Below are positions 1 to 64,000 of a stretch of 64,000 nucleotides of DNA, one piece after another (within the stretch, counting starts at the first letter, position 1; every line of letters begins with the position of its first letter). The stretch is taken from the NCBI GenBank assembly GCA_965226555.1, contig CBDDDG010000021.1, positions 224,001 to 288,000 of the forward strand, given 5' to 3'. Source of the DNA: Salinispira sp. (GTDB lineage Bacteria; Spirochaetota; Spirochaetia; DSM-27196; Salinispiraceae). Position numbers and translations under genes: made by a program. The notes under the pieces are model-generated. The model was not told the DNA's origin. It did not search any database and saw only the letters and a list, made by a program, of their open reading frames with translations.

Positions 1-31
1 AAAAATTCATAATACATCACAGTTTTGCTTT

Positions 32-355
32 ATGAAAAAGTTTCTATATGATATTATAGTACATATGTTTATGAATGTATCAATTATCGAAGTAATAGGA
101 TATGTCGCCAGCGCCTTTGTTGCCGGCTCACTCCTCATGACTGCCATTCTGAAATTACGGATATTAAACCTCATCGGGAGTCTGTGTTTCATAGTCTATG
201 GAATATTACTTCCTACCATACCGGTGCTCATTACCAATCTCTTTATCGCCATTATCAACATTGTGCAGCTCGCGCGGCTCCATAAGGAAAGGCGGCAGCA
301 TCAGCATGAGAATGATCGAATCAATGAGGATGATCGGGCTGATCCATCAAGCTGA
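32..355 (+). CDS. small inner-membrane protein, YgjV-like (start may be 71)
   Basis: Three hydrophobic segments; IGYVAS..SLLM..ILKLRILNLIGS pattern. Confidence 0.6.
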   Translation: MKKFLYDIIVHMFMNVSIIEVIGYVASAFVAGSLLMTAILKLRILNLIGSLCFIVYGILLPTIPVLITNLFIAIINIVQLARLHKERRQHQHENDRINEDDRADPSS

Positions 356-401
356 CTCAGCAATCAGAATGATCGCAGGCCATTCGGATTGATTGAATTG
401 A

Positions 402-677
402 TCAGGATTGATGCGGGCGCTTCGAATGGAGCTGCGGCGGATTTTTCATGAGATATTCATGATCTCCGCTGATATCTTCTATAAGATCACCGAGCTTCAT
501 ATTAATGGAGCGCTTTGTGGTTTTTGCGAAAATAAGCTCACGGGGATTTTCAAAGAGCTTCTTCACAGCCCGCATAATGCGCGCTATTTCATCATCTGAG
601 AATCCGTTAAGGATCATTGCCTTGTTTTTCAGGTACTGTCTTTCTTCTTCCATAAAGATAGTATAGACTGTTTTCAT
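402..677 (-). CDS. DUF3783-like small protein (start may be 653)
   Basis: ILNGFSDDEI..IMRAVK..IFAKTT..S.NMKL.DLIE...DHEY pattern. Confidence 0.6.
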   Translation of the reverse strand: MKTVYTIFMEEERQYLKNKAMILNGFSDDEIARIMRAVKKLFENPRELIFAKTTKRSINMKLGDLIEDISGDHEYLMKNPPQLHSKRPHQS

Positions 678-2907
678 GCCACTGGAACAGAACTACCGGC
701 ACTGCAGGATTTTTCGATCATCTATTTCACGGGGAAAAATAGATGCCATTCTGGTCGATTCAAAATTCTCTTCCACCGGCGCTCAGTTTTTTCAATGGAA
801 GGATATTCCCTGGAAATTCCATGTTCTCGGAGAAAGCCTGCCCCTTCTTGCGGAAGATGAAGTGTATTACCGGGGACAACCCATAGCCCTGCTTCTGGCT
901 GAATCTGAAGACCTTCTGGAGCTGAGCGCCGGTATGATTCACGTCCGTTTCCGGGAATCGCCGACGCCCGGGATCACAGCTGAAACATACCCGAAAACAC
1001 ACTCTGTAACATACCCGAAAACATACACCGATGAAGCGCAGATTGTCCGTACTGCCGAAAAAATACAGGGCGATCCAGATAGGGCATGGCGGAAAACGGC
1101 AGAAAACGGCGGTGTTCATACGCGCATCACAACCAGGCATACAACGAATGCCTGCGATGAAAGGGAACGAAGACACCTCACCGCCGCTGCGCACTGGAGC
1201 GGCACCGCCGATAATACAATGCTCACCATCACTGCTCCCGTTGCATGGCCGCATCTCATCATCAAAAATCTCAAATCCCGCATTTCACCGCAGAAACTCT
1301 GCGTTGTATCTACGGATACTCCTCCCGATTCTGCCTTCATCGACAGCCATCTCATCGCGCTCTACGCAGCCATATCCGCCATACTCAGCGGGAAGAATAC
1401 CCTCCTGTCGGTACCTCCGCAGGAACAGGCCTTTACGCAATGCCCCTCAGTTCAGACCAGCTTTACCATCGGCATTGGCGAAGATGCCGCGGCGCAGGTT
1501 GCCGATATCACAATGGATGTGAATGCCGGCGCCTTCTGCATCTTCAGCGATGAGGTCATTCATCAGGCAGTCAGCGCCGTTCAGGAATTCTATGGGGTGG
1601 AGAACTGGAAACTTGTTATGAGGCTGTTTACGAGCAGCAGTCCGCCGGTGAATGTTTTTCGGGGCATGCCCCTCCTGCAGGTTCCTCTTGAAATTCAGGC
1701 AAACCACATAGCAAAAATTATGGACAGGAATCCGCTTATCTGGCGGAGGGAACATATGCCCAAAATCCCTGCGCGGCGCGCTCCGCCGCGGCATGCGTCG
1801 CCCCGGCGCAGGGGCCGGAGAACTGCGGCGGATACCTCGGACGGAGATTCTGCCGATTTACTGAATGTATTGGATACACTTTCAGATTATACGCGCAGAT
1901 ACTCAGCCTATGAACTACTTCGGAAGCAGCGTAATCGGCAGCGTACCCAAAGTGCGCAGAGAACAGAATCGGTTCCCGTCACGCAGCTATTGCCGAATAC
2001 GCAGGTACTGCTGAAAGAGAATTTCGGAGGCATTGGACTCGCCTACGGTTTTCAGGCGGGCGGTTTCAGCAGCAGCGTTGAGAAACGAATGAAGAGCAGG
2101 GTACGGGTGGAAATGCACGGAGACGGAACAGTTCATGCCTACGTCAATGTCAGGAATGCCCCTATTATTAATTGGCTCAGGCAGATTATTGTGGATGAAC
2201 TGGGTATTAAACCGGAAAACACTGTTTTTAATACAGAGGACTGCCGCGAAATTCCGGACGGCGGACCTGAATTTGATCTTCGGTCTTTTACGGTAATTGC
2301 CGAAATCTTCCGCAGAGCCTGCATCAGGCTTCAGAAACAGCGCTTTCATAATCCGCTTCCTCTTTCGGTGAGCACTGTTTTCCGAGGGGGTCGGGAATGG
2401 GATGAGCAAACCCTCAGCGGTAACCCCTTTATCTATCGGCACCATGGAGCGGCAGCCCTTGAACTCGAATTTGATGCGCTCACCTACATTCCCCACATAA
2501 AGCAGATATGGATGGTGGTTAACGCAGCTCCCTTTCCTGACCGGCAGCGGGCAATATCCGCTCTTGAGGGTCATGTACTGAACTGCCTCAATTCTGCGGT
2601 GAACGGGATATCGGAAAATGTGGAAATATGCGGCGGCTCTTCACGTTCTTCACTGCGGGAAAGCAGAATAGTTCCGCGCATTACAATTATCTTCACCAAC
2701 CTGTCGGGGATGGGGCGGGAAACATGCAGCACTTTCAAAGAACTTGCTCAGGCGCTTATACCGCCTGCCTATCTCTCAGCCCTGAGTCAGGCAAGCGATA
2801 CGGCATGTACGGATATTCCCTGCGGAAGTCGGCAGATTTTCTCATATATTCACCATCACTCTGAACAACAGCGGATGGATAATGAAGGGAGCGCCCATGC
2901 GCGTTGA
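676..2907 (+). CDS. divergent xanthine dehydrogenase/CoxL-family molybdopterin-binding subunit
   Basis: PLLAEDEVYYRGQPIAL hammerhead motif, NAGAF, PPVNVFRG, GIGLAYG, PDGGP; first of three Xdh-like subunits. Confidence 0.75.
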   Translation: MPLEQNYRHCRIFRSSISRGKIDAILVDSKFSSTGAQFFQWKDIPWKFHVLGESLPLLAEDEVYYRGQPIALLLAESEDLLELSAGMIHVRFRESPTPGITAETYPKTHSVTYPKTYTDEAQIVRTAEKIQGDPDRAWRKTAENGGVHTRITTRHTTNACDERERRHLTAAAHWSGTADNTMLTITAPVAWPHLIIKNLKSRISPQKLCVVSTDTPPDSAFIDSHLIALYAAISAILSGKNTLLSVPPQEQAFTQCPSVQTSFTIGIGEDAAAQVADITMDVNAGAFCIFSDEVIHQAVSAVQEFYGVENWKLVMRLFTSSSPPVNVFRGMPLLQVPLEIQANHIAKIMDRNPLIWRREHMPKIPARRAPPRHASPRRRGRRTAADTSDGDSADLLNVLDTLSDYTRRYSAYELLRKQRNRQRTQSAQRTESVPVTQLLPNTQVLLKENFGGIGLAYGFQAGGFSSSVEKRMKSRVRVEMHGDGTVHAYVNVRNAPIINWLRQIIVDELGIKPENTVFNTEDCREIPDGGPEFDLRSFTVIAEIFRRACIRLQKQRFHNPLPLSVSTVFRGGREWDEQTLSGNPFIYRHHGAAALELEFDALTYIPHIKQIWMVVNAAPFPDRQRAISALEGHVLNCLNSAVNGISENVEICGGSSRSSLRESRIVPRITIIFTNLSGMGRETCSTFKELAQALIPPAYLSALSQASDTACTDIPCGSRQIFSYIHHHSEQQRMDNEGSAHAR

Positions 2908-3484
2908 CTTTATTCTCGATCATGAACCATGCAGCATCAATGTTACAGCAGACCTCAGTCTTTTTACCATTCTGAAAGAGAGCGATCTGCCGCTCCGTGT
3001 CCAGCTGCCGCCCCGCAACCAGCCGCCGCTCCGCAACCAGCCGCCGCTCCGTGTCCAGCCGCCCAGCGATCCGCCGCCCTTTGAAGAGTGCGGAAACAGA
3101 TGCTGCGGATATTGTGTGGTACTCTTCAATGATTATATGGCGCCCTCCTGTCTTCTTCCCGCATTCAAACTCATGGGGGGGAGGGTGGAAACTGCCTCCG
3201 GCCTGATGAAACAAGATACCTTCAGCCACATTCAGCAGGGCTTTGAAGAAGCGGGATATTATCCCTGTAAAATCTGTAGACATTCAGCAATAATTCTCTG
3301 TGAGTACATTCTCCGCAGGGAGGGCGGAGCTCCGCGAACCAGTAATCTCATACGCCGTCTCGGCCCCGAGCTCTGCGGCTGCGCGAGTCGGCGGCGTTTC
3401 ATAGAAGGTCTACAAATCGCCTATACGCTCCGACATCACCGGAGCTATCGGAGAAACATCCATGCAGAAAAAACAGAAACCTGA
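2897..3484 (+). CDS. (2Fe-2S)-binding subunit, CoxS/XdhC-like
   Basis: CGNRCCGYC..SC, CKIC and CGC cysteine motifs; Pro-rich 18-bp repeat insert. Confidence 0.75.
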   Translation: MRVDFILDHEPCSINVTADLSLFTILKESDLPLRVQLPPRNQPPLRNQPPLRVQPPSDPPPFEECGNRCCGYCVVLFNDYMAPSCLLPAFKLMGGRVETASGLMKQDTFSHIQQGFEEAGYYPCKICRHSAIILCEYILRREGGAPRTSNLIRRLGPELCGCASRRRFIEGLQIAYTLRHHRSYRRNIHAEKTET

Positions 3485-3616
3485 TGCCGCCCGCATCATC
3501 GCAGCCGGAGCTATCGGAGAAACATCCATGCAGAAAAAACAGAAACCTGATGCCGCCCGCATCATCGCAGCCGGAGCTATCGGAGAAACATCCATGCAGA
3601 AAAAACAGAAACCTGA
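3439..3616 (+). repeat. 66-bp tandem repeat x2.7 spanning a gene junction
   Basis: ccggagctatcggagaaacatccATGcag... starts at 3439, 3505 and 3571. Confidence 0.95.
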
Positions 3617-4535
3617 AGTTCACAGACCGAAAAACATCAATGATGCCCTGAACATTCTCAAACGGAAACCGGAATGCGTCATTTTTGCCGGCGGAAGCGA
3701 TATATACAAAAATTTTTCCACCCCCGCTGCTCCCGTTCCCGCCGCCGCCCATGCCCCCGCTGCTCCCGTTCCCGCCGCCGCCCATGCCCCCGCTGCCCCC
3801 GTTCCCGCCGCCGCCCATGCCCCCGCTGCCGACGATATTCTTCTTCTCGATACCATTGATGAACTGAAGCGGGTATACCGCAGCGACAGTTTTCTGGAAT
3901 TGGGGAGTATGGTAAATTTCGAACGCCTGAGCTGCCTGAAGGCGGGGATAATTCCTCCGGGTCTGATCGACTGGATACATCTCATGTTGCCGCCTCATAT
4001 ACGGAGTATCGCGACTATCGGGGGAAACCTTCTGGCAGATGCGCGGTATATTTCCGCATTCCACTACCTGAGCATGAACGATGCCAGAGTGGAACTGAGA
4101 AAATCCAGCGGGAGCCGCTGGGTTCCCATGAATAAGCTCAGAGAGGGGCAGAAGTGCTTCCTGCTGAATAGTGAAATTATTACTCGGGTACGGCTGCCGC
4201 TTATCTGGAACCATCAGCATTTCCGCTGTTTTCATTCGCATACCTCAGGAAGGGAATATGCCTTCTGCGCTCTCGCATCGGTACGCGAAAACATTCTGGA
4301 ACGGATCAGAATTGCGTACACATTCACCGGCCTGAAACAGTTCTGCGATTATCAGCTTGAATCATGTATCGTGGGGCGCCGCCTGCCGCTGCCGAAGCGT
4401 GATGCCGATCAATTCCTGAAAAATCTCGAAATCCGCTGGAGAAAGGACCCCTGCCGGAAAGAATCCGATGATCTTGCGCTGGAGCGCCTGCAAAATCTTT
4501 CTGCCTGGTTTATTCACAACATTGCCAATGCCTGA
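3462..4535 (+). CDS. FAD-binding subunit, CoxM/XdhB-like
   Basis: FAGGSDI and IRSIATIGGNL motifs; 33-bp repeat insert at 3723-3830. Confidence 0.75.
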   Translation: MQKKQKPDAARIIAAGAIGETSMQKKQKPDAARIIAAGAIGETSMQKKQKPEVHRPKNINDALNILKRKPECVIFAGGSDIYKNFSTPAAPVPAAAHAPAAPVPAAAHAPAAPVPAAAHAPAADDILLLDTIDELKRVYRSDSFLELGSMVNFERLSCLKAGIIPPGLIDWIHLMLPPHIRSIATIGGNLLADARYISAFHYLSMNDARVELRKSSGSRWVPMNKLREGQKCFLLNSEIITRVRLPLIWNHQHFRCFHSHTSGREYAFCALASVRENILERIRIAYTFTGLKQFCDYQLESCIVGRRLPLPKRDADQFLKNLEIRWRKDPCRKESDDLALERLQNLSAWFIHNIANA

Positions 4536-4549
4536 TACACTCTTATCAC

Positions 4550-7500
4550 ATGCAGTTTATTCATGTGCACAATCATTCCGACTATTCTCTGCTCAAGGCA
4601 ACATCCACTCCCGGGGGGCTGGCATCTGCTGCCCGTGAAATGAACATGCCTGCCATTGCTCTCACTGACGATGCCAACCTTTTCGGAGCATGCGCCTTTT
4701 ACCGGGAATGCAGAAAGGCCGGTGTAAAGCCTATTATCGGCTGCGATTTTTTCCTCGCTCCCCACAGCCGTCATCAGAAATCGACAATTGAAGACGGCAG
4801 GCAGTACCAACGTATGGTTCTGCTTGCAAAAAACAGAGAGGGCTACCGGAATCTTGTTATGCTCAGTTCCCTTGCCTATACGGAAGGGTTTTATTACAAA
4901 CCACGAATTGATCAGGAACTCCTGCAGAAATATCATGCGGGGCTTATTGCTCTTTCCGGAGGGTTTGGCGGAGAGATTCCCCAGCTCATAAACCGCAACC
5001 GTGTGCAGGAAGCCCGGGAGAAAGCCGATTTTTACACGCAGACATTCGGTCGGGATAATTTTTACCTCGAACTTACCGATCACGGCATTGCCGGTCAGCA
5101 GCAGATAAACCATAGCCTCATTACTATTTCCCGGGACATGAATATTCCGCTTGTCGCTGCCAACGACACCTATTATCTCAGGAAGGACGATGCCGATGCC
5201 CACGATGTTCTGTTGTGCATCGGCAATAAACGGAAGAAAAATGAACCCGGACGCTTTCGCTTCAGTTCAGATCAGTTTTATCTGAAAAGCCCGGAAGAAA
5301 TGTGGAAGCTCTTTGGAGATTATCCCGATGCGCTGGAAAATACCCTGAAAATATATGAGCAGTGCAATCTGGAAATGGAATTTTCCGACCCCCTCTTTCC
5401 ACATTATGAAATACCCAATGGCTTCGATAATCCCGATGCCTATCTGCGGCACATAAGCCATGAAGGCTTTCTCCGACGCTATGAAAACCCCGATCAGAAC
5501 CTGCGGAATAGGCTCAACTATGAACTGGAGACCATCATCAAAATGGGCTTCTCAAATTACCTCCTCATTGTCTGGGATTTCATCTGCTATGCCAGAGATG
5601 CGGGCATTCCGGTCGGTCCCGGGAGGGGTTCAGGAGCCGGCAGCATGGTTGCCTATTCTCTCGGTATTACCGATATCGATCCCATGGAATACGGACTGCT
5701 TTTTGAGCGTTTTCTTAATCCGGAGCGGGTCAGTATGCCCGATCTCGATATCGATTTCTGCTTCGCGCGGCGGCAGGAGCTTATTGACTATGTAACAAGG
5801 AAATACGGCAGCGATCGGGTGGGGCAGATTATTACCTTTGGCACTCTCAAACCCCGCGCGGTCATTCGCGATGTTGCCCGGGTGCTCGACATTTCCTACG
5901 ATGAGGCGGATCATGCCGCAAAGCTTATTCCCGAGGGCTTAAAAACCACCATCGACAGCGCTCTTGCCGATGAACCTCAACTGAAAAAGCTCTATACCGC
6001 CGACACCCGTTACCGTGAACTCATTGACGTGAGCAGAAAACTTCAGAACCTCCACCGCCATGCCTCCACTCATGCCGCAGGCATTGTCATCGGGAAGGAA
6101 GCGCTCACCCGCTATGTGCCCCTGTTTCGCGATTCCCGAACAGGCGCCATTTCAACCCAGTTTACCATGGAGGAACTTGAAGATAATGGTCTTGTGAAAA
6201 TGGATATTCTCGGCCTGAAAACACTTACGCTCATCCAGAATACCCTTAATCACATATCCCTTACAGATACGGAATTCGATATTAATGCCATTCCCGGTGA
6301 CGATCCGAAAACCTTTGAAATGCTCGGCGAGGGCAAAAGTCTTGCGGTTTTTCAGTTTGAATCGGGCGGAATGCAGAAAATCCTCATCAGGGCACAGCCC
6401 ACCTGCATTGAGGACCTCATCGCCCTCAACTCCCTATTCCGCCCTGGTCCCATGGAGAACATCGGGCAGTTTATCGATGCAAAACAGGGACGGGTTAAAA
6501 TTACCTATCCGCATCCCGATCTGGAACCCATCCTCAAGGAAACATACGGTGTTATCGTCTATCAGGAACAGGTCATGGAAACTGTCCGCATAATTGCCGG
6601 CTTCAGCCTCGGAAAGGCGGACATTCTCCGAAGAGCCATGGGCAAGAAAAAAGAAAAGGACATGGCAAAAATGAGGGTCGAATACATGGATGGGGCGGCA
6701 AAGAGAGGAATAGACAAAAAAACCGCAGCCGATATTTTTGATCTCCTCAAACCCTTTGCCGGATACGGCTTCAACAAGAGCCATGCTGCCGCATACTCGG
6801 TGTTAGCCTACAAGACAGCCTACCTCAAGGCGCATTATCCCGCGCAGTTCATGGCAGCGAATCTTACCAATGAAAGCGATAACAACGATACCTTCGCCCT
6901 CTATCTCAATGAAATTAAGAAGATGGATATGGACATCCGCCCGCCCGACATCAACGAGTCCGACAAATACTTCACCGTTTCGCTTCCCAATACCCCCGCG
7001 CAGCAGAACACCGCGCAGCAGAACACCGCGAGAAACGGCGCCGCGCCGCCCCCCTCTGGACAGAAGGGCGCGCAGCAGAACGAACAGAAGGAACGGCAGC
7101 GCATTATTTTCGGACTTATGGGAATTAAGGGTGTTGGTTCCTCGGCTGTCGATGAAATTCTCAGTACCAGAGATAGGCCCTACACTTCTCTGGAAGATTT
7201 TTTTGAGCGGATTGATCTCAGGCTTGTTAACCGGCGCACCCTTGAAATACTGGCGCAGTGCGGATCCTTCAACAGCATCTGCCCCTCCCGAAAAGCCGTG
7301 CTGGACAATCTCGATTCCTTCATCAATACTGCGCACTCCCGGAAGAGCGGAAAAATGTTCGGACAAACAGCGCTCTTTGAGCCGGAGGAGGAATATCCGG
7401 CAATTCAGCTCCGCACTCATGAAGATTATTCGTTGCCTGAATGTTTGAAATGGGAGAAGGAACTTGTCGGCTGCTATTTTAGCGGACATCCCTTAGATAA

Positions 7501-8074
7501 TTACCGGAAAGAGTGGGCATCGGGCACCAATCTGAATTTGGCAAAAATTACCCCATCGAAGGCCGGTGAAATTTTCCGCATTGTTGCCCTTGTGAGCCGC
7601 TACCGGGAAATGAGCACCAAAAAGGGCGGAATTATGGCAGCCGGTCTCCTTGAAGATTTTCAGGGCACCATTGAATTTGTTATGTTCCCTGACATTTTTG
7701 CAAAATACGCCCATCTGCTGCAGCCGGATATCGTTCTGTCCTTCACTGCCGAATGCGATATCCGTGACAATCGGAAACAGCTCATTATTCAGACAGCTCA
7801 GAACCTTGAACAGATCAGGCAGTCCGACAATGGGGAAATACACTTCAGGCTGAGGGAAATACCTGAAGATAACAATGTCCTCATTCATCTTCGTCAACTC
7901 ATCCATACACACCCGGGCAATTGCCCCGTGATCATCCATATTAATGTCGGCAGCCATGAACGGATTCTCCGCGGTTCAGCAACTCTCAGAGGAAGCATTT
8001 CACTCATCAATGAACTTGAGAATCATGCCTGCGTGGAAGAAGTATGGCAGGAGTATATGAGTAAACGAATTTAG
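4550..8074 (+). CDS. dnaE: DNA polymerase III alpha subunit
   Basis: PHP HNHSDYSLL, GPGRGSGAGS, PDLDIDF, FNKSHAAAY, C-terminal OB fold; 1174 aa. Confidence 0.97.
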   Translation: MQFIHVHNHSDYSLLKATSTPGGLASAAREMNMPAIALTDDANLFGACAFYRECRKAGVKPIIGCDFFLAPHSRHQKSTIEDGRQYQRMVLLAKNREGYRNLVMLSSLAYTEGFYYKPRIDQELLQKYHAGLIALSGGFGGEIPQLINRNRVQEAREKADFYTQTFGRDNFYLELTDHGIAGQQQINHSLITISRDMNIPLVAANDTYYLRKDDADAHDVLLCIGNKRKKNEPGRFRFSSDQFYLKSPEEMWKLFGDYPDALENTLKIYEQCNLEMEFSDPLFPHYEIPNGFDNPDAYLRHISHEGFLRRYENPDQNLRNRLNYELETIIKMGFSNYLLIVWDFICYARDAGIPVGPGRGSGAGSMVAYSLGITDIDPMEYGLLFERFLNPERVSMPDLDIDFCFARRQELIDYVTRKYGSDRVGQIITFGTLKPRAVIRDVARVLDISYDEADHAAKLIPEGLKTTIDSALADEPQLKKLYTADTRYRELIDVSRKLQNLHRHASTHAAGIVIGKEALTRYVPLFRDSRTGAISTQFTMEELEDNGLVKMDILGLKTLTLIQNTLNHISLTDTEFDINAIPGDDPKTFEMLGEGKSLAVFQFESGGMQKILIRAQPTCIEDLIALNSLFRPGPMENIGQFIDAKQGRVKITYPHPDLEPILKETYGVIVYQEQVMETVRIIAGFSLGKADILRRAMGKKKEKDMAKMRVEYMDGAAKRGIDKKTAADIFDLLKPFAGYGFNKSHAAAYSVLAYKTAYLKAHYPAQFMAANLTNESDNNDTFALYLNEIKKMDMDIRPPDINESDKYFTVSLPNTPAQQNTAQQNTARNGAAPPPSGQKGAQQNEQKERQRIIFGLMGIKGVGSSAVDEILSTRDRPYTSLEDFFERIDLRLVNRRTLEILAQCGSFNSICPSRKAVLDNLDSFINTAHSRKSGKMFGQTALFEPEEEYPAIQLRTHEDYSLPECLKWEKELVGCYFSGHPLDNYRKEWASGTNLNLAKITPSKAGEIFRIVALVSRYREMSTKKGGIMAAGLLEDFQGTIEFVMFPDIFAKYAHLLQPDIVLSFTAECDIRDNRKQLIIQTAQNLEQIRQSDNGEIHFRLREIPEDNNVLIHLRQLIHTHPGNCPVIIHINVGSHERILRGSATLRGSISLINELENHACVEEVWQEYMSKRI

Positions 8075-8095
8075 CAGAAAATTTTCTATGTAATG

Positions 8096-8125
8096 TTGAC
8101 ATTCGCCCCCCAATGTCGATATTAT
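8096..8125 (+). promoter_or_regulatory. sigma70-type promoter
   Basis: TTGACA-N18-TATTAT; C6 run in spacer. Confidence 0.55.
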
Positions 8126-8214
8126 GTGCTATACTCTAAATAAGACCTTAAATGGAGGTAATGTATGCAGATTGTAAGCATTAACCAAGAACCAAGAAAC
8201 CTTTAACACCCTCT

Positions 8215-10699
8215 GTGCTGTGGGGTTTTCTCATTATGATGACAGTGTTCATCACGGCCTGCCCAATGCCGGAACCGGAACCAATGTCGGAACCAGTGCC
8301 CATGGACATGGATACATCTCCTTTAATAGGCGTGTGGACCGCGGATAATGAGTTTCATACCATAGAATTCACCGCGACAACGTACATTAAGGTGGATTCA
8401 CTAGATGTGTTTTCGGATTTGACCTGTGATTACACGGATAACGGGAACTCAATTACGCTCAGTAATTGTATGGGAAAAGAAGCGGAAAACCTTAATGGGG
8501 CAACGGTAGAGTATACCATTGATGGAGATACGTTAACATTGAATGGCACTGTCTATACCCGGCAGAATTCAGATGTACCTGAACCAACCGTGCCGGGCAC
8601 CATGGCTGCTCCAACCCTTAAAGTGGGGAATAAGCAACTAACGGTTAACTGGACTCCGCCGAAAAATAACGGCGGCAGCCGAATTACCGCGTATGAACTT
8701 CGCCATAGCGATGACGGCGGGAGCAGCTGGTCGGAGGATTAATACGAAATCCGACGCGCCAGCCACAGAGACCATTGCCATCACTGGCCTGACAAACGGC
8801 ACCACATACGTCGTACAGGCGCGCGCACGGAACAGCGCTGGCGCAGGCGAATGGTCGGGATCAAGCGAGGGAGCAACCCCGATTTCAACAGTTCCCACGG
8901 AGCCGAATGGGTTCGTGCTTTCAGTGGATATGCAAACAATTACCGCAACATGGACTGCGCCGACCGATACTGGCGACAGCGTCATTACTCACTATGAACT
9001 ACAACATCGCGAAGTTGGAACAAGCGCGTGGGAACCTGTCATTGCCACCGCCGATGCCGACACCCTGACCCTCCTCATCCCCAACCTGACAAAAGGTGCC
9101 GAATACGAGGTGCAGGTCTACGCTGTCAATACAGATGGCAATGGTAACCCAACGGAAATTAAGAAAATAACAATTCCCGCTACCGTTCCCAGCGCGCCGA
9201 ATGCTCCCACGCTCACAGGCGGAAACACCGAACTTGTGGTAGCATGGACAGTGCCCAACAACGGCGGCAGCCCCATTACCTCATATAAGGTGCAGTATAG
9301 TTCAGACGGCGGAACTAACTGGACGCCGGCCCCGGGCAACCCTATCAGTGCCACGAGCTACACCATCCCGAGCTTGATGAACGGTACCACCTACGATGTG
9401 CAGGTGCGCGCCGTCAACACGGTGGGCGATGGCGGCTGGTCGGTATCTGCCACTCTAACCCTTCCGACCAAACCTGCCGCGCTGACAGCTCCCACACTTG
9501 CAGGAGGAAATGCGCGGCTTGTTGTTGAATGGACAGCGCCCGATGACGGCGGTAGCGCCATTACCGAATATAAGGTGCAGTATAGTTCAGACGGCGAAAG
9601 CACTTGGACGGCGGTCACCGATACTATACATGGTACAACCACAAGCTCCACCATTACGGGACTGACAAACGGTACCAGCTACGTGGTACAGGTACGCGCC
9701 GCCAACATGCAGGGCGATGGCGACTGGTCTGCATCCGCAACAGCAATGCTGCCGGTTCCGGTTTTTGCAACGCAGGTTCCTTCTGGTACGGCAGCGTCCG
9801 TTGTTCTTTCGACTGCTATCGATACCCAGATTGTCACTGAGAATCTCACTGTTTCTTTGGCTCCGGTTACTTCAGCGGCCTCAACGGTTACCCTGCCGAC
9901 AGTTACTGCGAGTACCGGACTTATTACGGTTACCGCAACGACAACGGCAGGAACATATGTGGTATCCGGCGCAGACGGAGGGGGAATTGAACGGTTTTCC
10001 GAACATTTCCATGTTACCGTGAGTCCTGCTGATAACGCTGCACTGGACACACAGGTAACTGCGGGGATAACAGCCTGGGGCAATACTGCCGATCTCAACT
10101 ACATTGTTACCGCGGCAGTAACGAATATGTCCGAAGTGTTCAAGGATGCAAGCACATTCAATGGCGATATCTCTGACTGGGATGTCAGTAAGGTAACGGA
10201 TATGTCGGACATGTTCAGGGGCGCAAACGTATTTAATCAGAATATCTCTGGCTGGACTGTCAGCTCGGTAACGGATATGTCGGGGATGTTCAGGGACGCA
10301 CACGCATTCAATCAGGATCTTACGAACTGGACTGTCAGCTCGGTAACGAATATGAACAATATGTTCATTTATGCACGCACATTCAATGGCGATATCTCGA
10401 ACTGGGATACCGGCGCGGTAACAACTATGGCCCAGATGTTCAATGGTGCAAGCGTATTCAATAACGATATCTCCGGTTGGAATGTCAGTAAGGTAGAGAA
10501 TATGTACTGGATGTTCTATCAAGCAAGCGGATTCAGTCAAAATCTTAACGACTGGGCCTGGAATAACTCGGTTAGTCCCGCTGTTCCATGGAAGACTAGT
10601 GATGGTGGTAAATGGAATAATGGCACATATATCGGAGTCAAAGGAGCTATGTTTACTGGTTCCGGCGTGACAGGTGATCTGATTCCGTCATGGTATTAG
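8215..10699 (+). pseudogene. FN3 + BspA (DUF285) lipoprotein, frameshifted at ~8738
   Basis: Lipobox ITAC; ORFs 8215-8742 and 8693-10699 join inside an FN3 domain (paralogue reads SWSEDITT); FNGDISxWDVSxVTxM repeats. Confidence 0.8.
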
Positions 10700-10748
10700 G
10701 AGCAGTTTCATAACCCGCAGGAGCTATTGAAACGTGGCAATTCAACTC

Positions 10749-10787
10749 AGGCAGGCGCGGAAAAAAATATCCGTGCCTGCCTTTTTT
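10749..10787 (+). terminator. intrinsic terminator
   Basis: aggcaggcgcgg/ccgtgcctgcct stem followed by T run. Confidence 0.8.
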
Positions 10788-11860
10788 CGATTGCTCGCCC
10801 ATGCGACTGTTGCTGAGACGGTGGGCTCAGGTCAATATCCCAAAATAATAGAAACTTTTTGAAAAACTTTCTCATATTCACCGTTTATATTTTACCCGTC
10901 TATATGGTATGAGCAAAAAATATATCGACACAGAGCATACCAGCCCCCCATTCCCGACTCCCCGAAAAAAATTCACAAATTCTTTCAAATTCTTTTCAAA
11001 AACATAGTTAAAAATGACTTTTCTCCCGTTATAGATATAGAGGGGAGAATTCACCATGGGACCATGTCGCCATGGGAACTCCCCTATTAAGAAAAAAACG
11101 TTCAGAAAAAACATTCAGGAGGATTGTATGATCGATTTCAAAGAAAAACCCGCCCCCGTTCCCTACGACCAAGGCTACCGATCCCTGCTGTTCCAACCCG
11201 CAATAATGCTCCAATTTCTTCAACGCTTTGTTGGAGGCGCATGGACAAAAAAGCTGCGCCGTGAAGATATTACCATCGAAAACGGTACCTTTTTCATTGA
11301 CCATGCGAAAACACGAATGGCCGACATTGTCTGCAAAATAACGCAGAAGGATCACACGGGAGATGTTGCTATCTATGTGCTCCTTGAGCATCAGTCTGGA
11401 GTGGACAAAGACATGCCCATCCGCATGTCGGAATATACGAATCTTCTCTATCGGAACATTCACCGCTCCGGCGCAATTCCCGATGACTGCGAATTGGTAT
11501 TTCTGCCCATTGTATTCTATAATGGAACGAGAAAATGGAAGGTGCCCGGGAATGTCAGAAAGCAACGGAAGCGGAAATTCCCGCAGTATCTTGCTCCTTT
11601 TCCCTACGATCTTATTAGCGAGAACGATTATTCTGCGGAACAGCTACAGCAGCGGGGAAGAATGTTTGCGGCTGTTATGTACCTTGATCTGTACTCGAAA
11701 AATCTGCTGAATACGGATTGGGACATTCGGAAGGTAGAGAAAGCGATAGCAGAAATGCTGAATGAGGAATCGCTGGAGCTGATAAAGGAATTTATCGGCG
11801 TGGTAGATTCTATGTTTGGAATTGTTATAGACTTCGATACGTTAATGAACCAATTAGAAG

Positions 11861-11986
11861 CAAAGTTTTGCCAGAGGCAAAACTTTCTATAAAATTGGAG
11901 AATGCTAAGCACAAAGAAAGCATTCCAAATTTGAAACTTTTGCTACTGGAAATTGTGCTTGCACAATTTTCCAATGCAAAAGTTTC
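11861..11986 (+). mobile_element. 126-bp three-hairpin MITE-like element
   Basis: Absent from paralogues at 37332 and 23210; termini CAAAGTTTTGC/GCAAAAGTTTC; flanks AGAAG/AGAAA. Confidence 0.85.
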
Positions 11987-12026
11987 AGAAAGAACAAAAG
12001 AACCGAGAGGTAAGGAGGTAGCAAAA

Positions 12027-12275
12027 ATGTTCAGAATGAATGCGGAAACATTCAGAGCGCGCATTGCGGAGATGGGTCGGCAGGAAGGACTTCAGACAGG
12101 ACTGCGAACAGGTCGGCAGGAAGGACTACAGACAGGTCGCGCGGAGGGGCATATTGAGGAGCGGAGAAAAAACGCCCGCAGTATGTTTTCCATAGGACTT
12201 TCAGCAGATGACGTTCGGAAGGTTACCGGGCTGAGCGATGAGGAAATGCGGACAGTGCGGAACGGATCGCAGTAA
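12027..12275 (+). CDS. intragenic small Rpn protein (RpnS-type), 82 aa
   Basis: TAAGGAGGT 7 nt upstream of in-frame ATG. Confidence 0.7.
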   Translation: MFRMNAETFRARIAEMGRQEGLQTGLRTGRQEGLQTGRAEGHIEERRKNARSMFSIGLSADDVRKVTGLSDEEMRTVRNGSQ

Positions 12276-12465
12276 TTATCGCTGTTCGGCCTGCTCGCAT
12301 AGCGGATAATATCAACATTCAGATCAACCTCACATACCAGTTCCTTCAGAGAATGCTCAGATATTCAGGGACTTCATATATTCATACTTCAACCGGTCTG
12401 CGTTGATTGTGTGTCGGTGGTATGTAAGAAATCAACTCTGTAGATGTTAATAACGTACATGTTTC

Positions 12466-13389
12466 CTATCGGCCTATGTACGGCGCTGGATCGCGGTTTT
12501 CTCCCAGATAAAAGAGCTCAAAATGAAGATGATTCCCGGTTGAGCGCCCTGTTGATCCCGATGTTCCAATTTCTTCACCGCTGCGGACGGTACTGCCCTC
12601 TTCAACATACATTGTTTCAAGATGAGCATAGAGGCTCGCATATCCTCTGCGATGTTCAATTCTGATGTATTTCCCGTATATGGGATCATTTCCGAGCTCG
12701 CTCACTGTTCCTTCGGCAGCACTTCTCACGGTAAATGTGGAGGTTGGTACCAGATCAATACCGTAGTGGAACTGCGTTTTTCCGGTGAATGGGCTTCTGC
12801 GCAGTCCATAGCGCGATGACACATAACTTCCCGGCAGAGGGTTCTGAAAAAGCGCGCTGAAAAATGCCCGACGCTCAAGGCCGGTGAAATCGCTGCCGCT
12901 GACGTATCTCCACATTCCATCGGAAAAGGGAATGCTGAAGGGCTCACTCAGCTCTATACCTGCATCAGCATCGGATACGAGCCTGCGGCTAATGAGTTTT
13001 TCGAAATCGCTTATCGGTTCTTCGGGAATAAACATTCCAGGGACATTCGGAATAAATATTCGTTTTCCCGGGGGCGGTAACTTGGGAGTGTCCAGCCGGT
13101 TTATGGTTGTTATGCTCGATTGCGGCAGGTTGAGCTTTGCGGCAAGAGAAAAGAGGGTATCGCCATCCTTTACACGGTATTGATATATGCTGAGTTCAGG
13201 AACAAGGGTGTTTACTGCCCGCGCCCGATAAAATGCCTGTATATCATCGCCGATCTGCTGAAATAAATTGTCGCGGCTATCGAGGCTGCTCAGTTCAGGG
13301 AGGATCTGAGCATCCAATTGAGCATCCAATTGAAACCGTGAGACAATGAACAGCAGAGTAAGAAAAAAGAGCCTTATTGAAATGCGCAC
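12466..13389 (-). CDS. LysM + M23 metallopeptidase (GTG start inferred)
   Basis: YRVKDGDTLFSLA; HYGID, YAHL, STGNHLHFE. Confidence 0.9.
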   Translation of the reverse strand: MRISIRLFFLTLLFIVSRFQLDAQLDAQILPELSSLDSRDNLFQQIGDDIQAFYRARAVNTLVPELSIYQYRVKDGDTLFSLAAKLNLPQSSITTINRLDTPKLPPPGKRIFIPNVPGMFIPEEPISDFEKLISRRLVSDADAGIELSEPFSIPFSDGMWRYVSGSDFTGLERRAFFSALFQNPLPGSYVSSRYGLRRSPFTGKTQFHYGIDLVPTSTFTVRSAAEGTVSELGNDPIYGKYIRIEHRRGYASLYAHLETMYVEEGSTVRSGEEIGTSGSTGRSTGNHLHFELFYLGENRDPAPYIGR

Positions 13390-13392
13390 CGT

Positions 13393-13400
13393 GCCGATAA
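13393..13400 (+). promoter_or_regulatory. sigma28-type -10 element
   Basis: Exact GCCGATAA 7 nt before flgF ATG; -35 non-canonical. Confidence 0.6.
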
Positions 13401-13407
13401 GTATAGC

Positions 13408-14271
13408 ATGATACGAGGACTTTACACAGGCGTTTCCGGTATGATGACTCAGCAGCATACCATGGATACTATTTCCAATAATTTAGCCAATGTTAATACC
13501 AGTAGTTATAAGGAAGATATTTCAGTACACAAGGCCTTCCCTGAGCTTCTTCTCCGCCGAATGAACACCGAACTCACCGAACTTCCCATAAGCTCCACAG
13601 CGCCTCACCTCGGATCGGTCGACAGAGCGCCGGTAATAGGTAAGCTTGGAACAGGAGTGGAGCAGAATGAGGTTTTTACTGTTTTTGCGCAGGGATCAAT
13701 GCAGGAAACCGGAAATTCCTTTGATCTTGCTCTCGACGGAGAAGGATTCTTCATTCTCAATACCCCCTACGGCCAACGCATGACCCGAAACGGAAGTTTT
13801 CTTATTGGAGCCGAGGGTCTTTTGGTAAATAAGGACGGCTATCCCGTGCTTGGGGAGAATGGTCCAATTTCGGTGAAGGCGAATAACTTCATTGTTGATC
13901 AGGATGGGCGGGTTTTTCAGAATGATCGTTTCGCAAATGATCCGCTTCGGCTTGTTTCGGCCATTGAAAATCAATGGGAAGATACCGTCCTTGTCGATAC
14001 CCTGCTCATTGCCGAAGTTGATGAATACCGATACCTTCAGAAGCAGGGTTCCAGTATGTACAGGGATACATGGGAAAGCGGTGAAATCCGTATTATTGAA
14101 GAAAATCGTCCTCAGGTACGGCAGGGCTTTCTGGAGACATCCAATGTGAATCCCATTGTTCAAATGGTGAAGATGATAGAAGTAAACCGGGCATATGAGG
14201 CAAATCAGAATGTTATTCAGTCGCAGGATGAGGCGACAGAAAAGCTTATTAATCAGGCAATGCGATTTTAA
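13408..14271 (+). CDS. flgF: flagellar basal-body rod protein FlgF (FlhO)
   Basis: ISNNLANVNT, TRNGSF, GFLETSNVN; precedes flgG. Confidence 0.88.
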   Translation: MIRGLYTGVSGMMTQQHTMDTISNNLANVNTSSYKEDISVHKAFPELLLRRMNTELTELPISSTAPHLGSVDRAPVIGKLGTGVEQNEVFTVFAQGSMQETGNSFDLALDGEGFFILNTPYGQRMTRNGSFLIGAEGLLVNKDGYPVLGENGPISVKANNFIVDQDGRVFQNDRFANDPLRLVSAIENQWEDTVLVDTLLIAEVDEYRYLQKQGSSMYRDTWESGEIRIIEENRPQVRQGFLETSNVNPIVQMVKMIEVNRAYEANQNVIQSQDEATEKLINQAMRF

Positions 14272-14292
14272 TCGGCATGTGAGGAGAAGAAT

Positions 14293-15087
14293 ATGATACG
14301 ATCATTGTGGACAGCAGCTTCAGGAATGATTGGGCAACAGTTCAATATCGATACTATTTCAAACAACCTGTCAAACGTGAACACAACAGGTTTCAAACAG
14401 AACAGGCCCGACTTTGAAGATCTCCTCTATCAGACACAGCGTACCGCGGGAACGCCTGCAACAGAGCTGACACTCGTACCTGTCGGCGTTCAGGTTGGTC
14501 ATGGGGTGCGGGTTGCGGCCACTCAGAAAATTTTCACCCAAGGTTCGCTGCAGAATACCGGCAATGTCGGCGATATGGCCATAGAAGGTGAGGGCTTCTT
14601 TCGGGTACTTCAGTACGATGGATCATACGGATATACCAGAGATGGAGCTTTCAAAATTGATAGCAACGGTCAGTTTGTCAATTCAAACGGATATCGTCTG
14701 ATCCCTGAAATTATTATGCCGGAAGGATTCATCAGGGAGTCGGTTGCGGTTAGTCAGGATGGACGGGTTACTGTTCGAATTCCCGGACTTGATGATCCAA
14801 TTGATGTCGGCCAAATTGAACTGTACCGCTTCGTCAATCCGGCAGGATTACAGGCTGTTGGAGAAAATCTTTTTACAATAAGCGGCGCAAGCGGAGACCC
14901 CATAGGCGGACAGCCCGGCTTTGACGGCATGGGACAAACCATTCACCGTTTTCTGGAAACATCGAATGTGGAAACCGTTAAGGAAATGGTTAACCTCATT
15001 GTTGCCCAGCGCGCCTATGAATTTAATTCCAAATCGATACAAACCTCAGATACCATGCTGGGAATTGCCGCAAATCTGAAGCGATAA
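14293..15087 (+). CDS. flgG: flagellar distal rod protein
   Basis: MIRSLWTAASGM, FEDLLYQ, YTRDGAFK, AQRAYEFNSK. Confidence 0.96.
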   Translation: MIRSLWTAASGMIGQQFNIDTISNNLSNVNTTGFKQNRPDFEDLLYQTQRTAGTPATELTLVPVGVQVGHGVRVAATQKIFTQGSLQNTGNVGDMAIEGEGFFRVLQYDGSYGYTRDGAFKIDSNGQFVNSNGYRLIPEIIMPEGFIRESVAVSQDGRVTVRIPGLDDPIDVGQIELYRFVNPAGLQAVGENLFTISGASGDPIGGQPGFDGMGQTIHRFLETSNVETVKEMVNLIVAQRAYEFNSKSIQTSDTMLGIAANLKR

Positions 15088-15122
15088 GAAACCTTCGATA
15101 ATTTTCACCTGTGGAGAGGATA

Positions 15123-15440
15123 ATGAATACAATAGATATTATAGGACAGTTTCAGCAGCAGGACATTCCTTCTCTGCGGCAGAACAGCTCACCGGATAAG
15201 CTGGAAGAGGTTGCTCAGGAATTTGAATCGATCTTTGTGAAGATGATGTTAGATACCATGCTCGCAAGCCGAAACCAGGAAAACAACCTGACCTATGGCG
15301 GAATGGCAGAAGATATTTTTGAAGATATGCTGTATACTGAATATTCCCGTCAAATTGCAAAAAATGGCGATTTTGGTATTGCCGAAATGATCATCAATCA
15401 ATTTTCATCCGATCGCCATACATCCAACCGCCATATATAG
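15123..15440 (+). CDS. flgJ: rod-binding protein, short FlgJ without muramidase
   Basis: LEEVAQEFESIFVKMML..GGMAEDIFEDMLY..GIAEMI. Confidence 0.85.
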   Translation: MNTIDIIGQFQQQDIPSLRQNSSPDKLEEVAQEFESIFVKMMLDTMLASRNQENNLTYGGMAEDIFEDMLYTEYSRQIAKNGDFGIAEMIINQFSSDRHTSNRHI

Positions 15441-15570
15441 GATGCATTTCAGAACTGCGATATGTATACATAAGTATACACATTTTCCCTCTGTTGCCCA
15501 GCGTGAAATTCCTAACTTTATAAATTGTTACAATAAAACGATATACATCTGCGCTTTGGCTTTAGCATAA

Positions 15571-15588
15571 TTGGCATGATTTTTGCTT
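15571..15588 (+). promoter_or_regulatory. sigma54 -24/-12 promoter
   Basis: TTGGCATGATTTTTGCTT, exact GG-N10-GC spacing. Confidence 0.85.
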
Positions 15589-15620
15589 ATTGTTACTTGC
15601 AGAGGGTAGAGAGTAGGGCA

Positions 15621-15738
15621 TGCAAAACCTTCCAGTAATATCAAAATAGGAGAATGCTATGCACACAGAAAGCATTACGGATCGGAAACTTTTGCATTGG
15701 AAAATTGTGCTTGCACAATTTCCAGTAGCAAAAGTCTC
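15621..15738 (+). mobile_element. MITE-like element copy overlapping the rpoS RBS and 5' end
   Basis: Aligns with reverse complement of 49671-49795 (aaaataggagaatgcta.gcaca.agaaagcatt...gatcggaaacttttgcattggaaa...). Confidence 0.85.
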
Positions 15739-16564
15739 TCATAAATTTACTGAAGATATTTTTTCTTCATATTACGATGAAATAAAAACCTTTGATCTCT
15801 TAAGCGCAGAGGATGAGGCTGTACTTTCAAAGAAAATTCTAAAAGGCGATGAGAAGGCAAAAAAAATACTTATAGAGGCCAACCTCCGGCTTGTTGTAAA
15901 AATTGCTCATGAATATCTGAATTCCGGACTTCCCGTACTGGATCTTATTCAGGAGGGAAATTTTGGTCTCATAACCGCATCGGAAAAATTCGATTACCGA
16001 AAAAATGTCCGCTTCAGCACCTATGCTTCTTGGTGGATAAAGCAGACTATTTCACGGTCAATTGCAAACAAGAAACGTGTTATTCGAATTCCGTACCGCA
16101 AGGAAGATGCGCTCCGAAAGATAAAAGCTGTTTTTAACGTTCTTTCGCAGGATGAAGGCAGTAATCCCACATATGAGGATGTGGCACGTTACCTGCATAT
16201 GCCATATTCAGAACTTATTGAAATTTTGAATGTGAGCGAGAATGTAACCAGTCTCGACAGGCAGGTATCATCAGAACAGGTTAATATCTACGATTTATAC
16301 GAAGATTATTCCTATGCTCCGAACAGGGAACTTCTTCAGGAAAGCGCAGAAAAAAATCTTCGTGATCTTGTTGATAGACTCGACAGCAAGGAACGCTTTG
16401 TCATTATCAAACATTACGGCCTGTGGGAAAACGATAAGCTCACATTTAAGCAGCTCAGCAGAATACTTGAAATAAGTCCAGAGACTATTCGCCAAATTGA
16501 AATTCGGGCGCTCAAAAAACTTCGTCAGCAGGCAAAAATACCTGAGGATTATGCCATAGCATGA
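15659..16564 (+). CDS. rpoS: RpoS-type group 2 sigma factor
   Basis: [39 protein letters not shown]; no region 1.1; Borrelia-like position after flgJ with sigma54 promoter. Confidence 0.8.
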
Positions 16565-16651
16565 TCAGTCGGCGTTGCGCTTATGGTTGAATTCGCAGCG
16601 GCGATGATCTTAACTTGATGTACGCATATGTTCCATGGTAAAATAGCTCGT

Positions 16652-17725
16652 ATGAAAATTTCAGCCCTGCCTTCTCTGCCTATTTCTTTTTCTTTGGCAA
16701 TACTCCTTATGCTCCTCATCTTCCCCGCGCTCGCATCCTGCAGTTCCACCCGTCCGCTCACCCGCAATGCTGAAGGCGGCGAAAAATATCCCGAAACCGA
16801 ATACCTCACAGCAGAAGGAAGCGGCAGTTCGCGCCGCGCCGCCGAAGAAGACGCAGTGAAAAACCTTGCCCGCATCTTCCGCTCCACCATTGAAACCGAC
16901 ACGAGAGCCCTTGAATCGTACCGCTCCCTGACACGCGGCGGCTCCGAATTTACCGAACGGGAAGCAGAAGTAATTAACAGCATATCCATACGCGCCAATC
17001 AGGAGCTCATAAACGTTAAGTTTAGCGCTCCCGTTACCGACTCATCCGGTCTCATACACCTGACCTCCTATATCAACAGAGAAGAAACAGGCACTATCTA
17101 TCGGGATATCATCCGTAAGAACAGCCTCCGCATAAGCGCTTTTCAGAATTCAGCCCAATCGGCAGACAGTCTTATACGGGCCTATGCCCATACCTATGCT
17201 GCCCATGTAACCGCCCTCATGAATGAACGCCTTGCGGAGCAGCTGCTGATTATAAACCCCGACATTCACCGGAGTCTTTCCTCCGTTCTCCTCCATGGCA
17301 GCTCGGCAGAAATTGAAGTGAATATGGCATCGTTGTTGACTGAAATGATCTTTCACGTTGATGTGGAGGGAGATGATGGTACCATTGCTTCATTCATTGC
17401 CGGGGAGCTGAGGTCTCTGGGGTTTTATACCGATGGCAACGATGGCAGCGATGAAAACGGGGAGAATGCCGCCCTTCGCATATGGGGGAATTTCAATGTC
17501 AATATGTTTTCCGGCAGGTATGAAACGATTATGTGGAATGTTGTTCTGGCGCTTGTCGATGAAAATGGACGAAGTTCCGTATTTATGGATGCTGCGGACA
17601 GGGAGCAGGCCCTTGATGAGGATACGGTGAAGGCGCTTGCTCTGCAAAGTATTAAAAAGCGTATTACAACAGATTTCACACAGAAATTTTCCGACTATTT
17701 GACAGGTATCATAGATGATGAGTAA
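16652..17725 (+). CDS. LPP20-family lipoprotein
   Basis: Lipobox LASC; YLTAEGSG..AEEDA..NLARIF. Confidence 0.7.
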   Translation: MKISALPSLPISFSLAILLMLLIFPALASCSSTRPLTRNAEGGEKYPETEYLTAEGSGSSRRAAEEDAVKNLARIFRSTIETDTRALESYRSLTRGGSEFTEREAEVINSISIRANQELINVKFSAPVTDSSGLIHLTSYINREETGTIYRDIIRKNSLRISAFQNSAQSADSLIRAYAHTYAAHVTALMNERLAEQLLIINPDIHRSLSSVLLHGSSAEIEVNMASLLTEMIFHVDVEGDDGTIASFIAGELRSLGFYTDGNDGSDENGENAALRIWGNFNVNMFSGRYETIMWNVVLALVDENGRSSVFMDAADREQALDEDTVKALALQSIKKRITTDFTQKFSDYLTGIIDDE

Positions 17726-17781
17726 TCTGGTAGTAGACATGTGTTTGAATTACCGGTATTCTGATCGGTAGCAGGTATAAA

Positions 17782-18504
17782 ATGGATAAAATGGGGAACA
17801 AAAAAATACTTATTGTTGATGATGAACCGGTTAATCTCGAATTTTTCGATCTTATGTTTTCTAAGCTGGGCTTCGAGGTAGAAAAGGCCGGCAATGGCGA
17901 AGAAGGACTTGAGAAGGTACAGGAATTTGAGCCTGATCTTATTCTTCTCGATAACATTATGCCGAAGCTTTCCGGCAGGGAAGTTGTGAAAATTCTGAAG
18001 ACCGATGAGGAATTTGCGGAATATTCACACATTCCCGTTATTATGTTTTCTGCCATTGATGATATTCAGACAAAGATTGAAGGTTTTGACCTTGGAATTG
18101 AGGATTATATAACAAAGCCCTTTAACTTTATGGATGTTCTTGCGCGGGTAAAGTCGGTGCTCCGGCATTGTGACCTCAGCAAGCAAATTATTCAGCGTGA
18201 AGATCGAATCGCTCTCATTGAAAGAATGAATAAGCGGCTCACAAAATTTACCAATCATATTAAAGAACCGATGAGCAGTGTTCTCAAAACGACAGAAAGT
18301 CTGGATGCGGGAAATGAAGCCGAAGTCGGCGATTTTCTGCAGGAGCTGTCAGTTGAAATTAAACGAATACTGGTAACCATTGCGGCGCTTGAAGAAGAAG
18401 TTGCGGAGCAGCGGTCTCAGAGAGACAAGCTCAGAGAAAATGAGATCAGCTTTGAAGGTCTTGACAAGGAATATAAAAAACATTTCAGCAACTATTCAGA
18501 CTGA
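17782..18504 (+). CDS. response regulator (receiver + coiled coil)
   Basis: ILIVDDE, PDLILLDNIMP, DYITKPF. Confidence 0.9.
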   Translation: MDKMGNKKILIVDDEPVNLEFFDLMFSKLGFEVEKAGNGEEGLEKVQEFEPDLILLDNIMPKLSGREVVKILKTDEEFAEYSHIPVIMFSAIDDIQTKIEGFDLGIEDYITKPFNFMDVLARVKSVLRHCDLSKQIIQREDRIALIERMNKRLTKFTNHIKEPMSSVLKTTESLDAGNEAEVGDFLQELSVEIKRILVTIAALEEEVAEQRSQRDKLRENEISFEGLDKEYKKHFSNYSD

Positions 18505-18565
18505 TACAAAGTTTTGCAGAATCTACGGCAGTACTATCTACGGCAGCAGAACTTACGGAGCACTC

Positions 18566-18988
18566 ATGACATCATTTTTTGACCGGCAAATGCTTGAAAA
18601 TACCCAAACCCGCCTCGGTTCTGAAACATTTCTCAAGGGCGATCTGAAATTTACCGAAAGCATGCGTATACGCGGCCGTTTTCACGGTAAAATATCTGCG
18701 GGCGGATTTTTGTATATTGAAACAGGGGCTGAGATAGAAGCCGATATTTTTGTCCACGATGTGGTCATTGACGGCACCGTTCGGGGAAACATTGAGGCAA
18801 GAGGTGTTATTGAAATGCTGGAAAATGCCCGGGTATATGGTAATGTCCGTTCTCAGAAATTGAGAATTGCGGATGGCGTTGTGTTTGAGGGTCGTTGCGA
18901 AATGATCGGGAAGACAGAGAACATTGATATTTTTTCCCTGCCAATTTCAGAGCAGCGGGCTGAAATAGTAAAAACTACCAGAATATAG
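18566..18988 (+). CDS. bactofilin (polymer-forming cytoskeletal protein)
   Basis: beta-helix repeats VVIDGTVRGNI..IADGVVFEGRCEM. Confidence 0.9.
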   Translation: MTSFFDRQMLENTQTRLGSETFLKGDLKFTESMRIRGRFHGKISAGGFLYIETGAEIEADIFVHDVVIDGTVRGNIEARGVIEMLENARVYGNVRSQKLRIADGVVFEGRCEMIGKTENIDIFSLPISEQRAEIVKTTRI

Positions 18989-19017
18989 TTGACAGGGTAT
19001 ATAAAACCATATACGCT
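18989..19017 (+). promoter_or_regulatory. sigma70 promoter for rho
   Basis: TTGACA-N17-TACGCT. Confidence 0.65.
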
Positions 19018-19075
19018 GACGGTACGTTACATACATGCAATAATCTTCCTTGTAATTGTTTTTTCTGTATATAAC

Positions 19076-19202
19076 GAAATTTTTGCAAAATATAAAACTT
19101 TCTATAATATTAGGAGAATGCTAAGCACATAGAAAGCATTCCGAACCTGAAATTTTTACTACTGGAAATTGTATAAGCACAATTTTCCAATACAAAAGTT
19201 TC
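19076..19202 (+). mobile_element. degenerate full-length MITE-like copy in rho leader
   Basis: Colinear with 11861-11986. Confidence 0.8.
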
Positions 19203-19224
19203 TACTATTTTTCATGGAGACATA

Positions 19225-20640
19225 ATGGCAATCATAAAAAAGAAACGAGGAGCACCTTCTCCTTCAGAAAGCCGGCAACCGGAAATTCCCGATTTCGCAG
19301 AACAAAATCAGCCTCATCTTGCACCATCACCATCTGCGCCATCGACATCATCGAATGGCAACAATCGTTCTCTGAGTATTAATGAGCTCATTACCACCCC
19401 GCTGAAGGGTCTGCGGGATCTTGCTGGGCAAATGGGAATAAGCAAGGAAAACATGAATGCTCTCAAGAAGCATGAAATTATTTTTGCTATTCTTAAGACG
19501 CATACTGAGAAAAACGGTAACATTTATGCCTATGGGAGTCTTGAGATTCTGCCCGACGGCTATGGCTTTCTTCGGTCTCCGCAGAATTCCTATCTTCCTG
19601 GTCCTGATGATATTTACATGTCGCCGAGTCAGATTCGTCTGTTCAACCTGAAAAAGGGCGATACCGTCTACGGTCAGATACGCACACCCAAGGACAGTGA
19701 ACGTTTTTTTGCCATGACCCGCATTGAATCGGTCAATTTCGATACTCCATCGGTTGCGCAGACGCGTATTCCCTTTGACAATCTTACCCCGCTCTATCCT
19801 GATGAACGCTTCAATTTAGAGACAAAAAACGGTGAAAGTTCTACCCGGATGATTAATCTTTTCTGTCCGATCGGAAAGGGTCAGCGCGGACTTCTCGTTG
19901 CCCCCCCGCGGACAGGAAAAACCGTTCTCCTTCAGAGAATTGCCAACGCAATTACCGAGAATCATCCCGAGGTCTACCTCATCGTTCTTCTCATTGATGA
20001 GCGTCCTGAAGAAGTAACCGACATGCAGAGGAATGTAAAGGCTGAAGTAATTAGTTCTACCTTTGACGAGCAGGCGAACCGGCATGTTCAGGTAGCCGAA
20101 ATGGTTATTGAAAAAGCCCGCCGCCTCGTTGAACATGGCCGCGATGTGGTCATACTTCTCGATTCCATTACCCGCCTTGCGCGAGCCTATAACCAAACAG
20201 TTCCAGCCTCGGGGAAGATACTCTCCGGCGGGGTCGATTCCAATGCCCTGCATAAGCCCAAGCGTTTCTTCGGCGCTGCCCGGAACATTGAGGAGGGAGG
20301 AAGCCTTACCATTGTTGCGACTGCCCTCATTGAGACCGGCAGCCGTATGGACGAGGTTATTTTCGAAGAATTCAAGGGTACCGGAAATATGGAGGTAAAT
20401 CTTGACCGTAAAATGGCTGACCGCCGCCTGTATCCTGCTATTAACATTAAAAAGTCGGGTACACGGAAAGAGGATCTTCTGCTGGAAGAGAATGAACTAC
20501 AGAAGATGTGGATCCTGCGTAAGGTTATCAATCCTATGGAAGATGTTCAGATTCTTGAACTCCTTATTGACAGAATGCGCAAGACAAAGAATAATGAAGC
20601 CTTCCTTCGGTCGATGAATACATCGCCGACCGGAGAATAA
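19225..20640 (+). CDS. rho: transcription termination factor Rho
   Basis: [37 protein letters not shown]. Confidence 0.98.
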
Positions 20641-20642
20641 TA

Positions 20643-20703
20643 CAAAGTTTTGCAGACGCGCAGAAGCGCAGGTTTTGCAGAAACGCAAACGCACAAAAGT
20701 TTC
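20643..20703 (+). mobile_element. 61-bp element variant with same termini and different interior
   Basis: CAAAGTTTTGC...CAAAAGTTTC; flanks TAATA/TAAAA. Confidence 0.6.
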
Positions 20704-20722
20704 TAAAAGAATAGGTGGAATC

Positions 20723-20977
20723 ATGAAAGAAGGAATACACCCGACATACCGTACCGTTGCCTTTAAGGATATAGCAACAGGTGAGATATTTCTGACTCGT
20801 TCAAGTGTTGAAACCGGTAAAACTGTCACACATGACGATGGAAAAAAATACCCCCTGTATGAACTCGACATATCCTCGCTATCGCATCCGTTTTTTACGG
20901 GTAAACAGCAGCTTGTAGATACTGCCGGACGGGTTGAGCGTTTTAACCGAAAGTACAGTATTAAAAAGAAGCAGTAA
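20723..20977 (+). CDS. rpmE: 50S ribosomal protein L31, type B (Cys-free)
   Basis: [27 protein letters not shown]. Confidence 0.95.
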
Positions 20978-21015
20978 CGGGTCGTCCGCCCGCGCCCGCT
21001 ACGGGCGCCCGCCCC

Positions 21016-22722
21016 TTAGCCCGCTGCAGGGTGTCCCGTGTCCTGCCGCGCCTGCGCGCAGCTACCGCTCGTTACCGGCAATACCCGCTTTATAAGAACA
21101 AGTAGCATTCCCGCTATCACAAGCCATGCAAACCAGTCTCCGTACCGCGTATAGAAGCTTATACCCGTGTTTCTGTTTACATGAATTTCGGCCAGAAGAT
21201 ACGCCGGTTCAAACATGGGAATGTGGCTATGAATACTCCCATCGGGCATGATAATGCTGGTGAGTCCGCTGTTGGTAGCGCGGAGCAGTGGGCGCCGGGT
21301 TTCTATTGCCCGGTATCGGGCAGCAACAAAATGTTGATACTGGGCCGATTGTGTCCGCGACCATGAGTTGTTGGTAAGGTTAAGCAGCAGGTCGGCGCCA
21401 TCGTGTGCGAATGCGCGGGCATTGCCGGCAAAAGAGTCCTCAAAGCAGACGGGGGTACCGATTCTCAGCTTGCTGTCCGCAAAGTAGAGGGTGCGGATTC
21501 CTTCGCCCGGTGTCCATCCGCTTGAATACAGGCCGATGGCGTTTTCCAGAAAATTTGCGAAAAGGGGCAGGTTGGTAAGCGGAATGTGTTCGGCAAAGGG
21601 AATGAGATGAATTTTCCCGTAGTCTCCGAGAACATTCCCGCCTGAATCGAGATGAATAACCCCGTTCATATATACCCGTTCACTTCGTACAATGGGGGCG
21701 CCGGTTATGAGATCTGTGTTACTGCCTGCGAGATATTCCCTGAAGCTGATTCCGGGAGGATTTTCCGCAAAGAAGGCATTGTTCGGATTGTAGGGATAGC
21801 GAAGGCTGGTTTCACTCCAGCTTACAATATCGGGCACCCTGCCGTAGGTTCGCAGCGATTCATCAATCCCATCATTGCTCAGGCCTATCAATGTCTGGAG
21901 GGCGGAAATTTCTTCGCCCCGACTCCAGCTGTCTGCATTCTGCTGCACGAGCAGTACGATGACAGGTTCTTCATTCTCACCTTCGCCTTGTTCGAGTCGT
22001 ACATTGGTGATGCGGAAAAATCCGTAAAGATTGAATACCAGGAGTATGGCGGCTGCGCAGAGAAGATAGCGGAGAGCAGGTTCGCGAAGGCGGTTTTTGG
22101 AAGGCCGATTATTCATGGAGATGATCAGTTCTGCAATGGAAGCCTGTAGAAGAAAGATGATAAAGCTGATCGGCCATACCCCGGCAAGTTCTCCGATCTG
22201 GTTCAGGGTCAGCCAGTTGTGAAAGGGAAAGGCAGCCAGATTCCATGGGAAGGCAAGGTAGCCGCGGCTCTTGAATAACTCAAACGCAGTCCATGCCATG
22301 GCAAAGAGCAGGGGCCTGAGCCATCGATCTTGCCACTGCCACTGACCATGCCATCGATCCTGCAGCCGACCATGCCCGTGCGCGGGACGAAATTCCGAAG
22401 AACCAATGAGATAGTGGATGAGGGAAAAGAAGGCGCCGTGGAATATCATGTTGAGAATACTTACAGAACCAATTGTCCAGAGAGAATAATCGCCGAAGTT
22501 TGCCAGCCAGAAGTAATTGCTCAGCGTGGTGAGAAGAGCGTATACATAACCGGCAAAAACATTCTGACGCTTCGTGTAGCGAAGGGCAAGTATATAAAGG
22601 GGTATGAAGGAAAAAAGGCCGAAGAACCAATTGCCGCCGAGAAACAATTCATTCGGCTGAGCCAAAAAATTGCAGAGGGCTGCAAGGAAAACAAGCACTA
22701 TAATCTTACGGAAAGAATTCAT
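21016..22722 (-). CDS. lnt: apolipoprotein N-acyltransferase
   Basis: FPW, WSET, KIHLIPFAE, VCFE, TNNSW, RATNSG. Confidence 0.93.
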   Translation of the reverse strand: MNSFRKIIVLVFLAALCNFLAQPNELFLGGNWFFGLFSFIPLYILALRYTKRQNVFAGYVYALLTTLSNYFWLANFGDYSLWTIGSVSILNMIFHGAFFSLIHYLIGSSEFRPAHGHGRLQDRWHGQWQWQDRWLRPLLFAMAWTAFELFKSRGYLAFPWNLAAFPFHNWLTLNQIGELAGVWPISFIIFLLQASIAELIISMNNRPSKNRLREPALRYLLCAAAILLVFNLYGFFRITNVRLEQGEGENEEPVIVLLVQQNADSWSRGEEISALQTLIGLSNDGIDESLRTYGRVPDIVSWSETSLRYPYNPNNAFFAENPPGISFREYLAGSNTDLITGAPIVRSERVYMNGVIHLDSGGNVLGDYGKIHLIPFAEHIPLTNLPLFANFLENAIGLYSSGWTPGEGIRTLYFADSKLRIGTPVCFEDSFAGNARAFAHDGADLLLNLTNNSWSRTQSAQYQHFVAARYRAIETRRPLLRATNSGLTSIIMPDGSIHSHIPMFEPAYLLAEIHVNRNTGISFYTRYGDWFAWLVIAGMLLVLIKRVLPVTSGSCAQARQDTGHPAAG

Positions 22723-22875
22723 ACAATATAATATATCAGAAAAACAGTATTTTTCAGTAGTAAAACTTTGTTTGTGAAGTTCCGAAATATTTGAGCATTC
22801 CCTGAAGGAACTGGTATGTGAGGTTGATCTGAATGTTGATATTATCCGCTCTGCGCGCAGGCCGAGCGGTGATAA

Positions 22876-23172
22876 TTAATGCGATCCGTTCCGCACTGTC
22901 AGAATTTCCTCATCGCTCAGCCCGGTAATTCTCTGAACAGCCTCGGTCGACAACCCTTCCAAAAACATACTGCGGGCGTTTTTTCTCCGCTCCTCAATAT
23001 GCCCCTCCGCGCGACCTGTCTGTAGTCCTTCCTGCCGACCTGTCCGCAGTCCTTCCTGCCGACCTGTCTGAAGTCCTGTCTGAAGTCCTTCTTCGCGACC
23101 TGTTCGCAGTCCTTCCTGCCGACCCATTTCCGCAATGCGCGCTTTGAATGTTTCCGCATTCATTCTGAACAT
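22876..23172 (-). CDS. intragenic small Rpn protein, 98 aa
   Basis: Same TAAGGAGGT-N7-ATG. Confidence 0.7.
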   Translation of the reverse strand: MFRMNAETFKARIAEMGRQEGLRTGREEGLQTGLQTGRQEGLRTGRQEGLQTGRAEGHIEERRKNARSMFLEGLSTEAVQRITGLSDEEILTVRNGSH

Positions 23173-23688
23173 TTTTGCTACCTCCTTACCTCTCGGTTCT
23201 TTTGTTCTTTCTAACTGGTTCATTAGCGTGTCAAAGTCTATAACAATTCCGAACATCGAATCTACCACGCCGATAAATTCCTTTATCAGCTCCAGCGATT
23301 CTTCATTCAGCATTTCTGCTATCGCTTTCTCCACCTTCTGAATGTCCCAATCCGTATTCAGCAGATTTTTCGAGTACAGATCAAGGTACATAACAGCCGC
23401 AAACATTCTTCCCCGCTGCTGCAACTGCTCCGCAGAATAATCGCTCTCGCTAATAAGATCATAAGGAAAAGGAGCAAGATACTGCGGGAATTTCCGCTTC
23501 CGTTGCTTTCTGACATTCCCGGGCACCTTCCATTTTCGCGTTCCATTATAGAACACAATGGGCAGAAATACCACCTCGCAGTCATCGGGAATTGCTCCCG
23601 AGCGGTGAATGTTCCGGTAGAGCAGATTCGTGTACTCCGACATGCGGAGGGGCATGTCTTTGTCCACTCCAGACTGATGCTCAAGGAG
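22876..23688 (-). pseudogene. Rpn copy 2, 5' part removed at IS junction
   Basis: Identity to copy 3 stops exactly at 23688 (LLEHQS). Confidence 0.9.
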
Positions 23689-24940
23689 TGGGATATAAAC
23701 CTTTGGACAGACCCCTCCTCCCCAGTGTAAAACGAAGGTTATTCGTATACACTGGGGGTTGTATAAAACATAAAAGGAGGGAAACAGTGAACAGTAGTAT
23801 CACATATTCTCAGTATCATCTCAAGTCTCGGAAGTATCAGGCGGCTTCGATGTATGATTGGCGGTTGCGGATGGTTCGGTATGCCCAGGAGCATTCGATC
23901 AAGGCGGCTGCTCGGGAGTTCGAGGTGTCGCGCAACACGGTGCGGCGGTGGGTTCGGCGCTTTGAATCCGGCGAGGGGCTTGAAGACAAAAAGCGGGGCA
24001 CGACCAATCATCCGATGAAGATGAAATTCGGGCACCGGTGTCATCTCGAGAGTCTTGCCCAGACCAAGAATCGGAATCACAACAAAATCATTGGAACGCA
24101 GGTGCAAAAGCAGTTGAAGGCGGAAGTTGGCGGGAAGTACAGCCTGCCGACGATTATCAAGACGCTAAAGCAGATAGGGGCGCAGAAAACAAAGAAGCCG
24201 AAGGCGCGGCCCAAGAGAGATTTGCGGGAGGTAACCGACAGGATGAAGTTCGGCGAGTGCATTCAGATTGATATCAAGTATCTGACGGACATTCCCGCTA
24301 TGCGGTTTTCTCAGAAGTGTTTAGACGTTCCGAAGTACCAGATAACTGCCCGGGATCGGGCGACAGGGGCTCTGTGGTACGCCTTTGCCAATGAGAAGAG
24401 CAGTATGGTAACAACCTTGTTCGCCGAGTACCTGCTGGAGCACCTGCGGAATCATGACGGAGACCTTGCCAAGGACATAACGGTTCAGACCGATAACGGG
24501 GCAGAGTTCACCGTTCGACATCTGAGCAAAACCCGAACATCGGGGTTTGAGCAGGCGCTCATACAGGCGGGTGTCGAGTATCGGCGTATTCCGCCCGGGC
24601 ATTGCACATGGAACAGTTCTGTCGAGTCCTCGCACCGGCTCATTGAGGATGAGTTCTACAGTCAGGTGATGAATCCAAAGCTCAATGAGTTTCTTAAGGA
24701 AGCCGAGGAGTATCAGATAGATTTCAATTACCGGCGGTTCAACACCTACCGCAAAGGGACTCCGCTGGATCTTTTGAGGCAGCGGAATACCGATGTGGAT
24801 AGTGATATTCTCCGGCTCAAGCCGATCATAATGGAGCAACGGCTCACACGGCCGACGCTTGAGCGATGGAGGGCTTGGCACTCGGAAGAAATGATCGCAT
24901 AATAGGTCAAAGTGGGGTCTGTTCAAACCTTAATATCCCA
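23689..24940 (+). mobile_element. 1252-bp IS481-like insertion sequence
   Basis: 27-bp imperfect TIRs TGGGATATAAACCTTTGGACAGACCCC / TGGGATATTAAGGTTTGAACAGACCCC; no TSD. Confidence 0.9.
23787..24902 (+). CDS. DDE transposase (HTH + rve), IS481-like
   Basis: AAAREFEVSRNTVRRW; IQID, QTDNGAEF, NSSVESSHR; AGGAGG before GTG. Confidence 0.9.
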   Translation: MNSSITYSQYHLKSRKYQAASMYDWRLRMVRYAQEHSIKAAAREFEVSRNTVRRWVRRFESGEGLEDKKRGTTNHPMKMKFGHRCHLESLAQTKNRNHNKIIGTQVQKQLKAEVGGKYSLPTIIKTLKQIGAQKTKKPKARPKRDLREVTDRMKFGECIQIDIKYLTDIPAMRFSQKCLDVPKYQITARDRATGALWYAFANEKSSMVTTLFAEYLLEHLRNHDGDLAKDITVQTDNGAEFTVRHLSKTRTSGFEQALIQAGVEYRRIPPGHCTWNSSVESSHRLIEDEFYSQVMNPKLNEFLKEAEEYQIDFNYRRFNTYRKGTPLDLLRQRNTDVDSDILRLKPIIMEQRLTRPTLERWRAWHSEEMIA

Positions 24941-24959
24941 TTCTCATAATCATGATTAC

Positions 24960-24988
24960 TTGATACTTACGATAAAGTACGATACTAT
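24960..24988 (+). promoter_or_regulatory. sigma70 promoter upstream of surE-clp operon
   Basis: TTGATA-N17-TACTAT. Confidence 0.6.
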
Positions 24989-24990
24989 AA

Positions 24991-25116
24991 GAAACTTTTG
25001 CATTGGAAAATTGCGCTTGCGCAATTTCCAGTAGCCAAAGTTTCCGATCTGGAATGCTTTCTTTGTGCTTAGCATTCTCCTATTTTATAGAAAGTTTTGC
25101 ATTTTGCAAAACTTTG
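24991..25116 (-). mobile_element. 126-bp MITE-like element with perfect 5-bp TSD
   Basis: TATAA at 24986-24990 and 25117-25121. Confidence 0.9.
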
Positions 25117-25174
25117 TATAATAGAAAGAAAGTTTTGCACTGTTCTGCAATTTTCCTGGGGGGAGGGGCAGGAA

Positions 25175-25767
25175 ATGAAAATACTCTTGACCAACGATGA
25201 CGGATTTTTTAGCCCCGGTCTTCAATCCCTTAAACGGGTATTTGTCGATGCCGGTCATGATCTGTGGATAGTTGCGCCGGACAGCGACCGAAGCGGCATG
25301 TCTCATTACATTACTGTGGGCGATACCATACGGGTACGGCTGCCGCAGCGCGGCAGGGCGCGTGTATGAATGTTCCTTCGGTTGCTGTCAGTATCTGTAA
25401 CAATGGCGCATCGTATCATTTCTCTCCGCTGGCTCAGGCAGTGGAGGAGAACCTCGCGCAATTCATTGCATTATGGGATCCGAGTCATTTTATCAATATT
25501 AATGGACCGAATCATGCAGCCGGCCCACGGAACATAGTGCTTACTCATCTCTGCCTCAGAGTATACAGTGAATCTCCCGTTCTTCTTGATCTGCCTAGCG
25601 GCGATCAGTGTTGGTTTCTTGAAGGAAAACCTGCCTGCCAAGAGAGTGATCCCGGTTCCGATTTTGAAGCAGTGCAGAATGGTCATATTTCTCTCAGCCC
25701 CGTCTACACCCAACCGGTAACACATACTGTTAATCGGCGGTATGAGGCTGCGTATACCAGAGGATAG
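25175..25767 (+). pseudogene. surE: SurE nucleotidase with internal deletion and frameshift
   Basis: MKILLTNDDG..VAPDSDRSG.SH joined out of frame to GTAAAARQG..PSVAVS; GTPADC and SGIN motifs missing. Confidence 0.9.
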
Positions 25768-25770
25768 AAT

Positions 25771-26433
25771 ATGGAAAAAGGTATCCGCCTGTATAAACAG
25801 GGTAAATTTGAGGAAGCATTACGGTACTTTAAGGGACTGAAAAGCAGTAAGGATAGTTCATATTATCTTGGACTTTCCTATGTTCAGCTTGAGCAGTATG
25901 ATGAGGCGCTCGCATATCTGGAAGATGCCATTGAAAAAACAGATGACTTTACCCAAATATATCAAAGCCGGATGGTTGTGGGGTATCTTTATGTTGCGAC
26001 CAAACGGTATCGGCTTGCCGAGTTTGAATTTCAGTATCTTCTCGACGAGGGCTATGAAAGCTCAAAGGTATATGCGGCTCTCGGATATATATACTTTAAG
26101 CAGGGAAATGTTCCGGCCGGCATTCGGAATCTGGAAAAGGCTGTTACTCTCGATCCGGAAAATCCGACAGCCCTGAATTCGCTTGCCTTCATTATGGCCA
26201 ATGAAGATATTCGCATTCCTGTTGCGCTCAGTTACATTCGGCGAGCATTGACACGCAAACCGCAGAATCCTGCTTATCTGGATACTCTGGGGTGGATACT
26301 ATTCAAAAATGGTGAATATCATAAGGCCCGCCAGATTCTTCAGAAGGCCTGTGAACTTGCCCCTGAGAACATTGAAATAAAAATGCATTATGCAAAAGTA
26401 GAAGAGAGTATAATGACCGGAAAAAAACCATGA
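25771..26433 (+). CDS. TPR protein
   Basis: Multiple TPRs; NPAYLDTLGW. Confidence 0.9.
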   Translation: MEKGIRLYKQGKFEEALRYFKGLKSSKDSSYYLGLSYVQLEQYDEALAYLEDAIEKTDDFTQIYQSRMVVGYLYVATKRYRLAEFEFQYLLDEGYESSKVYAALGYIYFKQGNVPAGIRNLEKAVTLDPENPTALNSLAFIMANEDIRIPVALSYIRRALTRKPQNPAYLDTLGWILFKNGEYHKARQILQKACELAPENIEIKMHYAKVEESIMTGKKP

Positions 26434-28490
26434 GCGCTCCAATAGTAAAAGCTTCTCTGCCGGTATGTTTCTTTCTCATGAACATATGTATGGTTTCTGC
26501 TCAGGTAGATTTTAATGAACTCAATTTTCAGGATGCCTTCCGCGAAGGAGTTGTGTTCTTTCACAGGGGTAATTTTAACGAGTCCATTCTTTCCCTGCAG
26601 AAGAGCCTGGGCTTTATGCCGGATAATTATCGTGCACGGGAGTGGCTCGGCAGAGCCTACTATTTTTCCGGATATGAAGACGCTGCCCTCAATGAATGGC
26701 GCAGAATTGAAAGCCGGTCGCCGCCCTTTCTCCGGAGTTTTATCGAATCAATAGAAGCGCGCCGGAGCCTAGCAGAAGAGCTGGGAGAAGACCGCGATTT
26801 TCTCATTATTGAGGAATTTACGGAAGAGGAATATGCCTCGGGAGTAGTTAATCCGGGAGCCATGATGGCAGACGGGAACGGTAACTTCTTTATTAATTCA
26901 TTCGGAACCAACAACATCAATCATATTAACCAGAACGGACAGCTGCTCAGAAACCTTGCCGGCGGGCTGAAACCTCTCAGCGGCCCCTTCGATATTGCGA
27001 TATATGAGGATCGCCTCTATGTAACAAATTTTCTCGGCGACTATATTTCCGTGCTCAATTCCGTCGGTAATACGATTACAACATTCGGTTCCGCCGGAAT
27101 TGCCGGGGGAGAATTTCTCGGCCCCCAGTACCTGAGCATATCTGAGGAACCTGCCCTGTATGTATCGGATGTGGGAAACCAGCGGGTAACGAAGTTCACG
27201 CTCAATGGTACATTTCTCTTCCATTTCGGTGAACCGCAGGCATTCAGAAACAGCCCTGAAATTTTTGAGGGCTTCTCGGGAATTGGCGGTCTCGCCGCAG
27301 GAAAGGATGGGGTATATGTTGCCGATAACCTTCCCGATTATTCCGAGCTGCTGTATTTTGACAAGGATGGGAATGTTCTTGAACGGTTTGTTCTGGATGA
27401 TGTTTCAATGATAGAGGATCTTACTCTTCTGGATGATGGGAGCATTGTTATTACCAGTAGAACAACCGTGTATATGTTTGATCCTGAGAACCTTTCTGTT
27501 GAGGTATTATATGAGAGTAATGAAAATGTGAATGCCCAGTTTGTTTCAGCAGGGTTTGACGATAATAATAATCTTCTCATCAGCGATTTCCGTAATAATC
27601 GCATTCTCTTTTTATCCCGCCTGTCGGGAGTATACTCGGGATATCAGGTTGAAATTCACAGAATTGATGCATCCGATTTTCCGAATGTTTTTGTTGAATT
27701 GTCGGTGCGCGATGCGCTCGGCAATGACATTATTGGTCTTCAGGAAGAGAATCTTGTCTTTACGGAAAATGGTTTTTCCGCGGCTGGTCACCGCCTGGAA
27801 TACAGCGGTTCATTTGATACCGTTTCCAGTGTTGCCTTTATTATTGAGGCCTCAGGCAGAAGGAATGATCCGGAATTTCAGGCATGGCAGAATGAGGGAG
27901 TGTTTCAGGCGCTCGAATTGTTGCCGGAAGATTCAGATGTACGAATTTTTTCTGCTGGTCTGTCACCGGTAATGGAGTATGCTCGAAACAGCAATCCTGC
28001 TGACATTCCTGCTGTTATGCGTTCCATGAGCGCGGACAGGGAGTGGAAACTTGATCTGGCCATTCGTCTTGCCGGCGACCGTCTCCTCCTGGATCAGAGT
28101 AAGCGGGAAATTATTTTTGTGAGCAGCGGAAGACTGCCGGACTGGGCCTTCGATACCATCGGACTCTCCGAAACTCTGGCATATCTCAGGAACAATCATA
28201 TACGCTTCAATGTTATTGATAGTTCACCGCTTTCGGGCGATGTAGACCCCGCGTTGAAGTATCTTGTTGAAAATACCGGCGGGAATACGTATATTATTAA
28301 CAGAACTCAGGGCATAGGTGAGCTTGGGCAGGACCTGCTTCAGCGCCGTACTGGTTTATATACATTCGGTTTACGCTCCGGGCTCGAAAATCGCTTTGGA
28401 CGTGAATATCTTCCGCTTGAAGTTGAGGTTGTTCATTTTACCAAAAGCGGCCGGGATGAATTAGGTTATTTTTCCCCGCTTGAATTTTAG
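26430..28490 (+). CDS. exported TPR + NHL beta-propeller + vWA-like protein
   Basis: Signal peptide; LYVSDVGNQRV NHL repeats; IDASDFPNV; LVENTGG. Confidence 0.75.
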   Translation: MSAPIVKASLPVCFFLMNICMVSAQVDFNELNFQDAFREGVVFFHRGNFNESILSLQKSLGFMPDNYRAREWLGRAYYFSGYEDAALNEWRRIESRSPPFLRSFIESIEARRSLAEELGEDRDFLIIEEFTEEEYASGVVNPGAMMADGNGNFFINSFGTNNINHINQNGQLLRNLAGGLKPLSGPFDIAIYEDRLYVTNFLGDYISVLNSVGNTITTFGSAGIAGGEFLGPQYLSISEEPALYVSDVGNQRVTKFTLNGTFLFHFGEPQAFRNSPEIFEGFSGIGGLAAGKDGVYVADNLPDYSELLYFDKDGNVLERFVLDDVSMIEDLTLLDDGSIVITSRTTVYMFDPENLSVEVLYESNENVNAQFVSAGFDDNNNLLISDFRNNRILFLSRLSGVYSGYQVEIHRIDASDFPNVFVELSVRDALGNDIIGLQEENLVFTENGFSAAGHRLEYSGSFDTVSSVAFIIEASGRRNDPEFQAWQNEGVFQALELLPEDSDVRIFSAGLSPVMEYARNSNPADIPAVMRSMSADREWKLDLAIRLAGDRLLLDQSKREIIFVSSGRLPDWAFDTIGLSETLAYLRNNHIRFNVIDSSPLSGDVDPALKYLVENTGGNTYIINRTQGIGELGQDLLQRRTGLYTFGLRSGLENRFGREYLPLEVEVVHFTKSGRDELGYFSPLEF

Positions 28491-28497
28491 GGACTCT

Positions 28498-28809
28498 ATG
28501 GATTTTGGGGCTTTTGGACAGAGCGAATTACAGACAAAGAAAAAAATAAAGATAAAGAAACCCGACATGTATAAGGTTATTATGATGAATGATGATTATA
28601 CAACCATGGAATTTGTCGTGGAAGTACTCATGAATGTTTTTCGGAAAAATTCTGCGGATGCCCAGAAAATTATGATCACCATCCATGAGAAGGGCGCGGG
28701 AGAAGTTGGGGTATATACCTACGACATTGCGCAGAGTAAAATACAGCAGGTTCATAGCGCTGCGAAGGCCAATGAATATCCGCTCCGCTGCAATGTTGAA
28801 AAGGCCTGA
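28498..28809 (+). CDS. clpS: Clp protease adaptor
   Basis: YKVIMMNDDYTTMEFVV..YPLRC. Confidence 0.96.
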   Translation: MDFGAFGQSELQTKKKIKIKKPDMYKVIMMNDDYTTMEFVVEVLMNVFRKNSADAQKIMITIHEKGAGEVGVYTYDIAQSKIQQVHSAAKANEYPLRCNVEKA

Positions 28810-28833
28810 GAGAAAATTCACGGAAGGGAAAAT

Positions 28834-31395
28834 ATGAAAGTTAGTTCTGAAGTTCAGAGTATATTTCAATCGGCCTATAAGGAAGCATTAACATGGTCTC
28901 ATGAATTTCTTACCCCTGAGCATGTATTGTATGCTGCCCTTCATTTTCCCTATCCGCGTGAAGTAATTGATAAATGCGGGGCCAAGCCGGACAGTATCCG
29001 TGAACAACTTCGTTCCTTTCTTATGGAAAATACCCCCTCTGTGGATAACACGGAACCTCTTTCTTCAAATTCTTTCGATCAGGTTTTCAGAAGAGCCGCC
29101 CTGCATAGTTTTCAAGTTGGACGTGAAACTCTTGAACCCGGCGATATTCTGGTATCGCTGTTTGAAGAACCGGAAAGTCATGGGCGCTATTTTCTTGAAG
29201 AAGCGGGAATTAACAGAGTGAAACTTCTCAGTGTCATTAGTCATATTCTTGGCCGCAGTGAAGAAGAAATGAAAAAAAAGACTTTTGAAGAAATTGAGGA
29301 TGGTTCTTCTGAGGAGCGTGATGATTATCATTCCGGGGAATCTGGTGAATCCGATGTATCCGGCGAAGAACATGCGGGCGGCAGAGGCAGAAAAAAGATC
29401 CGAAATAGGGCTATTAAAACCTTCACCCGTAACCTCATTGAGGCAGCCGCGAAGAATGAGATAGACCCCATTATTGGACGGCATGAAGAACTTGAACGCC
29501 TCATGCAGGTACTAATGCGGCGCGTCAAAAATAACCCTGTGCTCGTGGGCAAGCCCGGCGTTGGAAAAACCGCCATTGCGGAGGGGTTGGCAATGAGCAT
29601 CCATAAGAAGGAGATACCCGATCTTCTCAGGAATTATCAGGTTCTTTCTCTCGATATGGGAGCCCTTGTTGCCGGAACCCGTTTCCGGGGCGATTTTGAG
29701 GAGCGTCTGAAATTTCTCATGAAGGAAGTGGAATCGCTTAAGCGTGTCATCCTCTTTATTGATGAGCTTCATACCGTTGTCGGAACGGGTTCTGCCTCAG
29801 GCAGCATGGATGCCTCCAATATGCTCAAACCTGCCCTCGCTTCGGGAAAAATTCGCATTATCGGCGCCACAACTCAGGAGGAGTACCGCCGTTTTATTGA
29901 AAAGGACCACGCGCTTGAACGCCGCTTTCAAAGCATAGAAGTTCCCGAACCCTCCATGGAAGATGCCGTGGAAATTCTCAAAGGGCTCCGTTCGGCCTAT
30001 GAGGATTATCATCATGTCCGCTATAGTGATGATATTCTGCAGCAGGCGGTCGAGCTTTCAGACCAGTACATTAATGAGCGGTATCTGCCCGATAAGGCCA
30101 TTGATGTCATAGATGAAATTGGCGCTCTTATCCGCCTCCGCACATTCAAGGAATTACCGGAAAACCCAGCGAATGCCGATGGGGCGGCGACTCCAGCGAC
30201 TCCGGCGAAGCCAGATGGGGCGGCGACTCCGGCGACTCCAGCGAAGCGGGAAAATCTGCCGGAGAATGATCGCGATTCATGGCCTGAAATTTGCATGGAA
30301 GATGTTGAAACTGTTGTGTCGAAAATTGCCAGAGTTCCCAGAAAACGGGTGTATGGAAATGAACGGGATAAGCTCAGGGAGCTTGAGGAACATATCCTGA
30401 AGTTTATTTACGGGCAGGACAATGTTGTAAAGCAGGTTGTTGAATCGATCAAGCGGAGTAGGGCAGGGTTTCGGAAGGGAAGTCGGCCGGTTGCCAATTT
30501 TCTCTTTGTGGGTCCGACCGGGGTTGGTAAGACGGAGCTTGCCCGTCAGCTTGCCGAGCACATGGGGGTGCAGCTTCTTCGTTTTGATATGAGCGAATAT
30601 CAGGAACGCCACTCGGTGAGCCGTCTCATCGGCAGCCCCCCGGGATATGTCGGCTTTGAAGAGGGCGGTATGCTCATTGAAGCGGTACGGCGTAATCCGC
30701 ATGCGGTACTCCTGCTCGATGAAATTGAAAAGGCGCATTCCGATATTTATAACGTTTTCCTGCAGATTATGGACTATGCCAGCCTCACCGACAATGCAGG
30801 GCGCAAGGCCGATTTTCGAAATATAATCATTATAATGACAAGCAATGCTGGCGCCCGCGACCTTGGGAAGAATCTTATCGGCTTTGGCGAACGCATTGTT
30901 GAAGAGAGGGTCATACATGAGGCGGTTGAACGAACATTCACCCCCGAATTCCGGAATCGTCTGGATAAGGTCCTTGTATTCAAGGGCTTAAGCAAAACTG
31001 CGGTTATCGATATCGTGGAAAAGGAAATAGAGGAATTCAGCGGGCAGCTTGAAGAAAAGAATGTTCGCCTTTCAGTGAGCGATGATGTTATTGCGTGGCT
31101 TGCCGATATCGGCTACGATGAGGAGCTCGGAGCGCGCAATGTCAGCAAAGCAATTGATGACCATATACGCGTCCATTTCATAGACGAAATTCTCTTCGGC
31201 ACCCTAAAAGATGGAGGGCGCGCCGCCGTTACCCTTCAGAAAACCGGAGAAACCGGAAAAGATGAGCAGCCCATTGCCGTTGCTTTTTCCGCATCCCGAA
31301 AATCTCCCAAAAAGACCCAGCCAAAGACCCAGAAAAAGACCCTGAAAAAGAGCCCGACAAAAAAGAAGAATGCGGGAAGACCTGAATTGGTATAA
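28834..31395 (+). CDS. clpA: Clp ATPase ClpA
   Basis: Two AAA+ modules (GKPGVGKT, GPTGVGKT); follows clpS. Confidence 0.93.
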   Translation: MKVSSEVQSIFQSAYKEALTWSHEFLTPEHVLYAALHFPYPREVIDKCGAKPDSIREQLRSFLMENTPSVDNTEPLSSNSFDQVFRRAALHSFQVGRETLEPGDILVSLFEEPESHGRYFLEEAGINRVKLLSVISHILGRSEEEMKKKTFEEIEDGSSEERDDYHSGESGESDVSGEEHAGGRGRKKIRNRAIKTFTRNLIEAAAKNEIDPIIGRHEELERLMQVLMRRVKNNPVLVGKPGVGKTAIAEGLAMSIHKKEIPDLLRNYQVLSLDMGALVAGTRFRGDFEERLKFLMKEVESLKRVILFIDELHTVVGTGSASGSMDASNMLKPALASGKIRIIGATTQEEYRRFIEKDHALERRFQSIEVPEPSMEDAVEILKGLRSAYEDYHHVRYSDDILQQAVELSDQYINERYLPDKAIDVIDEIGALIRLRTFKELPENPANADGAATPATPAKPDGAATPATPAKRENLPENDRDSWPEICMEDVETVVSKIARVPRKRVYGNERDKLRELEEHILKFIYGQDNVVKQVVESIKRSRAGFRKGSRPVANFLFVGPTGVGKTELARQLAEHMGVQLLRFDMSEYQERHSVSRLIGSPPGYVGFEEGGMLIEAVRRNPHAVLLLDEIEKAHSDIYNVFLQIMDYASLTDNAGRKADFRNIIIIMTSNAGARDLGKNLIGFGERIVEERVIHEAVERTFTPEFRNRLDKVLVFKGLSKTAVIDIVEKEIEEFSGQLEEKNVRLSVSDDVIAWLADIGYDEELGARNVSKAIDDHIRVHFIDEILFGTLKDGGRAAVTLQKTGETGKDEQPIAVAFSASRKSPKKTQPKTQKKTLKKSPTKKKNAGRPELV

Positions 31396-31762
31396 TGTAC
31401 CTGTTTTCTGAGCTTCCTGAAATTGGAGAGGAATACCGGGTTCGGTTTCCGCATCCCCGTGAGGCGGGCGCTGAACAAGAAGAACTATCGGTTCTCTGCG
31501 GATCAGCATTTTGAATTGGTTATTCGTTCCTGCGCTACCGTGGGTCGGGAAAACGGAACATGGATAAGTAATGACCTGGGCGCTTGCTGCGCTCGTGAAT
31601 TTTCTCCAATTCCAGAACGTTGCGCTTATCGATTCTCAGGTTTCGAATTCTCATATTGAAGGAATGGGAGGGCGTACAATTCCCCGAAAAAATTATTTGC
31701 AGTACCTTGCCGACGCGCTGAAACACCCCCCAATTGGAGACTGGCAGAGCTTTTCTCTGTAA
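31395..31762 (+). pseudogene. aat: Leu/Phe-tRNA-protein transferase with two internal deletions
   Basis: Three fragments: ..FPHPREA; FELVIRSCA..GTWI; ALAALV..LIDSQ..HIEGMGG..IPR; clpS-clpA-aat synteny. Confidence 0.85.
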
Positions 31763-31881
31763 GAAATCAACTCTGTAAACTGCCCTCAAAGAAAATGTAA
31801 AAAAAGCTTGACATCCCCATACATATGTTTTTACGATTTTATTTGTTGACGAAAACAATTTTTATATTCAGGAGAGTATTA

Positions 31882-32978
31882 ATGAATAAGAAAAGAACGG
31901 TTTTTCGGAAAAACCGCAGAGGAGCAGTGGTTTTCATAGTGCATCTGCTTCTGTTTTTGGGCATATCTGTCTGTGTTTTTGCTTCCGGCAACACGGAGGA
32001 AGATAATTCATCCCGTCTGAAGGTTGTTGCGGGCGATAGTATGATTGGCGATATTGTATCGGTCATTGCTGCCGAACATGTCGAGCTTACCTTACTTGTC
32101 GGCCCCGATGAAGATCCGCATTCCTTTGAACCGGAACCGCGAGATCTCATTGTTCTGGAGGAGGCTGATATCATTTTCTGGAATGAAAGAATGTCGATTC
32201 TTGAGCAGTTCAGCAATGCGTATTGGGTTTCAGAAGATATACTGACATCTGATCATGACGATCACGATGAGCATGCCGAACACGATGATCATGCCGAACA
32301 CGATGATCATGCCGAACATTGGGTTTCGATGATCATGACCATCACGATGATCATGCCGATCACGATGATCATGACGATCACGATGATCATGCCGAACATG
32401 ACGATCACGATGAGCATGGCGATCACGATGAGCATGACCATGGCGACACTCATGTGTGGTTTGATCCTCTGAATATGGTGATTTGGACGGAGAGTATAAG
32501 CGGGATACTTTCAGAAGCCGATCCTGACAATGCCGCAGACTATGAGCGTAATGCCATACAATACATTGCCGCGCTCAGGGCGCTGGATGAGGAAATACAT
32601 GACCGGCTGGATGCGCTGCCCCGCAGGGGAATTGTTACCGATCATATTTTTTTTACCGATTTTATTTCAGCATACAATCTTGAGTTTATTGGAACGCTCA
32701 TTCCCAGCGTCAGTGATCAGGCTGAACCATCGCCGCGGCATGCCGCTGATCTTATAGAAAAACTACAAGCGCATGGGGGAGGTATTGTTTTAATGGATGC
32801 GGGGGCTCCTCCCAGTAGACGGCAGCTTGCCGATGAAATTGCGAAGGAGGCGGGCGGGAATGTTAGTGTTGTTACTATTCTTGTCGATGCGCTCGCAAAG
32901 CCCGGTTCTCCGGGAGATACCTATGTGTCATTCATGCGCTACAACGTAGAAAAACTTGCCGAAGCCTTGGGAAATTAG
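31882..32978 (+). pseudogene. ZnuA/TroA-type metal ABC binding protein with His/Asp loop, frameshifted
   Basis: DPHSFEP, DTHVWFDP, VTDH; 8-nt insertion at 32320-32327. Confidence 0.85.
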
Positions 32979-32996
32979 GCGCGAGCATATTATCGT

Positions 32997-33518
32997 TTGC
33001 GTGTTGACTTTGAGCAACTGTATCGTCTTGCCCGCGCCGATCGGGAGGTTGAGGCTGCTCTTGCTGCCGGGTCTGTACCGCCGGAAATGCGGCAGTTATG
33101 GCATCGCTTGGAAAATCAGGGGGTGCAGGTTGAGTTGTTCGATCGCGGGCTGAAGGGCGAGCAAAATATGCCCGATAAGGTGTTGCAATTGCGTATGTTG
33201 GAAGATGCCTTAGACTATAACGGTACCCCGGGCATTGTCGTGTTGCTTACTGGTGATGGCGCTGGTTATTATCAGGGATCGGGCTTTCATCGTACGCTTG
33301 AGCGCATGCATGGCCGCAAATGGCAGGTGGAAATTCTCTCATGGAGGCATGCCTGTAATAAGCGTATGCGCGAGTGGGCAGAAATGCACGGCAAATTTAT
33401 TGCGCTGGATGATTTTTATGATTCAATTACATTTTTGAATCCTTCTCGTGAAGGATTCGAACTTGCACTTCCCCGTAACGCTAAACCGCTGGATTTAACG
33501 AAGCGCGATCATTTTTAA
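32997..33518 (+). pseudogene. NYN-domain (PIN-like) protein, probably 5'-truncated
   Basis: EQ..D..LQ, VLLTGDG, VEILSW; N-terminal DxxN motif not seen. Confidence 0.6.
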
Positions 33519-33678
33519 GTATTGAGGATACCCATTTCCGGAAAATCAGATAAAAACTATCTTTATCTATATCAGCGACACATTCTACCTGACGCAAATG
33601 AGCGGACAGGAAGTTTATCCATTTTGGATATAGAATTGCTTCGCCGCACTTACCCTCCACAACTATGTATAAATTCAA
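33481..33678 (-). pseudogene. TOPRIM/DUF4276-like partner, truncated
   Basis: MNLYIVVEG..E..LYPKWI start; overlaps ATPase stop. Confidence 0.5.
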
Positions 33679-34261
33679 GCGATCCCTTCTGAATAGAATT
33701 TGTTGTTTATGAGTTGCGTAAAATGTTCTTGTTTTGAACTCAGGAATTTTTTCTTCAGTGATTCACCATTAAGAATTTCTACATCCAATCCATTCCGATA
33801 AAATACCTTCCATGATGAAATATCAATATTATTGATAATATAGGGGTGGTGGCTGGTCATAATAAACTGGCAGGAATCCCCCACAACCTTTACCGGAAGG
33901 TTTACTCCCGGTAAAATGTCAGAGATTATCTTTAATTGAGTGTCGATGATGAAGGGAAATGCCTGCTTTATAAGATCGCATACACGTTCATAGCTTCCGG
34001 GATCAATGTGACTTAAAAGGTACATTTTATTATGGAAATCCATCTGATTTTTGACAAGTTCTTGTTCATTTTTCAGAAGAACAAAGCAGGACATCTGGTT
34101 GTTTAATTTTGGTAATTCTGAGCCATTCCACATCAATGAATTATCTGTGCGGTCAATAAGGAGTTTTTTATTTTTGAGTTCGCGCAGTACCTCTTTTTTT
34201 ATGTACAGTTCATTCGGGCATCATTCATCATGCGAGAACGTTTGTATTTTAACAATTTCAT
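33675..34261 (-). pseudogene. AAA_21/ABC-type ATPase remnant
   Basis: QFIMTSHHPYIINNI retained; Walker A/B absent; frameshift near 5' end. Confidence 0.6.
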
Positions 34262-34337
34262 TGCTAATCCTTCCCCGTCTCAGCAACAGTCGCATGGGCG
34301 AGTAGCCGTGCAACGCTGACCAGTCGCCACTTGATCG

Positions 34338-34380
34338 AAAAAAGGCAGGCGCGGGGCTGGTCTGCGCCCCGCGCCTGCCT
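34338..34380 (-). terminator. intrinsic terminator homologous to 10749-10787
   Basis: aggcaggcgcgggg/ccccgcgcctgcct stem + T run. Confidence 0.8.
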
Positions 34381-34423
34381 GAGTTGAATTGCAGCGTTTC
34401 AATAGCCGCTGCGGGTTATGAAA

Positions 34424-36256
34424 CTAAAACCATGACGGCGTATTACCGGCCAAGCCGGAAAGAAAAAACGTAGTTGTTTTGCTTCCTATATATGTGCCAT
34501 CATCCCATTTACCACCACCATCAGTAGTCTTCCATGTAACAGGGGGGGCAACCGAGTTATCCCAGGCCCAGTTTTCAAGATTTTGATTAAATGCGTTTGC
34601 GCCAAAGAACACAGTGTTCATATTCGTTACCGAACTGACATCCCAGAGTGAGATATCACCATTGAATGCAGATGCACTCAGGAACATACCTTCCATATTC
34701 GTTACCGAACTGACATCCCAGCCGGAGATATCGCCATTGAATACAGTTGTTCCAGAGAACATAATGGACATATCCGTTACCGAACTGACATCCCAGAGTG
34801 AGACATCGCCATTGAATGTTGACCAAACACTGAAAATCCCATTCATATTCGTTACTGCCGCGGTAATAATGTAGTTGAGATCGGCAGTATCTCCCCAGTT
34901 TGATATCCCCGCATTTACCGCTGTTTTCAGTTCAGCGTTAGTTGTTGGACTCTCAGTAACAGAGAAATATTCGGCAAAGAGTATGTCTCCGCTTTCTGTT
35001 TCACCATATATCACATATATTCCTGCCGTCGTACCTGCGGTAACCGTAACAATTCCGGTACTCGCATTAACTGTCGGCAGGGTGACCGTTCCGGGCGGAG
35101 TTACGGTGGTTACCTTCAGGTCTCCTCCATCATCAACCGTGAGAGTGCCCGGTTCTACCGTGGTCAAAGAAACACTGAGGTTCAGGTTCTCATTGGCAAT
35201 ACCGGCAGTATTAATGGCATTATCGGCAAGTAAAATGTTTATAGAATTTTCCTCGCCCGAAGGAATCTCTGTCGGAGGAAATGATGGCAGCGGTTCCGTT
35301 GCGGGGGCAGACCATGGTCCAATGCCGACCGCGTTGATGGCACGCGCATGCACTTGGTAGAGAGCACCGTTTGTCAGGCCGGTAATGGTGTGGTCTGTTC
35401 CGGTGATGCCGGAAGCATCTGTCCATGCGGTTATGCCGACTTCGCGATATATCAGCTCATACCCGGTAATTTCGCTGCCGTTATTTTCCGGTGCAGACCA
35501 TCTCGCAACGATCCGCCCAGTGCCCGCATAAAGGGTTGGGGCAACCGGCGCGTCAGGAACAGCGGCAAGGGCAGGGAGAGTTGAAACGGCAGATTCCGAC
35601 CATGCGCCAATTCCTCCGTCCGCGTTGACCGCTCGCGCCTGTACCTCATAGACACTGCCGTTTGTCAGGTCGCTAATGACATGGCTTGTACCGTCAATGC
35701 CTTCGGTAATAATTTCCCAGCTTCCGCTGCCGTATTCCCTATAACGCAGGTGGTATGCGCTAATGTCGCTGCCGCCGGTATCAGTCGGCGCCGTCCATGT
35801 AACGGTCAGTTGACCGTCTCCTGCAACAAGGGTGGGAGCAGCCAGCGCGACAGGGGGCGCAGTTGGCGGCGCAATAGGTGTTGCCGTGGCAGACGCCGAC
35901 CACGTACCCGCACCCCCCGCGTTGACGGCGCGCACCTGCACAGCATACCTGAGACCGTTTGTCAGCTCGGTAATGGTGTGGCTTGTGCCGGTAATACCGG
36001 TGTTAATCTCCATCCAGATGCCGCTGTCAAATTCACCATAACGCAGATTATACGCGGTAATGGCGTTGCCCCCATCCTTGTCGTTTACTTCATTCCATAT
36101 AGCGGCGAGCTCAGCCCATGAGGCTGTAAGCTGTCCGTCTCCCGCTATGAGGGCTGGCGCAAACATGGCAGGGGGAGCATCCGGCATTGGGCATCCGCTG
36201 AGTACCAGCGCTGCAACAATTACGGTAAGTATCAATCTGAGAATCATATACATCAT
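34424..36256 (-). CDS. 3xFN3 + BspA (DUF285) lipoprotein
   Basis: Lipobox LSGC; FN3 W..Y..Y.VQVRAVN; FNGDISxWDVSSVTNM repeats. Confidence 0.88.
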   Translation of the reverse strand: MMYMILRLILTVIVAALVLSGCPMPDAPPAMFAPALIAGDGQLTASWAELAAIWNEVNDKDGGNAITAYNLRYGEFDSGIWMEINTGITGTSHTITELTNGLRYAVQVRAVNAGGAGTWSASATATPIAPPTAPPVALAAPTLVAGDGQLTVTWTAPTDTGGSDISAYHLRYREYGSGSWEIITEGIDGTSHVISDLTNGSVYEVQARAVNADGGIGAWSESAVSTLPALAAVPDAPVAPTLYAGTGRIVARWSAPENNGSEITGYELIYREVGITAWTDASGITGTDHTITGLTNGALYQVHARAINAVGIGPWSAPATEPLPSFPPTEIPSGEENSINILLADNAINTAGIANENLNLSVSLTTVEPGTLTVDDGGDLKVTTVTPPGTVTLPTVNASTGIVTVTAGTTAGIYVIYGETESGDILFAEYFSVTESPTTNAELKTAVNAGISNWGDTADLNYIITAAVTNMNGIFSVWSTFNGDVSLWDVSSVTDMSIMFSGTTVFNGDISGWDVSSVTNMEGMFLSASAFNGDISLWDVSSVTNMNTVFFGANAFNQNLENWAWDNSVAPPVTWKTTDGGGKWDDGTYIGSKTTTFFLSGLAGNTPSWF

Positions 36257-36604
36257 CCTTTGAATATCGAAAATTTTGTGTATTCCGAATTCTATAAAAG
36301 TTTCTCTTACACACTACAACACATTCAGCCGTATGTCTACTACAAAGTTTTGCAAAAGTGGGAAATAAACATTTGAGAGTCCATCCTTCCCGTCCACTAA
36401 CCCGCATTCCCGAGCCCTCCCCTCCCGTAGCCCCAAAAAAATCACACATTTTGCAAACTTTTTTCAAATTCTTTCAAAAAACATAGTCAAAAATGACCGT
36501 TTACCCGTTATAGATATAAGGGAGAATTCACCATGGGACCATGTCGCCATGGGAGCTCCCCTATTCAGAAAGAAACGTTCAAAAAAAACCTTCAGGAGGA
36601 TTGT

Positions 36605-37681
36605 ATGATCGATTTCAAAGAAAAACCCGCCCCCATTCCCTACGACCAAGGATACCGCTCCCTGCTGTTCCAACCCGCAATAATGCTCCAATTTCTTCAA
36701 CGCTTTGTCGGAGGCGCATGGACGAAAAAATTGCGAACCGAGGACATAACCATTGAAAACGGTACCTTTTTTATCGACCATGCAAAAACACGAATGGCCG
36801 ACATTGTCTGCAAAATCAGAAGTCGGGATCATACGGGAGATGTTGCTATCTATGTGCTCCTTGAGCATCAGTCTGGAGTGGACAAAGACATGCCCCTCCG
36901 CATGTCGGAGTACACAAATCTGCTCTATCGGAACATTCACCGCTCCGGCGCAATTCCCGATGACTGCGAGGTGGTATTTCTGCCCATTGTATTCTATAAT
37001 GGCACTCGAAAATGGAAGGTGCCGGGGAATGTCAGAAAGCAACGGAAACGGAAATTCCCGCAGTATCTTGCTCCTTTTCCCTACGATCTTATTAACGAGA
37101 GCGATTATTCTGCGGAGCAGCTGCAGCAGCGGGGAAGAATGTTTGCGGCTGTTATGTACCTTGATCTGTACTCGAAAAATCTGCTGAATACGGATTGGGA
37201 CATTCGGAAGGTGGAGAAAGCGATAGCAGAAATGCTGAATGAAGAATCGCTGGAGCTGATAGAGGAATTTATCGGCGTGATAGATTCGATGTTCGGAATT
37301 GTTATAGACTTCGATACGTTAATGAATCAATTAGAAAGAACAAAAGAACCGAGAGGTAAGGAGGTAGCAAAAATGTTCAGAATGAATGCGGAAACATTCA
37401 GAGCGCGCATTGCGGAGATGGGTCGGCAGGAAGGACTTCAGACAGGTCGGCAGGAAGGATTGCAGACAGGACTGCGAACAGGTCGTGAAGAAGGACTTCA
37501 GACAGGAATGCAGAAAGGTCTTGTAAAAGGAATGGAGAGAGGTCTTGTAAAAGGAATGGAGAGAGGCATTCGAGAAACGGCCCGCAGTATGTTTTCCAAA
37601 GGATTTTCAGCCCATGACATTCAGGATGTTACCGGGCTGAGCGATGAGGAAATGCGGACAGTGCGGAACGGATCGCATTAA
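36605..37681 (+). CDS. Rpn family PD-(D/E)XK nuclease copy 3 (intact)
   Basis: AGGAGG RBS; ADIV..LEHQS; 4-aa periodic C-terminal repeats; VTGLSDEEM. Confidence 0.9.
   Translation: MIDFKEKPAPIPYDQGYRSLLFQPAIMLQFLQRFVGGAWTKKLRTEDITIENGTFFIDHAKTRMADIVCKIRSRDHTGDVAIYVLLEHQSGVDKDMPLRMSEYTNLLYRNIHRSGAIPDDCEVVFLPIVFYNGTRKWKVPGNVRKQRKRKFPQYLAPFPYDLINESDYSAEQLQQRGRMFAAVMYLDLYSKNLLNTDWDIRKVEKAIAEMLNEESLELIEEFIGVIDSMFGIVIDFDTLMNQLERTKEPRGKEVAKMFRMNAETFRARIAEMGRQEGLQTGRQEGLQTGLRTGREEGLQTGMQKGLVKGMERGLVKGMERGIRETARSMFSKGFSAHDIQDVTGLSDEEMRTVRNGSH
37373..37681 (+). CDS. intragenic small Rpn protein, 102 aa
   Basis: TAAGGAGGT-N7-ATG in frame. Confidence 0.7.
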   Translation: MFRMNAETFRARIAEMGRQEGLQTGRQEGLQTGLRTGREEGLQTGMQKGLVKGMERGLVKGMERGIRETARSMFSKGFSAHDIQDVTGLSDEEMRTVRNGSH

Positions 37682-37723
37682 TTATCGCCGTTCGGCCTGC
37701 GCGCAGAGCGGATAATATCAACA

Positions 37724-38953
37724 TCAGAAAACTTCTTCAAGAACGTAGAAGTATCCCTCATCGGTTCCGAAGATTATCCAGGGACCTGCAATTACCGGTG
37801 AGTTGAGAATTGAGCCCTCGACCGCGAGGCGCCAGTGGATGGCGCCGGAGAGGGGGGAGACTGCGAGAAGTTCGCCCGGGCTTTCAAGGCCGAAGTAGAG
37901 GCGGTCGCCTGCGAGGGTGGGGGCAGTGGAGAGAGGTCGGTCGTAGCGCTTTTGCCACATAATTCTGCCGTTTCTATTGTTATATGAACGGAGGATCTGG
38001 TCGCCCATGGCGAAGATGACGTGCCTGCGCCAGAGCAGCGGAGCGGCGTAGTCGAGCAGCAGGGTGTTTTTCAGCAGATATTCCCGCGCGGTTTCGAGGG
38101 TGATGCCGTTGTCAAAATAGGCGGAATCAATCTGCTCCCAGAGAAGATCGCCGCTGTATAGCGCAATGGCAGCAAAATAATGCTCCCAAATTCCCGGCTC
38201 AACCAGACCGGTTACCGAAAAATACAGGCTCCGGTTTTTTACTGCCGGAAAACTATACCAGAAATACCTGCTGAGCTCGTCTCCAAGTTCCCAGAGATAC
38301 TCATTCTGCTTCAGATCATAGACGCTGAGGCTATAGGGATTGGTCGGGGTTCCGGGGGCAAAGGCGAGAATATCGTTGAATATTTGAAAGGAATTATGCC
38401 GCCATACGGCATTGTCGAGGCTGAATTGGAGATTCCCGTCATCGGCGTTTATAAAATACAGGGCGTCGGCATCGGCGGCGGCGGCAATCATATCTTCATA
38501 GGAAGTAACAGTTGAGTTTACCTGTCCTGTGGTCTGAAATTGCCATTCGACTTCTCCGCTTTCCCGTGAAAGGGCATAGATGATGCCATCGCTTGAACCG
38601 AAATATACCCGAGTTTCATCGGCATAGGCCACAGAATTGATGGGACCGCCCGAACGAAAGGCCCAATTCATGTATCCGCTTCGAAGATCGAGGGAATAAA
38701 AATTCCCGTCTGCCGATCCGAAGTAGATGCTGTTATCGATAAGCAGGGGTTGGTTGAAGTGCCTCCGGTCTTCGCTTTGTTTATTGAGCAGGAGCTTCCA
38801 TTTGACAGCTACCGGCGGTGAAATGCTTGTTCGGGCGATACCGAGCCCCCGATTTCCCCGAAACTCTATCCATTCACGTTCGCATGAGGAGAAAAGGAAG
38901 AGCAGCGCCAAAGAGAACAGCAGAAAGAACAGCAGACGGGGCGATATGTTCAT
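37724..38953 (-). CDS. PQQ-type beta-propeller lipoprotein (BamB-like)
   Basis: FSSC lipobox; IYFGSADGNFYSLD..SG...W repeats. Confidence 0.85.
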   Translation of the reverse strand: MNISPRLLFFLLFSLALLFLFSSCEREWIEFRGNRGLGIARTSISPPVAVKWKLLLNKQSEDRRHFNQPLLIDNSIYFGSADGNFYSLDLRSGYMNWAFRSGGPINSVAYADETRVYFGSSDGIIYALSRESGEVEWQFQTTGQVNSTVTSYEDMIAAAADADALYFINADDGNLQFSLDNAVWRHNSFQIFNDILAFAPGTPTNPYSLSVYDLKQNEYLWELGDELSRYFWYSFPAVKNRSLYFSVTGLVEPGIWEHYFAAIALYSGDLLWEQIDSAYFDNGITLETAREYLLKNTLLLDYAAPLLWRRHVIFAMGDQILRSYNNRNGRIMWQKRYDRPLSTAPTLAGDRLYFGLESPGELLAVSPLSGAIHWRLAVEGSILNSPVIAGPWIIFGTDEGYFYVLEEVF

Positions 38954-41193
38954 AGCAAATACCTCATATCTTTCAGGGAGAACAATTCGCGCAGAATTGC
39001 CGTGAAACGATGCTGTTCCTTCAAAAGACGGCGATATTCTTTACGGAGTTGTTCTATATTTTCGCTGCTGCTCTCCGGCGCGATTTTGCCGTCTTTGTTG
39101 TTTTCCTGGCCTTTGCTGCTGCTCTCCGGTACGATTCCGCTTTCCGTGTTTTCTGTTCGGTAGATTAATGCCGTATACACCTGCGCAAACATTCGGAGCT
39201 CGGGGTACATTTCCGCATATTCGGCAGGGGTGGTGTCGATATTTTTCAATGCGTATCCGCGGGCATTTAAGCGGATGATGAGGAGCCGGTACAGTGCCTT
39301 ACAGACCGATTCACGTTCATTCCGATTATTTTTCCGGGAAATGATAATGAGCCGGGCAAGTCGGCTCCAGCGGATTCCGTAGAAAACAAGAAGCGCGCCT
39401 AATGTGGTCATGACTGTGAGGCGCAGGAGAATTCCCCAGGGAATTGGCAATCGGGAACGGGCGGAGCGATCACGCAGGTCGGGAATAATAAGGTCGAGGT
39501 TATGTGGGTCCATGTCTCCGGCAGGGGGAATTGCGAAGGAGGTAGTTTCAATATCTACCCATCCGTAGATCGGGAGGTAGAACTGAGCCCATGAGTGGCG
39601 GTGCACGTTTGTTACCAGATACAGGTCTGAAATATCGGCATGGGCAATTGGGGGGTAATTGTGCTGAAGTTCAGCCAATGCCTGAAGATGGGAGGCATTA
39701 CGGAAACCTTCAGAAACAAGATACCCGGTAACCACCCTGCTTGGAATTCCCATCATTCTGCCGAGAATGGCAGCGCTGTTGGAAAATTCCGTACAATCGC
39801 CCGATTTATTCTCGAAGAGAAATGCGCTTACGGCAGCGGTGCTCACGTCATCGGTAAAGCCCAGTTCATATTGATATGCGCGGTAGTGCTGCAAAATGTT
39901 TGCAATGCGTTCCATGAAGGAGCTGTTCGGGGACGCAAGCTCATCGGCAAGCATGCGGTATTGCTGCCTGAATTCTTCCGGTAGGCTCAGCTCAAGGTAG
40001 GGGAGAAGTTTCTGCCGTTCGACAGGAAGCAGCGCTGCTGCTCCGTTTTCTGCCGCTCCGGCTCTGTTTCCGGGGAAACGCTGGAGAATACTGATGGTGG
40101 AAACACGGCTCTGGCTGCGGTAGGTATAGGTGAGGGGGTAAAAGTCCGTGTTAAAAATTGTGGGTTCTATCCGGTAGGGTTGGTAGGAACTCACCTTATC
40201 GGAAATGGTTGAATAAACCTCAATCTGAACCGGTTGGCGGTTTCGCAGGGGCAGCGGGGAAGGATTTTGCCAGGTTTCAAGATACTGGCTCTTTGTCAGA
40301 CGGTTGAGATGAAAATCGGGATCGGAATAAAACCCGCGCAGCGGATCATGATTATTGAAATATTCATCGGCAAGATACAGCGTTCCAACCGGACTCTTAA
40401 CAATCATAACCATATGCTGCCTGCTGAGCGTGCCGTTTTCACCGGAATTTCCTGTTCCGTTTCTGCTTCCCCATGCATTCGGCGAGAGAATGAATACACC
40501 GGCCTCATCGCCATCTCCATTATTTTCGGAGTCCCCATCGCTCTCAGAAATATCTTCAGAATCGGAAAGAGGTCTCAGGGGAGGGTTGATGATATTGTCG
40601 GCATTGTTAAAGACCCGCAGGTCCTGTATAAAATCGTTCGGAAGAAAAAAAGCAGTAAGAACAGCAAGAGTCAGGGGAACAAGAATACCCGCAGCGCATT
40701 CTCCTGCCCTCGGCCGCTGAGCTCCGAATTTCAGCCGATACAGAAGTATTGTATACAGTATGAAGCCGGTAAGCAGGAGGCTGAGAGCGAGGGCAGTAAA
40801 GGCCTGCGATTCCTGGGAACGGATATTCAATAGCCGGTATATAACAAAGATAAAATATGACAGATCAATATAAAAGATGCGGGCACAGCGCCGGTGAAAC
40901 ATGAGCCACGTTGACCAGTAGGCACATTGCGCGAATAGAAAAATATCCAACGAGACGGTGGTTACGGAGAAGAAGGGCAGAATAAGCAGCGGCAGAACGA
41001 AGGAAAGAATATGGAGTATTCTCCGCTGTTTCCTTTCAACTTTTACCCAGCCGAGTATGGCCCCGAGCGGCATGAACAGCAATATCCGCAGCAGGAAGGC
41101 AGCATCGGCATAATGGGCAAGCGCCGGATGAAAGATGGGCAGCAGCATTAATGCCGCATATAACAGAAGGCGTCCCGCAAAAAGCATTACCAC
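38950..41193 (-). CDS. membrane transglutaminase-like protein
   Basis: GDCTEFS..GIPSRVVTGY..HSWAQFY..GWVDIE. Confidence 0.85.
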   Translation of the reverse strand: MVMLFAGRLLLYAALMLLPIFHPALAHYADAAFLLRILLFMPLGAILGWVKVERKQRRILHILSFVLPLLILPFFSVTTVSLDIFLFAQCAYWSTWLMFHRRCARIFYIDLSYFIFVIYRLLNIRSQESQAFTALALSLLLTGFILYTILLYRLKFGAQRPRAGECAAGILVPLTLAVLTAFFLPNDFIQDLRVFNNADNIINPPLRPLSDSEDISESDGDSENNGDGDEAGVFILSPNAWGSRNGTGNSGENGTLSRQHMVMIVKSPVGTLYLADEYFNNHDPLRGFYSDPDFHLNRLTKSQYLETWQNPSPLPLRNRQPVQIEVYSTISDKVSSYQPYRIEPTIFNTDFYPLTYTYRSQSRVSTISILQRFPGNRAGAAENGAAALLPVERQKLLPYLELSLPEEFRQQYRMLADELASPNSSFMERIANILQHYRAYQYELGFTDDVSTAAVSAFLFENKSGDCTEFSNSAAILGRMMGIPSRVVTGYLVSEGFRNASHLQALAELQHNYPPIAHADISDLYLVTNVHRHSWAQFYLPIYGWVDIETTSFAIPPAGDMDPHNLDLIIPDLRDRSARSRLPIPWGILLRLTVMTTLGALLVFYGIRWSRLARLIIISRKNNRNERESVCKALYRLLIIRLNARGYALKNIDTTPAEYAEMYPELRMFAQVYTALIYRTENTESGIVPESSSKGQENNKDGKIAPESSSENIEQLRKEYRRLLKEQHRFTAILRELFSLKDMRYLL

Positions 41194-42635
41194 TCCTTTT
41201 TGAGAATATATTCGTGCACCTCACCTGCGCGCAGGCCGCTTGGGCGCGCTTCATCTTCGGAAAAGGGTGATGGCGCCGCGGAGGGTGATGGCGATGCGGA
41301 TGGTGATGGCGATGCGGATGGTGATGGCGATGGCGATAGTGATGCAAAGAGATGTTCTGGTATATAGGCGGGGATGAAATTCTCCCCCGGGAACCATTTC
41401 ATAACCTTGTCAACGCGTGCGCCAGTCCTCGGGCGCGTCCCGCGCCAGTCGCCTGCGCCAGTCCCAGAGCGCGTCCCGCTGCGACTGCCAGTCCCAGGGC
41501 GTGTCCCGCGCCATGTCCGCACGAGAAATAGTTCGTAGTTCCCGCAATGGCGGGTGAGCGCGGTGAGTTCCCGGCAGCGTTCATGGCTGAAGATGATCCA
41601 CCGCGAGCTGGCGGGAGGAAAATTCTCAAGAGGGGAAGGAGGATACCACTGCGCCAGTATTTCCAGAAAGAGCGGGAGCGATTTCTCCCCGTCAGAATGC
41701 TCTCGGGGATCCACTTCATATTCGGTATCGTGCAGACGAATGCGGAATGTGATCTCCATTCCCTGCTGTTGCTCCTGCAGCACAGCATCAATAAAACCTC
41801 TTAAAAGCGATTTCAAATAGGCAAGCTCCAGCGAATATGATTGCGCGAGGAGTATGATGCTGATGATCCTGCTTTCCGATTCTGACTCGGGCGGAATGCG
41901 GGTGAGCAGTGTGCGGATGCGCCCCGAGGCCTTCCAGTTTATGTCGCGGGCGAGGTCTCCGGGCTGATAGTCGCGGATAAAAATCTTTTCACTCTCGGAA
42001 TGCCTGCGGGACTGCGCATCGTCTTGGCTTTCACTGCTCTGAGAGATGAGAATATCACCCATACCTTCTCCCGGAGGAAGAACAATTGCCGTACGGTTCT
42101 GAGAAAAAAGAACGCGGCGGGTAATGCCGAAAATATCGGCAATATAAAATTCTCCCCGCATATCCATACGCCCGGGAAGCGGGGGATGCATGTCCATGAG
42201 CAGGCTCCCATCGTTGCGAAAGCAGTAATCGCGGCGAAAATGGTACAGCCGCCGCGTCCCCGCCATGAGCCATGCCGTTACGAAGAGGTGAAAACGGAAA
42301 AACGGCGGCAGTCCCAGCCCCCGCGCCTGTCTATGGCCCTGTCCATGTCCATGGCCCAGAATGCGTGCGCGCTGCCCCGTGTTCTGCCTCTCTGCGGTGA
42401 GATACTCCGAAGAGTTCCACTGCAGAATATCCTGCGGATGTCTGCCCGACTGAAAAAGAACCGCTGCGGTAAGAAGAAGGCAGAAGGCGAAGGCCAGCGA
42501 CCCAATGACTGCCGCGAGAGTATCCGATAATATCAGTCCGGAACCAAGGAGAAAAATACCACAGAGCATTATAATGGTGCCGAAGGCGCTCAGGGGGTAG
42601 TACCTGCGCAGGGCGCGGGCATTGCGGACATTCAT
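41187..42635 (-). CDS. DUF58 protein
   Basis: IRDYQPGDLARDINWKASGR; ATGA overlap with MoxR. Confidence 0.85.
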   Translation of the reverse strand: MNVRNARALRRYYPLSAFGTIIMLCGIFLLGSGLILSDTLAAVIGSLAFAFCLLLTAAVLFQSGRHPQDILQWNSSEYLTAERQNTGQRARILGHGHGQGHRQARGLGLPPFFRFHLFVTAWLMAGTRRLYHFRRDYCFRNDGSLLMDMHPPLPGRMDMRGEFYIADIFGITRRVLFSQNRTAIVLPPGEGMGDILISQSSESQDDAQSRRHSESEKIFIRDYQPGDLARDINWKASGRIRTLLTRIPPESESESRIISIILLAQSYSLELAYLKSLLRGFIDAVLQEQQQGMEITFRIRLHDTEYEVDPREHSDGEKSLPLFLEILAQWYPPSPLENFPPASSRWIIFSHERCRELTALTRHCGNYELFLVRTWRGTRPGTGSRSGTRSGTGAGDWRGTRPRTGARVDKVMKWFPGENFIPAYIPEHLFASLSPSPSPSASPSPSASPSPSAAPSPFSEDEARPSGLRAGEVHEYILKKEW

Positions 42636-43612
42636 GAGGGCTGCCGGACAATTCCCGCGTAGGCGGGATCCACGGGGGTTGAATGCACAATGTCGGTGAG
42701 TATCTCTCCTGCCGATGCCCGGGGATCGCGGCATGCTACTCTGTGCGCCATTGCGGGAATAATGATCTCCTTTACGGTGTCGAGGTCAACATAGTCCTGC
42801 CCCCGAACACGCGCGAGCGCCCGGACAAGGCGCGAGAGTTTAACTCCTGTCCGGGGACTTGCCCCGAGCTCCAGAAGCGGATGCTCCCTGCTTGCTCTCA
42901 CAATGCTGATAATATATGCCAGAACATCGGGATGCAGGGGAAGAGTATCTACCGCCTCCATCCATGAGAGAATTTCCCGCTCGGTAACAACAGGCTGCAG
43001 CTTCTCCCATGAATTTGCTGAACCGTGCTGCCGGACAAGGCTGCATTCATCGTCAAAATTCGGGTAGCCCAGAGATATCTGTATCATAAAACGGTCGAGC
43101 TGCGGCGCCGGCAGCGGAAAAAGATGGCTCCCCTTGAGGTTCATAGTGGCAATGAGAAAGAAGAGCTTCGGGAGCGAGTAGGTTTGTCCCTCAATGCTCA
43201 CATATCCCTCTTCCATGGCCTGAAAAAAACTCCCCTGAGTTTTGGGAGTGAGGAGGTTTATTTCATCGCAGAGAACAAAGTGAGAAAAAATAGGTCCCTT
43301 ATTGAAAACCATGTCATAATCGGCGCCCAGCAGCCGTGTGAATCCGAGAATGTCCTGCGGCAGCAGGTCGACCGTGCACTGAATACGGCTGAACCACGAT
43401 ATTTCCACTCCCTCAATAGTCCGGTTTTCATCCGGCCAGCGGATGCTCCCTGCGAGCGCCCGCGCAAGGGAGGTCTTGCCCACGCCGTGAGTATCGGCAA
43501 GCATAACATGCCCCCCCGCGATCATGGCTGCAATAATATACTCAAGATTCCTTCGTTCAACATATATAATTGATGCGATGTTTGAGATAAGCCGGTCAAT
43601 GTCGTTCTTCAT
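42632..43612 (-). CDS. MoxR-family AAA+ ATPase
   Basis: HGVGKT, RIQCTVDLLPQDILG, DEIN, QLDRF, GASPR. Confidence 0.92.
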   Translation of the reverse strand: MKNDIDRLISNIASIIYVERRNLEYIIAAMIAGGHVMLADTHGVGKTSLARALAGSIRWPDENRTIEGVEISWFSRIQCTVDLLPQDILGFTRLLGADYDMVFNKGPIFSHFVLCDEINLLTPKTQGSFFQAMEEGYVSIEGQTYSLPKLFFLIATMNLKGSHLFPLPAPQLDRFMIQISLGYPNFDDECSLVRQHGSANSWEKLQPVVTEREILSWMEAVDTLPLHPDVLAYIISIVRASREHPLLELGASPRTGVKLSRLVRALARVRGQDYVDLDTVKEIIIPAMAHRVACRDPRASAGEILTDIVHSTPVDPAYAGIVRQPS

Positions 43613-43818
43613 GGTGATATTATATATGAAATTTTTGCCTGAGGCAAAGCTTTGTTGTGGATAAACTCTGTGTTGATGCTCAGCATGCTCCCGGGAACAA
43701 TGCTCCGCGCGAGGTCTTTGTTGAAGTAGGAGTATATGAAATCATGGAATATCTGAGGATTTTCAAAAGCATATTTCCAGCTTTGATCGTGCAGCATGCC
43801 TATATATTTTTCGCTCAT
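43609..43818 (-). pseudogene. N-terminal fragment of another Rpn subfamily, cut at a 27-bp mini-element (43628-43654)
   Basis: HDQSWKYAFENP..DFI..EFI typical Rpn N-terminus. Confidence 0.7.
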
Positions 43819-43986
43819 ACCATATAAACGGGGTATGCGCGCATGGTGGATGATGTAATGAGAAAATTTTGCAGAAGTTTTGCAGTTTGCGCCTGCGCAA
43901 GTCCTGTACGTTTTACCTCCTCAGGATTTTCCTGCCGGCTGCATGGCGAACCGAATGCCCGGGCGAGCAACGCGGAGCGGCAATAA

Positions 43987-44199
43987 TTAATGCGATCCGT
44001 TTCGCAATGTGCGCATTTCCTCATCGCTCAGCCCGGTAATTCTCTGAACAGCCTCTGTCGACAAGCCTTCCAAAAACATACTGCGGGCCGTTTCTCGAAT
44101 GCCTTCTTCACGACCTGTTCGCAGTCCTGTCTGCAATCCTTCCTGCCGACCCATTTCCGCAATGCGCGCTCTGAATGTTTCCGCATTCATTCTGAACAT
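43987..44199 (-). CDS. intragenic small Rpn protein, 70 aa
   Basis: TAAGGAGGT-N7-ATG. Confidence 0.7.
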   Translation of the reverse strand: MFRMNAETFRARIAEMGRQEGLQTGLRTGREEGIRETARSMFLEGLSTEAVQRITGLSDEEMRTLRNGSH

Positions 44200-44239
44200 T
44201 TTTGCTACCTCCTTACCTCTCGGTTCTTTTGTTCTTTCT

Positions 44240-44366
44240 GAAACTTTTGCATTGGAAAATTGTGCAAGCACAATTTTCCAGTAGCAAAAGTTTCAAATTT
44301 GGAATGCTTTCTTTGTGCTTGGCATTCTCCAATTTTATAGAAAGTTTTGCCTCTGGCAAAACTTTG
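44240..44366 (-). mobile_element. MITE-like element at the same Rpn site as 11861
   Basis: Near-identical sequence and flanks. Confidence 0.88.
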
Positions 44367-44930
44367 CTTCTAACTGGTTCATTAACGTATCTAAATCTAT
44401 AACAATTCCGAACATCGAATCTACCACGCCGATAAATTCCTTTATCAGCTCCAGCGATTCCTCATTCAGCATTTCTGCTATCGCGTTCTCCACCTTCCGA
44501 ATGTCCCAATCCGTATTCAGCAGATTTTTCGAGTATAGATCAAGGTACATAACAGCCGCAAACATTCTTCCCCGCTGCTGCAACTGCTCCGCAGAATAAT
44601 CGTTCTCACTTATCAGATCGTAGGGAAAGGGGGCAAGATACTGCGGGAATTCCCGCGTGTTCCGCTCTCTGACGTTCCCGGGCACCTTCCATTTTCTCGT
44701 GCCATTATAGAACACAATGGGCAGAAATATCAATTCGCAGTCATCGGGAATTGCTCTGGAGCGATGAATGTTCCGATAGAGCAGGTTTGTGTACTCCGAC
44801 ATGCGGAGGGGCATGTCTTTGTCCATGCGCCTCCGACAAAGCGTTGCAGAAATTGGAGCATTATTGCGGGTTGGAACAGCAGGGAGCGGTAGCCTTGGTC
44901 ATAGGGAACGGGGGCGGGTTTTTCTATGAA

Positions 44931-45716
44931 TTAAAATGTCTGCGGTTCAAAGTCTTCGGCGTTGATAATGGAGGCGCTGGAACCCGTGGCTTTAATGGCA
45001 AAGAGCTTCTTTTTTTGAGCGTATTTATCGGCCGATCCAACAACATTTATGTAGGCAACACCCCCGTAAATAATATCGTTTTGAAAGCGGGGCATGGCTG
45101 TTCGAAATAGTTTCATGCTCTTGAGAAAATGATCCACATCTTCTACCCTGAGAGTGGTTTTGACTTCAATTACCACCGTTTCATTGCCGTTGCAGGCAAT
45201 AAGATCAAACTCGGCAAGCGGTTTTCCCGGAACTTCTATATATTCTCTTCTAACCAAAGTTTTGTCTACGGTAATTCCTCTCCTCTTGAGCAACCTTACC
45301 AAGTCGCCCTCCACGAGGCTCTCTATGAGCTTGCCCCACTGGGAGGTAAAGAGTTCATCGAGCTTTTTTAGCCTGCGGTCGGTTTCCTTCTCTCGACGCC
45401 GAGACTCCAGTCGGGACTCTTCCATTCGGCGGTCGGTTTCCTTCATTCGACGGTCGGTTTCCTTCATTTGGCGGTCGGTTTCCTTCATTTGGCGGTCGGT
45501 TTCCTTCATTTGGCGGTCGGTTTCCTTCATTTGGAGGTCAATTTCCTTCCCTCGACGCTCAGCCTCCTTCTCTCGACGCTGAGACTCCAGTCGGGACTCT
45601 TCCATTCGACGGTCAATTTCCTTCCCTCGACGCTCAGCCTCAATTCGAGACTCCTTTTGGGACTTTGCCGTTTCTGCCATCATGTCTTTAATTTCTTGTA
45701 CGGTTAGTTCTGCCAT
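44931..45716 (-). CDS. coiled-coil heptad-repeat + PD-(D/E)XK nuclease-like protein (DUF3782-like)
   Basis: MKETDRQ repeats; WGKLIESLV; EFDL..VVIEVK; GAGGAG RBS. Confidence 0.75.
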   Translation of the reverse strand: MAELTVQEIKDMMAETAKSQKESRIEAERRGKEIDRRMEESRLESQRREKEAERRGKEIDLQMKETDRQMKETDRQMKETDRQMKETDRRMKETDRRMEESRLESRRREKETDRRLKKLDELFTSQWGKLIESLVEGDLVRLLKRRGITVDKTLVRREYIEVPGKPLAEFDLIACNGNETVVIEVKTTLRVEDVDHFLKSMKLFRTAMPRFQNDIIYGGVAYINVVGSADKYAQKKKLFAIKATGSSASIINAEDFEPQTF

Positions 45717-45928
45717 TGTCTGTCTCCTCTCATGTATAATAGCCTTTTCCGGTACTGAAATCAACTGGCAGACATTCTGCCGAAAACCCTGCCAAAGCCT
45801 CCGACCAGCCCCCGTCTCAGCAACAGACGCATGGCGAGCCGGATGCCCGGGCGAGCAGCGCAGTAGCCAAAGCCGCCGACCAGCCGGCGCGCTCACTCAT
45901 GTACCGCGCCGGCATCTACAGCATGCAG

Positions 45929-47337
45929 TTATGGAATAGTAATCGTATTAGACGATTCCGACCACTCACTATTACCCGCCGCGTTAATAGCGCGTATACC
46001 TATTTTGTATGTGTCGCCTGAGGTATTACCGGGTTGATATGCGCTAAAGGACTGACTGGGGAGGGGATAACTAGATACTATCCAGTCTCCATCATTTATG
46101 CTATATCGCAGTTGATACGCGGTAATGGCACTGCCTCCGTTGTCGGTCGGCAGTGTCCATGTAATATCAAATGCTCCTTGAATACCCGCAGTTAATGTAA
46201 GTATTGGAGGGTCGGGTTTGTTGGGAACAAGGTCAGCAGGAGTTACCGAGGCAGCAGGAGTCGACTTCAGCCACGCGCCATCGCCCGCAGTGTTCTGTGC
46301 GCGAACCCATACTTCCACATTATACGCGGTGCCGTTTGCCAGCGCGGTACTGTCTTTCAATGCCGTAATGCGGTAGCTTGTATTACTTGTATCAGTAGTG
46401 GTTTCGGTCTGCCAGTCGCCCTCTACCAGAGCTGCTGCGGATACGCGATATTGCAGGTCATACCCGGTAATGGCGCTGCCGCCGTTGTTAGTCGGCGCTG
46501 TCCATGCGGCTGTAATAGATTGGTGCACTGGTACGAGCGTCAGGCCGGTTGGAACGGCAGGAGGCCCAATAGGGGTTGCGGTGCCAGTCGCTGGGTTACC
46601 ATTGCCCTGACCATTGACAGCGTAGACCCGCACCTCGTACGCGGTGCCGTTTGTCAGGCCCGTGATGGTATGGCTGGTGTTTGTGTCAGGGGAAATCGGC
46701 ATTGTCCATGTTCCGCCGACTTCGCGATGGTGTAGTTTATACCCCGTGATATCAGGATAGTCTCCCGCCTCAGGCGCAGCCCATGTTGCGGTAATTTGCA
46801 TATTTCCCGCTGTGAGCGTAAACGCAGTCGGTTCCGTGGGAACGCCGCCAATAGGTATTGCTTCCATGCTCGATTCCGACCATTCGCCTGCGCCCGCGCT
46901 GTTCCGTGCGCGCACCTGCGCGACGTAGGGGGTGCCGTTTGTCAGCCCCCCAATGGCGGCGCTTACGGCTGGCGCGTCGGCTGTAGTAATATCCTCCGAC
47001 CAGCTGCTCCCGTCGTCCGCGCTATGGCGAAGTTCATACGCGGTAATGTCGCTGCCGCCGGTTTTTTCCGGCGGAGTCCAGTTAACCCTTAGTTGACTAT
47101 TCCCCGCTACAAGGCTTGGAGCAGCCATGGTGCCCGGCAGCATTGGATCGGGTTCCGGGGTTGGTTCGGGTTCCGGCATTGGTTCAGTCATTGGATCGGT
47201 GTCAGGGCTTGGTTCCGGCATTGGACATCCGGCAAGTAATGCGATGAGAACCACGCTCATTATAATCAATACAGAGGACGTCCCCCCCCCCCCCCCCCCC
47301 ATAACTTTCGTAGTGGATTAAAAAGATTAAACATCAT
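45929..47337 (-). pseudogene. 4xFN3 lipoprotein, out of frame at a G19 tract
   Basis: AAGGAG-N7-ATG at 47337 is 1 nt out of frame with the LAGC lipobox ORF. Confidence 0.75.
47282..47300 (-). repeat. poly-G19 tract in signal-peptide coding region
   Basis: 19 consecutive C on + strand. Confidence 0.95.
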
Positions 47338-47525
47338 TTTAATACTCCTTTCTATAAAAAATATTTGTCGGACAAGGTCCGCTTATGTTTCATTGCAGAT
47401 ACGCGCTGAAACCTTATACAAAGGTTATCACAAAGTATCGGAAATATCAACTGTCTACATGAATTTTATGGCAATTCCGCCCACTATCGGCGCTCGTAGG
47501 CAGCGGCCCACTGCGGGCAATGAAA

Positions 47526-49427
47526 TTAATACCATGATGGATAATTCGGTTGCTTCCCAGGAGTAATGTCATCCGTATCCACATCCAAGCCGGAACTCCC
47601 AAACATAGAATGTTTATATCCGATATATGTGCCATCATCCCATTTACCACCACCATCAGTAGTCTTCCATGTAACAGGGGGATTAACCGAGTTATTCCAT
47701 GCCCACTCTTCAAGATCTTGATTGAATGCGCTCGCTCCCTCGAACATGGAGGACATATCCTCTACTGAACTGACGTTCCAGCCGGAGATGTCGGCATTGA
47801 ATGCTGTTGCCGCATTGAACATATAGTTCATATCCTCTACCTTACTGACATCCCAGTCGGAGATATCGGCGGTGAATGTTGCCGCTCCATCGAACATTGA
47901 TGCCATATCCTCTACCGAACTGACATTCCAGTTGGAAATGTCGGCATTGAATGTGCGCGCCTCATTGAACATATAGTTCATATCCGCTACCTTACTGACA
48001 TTCCAGTTGGAAATATCGCCATTGAATGCTGTTGCTCCCTCGAACATCGATTCCATATTCTCTACCGAACTGACGTTCCAGCTTGAGATAGCGCGATTGA
48101 ATGCAGTTGCTTCAACGAACATGTAGGACATATCCTTTACCGCTCCCGTATTCCAGTTGGAAATATCGACATTGAATGCTTCTGCTCTATAGAACATATG
48201 GTTCATATCTTCTACCGAACTGACATCCCATGCAGAGATATTGCTATTGAATGCGATTGCAGAGAGGAACATGTTGGACATATCCTTTACCGCTCTCGTG
48301 TCCCATGCGGAGATATCGCCATTGAATGATCTTGCAGCAAAGAACATTTGGGACATATTCGTTACCGCTGTAGTATTCCAGAGCGAAATGTCGCCATTGA
48401 ATGCCTCCTCATCCTCGAAAACCTCGGACATATCGGTTACTGCTGCGGTAATTATGTAGTTGAGATCGGCAGTTCTGCTCCAGTTTCCGAAGTGCCCTAT
48501 TGCCTCAGTTACCGCTGTTTTCAGCTCGGTCTTCGTTTGCGGATTCAGGGTAACATAGAAAAATTCGGCAAAGATGATGTCGCCGCTTTCGTTTTCTCCG
48601 TATACCAGATATGTTCCTGCCGTTGTATCTGCGGCAACCGTAATAATTCCGGTGATCGGGTCAATTGTCGGAATGCTGACCCCTGTAGGCGGCGGATTCA
48701 GTGGTGGCGGAGGGGTGACCGTTGTTTCTCCCGATGTTTCATTGACTATGATGGTGCCCGATTCCACGGTGATTACAGAAATGCGTGGATTCTCATTGGC
48801 GATGATGCTACTCACATCAACCGAAAGATGTACAGAGGCTGCCGTACCCGCGGGGGTCCGTGTCGCAAAAACCAGCGGCTGCGCTGTGGCGGATGATGAC
48901 CATTCGCCATTGCCCTGCGCGTTTACGGCGCGCGCCTGTACGCGGTAGCTGTTGCCGTTTGCGAGTCCGGTTATGGTGTGGTCTGTGGCTGGCGCGGCGA
49001 CTTCGGCTGGCGCGGCGACTTCGGCTGGCGCTGCGGCATCGGCTGGCGCGGCGACTTCGGCTGGCGCGGCGACTTCGGCTGGCGCGGCGACTTCAATAAT
49101 TTTCCAGTTGGTGCCGCCGTCCCCGCTATAGCGAAGGTGATACGCGGTAATTGCGCTGCCGCCGTTATCTTCCGGCGCAGTCCATGCCGCAAATAGCCGC
49201 CCAGTGCCCGCATAAAGGGTTGGAGGAGCCATGGTACCCGGCGGGCTTGGTTCGGGCAGCTGAGCGGGTTCTGGCAGCGGCGCAGGTTCGGGCAGCGGTA
49301 CGGGTTCGGGCAATGGCGCGGGTTCGGGCAGTGGTACGGGTTCGGGCAGCGGACATCCGGCAAACACTGTAATAACTATTGAGCAGAATAGGAAAAGGGC
49401 TCCCTTCCGCATACATGTAACAAGCAT
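47526..49427 (-). CDS. FN3 + long BspA (DUF285) lipoprotein
   Basis: FAGC lipobox; PEPxPL and APAEVA repeats; ~10 25-aa BspA repeats. Confidence 0.88.
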   Translation of the reverse strand: MLVTCMRKGALFLFCSIVITVFAGCPLPEPVPLPEPAPLPEPVPLPEPAPLPEPAQLPEPSPPGTMAPPTLYAGTGRLFAAWTAPEDNGGSAITAYHLRYSGDGGTNWKIIEVAAPAEVAAPAEVAAPADAAAPAEVAAPAEVAAPATDHTITGLANGNSYRVQARAVNAQGNGEWSSSATAQPLVFATRTPAGTAASVHLSVDVSSIIANENPRISVITVESGTIIVNETSGETTVTPPPPLNPPPTGVSIPTIDPITGIITVAADTTAGTYLVYGENESGDIIFAEFFYVTLNPQTKTELKTAVTEAIGHFGNWSRTADLNYIITAAVTDMSEVFEDEEAFNGDISLWNTTAVTNMSQMFFAARSFNGDISAWDTRAVKDMSNMFLSAIAFNSNISAWDVSSVEDMNHMFYRAEAFNVDISNWNTGAVKDMSYMFVEATAFNRAISSWNVSSVENMESMFEGATAFNGDISNWNVSKVADMNYMFNEARTFNADISNWNVSSVEDMASMFDGAATFTADISDWDVSKVEDMNYMFNAATAFNADISGWNVSSVEDMSSMFEGASAFNQDLEEWAWNNSVNPPVTWKTTDGGGKWDDGTYIGYKHSMFGSSGLDVDTDDITPGKQPNYPSWY

Positions 49428-49452
49428 ATTTTAGTTCCTTGGGCTGACATTA

Positions 49453-49540
49453 CAAAGTTTTGCTCCTGAAAATTGTGCTCCGCACAATTTTCAGGAGGGT
49501 TCTATTATCTCAGAAAATTGTGCTTAGCATTCTCCTATAG
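49453..49540. repeat. rearranged partial MITE-like copy
   Basis: CAAAGTTTTGC terminus, aaaattgtgc/gcacaatttt hairpin, tgtgcttagcattctcctat. Confidence 0.65.
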
Positions 49541-49626
49541 TAGTAGTTTATCTCATAAAATTCCGAATTTCTATAGTGGGGCTGTGTCATAAGCAGCGCG
49601 CACGCGTATGGCAGGGCAGATAATGC

Positions 49627-49655
49627 TTGCAACGCAGGAAAAATAAGCGTATAAT
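49627..49655 (+). promoter_or_regulatory. sigma70 promoter for acs
   Basis: TTGCAA-N17-TATAAT. Confidence 0.7.
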
Positions 49656-49670
49656 GCGTAAACACTGGAG

Positions 49671-49795
49671 GAAACTTTTGCATTGGAAAATTGCGCAAGC
49701 ACAATTTCCAATGCAAAAGTTTCCGATCTGGAATGCTTTCTTTGTGCTTAGCATTCTCCTATTTTATAGAAAGTTTTGCATTTTGCAAAACTTTC
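49671..49795 (-). mobile_element. 125-bp MITE-like element whose TSD is the acs RBS
   Basis: TGGAG at 49666-49670 and 49796-49800. Confidence 0.88.
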
Positions 49796-49806
49796 TGGAG
49801 GTTTGT

Positions 49807-51732
49807 ATGCTTTATAAGGTTCCTGAACGCGTCCGGCAGGGCGCATCAACAGATATATATGATCTTGACCGATATCGGGAAAGGTATTTTCAGGTAATGA
49901 ACAATCCGAATGCTTTCTGGCTTGAGCATACCCGCGAACATATCCACTGGCGAGAGAAGCCGACAATAAGTTTGGCGGGAAGTTTTTCCGAGATTCATGA
50001 GGCGCCGCTTTCCTGGTTTGGAGACGGGAAGCTGAATGTAAGCGAGAGCTGCCTTGACCGTCATGTACAGACTCAGCCGGACAAGGCTGCCATTATCTGG
50101 GAAGGCGATGAACCGCAGGATCAGCGTACCCTTACCTACCGTGAACTGCACAGTGAGGTCTGTAAGGCGGCGAATGCGCTTATTGATCTGGGAATCCGCC
50201 GGGGCGAACGGGTTATTATTTACATGGGCATGGTTCCCGAAACAGCCATCGCAATGCTGGCCTGCGCCCGTGTCGGGGCAGTGCATTCGGTTGTGTTCGG
50301 AGGATTTTCCGCTGAATCGCTCCGCGACCGCATTAGAGACTGCAGCGCCGATATCATCATTACCCAAGACGAGGGAATGCGCGGCGGTAAGAAGATTCCG
50401 CTCAAGGCAACAGTAGACAAGGCCTGCGAGGGTTCGGGGAGCATAAAAAAGGTGCTTGTGTACCGGCGTACCGGCGCCGATATCCCGTGGAACAGCGGCA
50501 GGGATGTCTGGTGGCACGATTCGGTGAAAAATGATAATCATGAAGCAGAGATTGTTGATGCCGAGCATCCGCTGTTCATTCTGTATACATCGGGATCGAC
50601 CGGACGCCCTAAGGGGTTGGTGCATACCTGCGGCGGCTACATTACCTATACCGCATACACGCATGCGGCAGTTTTCGATCTGCGTCCTGATGATGTATAT
50701 GCCTGTGTTGCCGATGTCGGCTGGATTACCGGACATTCCTACATTGTCTACGGACCATTGGCAAACGGCGCAACAACATTCATGTTTGAATCGACCCCGA
50801 TCTATCCCGATGCCGGACGCTACTGGGACATGGTTGAACGTCACGGCATTACTATTTTCTATACCGCTCCAACGGCAATCCGCGCCCTTGTTGCTCAGGG
50901 CGATGAATTTGTGAAGCGCTATGACCGTTCGAGCCTGAGGGTTTTGGGAACAGTTGGCGAGCCGATTAATCCTGAGGCCTGGGACTGGTACTATGAGGTA
51001 GTTGGAGAGGGACGCTGTAACATTGTTGATACCTGGTGGCAGACCGAAACCGGCGGTATCGCCATAAGCCCCATTGCTCCAGCCACCCCCACAAAGCCCG
51101 GGTCGGCAACGCTGCCCCTGCCCGGAATTATGCCCTCTCTCCGCGATCAGCATGGAAAAATCATTCATGGTCCCGGACAGGGTCTGCTCTGCATCGACTA
51201 CCCCTGGCCCGGGCAGGCCCGGACAGTCTGGGGGGATCATGAGCGCTTTATTTCCACCTATTTCAGCCACATTCCCGGGCTCTATTTCACCGGCGATGGA
51301 TGCCGGCGCGATGAGGACGGCTATTACTGGATTACCGGCCGTGTGGATGATGTTATCAACGTGAGCGGTCACCGTATGGGTACTGCCGAATTTGAAGCGG
51401 CGCTCACAACAGTGGACAGCGTTGCCGAGGCGGCTGTTGTCGGCTATCCCCACCCGGTGAAGGGGCAGGGCGTATATGCCTACATTGTCGCCCAAAGCGG
51501 GGAGAGCATTGCCAACGATGATCTTCGCGCTGCCTGCCGTGAACAGATCGGAGCGCATGCCGTTATCGATGGCTTTCAGGTTGTGCCGGGCCTGCCGAAA
51601 ACCCGTTCGGGAAAGGTTATGCGGAGAATTCTGCGTAAAATTGCTGAGGGCAGGGGAGATGAGCTGGGCGATGTCTCGACCCTTGCCGATCCTTCAGTGG
51701 TCGAAATTATTCTTCGTGATTTCACGGGCTGA
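49807..51732 (+). CDS. acs: acetyl-CoA synthetase
   Basis: YTSGSTGRPKG, DVGWITGHSY, DTWWQTETG, PKTRSGKVMRR. Confidence 0.96.
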   Translation: MLYKVPERVRQGASTDIYDLDRYRERYFQVMNNPNAFWLEHTREHIHWREKPTISLAGSFSEIHEAPLSWFGDGKLNVSESCLDRHVQTQPDKAAIIWEGDEPQDQRTLTYRELHSEVCKAANALIDLGIRRGERVIIYMGMVPETAIAMLACARVGAVHSVVFGGFSAESLRDRIRDCSADIIITQDEGMRGGKKIPLKATVDKACEGSGSIKKVLVYRRTGADIPWNSGRDVWWHDSVKNDNHEAEIVDAEHPLFILYTSGSTGRPKGLVHTCGGYITYTAYTHAAVFDLRPDDVYACVADVGWITGHSYIVYGPLANGATTFMFESTPIYPDAGRYWDMVERHGITIFYTAPTAIRALVAQGDEFVKRYDRSSLRVLGTVGEPINPEAWDWYYEVVGEGRCNIVDTWWQTETGGIAISPIAPATPTKPGSATLPLPGIMPSLRDQHGKIIHGPGQGLLCIDYPWPGQARTVWGDHERFISTYFSHIPGLYFTGDGCRRDEDGYYWITGRVDDVINVSGHRMGTAEFEAALTTVDSVAEAAVVGYPHPVKGQGVYAYIVAQSGESIANDDLRAACREQIGAHAVIDGFQVVPGLPKTRSGKVMRRILRKIAEGRGDELGDVSTLADPSVVEIILRDFTG

Positions 51733-51734
51733 CA

Positions 51735-52526
51735 TCAGCCTGAAGAATATGGCGGAGCGATAACGAGCGTAATGCCGGATTCCTGTATGGATTCCCGATA
51801 ACTGCTGTCCAGAGCGTCATCGCATATCAACATGCTCACCTTTTCAATACCGCTTATGGCGAAGTTTGAAATGACGCCGATTTTGCTGTGGTCGGCAACA
51901 AGAATGACATCGCCCCGTGTCTGGCTTATCATTTTCCTGCCCACATCGGCCTCAAATTCGTTCGGACTTGTTAATCCCGATTGCATGTTAAAGCCGTCCA
52001 CACCGAGCAGGGTCTTGGTTGGGTATATGTTGTCGATCTGGGAAATTACCCCGGGCCCGACAATGGCAAGGCTCTCGGGGCGGATGTGCCCTCCGAGGAT
52101 GTTCAGGTTTGCTTGATACTCCGGAAGCGATTGGAGAATGCCGCCGTTATTTGTGAAAATGGTAATGTCTTCATGGATGAGCATTTCCATGGCGATGAGC
52201 ATGGTGCTCCCTGAATTGATGCAGATGAGGTCGCCGCTTTCCACATAATTAATGAGAACCTGCGCAAGGCGTTTTTTAATTTCCAGATTATGCTGATATT
52301 TTTGCGTGAATGCTTTTTCATGACGCAGGCGGCTGAGCGATACTGCTCCGCCGTGCACCCGCTCAAGTATTCCCCGCGATTCAAGGGTATCGAGATCCCT
52401 CCGGATGGTAATTTCAGCGACCCCGAATGTTTCACTCAGTTCATGTACCCGAACATGGCCGCTCTCCTGGAGCAGTTCCAGAATTTTCGATTGTCGTGAT
52501 ATGGGGACATCCCACGCGCTGCTCAT
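51735..52526 (-). CDS. DeoR/GlpR transcriptional regulator
   Basis: FGVAEITIRRDL..RVHGGA; SGST; ADHSK. Confidence 0.93.
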   Translation of the reverse strand: MSSAWDVPISRQSKILELLQESGHVRVHELSETFGVAEITIRRDLDTLESRGILERVHGGAVSLSRLRHEKAFTQKYQHNLEIKKRLAQVLINYVESGDLICINSGSTMLIAMEMLIHEDITIFTNNGGILQSLPEYQANLNILGGHIRPESLAIVGPGVISQIDNIYPTKTLLGVDGFNMQSGLTSPNEFEADVGRKMISQTRGDVILVADHSKIGVISNFAISGIEKVSMLICDDALDSSYRESIQESGITLVIAPPYSSG

Positions 52527-53899
52527 TGCTCATCTCCCGCGGGCGGAGCGGCTGGGGCGACGGAGGCAGCGGCTGGGGTGTCCGCGCCGGCATGGGCGGC
52601 GGAGACCTTGGGGGTGTCCGCGCCGGCATGGGCGGCGGAGACCTTGGGGGTGTCCGCACCGGCATCAATGTACACCCGCTCAACCCTGCTGCTGATTCCA
52701 CAGGTAATTTCATACGAAATGGTACCGCTTATCCGCGCCAGACTGGCGGCGCTTTCGCTTCGGGGATCAGGCCCGAAGAGAATGGCCTCACTTCCCAGCG
52801 CCCTGCCGGGTGAGGAGCCGAGGTTTACCATGCATTGATCCATGCAGATTGCTCCGACCTGCGGACATACCCTGCCGTCTATCAATACGGAGACCGTGTT
52901 TGATAATCTTCGTGAATAACCGTCTGCGTAGCCGACGTTAATTGTTGCAATCCAACATTCCCGTTCGCTTGTCCAAGTATGACCGTAAGAAATTGGGGTT
53001 CCGGCTGCCACCTTTTTTACGAAGCTCACATCTGCCCGCAGTTCCATAACCGGCTTGAATCCTTCGCCGAGCTGGGAGGCGGGAGGGGCTGGGGCGGCAG
53101 CCAGCCCGGCAGCCGAGACGGGGGCAGACGGCAACGCGGCAAGTCCACTCGGCGGATAGCCGTAGGCCGCTATTCCCGGTCTTATGAGGTCAAGATCATC
53201 GGCATGGTAGAGAATGCCGCCCGAGTTTGCGGCATGGATTGCGGTGTTTATTCCCGCTGCTTTCAGTTCTTTGCGCAGCTTTTTGAGTATTGCTGTTTGC
53301 TCTCCGCAGAGGGTGTCGGAGGCATTGTCGGCAAGGGGGTAGTGCGTGGCAATGCCCGCGAGGATAAAGGCCGGGTGCGCGTGTATTGCTTCGGCGAGTT
53401 CCCGAACCTCGGAAGGCGGGCAGCCGATGCGCCCCATACCGGTGTCGGTTTTTATGTGTACACGGAGGGCTTCCTCGGCGTTGGGGGGCGCGTGGGGGGG
53501 GTTGGCGGCGTTGGGGGGCGCGGTGCGGGGGTCATCAGTGCTGGCGCGGGGCGCGGTGAAGGTTTTGAGGGTTTCAGCAAGGCGGCGGAAGTGGGCGAGG
53601 TCGACAACAAAGGGTTCAATGCGGTAATGCCAGAGTTCGCGGAATTCTTCGGGCGATGAGATGGTGAACAAAAGTATGCGTGAGCTAATGCCCGCATTGC
53701 GCAATTCAGCGGCTTCGGAAATTCGTGAAACACCGAAGCAGCCCACCCCCATTTTCTCTGCTTCGCGGACGATGCGGACAGCGCCATGACCGTACGCGTT
53801 GGCTTTTACTGCAAGACAGAGAGGTTTCCCGCCGCTGCGCTTTTGGAGCAGGGCAATGTTGCTGCGGAAATTATTGAGGTGAATATATGCCCGTGTCAA
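52523..53899 (-). CDS. alr: alanine racemase
   Basis: AVKANAYGHG, DTGMGRIG, ANSG, GYADG, CMDQ. Confidence 0.95.
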   Translation of the reverse strand: MTRAYIHLNNFRSNIALLQKRSGGKPLCLAVKANAYGHGAVRIVREAEKMGVGCFGVSRISEAAELRNAGISSRILLFTISSPEEFRELWHYRIEPFVVDLAHFRRLAETLKTFTAPRASTDDPRTAPPNAANPPHAPPNAEEALRVHIKTDTGMGRIGCPPSEVRELAEAIHAHPAFILAGIATHYPLADNASDTLCGEQTAILKKLRKELKAAGINTAIHAANSGGILYHADDLDLIRPGIAAYGYPPSGLAALPSAPVSAAGLAAAPAPPASQLGEGFKPVMELRADVSFVKKVAAGTPISYGHTWTSERECWIATINVGYADGYSRRLSNTVSVLIDGRVCPQVGAICMDQCMVNLGSSPGRALGSEAILFGPDPRSESAASLARISGTISYEITCGISSRVERVYIDAGADTPKVSAAHAGADTPKVSAAHAGADTPAAASVAPAAPPAGDEQ

Positions 53900-53903
53900 C
53901 TAT

Positions 53904-55670
53904 TCACCTCGCCTCCGCCCGCCTGTGCGTCCCCGCCCGACCCCGCATCCGCCTGATAAGCAGAACCAGAGCGGCAACAATAAGAAGCAGCACTGCGAAT
54001 GCGGCGATAATTCTCGCAGGACCAATAATCGTAAGAATTATCAGCAGGCCAATTTTCGTTCCTTCAAACCATATGGGGCTCCAATCGCCATAAGACGGTG
54101 AAGCGCCATCGAAGGGCAGCGCCGCCCATGCCTCTCGTATAGGTGTAACAGGATCATCTTCCACCCTGCTGTCAAAATTGAAAACCATTGTGCTCCGCCT
54201 GTCCGTATCGTATACCGGCCACTCGCCAAGCCGCGGGGAGCTGGGGTCGCCCTGCCGGGCAAAATGTATCCAGGCGCTCTGCATATCAGCTGAAAAATCG
54301 ACATACCCTTCGGAATCCTTACCCATGTCCAGCAAAAGACGGGAAAGTCGGGTATCGAAATTTCCAAACATGAAGGGCAGATCCATGGTATGAGGACTGC
54401 CGAAACGGCCATTTTCGATATTCGATTCCGTTCGTAAGAGATAGAGCCAGATATCGTTCTTTTTTTCTGAAGCGCTCTCTGCGAAACGTATGGCGGGCAT
54501 GAGAAAGGATGTGTCCGAGTCAAGGGCAATTCCGATCTGGCTGTTTGTGTACCCTTCATAGAATGATCGGTAGGTATTGAGCATTTCTTCCGCCCCTCCC
54601 GCCGTCAGATGATTGAGCCAGTGCCTCCAGTAATTCAGAGGCAGCCTATCGAGAAAATCGCTTCGTGAAATCCAATATCTGACCTCATCCCGAGTTGAGC
54701 CGAGCATGACGGGTACCGGCGTATCCCCGTCAACAACAGCATCATGTTCCTTTTCAGTGAGGACGCTTCCATCTATTGTTGGCCCGAAGGCAATGAGCCC
54801 AAAGCGTATTTCCGACATCAGCTCCCGCTGAGCCTCAAGAAGTTCCGTCATTGACAATGCGCGCAGATCATTGAGCGATTCCGCCCCGGCAATGTCCATG
54901 TACTGAGCCGTAAGTTTCGCAGCATCCTCCGCCGGACGGAAAACATTCGGATGCCCACTCTGCATAATAACCCGATGAAAGAGACCCTGCGCTTCGTTGA
55001 GCTTCAGCAGGGCGCCGATGTTCGCAGCTCCCGCCGATTCTCCGGCAATGGTAATGTTGTCGGGATCACCGCCGAAATGCTCAATGTTTTCCCTGATCCA
55101 GCGCAGCGCAAGAATGATATCACGGAGTCCGTTGTTTCCGCTTCCGGTCTCTCCGCCAAACTGTGAGAGGTCGAGCCATCCGAAGATGCCGAGGCGGTAC
55201 TGAACATGCACCACAATAAGGTCCCCGTTCAGTGCGAGCGCATTCCCGTTATACACATCATCGCTGGCAGAACCGGAAGTGTTGGCGCCTCCATGTATCC
55301 AGACAAAAACAGGACGCGCAGCATCGCCATTCGAAGAACGCACAGCATCCGATTCAGGTCGGGTAATGCTCAGGGTGAGGCTGTCCTCACTCACAATATC
55401 GGGATAGACCATACCGGAAATTGTCTGGGCGCTTTTGAAGGAATGATTTTTCGCATCGAGAATGCCTTCCCATGCTCTTACCGGAATGGGAGCCGTGAAC
55501 CGCAGGTTGCCGACAGGCGGTTCAGCATAGGGAATACCCTGATATACCTCCAATCCGTTTTCACTGCGTCCGGCAATTCTACCGGAACCAGTTGTAACTT
55601 CAATTTCCTGCGTGTAGGCAGGCAGCAGTATCGCCATGAGCATAATACTATGGGCTATGAGCCGTTTCAT
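53904..55670 (-). CDS. type B carboxylesterase, exported with C-terminal anchor
   Basis: GIPYAEPP, SEDSL, WIHGG, GESAG. Confidence 0.92.
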   Translation of the reverse strand: MKRLIAHSIMLMAILLPAYTQEIEVTTGSGRIAGRSENGLEVYQGIPYAEPPVGNLRFTAPIPVRAWEGILDAKNHSFKSAQTISGMVYPDIVSEDSLTLSITRPESDAVRSSNGDAARPVFVWIHGGANTSGSASDDVYNGNALALNGDLIVVHVQYRLGIFGWLDLSQFGGETGSGNNGLRDIILALRWIRENIEHFGGDPDNITIAGESAGAANIGALLKLNEAQGLFHRVIMQSGHPNVFRPAEDAAKLTAQYMDIAGAESLNDLRALSMTELLEAQRELMSEIRFGLIAFGPTIDGSVLTEKEHDAVVDGDTPVPVMLGSTRDEVRYWISRSDFLDRLPLNYWRHWLNHLTAGGAEEMLNTYRSFYEGYTNSQIGIALDSDTSFLMPAIRFAESASEKKNDIWLYLLRTESNIENGRFGSPHTMDLPFMFGNFDTRLSRLLLDMGKDSEGYVDFSADMQSAWIHFARQGDPSSPRLGEWPVYDTDRRSTMVFNFDSRVEDDPVTPIREAWAALPFDGASPSYGDWSPIWFEGTKIGLLIILTIIGPARIIAAFAVLLLIVAALVLLIRRMRGRAGTHRRAEAR

Positions 55671-55733
55671 TTTTCCTCCTAATTATCACATTGTCGATTT
55701 ATGAGAAATTTTGTTGATAATTACAACTTTTGC

Positions 55734-55762
55734 TTGACGCAAAGTTTCTCAACTGTTACTAT
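55734..55762 (+). promoter_or_regulatory. sigma70 promoter with extended -10
   Basis: TTGACG-N17-TACTAT preceded by TGn. Confidence 0.65.
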
Positions 55763-55764
55763 AC

Positions 55765-55791
55765 CAAAGTTTTGCAAAATGCAAAAGTTTC
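55765..55791 (+). mobile_element. 27-bp minimal element with perfect 5-bp TSD
   Basis: TATAC-CAAAGTTTTGC-AAAAT-GCAAAAGTTTC-TATAC. Confidence 0.8.
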
Positions 55792-55890
55792 TATACAACA
55801 ATCTCGGCAATAATGGTGAAAGCCGTCAGAATTTTTTCTGAGGCAAAACAATTATTAGCCACAGCAATTATTAGCCAAGGAGGCAAAATA

Positions 55891-57473
55891 ATGAAAATTA
55901 CATCATACAGTTGGGGGGGGTAACCCTTTTTATTCTCTGCTCAATATTTATTGTACTGATGGCGGGATGTCCGATGCCGGATGCGCCGCCTACAATGTCT
56001 GCGCCAGCCCTTGCTGCGGGAGACAGACAGCTCACTGCATCGTGGGCTGAGCTCGCCGCTATATGGAATGAGGTAAACAAAAAGGATGGCAAAAACACCA
56101 TTACCTCGTACAAATTACGCTATGGTGAATTTGGCAGTGGAATCTGGACGGAGATTAACACCGGTATTACCACAAGCCATACCATTACCGGGCTGACAAA
56201 CGGCGTCAATTATGCCGTTCAGGTACGTGCCGTCAACGCGGGGGGTGGGGGTGCGTGGTCAGCATCATCCACGGCAACACCTATTGCGCCGCCAACTGCG
56301 CCCCCTACCCCGCCGGGTACAATGGCTGCTCCAACCTTTGAAGTGGGGAATGGGTTGCTCATTGCCACATGGACTGCGCCAACCGATAACGGCGGCAGCC
56401 CCATTACCGGGTATGAGCTGCAATATCGCGCAGATGACATGGAGCCATGGATGTTCACGAGCTCCGGCATTACCTGCGCACGTAGCGAGGGGCAGGCAGA
56501 AGTCTGTCAATTTTCCTTCTCATTTTACCCTCCGTATATAGGCCACACCATTACGACAGACGGCGCCAGCTACCAACTGCGGGTACGCGCCGTCAACGCG
56601 CAGGGCAATGGCGAATGGTCTGCAACAGCAACAACAACGCTCCCTATTGTTACGGCAAAGCTTCCCGAGGGGATGGCAGCGGTCGCAATTCTTTCGGCTG
56701 AGGTTAGTACCATTATTGCCACCAATGATCTCAGCGTTTCTTTGACCACGGTAGAGTCTGGCACGTACGCGGTCGATGAATCGGGAGACATTACGATAAC
56801 CCCCGCAACTGCGCCCAATGGGGTCAACCCGCCGATTGTCGATTCGAGTACCGGACTTATTACGGTTGCCGCAGATACAACAGCAGGAACATATCTGGTA
56901 TACGGCAGTGACACCGGAAGCACAGACATATTGTTTGCTGAGTATTTTTACGTTACCGTGAGTCCTCAAGATAGTGATGCTAATAATGATGGCGGTAATG
57001 GTGAACTGAAAATGGCGGTAACTGAGGGAATATCAACCTATGGCAATACTGGCAATTTCAACTACATTATTACCACCGCAGTAAGGGATATGTCCTCTGT
57101 CTTCGCTAACAACACCGCATTCAATGGCGATGTCTCCGGCTGGGATGTCAGCACGGTAACGACTATGTACAAAATGTTCGAGGGAGCAAGCGTATTCAAT
57201 GGCGATGTCTCCGGCTGGGATGTCAGCTCGGTAACGACTATGTACAAAATGTTCCATAGCGCGGTAGTATTCAATCGCGATATTTCCGGCTGGGATGTCA
57301 GCACGGTAATGAATACAGTCATTATGTTTGGTAATGCAACCGCATTCGTTCAAGATCTTGAGGAGTGGGGGGAGCATCTTACGCTTGATGGCAGTGGCAA
57401 ATATACCGGAGCTAAAAGCACTATGTTTGGTAATTCCGGCGTAACAGGTAGTCTGGTGCCGTCATGGTTTTAG
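55891..57473 (+). pseudogene. 2xFN3 + BspA lipoprotein, out of frame at a G8 tract (55913-55920)
   Basis: AAGGAGG-N7-ATG reads MKITSYSWGG-stop; G9 restores the MAGC lipobox frame. Confidence 0.75.
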
Positions 57474-57545
57474 TTTCATAGCCCATAACCCGCAGCGGTT
57501 AATGAAATGTTGCAATTCAACTCAGGCAGACGCGGGGCTGGTCGC

Positions 57546-57605
57546 GCCTGCTCGTCCAAGCGCATCCGGCTTGCATGCGTCCGGGATGTGGTGCACTTAT
57601 GGTTG
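57546..57605 (+). repeat. ~60-bp direct repeat (second copy 59233-59293)
   Basis: gcctgctcg.ccaagcgcatccggcttgc...ggtgcacttatggttg. Confidence 0.85.
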
Positions 57606-58282
57606 CACGGTTGCACGGTTGCTCGCTCTTGCCCGTCCGGCGCCGGTCGCATAGTAAAATCCCATCCGAAAAAATCGAAAATTCTGCAAAATTTTCTTAT
57701 TACATCATCCACTATGCCCGCATATCCCGTCTATATGGTATGAGCGAAAAATATATCGGAATGGTACCACTCTGACCCACGAGCGCTCAATTTTCGGGCT
57801 ATCTTATGAAGTCAGTCGGATATCGCCATAGACGCGCTATCCCGCGCTCCCTGAGCGCGCCCGCCGCCGGAAACTGCTGCTCCTGCCTTAATGCCCGAAA
57901 CACCGAATACTCTCTTACCGGGCAATTCATATCAATCCACCTTTGAAAAACACAACATTCTTTCAAATTCTCTCAAAAAACACAGTCAAAAATGACATTT
58001 TACCCGTTATAGATGTAAGAGGAATATTTATGAAAAAATCATCCCACAGCACAGGACACATCCACGACATAGCCTTCAAGATCGCCTACTACAGAACCCC
58101 CCGTATGATTCCCGACCTGCTGCGGCTGTTCTGTGAGGATACAACGCTTGCCAAGCTGGACATGGACAAAATCCGCATTGAAAACCCCAGTTACATTGCA
58201 GGAAAAAAGAACCTTCACTGCGATCTCGTTGTCAGCGCCCCCTTCCTGTCAGACCCCGACCGAAAAGCTCTATTCATTACTG

Positions 58283-58406
58283 AAAATTTTGCTCCGCAAA
58301 ATTTTCAAATGAGGATTCTCTCATCTATACTCTTGATTCTCTCACGGTATAGAAAGTTTTGCCTTGGAAAATTGTGCAAGCACAATTTCCAGTAGCAAAA
58401 CTTTTG
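58283..58406. mobile_element. 124-bp variant MITE-like element
   Basis: Splits F-I-I-E-H-K-S; flanks TACTG/TATTG. Confidence 0.75.
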
Positions 58407-58908
58407 TATTGAGCATAAAAGCTACCAGCATAAACATGCTCTCACACAGATTGATGACTATCAATATGCCCTCAGAAACAGCAATGTGTACAATGAAAAT
58501 GATGCTATCTATATACTTCTGTTCTACCATGGAAAAAAGGAATGGAACCTCCCACTCACATTTTACAGTTCACATGGAAATGCTGCTTCCGAATCCATGA
58601 CTGAAGGCACAGTGGATGTCAGGGTGAAAGTGTCGTACATTGTGCGCGATCTGAGGAGAATGACAAAGAAGCAGTTGGCATTGCGCTCCGATGAAAAACG
58701 ATATACATCGACTGCATTGTGGTATATAATGCGAGACAATGAGATGGACGCTGAGGGGCTGAAAGAAATTGCGCAGCTCCTGAACGGTCTGTCATCACAA
58801 GACTTTGCTGATCTGGCAGAGAGTGTGCTAGGCTATCTGAAAGATTTGGGACTGTATGAGCAGTTTGAGAAAATTGACAGGAAACTATATCCTGAAGGAG
58901 AAAACAGT

Positions 58909-59220
58909 ATGCGGACATATAACATAACCAACGCCTTCGTCAGAGAAGGCATTGCGAAGGGCCGGATTGAGGGTCTTGAGCAGGGAATGGAGAGAGGTAT
59001 TCTGAAAGGCCGGGTTGAGGGTCTTGAGCAGGGAATCACAAAGGGCAGGGCTGAGGGCATGGAGAAAGGCCTGCAAACAGGCCGCGCGGAGGGGCATATT
59101 GAGGAGCGGAGAAAAAACGCTCGCAGTATGTTTTCCAAAGGATTTTCAGCCCATGACATTCAGGATGTTACCGGGCTGAGCGATGAGGAAATGCGCACAG
59201 TGCGGAACGGATCGCATTAA
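58909..59220 (+). CDS. intragenic small Rpn protein, 103 aa
   Basis: AAGGAG-N8-ATG in frame. Confidence 0.65.
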   Translation: MRTYNITNAFVREGIAKGRIEGLEQGMERGILKGRVEGLEQGITKGRAEGMEKGLQTGRAEGHIEERRKNARSMFSKGFSAHDIQDVTGLSDEEMRTVRNGSH

Positions 59221-59441
59221 TTGGCGTTGCAGGCCTGCTCGCCCAAGCGCATCCGGCTTGCCATGTGTCCGGGAGGTGGTGCACTTATGGTTGAATTCAC
59301 CAAGATTGAAATTTTTGATTGACATAAGGCTTTTTATTAGGTAAAATACTCAGGAATTCTGTGATGTGTTGATGATTGCGGATCATGAATGTGTATGAGA
59401 GTTCCTGCAATGGTCTGAAAAAATTTGTTGGGGAAGTTCTG

Positions 59442-60134
59442 ATGAAAAGTATAAAATACAAAGTTAGTAACGTTTTCAGAGAGCTTAAAGAACTCGGGAA
59501 TGAGAAAATGCGCGCGCTGGCTTCCCGGCGGGGCGCAGAGGAACAGTTTGGGGCCAATCTTGGCGACATCCGAAAAATTGCGAAAAAAATAAGAATCGAT
59601 CATGATCTGGCTCTGGAGCTTTGGGCGAGTAAAAATCTCGATGCCCGACTTCTTGCAATTCTCATTATGAAGATACAGAATCTCTCTCCCGCAGAGTTGG
59701 AAAAGATGATTGCTTCGCTCAGCTGTGTTCAGGAGGCCGATTGGTTTAATGCCTACATTGTCAGAAAATATCCTGAAAACGGACAATTCCGTGAGGACTG
59801 GCTGAACGCAGATAATCCCATGATCGCCCGTTCCGGTTGGGATCTCACTGCTGAGGGTATTCAAAAACACCCCGATGACTTTGATCCCTGCGGTCTTCTG
59901 GACCGCATTGAAGCGGAGATCTTATCGGCTCCCCCTGAAGCCCAATGGACTATGAACAATACTCTGGTTGCAATCGGTGTTAATGTGCCTAAATACCGGG
60001 AGCGGGCACTGGAAATTGGTGAACGAATGGGCCTTTACAGCGATTATCCGGTTTCACGGGGCTGTACATCTCCCTTCGCGCCTATCTGGATTGCCGAGAT
60101 GGTAAAGCGCCAGGAAAAAGACCGGAAAAAATAA
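59442..60134 (+). CDS. DNA alkylation repair (AlkD-like) protein
   Basis: LGDIRKIAKKI..DHDLALELW..DARLLA; GCTSPFAP.WI. Confidence 0.85.
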   Translation: MKSIKYKVSNVFRELKELGNEKMRALASRRGAEEQFGANLGDIRKIAKKIRIDHDLALELWASKNLDARLLAILIMKIQNLSPAELEKMIASLSCVQEADWFNAYIVRKYPENGQFREDWLNADNPMIARSGWDLTAEGIQKHPDDFDPCGLLDRIEAEILSAPPEAQWTMNNTLVAIGVNVPKYRERALEIGERMGLYSDYPVSRGCTSPFAPIWIAEMVKRQEKDRKK

Positions 60135-60194
60135 CCGGAAAACTTTTGACCGGAAAAGTTTTGAATAGAGCGGGCGCCATTCTCCCGCAGCAAT

Positions 60195-60557
60195 TTACCG
60201 CAGGGCTGTGCGGACAATGTCTGCTATTTTTTTCTCCGTGGGATCATCCAGCCCAGTGAGAAACCATGCGCTGGGAATGAGCTGATGCTCCTGATCCTTT
60301 GCTTTCTCCAAATGCGCCTTTTCCGTGATGCCGAAGGTGATGTAAGCATCACATCTGAAGAAACATATAACCGGACGCGATTTTTCCTTCGCGAAGCCGG
60401 GCATGCCGTACCATAATCGAGGCTTCAGCTCCGGGCAGGTTTCCATTATAATCTCGTACAAACGATTACAGTGCTGCCTGAAACGCTCGGGCATCCGGGA
60501 AATATTCTCATGTACTGCTGCCAAGTCATCAGATTTTTCTTCTTTTTTGTCGGACAA
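60195..60557 (-). CDS. DUF1801 (YdhG-like) protein
   Basis: PELKPRLWYGMPGFA..VICFFR..Y.TFG; AGGAG before TTG. Confidence 0.8.
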   Translation of the reverse strand: MSDKKEEKSDDLAAVHENISRMPERFRQHCNRLYEIIMETCPELKPRLWYGMPGFAKEKSRPVICFFRCDAYITFGITEKAHLEKAKDQEHQLIPSAWFLTGLDDPTEKKIADIVRTALR

Positions 60558-60602
60558 TGTTATTCTCCTACTATATGATATAATCCATATCGGTATGAAA
60601 CT

Positions 60603-62147
60603 ATGAATCAATTATCACTTCCAATTTCAATACATGAACTTATTCAGGGAACTATCGTGGAATGGGAGCGTATTGAATTTAAGGAAGGCTGGAATCCGGA
60701 GAATATTCTCCATAGCATCTGCGCTTTTGCCAATGATTTTCATAATCTTGGCGGCGGCTATATCATTGTTGGTATTGCGGAGAATAATGGAATACCGGTT
60801 TTACCGCCAAAGGGTTTAAACCAGAATCAGATGAATAAAATTCAGAAAGAATTACTGAACCTTGGCCATTCAGGAATTCGGCCAATGTATCATCCAATTT
60901 CTGTTCCTTATGTTATTAGCCAGCGACATATTCTTGTTATATGGGTTCCCGGCGGTGAAACAAGACCTTATCAATGCAAAGTCTCGCTTGCAAAGAACAA
61001 GAATCAATGGGAATACTATATCCGCATCCAATCAAGTACTATACCTGCAGTCAAACAGGACAAACACGAGTTACTTGGACTTGCCGCAACAGTTCCTTTT
61101 GATGATCGCTATTGCCAGACTGAGACTCTTGATGCTATTTCCAGCTCATTGATTGCCGATTTTCTTCATGAAGTAAAGAGTGATCTGGAAGTGGATGTGG
61201 ATTCTACTGATATTTCTGATGTGGCCGTGCAAATGAATATTGCGGGCGGTCCGGCAGAAGTCCTCTTCCCAAAGCATGTGGGGTTGATGTTTTTCACCTA
61301 TCACCCTCAAAAATATTTCCCCTGTACCCAGATCGATATTGTCTGGCTGCCGGAGGACGCCGGCGGAGATCGCATTGAAGAAAAACTATTTACCGGTTCG
61401 TTATCCAGTATGGTACGAGATGCTCTTAATTATATTCAACGGAGCTTTCTCCATGAGATCATACTAAAGCAACCTGGTCAGGCTGAAACAATACGTGTGT
61501 GGAATTATCCATTCTCCGCAATCGAAGAAGCCCTGATAAATGCGGTGTATCATCGAGCCTATGAAATAAGAGAACCCATTGAAGTTCGTATAACACCGGA
61601 AGAGTTAAGCATACTCAGTTATCCAGGCCCGGATCGCTCTATCAAGTTAAGAGATCTGATATCGGGAAAAGCCATTAATAGGCGCTATCGGAATCGTCGA
61701 ATTGGTGAGTTTCTGAAAGAGTTAAATCTCACCGAAGGTCGGGCAACAGGTATTCCCAAGATTCAGCGGGCGCTTAAAAATAATGGTTCCCCTGAAGCTG
61801 TCATTGAGACAGATGAAAACCGCAGCTATTTCCTGATCCGCTTCTCAATTCACCCAAATTCTGACCGCGCTCAGGAGCCTACCCAGCAAGTAACCCAGCA
61901 AGTAACCCATCAAGTAACCCATCAAGTAAAAAGGCTGCTGAAAGCATGCGCCGGTAAGAAAAGTAGAACCGAACTTATGAAACGGGTACGAATCAAAGAT
62001 AGGGTGAGTTTTTCAAAAAATTATCTGGTTCCCGCTATTGAAAATGAATTAATTAAACCGACTCAGCCGAATTCGCCCAAAAGCCCTACGCAGAAATATC
62101 AGCTTACCGATAAGGGTAGGCAAATACTGGAGAATACATCACAATAG
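60603..62147 (+). CDS. AlbA_2 (Schlafen-like) + HATPase_c_4 + C-terminal HTH protein
   Basis: EWERIEFK, ICAFAND..GGYI..G, EALINAVYHR.Y, YRNRRI, EGRATG, PKSPTQKY. Confidence 0.85.
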   Translation: MNQLSLPISIHELIQGTIVEWERIEFKEGWNPENILHSICAFANDFHNLGGGYIIVGIAENNGIPVLPPKGLNQNQMNKIQKELLNLGHSGIRPMYHPISVPYVISQRHILVIWVPGGETRPYQCKVSLAKNKNQWEYYIRIQSSTIPAVKQDKHELLGLAATVPFDDRYCQTETLDAISSSLIADFLHEVKSDLEVDVDSTDISDVAVQMNIAGGPAEVLFPKHVGLMFFTYHPQKYFPCTQIDIVWLPEDAGGDRIEEKLFTGSLSSMVRDALNYIQRSFLHEIILKQPGQAETIRVWNYPFSAIEEALINAVYHRAYEIREPIEVRITPEELSILSYPGPDRSIKLRDLISGKAINRRYRNRRIGEFLKELNLTEGRATGIPKIQRALKNNGSPEAVIETDENRSYFLIRFSIHPNSDRAQEPTQQVTQQVTHQVTHQVKRLLKACAGKKSRTELMKRVRIKDRVSFSKNYLVPAIENELIKPTQPNSPKSPTQKYQLTDKGRQILENTSQ

Positions 62148-62216
62148 GCAGGCAAAAGATGCTGAACAGGTTCGCGCCCGTGTTGATTCTGGCGCCATGC
62201 CGATTCTGACTGAATT

Positions 62217-62897
62217 TCACAATATGCCCTCCTGCCGAAAGCTGTAGAAGTCCGTATTGCTGAATACAATATGGTCGACGACCTCTATGCCCAGTATGTT
62301 GCCGGCATCCTTGAGCCTATCTGTTACGTTTTTATCCTCCGTGCTCGGTTTGAGATTTCCGCTGGGATGGTTATGCGCAACTATTACCGAGGCGCTTCGG
62401 TTTTCGATGGCCGGCGCGAATACTTCCCGGGGGTGTACCAAGCTCCGGTTGAGCAGCCCCTTGGTAACAATTTCATAGTTGTTAAGTTCCCGGGCGCCGT
62501 TGAGGCAGAGCACGAAGAAGAATTCCTGCCTGCGGTCCCCGTAATGTCGAATACACTTCCATGCATCCTCCGGGCACCGCACCGGATGAAGACCGGGGGC
62601 GTAGCGGCGGCGTCCCAGCTCCAGGGCAGCAACAATCTTCATACTCTTTATGTAGCCCAATCCGTGGATTTTCTGAAGTATCTCCTGAATTCCAATGAGA
62701 TCGTAGGCAGTGTCATCAATAATCCGGCAGACCTGTTCCGAAACATCCATGACCCCCGAACCCTTCGCTCCGAAGCCGATAATAAGGGCAATGAGTTCAG
62801 CATCACTCAGGCTGTCTACACCGTTCGCGAATGCTTTTTCCCGCGGCTTTGCGTCCCCTTCGGACACGTGAAAATATTTGTTGTTTGTATCGCTCAT
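62217..62897 (-). CDS. radC: RadC (JAB domain) protein
   Basis: PREK..LSDAELIA; VHPREVF; AHNHPSG; VVDHI. Confidence 0.95.
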   Translation of the reverse strand: MSDTNNKYFHVSEGDAKPREKAFANGVDSLSDAELIALIIGFGAKGSGVMDVSEQVCRIIDDTAYDLIGIQEILQKIHGLGYIKSMKIVAALELGRRRYAPGLHPVRCPEDAWKCIRHYGDRRQEFFFVLCLNGARELNNYEIVTKGLLNRSLVHPREVFAPAIENRSASVIVAHNHPSGNLKPSTEDKNVTDRLKDAGNILGIEVVDHIVFSNTDFYSFRQEGIL

Positions 62898-62943
62898 ACT
62901 ATAGAGACTGGTGAAAAGTAAACGAGGTCTTGATTACATACCT

Positions 62944-62970
62944 CAAAGTTTTGCAAAATGCAAAACTTTT
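62944..62970. repeat. 27-bp mini-element
   Basis: CAAAGTTTTGC-AAAAT-GCAAAACTTTT. Confidence 0.7.
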
Positions 62971-63163
62971 TCCTATATGCTCCTTTTGCATGAAGAATTT
63001 TGCTATTTTTCAATCTTTTTTGTCAGCTTTCTTTCCTGAGCAGCTATATTGTCTGTAAATCGTCTGCAAATCGTCTGCAAATCATTCTAAAAATAATAAT
63101 AACCTATTGACATATGATCTAAAGCTACTGTAAAATACGTAATCAATGTATCAGGAGTTAATT

Positions 63164-63988
63164 ATGCGACTTCAAATCGTCATTCTCACAAGCCTCATAT
63201 TCACGGGCTGCGTTACCGACTACCCGATGAATGTTATGGATCCGCCCTGGGTTCCTGAGCCGCCCCCTGAAGGGATCGATGAGAATATTGTATTGCCCGA
63301 TCAGAACACCATTGCTCCGCTCTTCTTTAGTGAAGATGATATTCCGGTAATGGATGGCGACTTCGGCGAGTGGCAGGGGCTCGATGGCCCCCTTACCCGC
63401 CGCGCTGTTTTTGGAGGCAGTCACATACCGAGCGATGCCGAAGCCTTCTTTGTACTGAGAACCGATGGCAATAATTTGTTTATCTATTCACGGGTGAGCG
63501 ATGATCTTGCCCATGAAAATTTCCTCCCCGGGTCACTTGCCTGGCGCGGCGATACCGTTGAAATTTTCTTCGGCGTCAATACCCTGCCCCATACCAATTA
63601 TGCCCAGGGCGATAACCAGTTGCGGCTTGTTCCCCGCAGTCGCGAAGACAGTTCGGATGTTGACATTGTGATCAATCAGCGGACTGCCGGCGCCTACCTT
63701 GCGCGCAATGATCCGCAGGCTATTTTCGGCGGAGCAGCGGTCTACAGCGATACCGGTTATGAAATTGAAGTTGCCATTCCGCTGAGCCTCATGGGAATTG
63801 ACGGGCTCAATATCGGGCAGAGAGTCCGCTGCGATTTTCAGGTGAACGATGCCGATGAAACCGAGCGCGATCGAATGGTGCACTGGATCAGCGAGGGTGA
63901 TGATCCATGGTATGACGCATCCGTCTGGGGCAACGGTTCTGTTGTTGCCCTGCCCGAAACCAGAAAGGAGGCAGGTAATGAACTTTGA
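63164..63988 (+). CDS. CBM9/DOMON-like sugar-binding lipoprotein
   Basis: FTGC lipobox; DGDFGEW, VSDD, GDTVEIF, GYEIEVAIP, QVNDAD; TTGACA-N18-TAAAAT upstream. Confidence 0.8.
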   Translation: MRLQIVILTSLIFTGCVTDYPMNVMDPPWVPEPPPEGIDENIVLPDQNTIAPLFFSEDDIPVMDGDFGEWQGLDGPLTRRAVFGGSHIPSDAEAFFVLRTDGNNLFIYSRVSDDLAHENFLPGSLAWRGDTVEIFFGVNTLPHTNYAQGDNQLRLVPRSREDSSDVDIVINQRTAGAYLARNDPQAIFGGAAVYSDTGYEIEVAIPLSLMGIDGLNIGQRVRCDFQVNDADETERDRMVHWISEGDDPWYDASVWGNGSVVALPETRKEAGNEL

Positions 63989-64000
63989 ATACCGCTCATA

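What the first reader, a model, noticed from the sequence alone, without database searches (positions are those of the whole stretch)
15621..15738. A repeat element supplies the RBS, start codon and N-terminus of the RpoS-type sigma factor
Seen: 15621-15738 is a copy of the palindromic element. The element's AGGAG is the gene's RBS. One change (gaatgctAAGcac to gaatgctATGcac) creates the start codon, and [27 protein letters not shown] is translated element. No other in-frame ATG precedes region 1.2. Inference: the element has been exapted as the translation-initiation region of a global regulator, and its hairpins could gate translation. This resembles Rickettsia palindromic elements but creates the start itself.
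Basis: partly seen in the sequence, partly recalled or inferred. Interest (0 to 1): 0.85.

Follow-up and report, generated by a model that had tools for sequence, protein, structure and literature searches.

The report
Transposon remnant restarts spirochaete rpoS

Summary
15643-15738 is a truncated copy of a lineage-restricted MITE (468 HMM copies, 11-bp terminal repeats, 5-bp target duplication); its likely mobiliser is a resident IS5-family element. It lies inside the 5' end of a true spirochaete rpoS orthologue (flgJ, sigma-54 promoter, then sigma gene), at or behind the start position of 75 orthologues. It supplies AGGAG, ATG and 26 residues. ATG occurs in 5 of 195 copies, together with AGGAG only here; no other ATG, GTG or TTG follows in host sequence until residue 175. 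A related population (protein P0001, run X5) keeps this start, lacks the upstream ATG at 15620 and has a shorter hairpin, in frame; the core shows purifying selection (about 0.23, few sites). Translation is inferred, not measured. Best read as damage and compensation, once in this genome. MITE-supplied starts are in print (MITEAba12, REP2, MIRU), and this scan noted the same kind in other genomes.

The parts
15123..15440 (+). flgJ-like gene (rod-binding domain) upstream, as in the Borrelia flgJ-rpoS order
   Evidence: PF10135; flgJ upstream of the orthologue in 28 of 29 loci; PMC1976401 passages
15572..15586 (+). sigma-54 (-24/-12) promoter motif, GG at 15573-74 and GC at 15585-86
   Evidence: same motif in 75 of 80 orthologous loci; closer to consensus in X3/X5 (15577 T>C)
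15602..15606 (+). GAGGG, likely the orphaned native Shine-Dalgarno site; no ATG/GTG/TTG at the proper spacing behind it
   Evidence: position +16 to +20 from the -12 box, orthologue starts at median +23; pairing -6.3 kcal/mol; inference
15620..15649 (+). 9-codon upstream ORF in frame with the gene, ended by a TAG inside the element that overlaps the SD; its ATG reads CTG in run X5; 15621-15634 may be the right arm of the element's first hairpin
15643..15738 (+). truncated MITE copy (spacer with hairpin B plus 54-nt hairpin C and right terminal repeat)
15648..15652 (+). element-borne Shine-Dalgarno AGGAG
   Evidence: in 79 of 195 copies; strongest SD pairing of the in-frame candidates, -7.3 kcal/mol
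15659..15661 (+). ATG made from the element's AAG, in the loop of hairpin B
   Evidence: AAG 145, ATG 5 of 195; nearest copies are the AAG master type, 5 differences in 43 nt; same start in P0001
15653..15676 (+). hairpin B, weak (6-bp stem)
   Evidence: -4.3 kcal/mol, z -0.74
15685..15738 (+). hairpin C, strong, coding residues 10-26; 27-nt short form in X5/P0001
   Evidence: -23 kcal/mol, z -5.9
15739..15743 (+). TCATA, likely the right copy of the 5-bp target duplication
   Evidence: fits the T-N3-A target bias; left copy not identifiable; inference
15659..16564 (+). RpoS-type group 2 sigma-70 gene, 301 aa, no internal stop

Best explanation
A 126-bp MITE, likely mobilised by the resident IS5-family transposase, inserted a few codons behind the native start of the sigma-54-driven rpoS gene, and the gene is now likely translated from an ATG that likely arose by one AAG-to-ATG change 6 nt behind the element's own AGGAG. 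Steps: (1) shown: the element is a TIR/5-bp-TSD MITE and lies at or behind the start position of all 75 measured orthologues; (2) inferred: a full insertion (126+5 nt, with a TAG in the downstream frame) cut the native start off from the coding region; weak in-frame TTG/GTG codons inside the element may have kept some translation; (3) shown: the element frame from the AAG codon is open to its end and here runs into host codon S27; (4) inferred: the point change created an optimally spaced start, the left part of the element and the native start decayed, and the new N-terminal tail (26 aa here, 17 aa in the relative) is tolerated because this part of RpoS varies freely among orthologues; (5) shown on few sites: the core has stayed intact and under purifying selection in two related populations. 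The outcome is compensation for damage, not a new control circuit; transcription would still come from the sigma-54 promoter.
For: TSD: exact 5-bp flank duplication in 25 of 93 full copies (shuffle mean 0.98, max 4), 22 of 48 after collapsing shared flanks (19 different targets), and a single target copy at paralogous empty sites for 30 of 39 sites that have them. Partner: 1340-bp IS with ends GAAACCTTTG(C/A)A, exact 5-bp duplication in 4 of 5 copies, IS5-family transposase above cut-off (NF033581, 228.7 bits against 140). Position: orthologue starts lie 11-23 codons (median 17) before the Tyr that is Y38 here; the element ends 11 codons before it; promoter-to-anchor distance is 63-109 nt in 75 loci and 183 nt here. 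No element in 109 orthologous or related loci, 40 relatives or 400 class-level genomes searched. Start: only SD-backed ATG in the frame; no host-coded ATG/GTG/TTG until residue 175. Relative: P0001 (93% identical) begins with the same 12 residues and rejoins at AKVS; the X5 contig reads CTG at 15620, lists no change at the TAG, SD or ATG, and carries the 27-nt short hairpin in frame. Constraint: 9 of 365 coding against 16 of 216 upstream bases differ (Fisher p 0.006); 4 nonsynonymous per 282 sites against 5 synonymous per 81 (ratio about 0.23, binomial p 0.03). RpoN is intact and three strong sigma-54 activator domains are present.
Against: No expression data. The A-to-C at 15620 rests on one contig of depth 4.55 (X3 does not cover it), and one difference in 15637-15694 of that contig is unlisted; that it falls behind the ATG is my inference from the tool's listing rule. 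P0001 and X5 agree at every residue I could compare, so they count as one lineage. The frame-keeping 27-nt change is weak evidence of selection because 27-nt and 54-nt forms are both standard in the family. The gene evolves fast on this lineage (stem branch 0.58 against 0.16 for the sister pair; 10 of 274 core residues differ from P0001), which fits relaxed selection. The order of events and IS5 mobilisation are not observed; whether 15613-15642 is host or element sequence is unresolved.
Confidence: 0.75

Rival explanations
1. The insertion inactivated rpoS or cut its output to near zero; the ATG is a chance change and the gene is a young pseudogene or a dispensable relic in an IS-rich, drifting genome.
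For: ATG arose in 4 other copies without AGGAG, so the change does recur; long branch and 10 of 274 residue changes between close relatives; genome is loaded with IS and MITE copies.
Against: No stop or frameshift in 274 codons in either population while nearby DNA has indels; fewer coding than upstream changes (p 0.006) and a synonymous excess (p 0.03); promoter motif kept; ATG and AGGAG coincide only in the one copy that needs them.
Confidence: 0.12
2. The element's hairpins were co-opted as a regulatory gate (thermometer-like opening, or pairing with RNAs from other copies) on RpoS translation.
For: The last base of the SD abuts the stem of hairpin B and the ATG sits in its loop; hairpin C is strong (z -5.9); about 190 other copies carry the same spacer; RpoS is classically controlled after transcription (own knowledge).
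Against: Hairpin B is no stronger than shuffles; a private C-to-A change removes its closing pair (4 of 239 copies); opening cost 5.6 kcal/mol ranks 25 of 78 natural copies, neither unusually closed nor open; hairpin C starts at +27 and is cut to the short form in the relative.
Confidence: 0.07
3. The gene is translated, but from another start: coupling to or read-through from the upstream ATG at 15620, or the TTG (15692) or GTG (15707) inside the element.
For: ATG 15620 is in frame and its stop overlaps the SD; TTG and GTG are in frame.
Against: 15620 reads CTG in X5 and the GTG is lost with the short hairpin; SD pairing is weaker for TTG/GTG and the nearest SD is 14 nt from 15620; both inner codons lie in the stem of hairpin C.
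Confidence: 0.06

Closest known systems
MITEAba12 5' gene fusions in Acinetobacter (PMC6382973; passages read)
   Same: IS-derived MITE with TIRs shared with a resident IS and a matching target duplication; some copies supply the start codon and first residues (MQQS) of the next gene.
   Different: There the start codon is a standing feature of the element end and gives 4 residues; here the ATG is absent from the consensus, lies 80 nt inside the element, gives 26 residues, and the target duplication is 5 bp, not 9.
Neisseria REP2 and Borrelia IR-A repeats (PMC3184786; passages and section 15 read)
   Same: Hairpin repeats that carry an RBS and ATG directly upstream of genes.
   Different: They have no TIRs and carry promoter, RBS and ATG in every copy; here only 1 of 128 element/5'-frame overlaps has its first SD-backed start inside the element, and the promoter is the host's.
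Mycobacterial MIRUs (passage in PMC12548453)
   Same: Small repeats that land at gene starts and leave the gene translatable.
   Different: MIRUs keep the host start and couple a short ORF to it; here the host start is lost and replaced.
Rickettsia palindromic elements (passages in PMC1166351; PMC3184786)
   Same: Hundreds of 100-150-bp palindromic copies; element sequence ends up as protein.
   Different: RPEs often sit within ORFs (85 of 728 in R. felis); here 1 internal in-frame case and a few near-start cases were found among 469 clusters, and the family has TIRs, a 5-bp TSD and an IS5 partner.
Borrelia burgdorferi RpoN-RpoS cascade (PMC1976401 passages; PMC3037356 abstract start)
   Same: flgJ-rpoS order, -24/-12 promoter just upstream, RpoN and enhancer-binding proteins present.
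   Different: No repeat in the 5' end of the orthologues examined; direct sequence comparison with Borrelia RpoS was not run.

Membership tests
Bacterial MITE | short, non-coding, many copies | tested here: met
   27-, 54- and 126-nt forms; 468 HMM copies
Bacterial MITE | terminal inverted repeats | tested here: met
   11-bp [GC]AAA[CG]TTTTGC ends; the rpoS copy keeps only the right one
Bacterial MITE | target-site duplication | tested here: met
   5 bp; 22 of 48 independent sites exact; empty paralogues hold one copy
Bacterial MITE | autonomous IS with matching ends and TSD in the genome | tested here: met
   IS5-family element, right end 11 of 12 bases like the MITE end, 5-bp TSD in 4 of 5
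Bacterial MITE | mobilisation by that transposase shown | not testable with these tools
   needs a transposition assay
Rickettsia palindromic elements (RPE) | frequent in-frame insertion inside conserved genes | tested here: not met
   1 internal read-through case (at least 40 codons each side) and a few near-start cases among 469 clusters
Rickettsia palindromic elements (RPE) | sequence or profile match to an RPE family | tested here: inconclusive
   no RPE model among Pfam hits or the 25 NCBIfam hits shown of 57; no Rfam match at gathering score
IS200/IS605-derived PATE or REP elements | insertion without target duplication | tested here: not met
   5-bp duplication shown
REP2/IR-A-type start cassettes | RBS plus ATG as a conserved feature of the repeat | tested here: not met
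   ATG at this position in 5 of 195 copies, with AGGAG in 1
Spirochaete RpoS (Borrelia type) | group 2 sigma-70 with regions 1.2-4 and no region 1.1 | tested here: met
   best NCBIfam hit is RpoS but below the proteobacterial cut-off (240 against 379)
Spirochaete RpoS (Borrelia type) | downstream of flgJ with a sigma-54 promoter | tested here: met
Spirochaete RpoS (Borrelia type) | RpoN-dependent transcription and an RpoS regulon | not testable with these tools
   rpoN and activators present; no expression data

The most novel reading that the evidence does not exclude
By taking its initiation region from a MITE present in hundreds of copies, rpoS became wired to the whole family: transcripts that carry the element in antisense, or proteins that bind its hairpins, could pair with or occlude the rpoS start and so add a new, transposon-derived layer of translational control on a global regulator.
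Probability: 0.07. Interest if true: 0.8.

Novelty: new variant of a known kind. Interest (0 to 1): 0.4.

Why it matters
It is a cleanly dated two-step case (disruptive insertion, then a single compensating base change inside the insert) on a global regulator, with an outgroup series, a sister population and a candidate transposase all in hand. It shows that a MITE needs no built-in restart cassette to end up as the start of a conserved gene: a latent RBS and an open frame are enough. It also defines a lineage-restricted IS5-linked MITE family. It does not change what is known in kind: repeats supplying RBS and start codons are in print and recur in this scan.

Tried and rejected
No RNA holder listed: no evidence on expression either way. 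Metagenome scan returned only distant orthologues (55% or less), useful for geometry only. Pattern search of 400 phylum genomes used a rare variant (11 matches even in G000) and is uninformative; replaced by a DNA search (at most 2 candidates scored per genome). Genome-contig scan showed 0 stretches outside withheld records and stopped at 51 of 64 parts. TIR-pair search with the MITE's own ends found no autonomous element; the partner came from the ends of multicopy IS. Empty-site reconstruction across 142 TSD-flanked copies gave 3 candidate insertions in coding frames, none a convincing second start rescue. A regex count of short-ended copies was faulty (0 for both classes) and is not used; one natural short-ended copy is visible (C10:426791). 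Literature searches for a rpoS start re-created in a mobile element listed no such paper; the library lacks most subscription papers, so this is not proof of absence.

Full report
Observation. The window reads AGGAG at 15648-15652 and ATG at 15659, opening a 301-aa ORF with sigma-70 regions 1.2, 2, 3 and 4. BLAST of 15561-15800 against the genome gave 775 hits confined to 15620-15740. An HMM built from 25 full copies found 468 non-overlapping copies covering 1.2% of the 2.98-Mb genome. Among 195 copies aligned over the start region, 145 read AAG where this copy reads ATG, 5 read ATG, 79 have AGGAG, and only this copy has both. Its spacer is closest (5 of 43 differences) to the dominant AAG type, present in 22 identical copies, so the ATG most simply arose in place. 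The copy is truncated on the left.

What the element is. It has 27-, 54- and 126-nt forms with 11-bp terminal inverted repeats. Exact 5-bp flank duplications occur in 25 of 93 full copies against 0.98 in shuffles, in 22 of 48 after collapsing copies that share flanks, with 19 different targets, and 30 of the 39 sites that have paralogous empty sites show one target copy there. It is therefore a MITE. This contradicts earlier scan note e1-3869613 on the same family, which reported a 131-base insert without duplication; 126 plus 5 is 131. A 1340-bp IS in the genome has ends GAAACCTTTG(C/A)A, an exact 5-bp duplication in 4 of 5 two-ended copies and an IS5-family transposase above cut-off; it is the likely mobiliser (inference). 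The MITE was not found in 40 relatives, 400 class-level genomes or 109 orthologous and related loci, and has no Rfam match at gathering score.

What the gene is. flgJ lies upstream in 28 of 29 relative loci, and a -24/-12 motif precedes the gene in 75 of 80 loci (29 from genomes, 51 of the 52 best metagenome loci of 80 fetched; one dropped for a short flank). This is the arrangement described for Borrelia rpoS (PMC1976401, passages). The window keeps the motif at 15572-15586, and the genome has an intact rpoN and three strong activator domains. NCBIfam ranks RpoS first but below the proteobacterial cut-off, so the name rests on synteny and promoter.

Where the insertion fell. Orthologue starts lie a median 23 nt behind the -12 box and 11-23 codons (median 17) before the Tyr that is Y38 here; the element ends 11 codons before it. 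Promoter-to-anchor distance is 63-109 nt in the orthologues and 183 nt here. The element thus sits at or behind the old start, inside the variable N-terminal tail (alignment). A GAGGG at 15602-15606 looks like the orphaned native SD, with no start codon at proper spacing. Whether 15613-15642 is decayed host sequence or the remnant of the first hairpin is open; the 12-of-14 match (chance 0.1-0.4%) favours the element.

Is the new start used? It has the best SD pairing with the genome's own 16S tail among in-frame candidates (-7.3 kcal/mol), and host sequence offers no ATG, GTG or TTG until residue 175, after regions 1.2 and 2. P0001, 93% identical and named Salinispira sp. by its source, begins with the same 12 residues and is 9 residues shorter in the element part. 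A contig of run X5, from another study, spans the region, reads CTG at 15620, lists no change at the TAG, SD or ATG, and has the 27-nt short hairpin. Limits: one contig of depth 4.55; one unlisted difference in 15637-15694; P0001 and X5 are probably one population; and 27-for-54 exchange keeps frame by the family's own geometry. Between the two populations 9 of 365 coding and 16 of 216 upstream bases differ (p 0.006), with 4 nonsynonymous and 5 synonymous changes (ratio about 0.23, p 0.03). Against this, the lineage has a long branch (0.58 against 0.16) and 10 of 274 core residues differ, so selection may be relaxed. No RNA data were available.

Hairpin gating. Hairpin B, whose loop holds the ATG, folds at -4.3 kcal/mol (z -0.74); hairpin C at -23 (z -5.9) but begins at +27, beyond the usual initiation footprint (own knowledge), and is short in the relative. 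The cost of opening -12 to +12 is 5.6 kcal/mol, rank 25 of 78 natural AGGAG copies. Nothing suggests tuning either way.

How general. Of 128 coding-like frames whose 5' part overlaps an element cluster, this is the only one whose first SD-backed ATG or GTG lies inside the element; one internal in-frame insertion was found among 469 clusters. These counts rest on my own ORF and codon-score filter, not on a gene caller. The family is not a restart cassette and not an RPE-like in-frame invader.

Comparison. MITEAba12 supplies the first four residues of neighbouring genes (PMC6382973, passages); REP2 and Borrelia IR-A carry RBS and ATG, and 5' fusions of repeats are reviewed in PMC3184786 (passages and section 15); BOX elements encode start codons (PMC3049150, one passage); MIRUs couple to host starts (PMC12548453, one passage); 85 of 728 RPEs lie in ORFs in R. 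felis (PMC1166351, passages). No supplements were read. Earlier notes of this scan report the same kind of event at nqrC, truB, uvrB, mnmG and a desaturase in other genomes (unchecked). What differs here is that the ATG is not part of the element's design, the tail is long, and the gene is a sigma-54-driven RpoS. Searches listed no paper on such a case.

Verdict. Real and well supported as anatomy; translation from 15659 likely (0.75); hairpin control unsupported (0.07). New variant of a known kind, interest 0.4.

Noticed in passing
L130:77-1416 (G000 C10:404476-405815) and four more copies: 1340-bp IS5-family element with ends like the MITE's and an unusual-looking 5-bp target duplication; likely mobiliser.
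   Followed up: partly
window 11056-12275: YhgA-like (Transposase_31, Rpn-type) gene cut by a full MITE copy at 11862-11986; about 38 paralogues have the empty site, several share the insertion; the small C-terminal ORF keeps its own SD-like site.
   Followed up: partly
L132 (G000 C10:38700-38725, minus strand): 26-nt short MITE form read through in frame inside an MGH1-like glycoside hydrolase gene: the one RPE-like internal case found.
   Followed up: partly
L133 (G000 C10:535745-535799, minus) and G000 C21:196684-196710 (minus): Short forms in frame inside what look like signal peptides, a few codons behind an upstream ATG.
   Followed up: partly
window 15406-15440: In runs X3 and X5 the flgJ 3' end has a 15-nt deletion and its TAG reads GAG, so the C-terminus differs between populations.
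   Followed up: no
window 11862-11986, 19077-19202, 24991-25115, 44240-44365, 49454-49540, 49671-49794, 58354-58408: Seven further MITE copies in the window; one lies just upstream of rho (19225).
   Followed up: partly
G000 C12:152936-153104, C10:562234-562576, C19:23759-23926, C21:294636-294803: A 168-nt MITE variant carries a 42-codon open frame from the out-of-frame ATG of the spacer to the element end; at C12 it runs on into a 768-codon frame.
   Followed up: no
window 34439-36071 and 46090-49370; 8766-10556 and 56170-57369: Long surface-protein-like genes with 75-bp and about 290-bp internal repeats, duplicated within the window.
   Followed up: no
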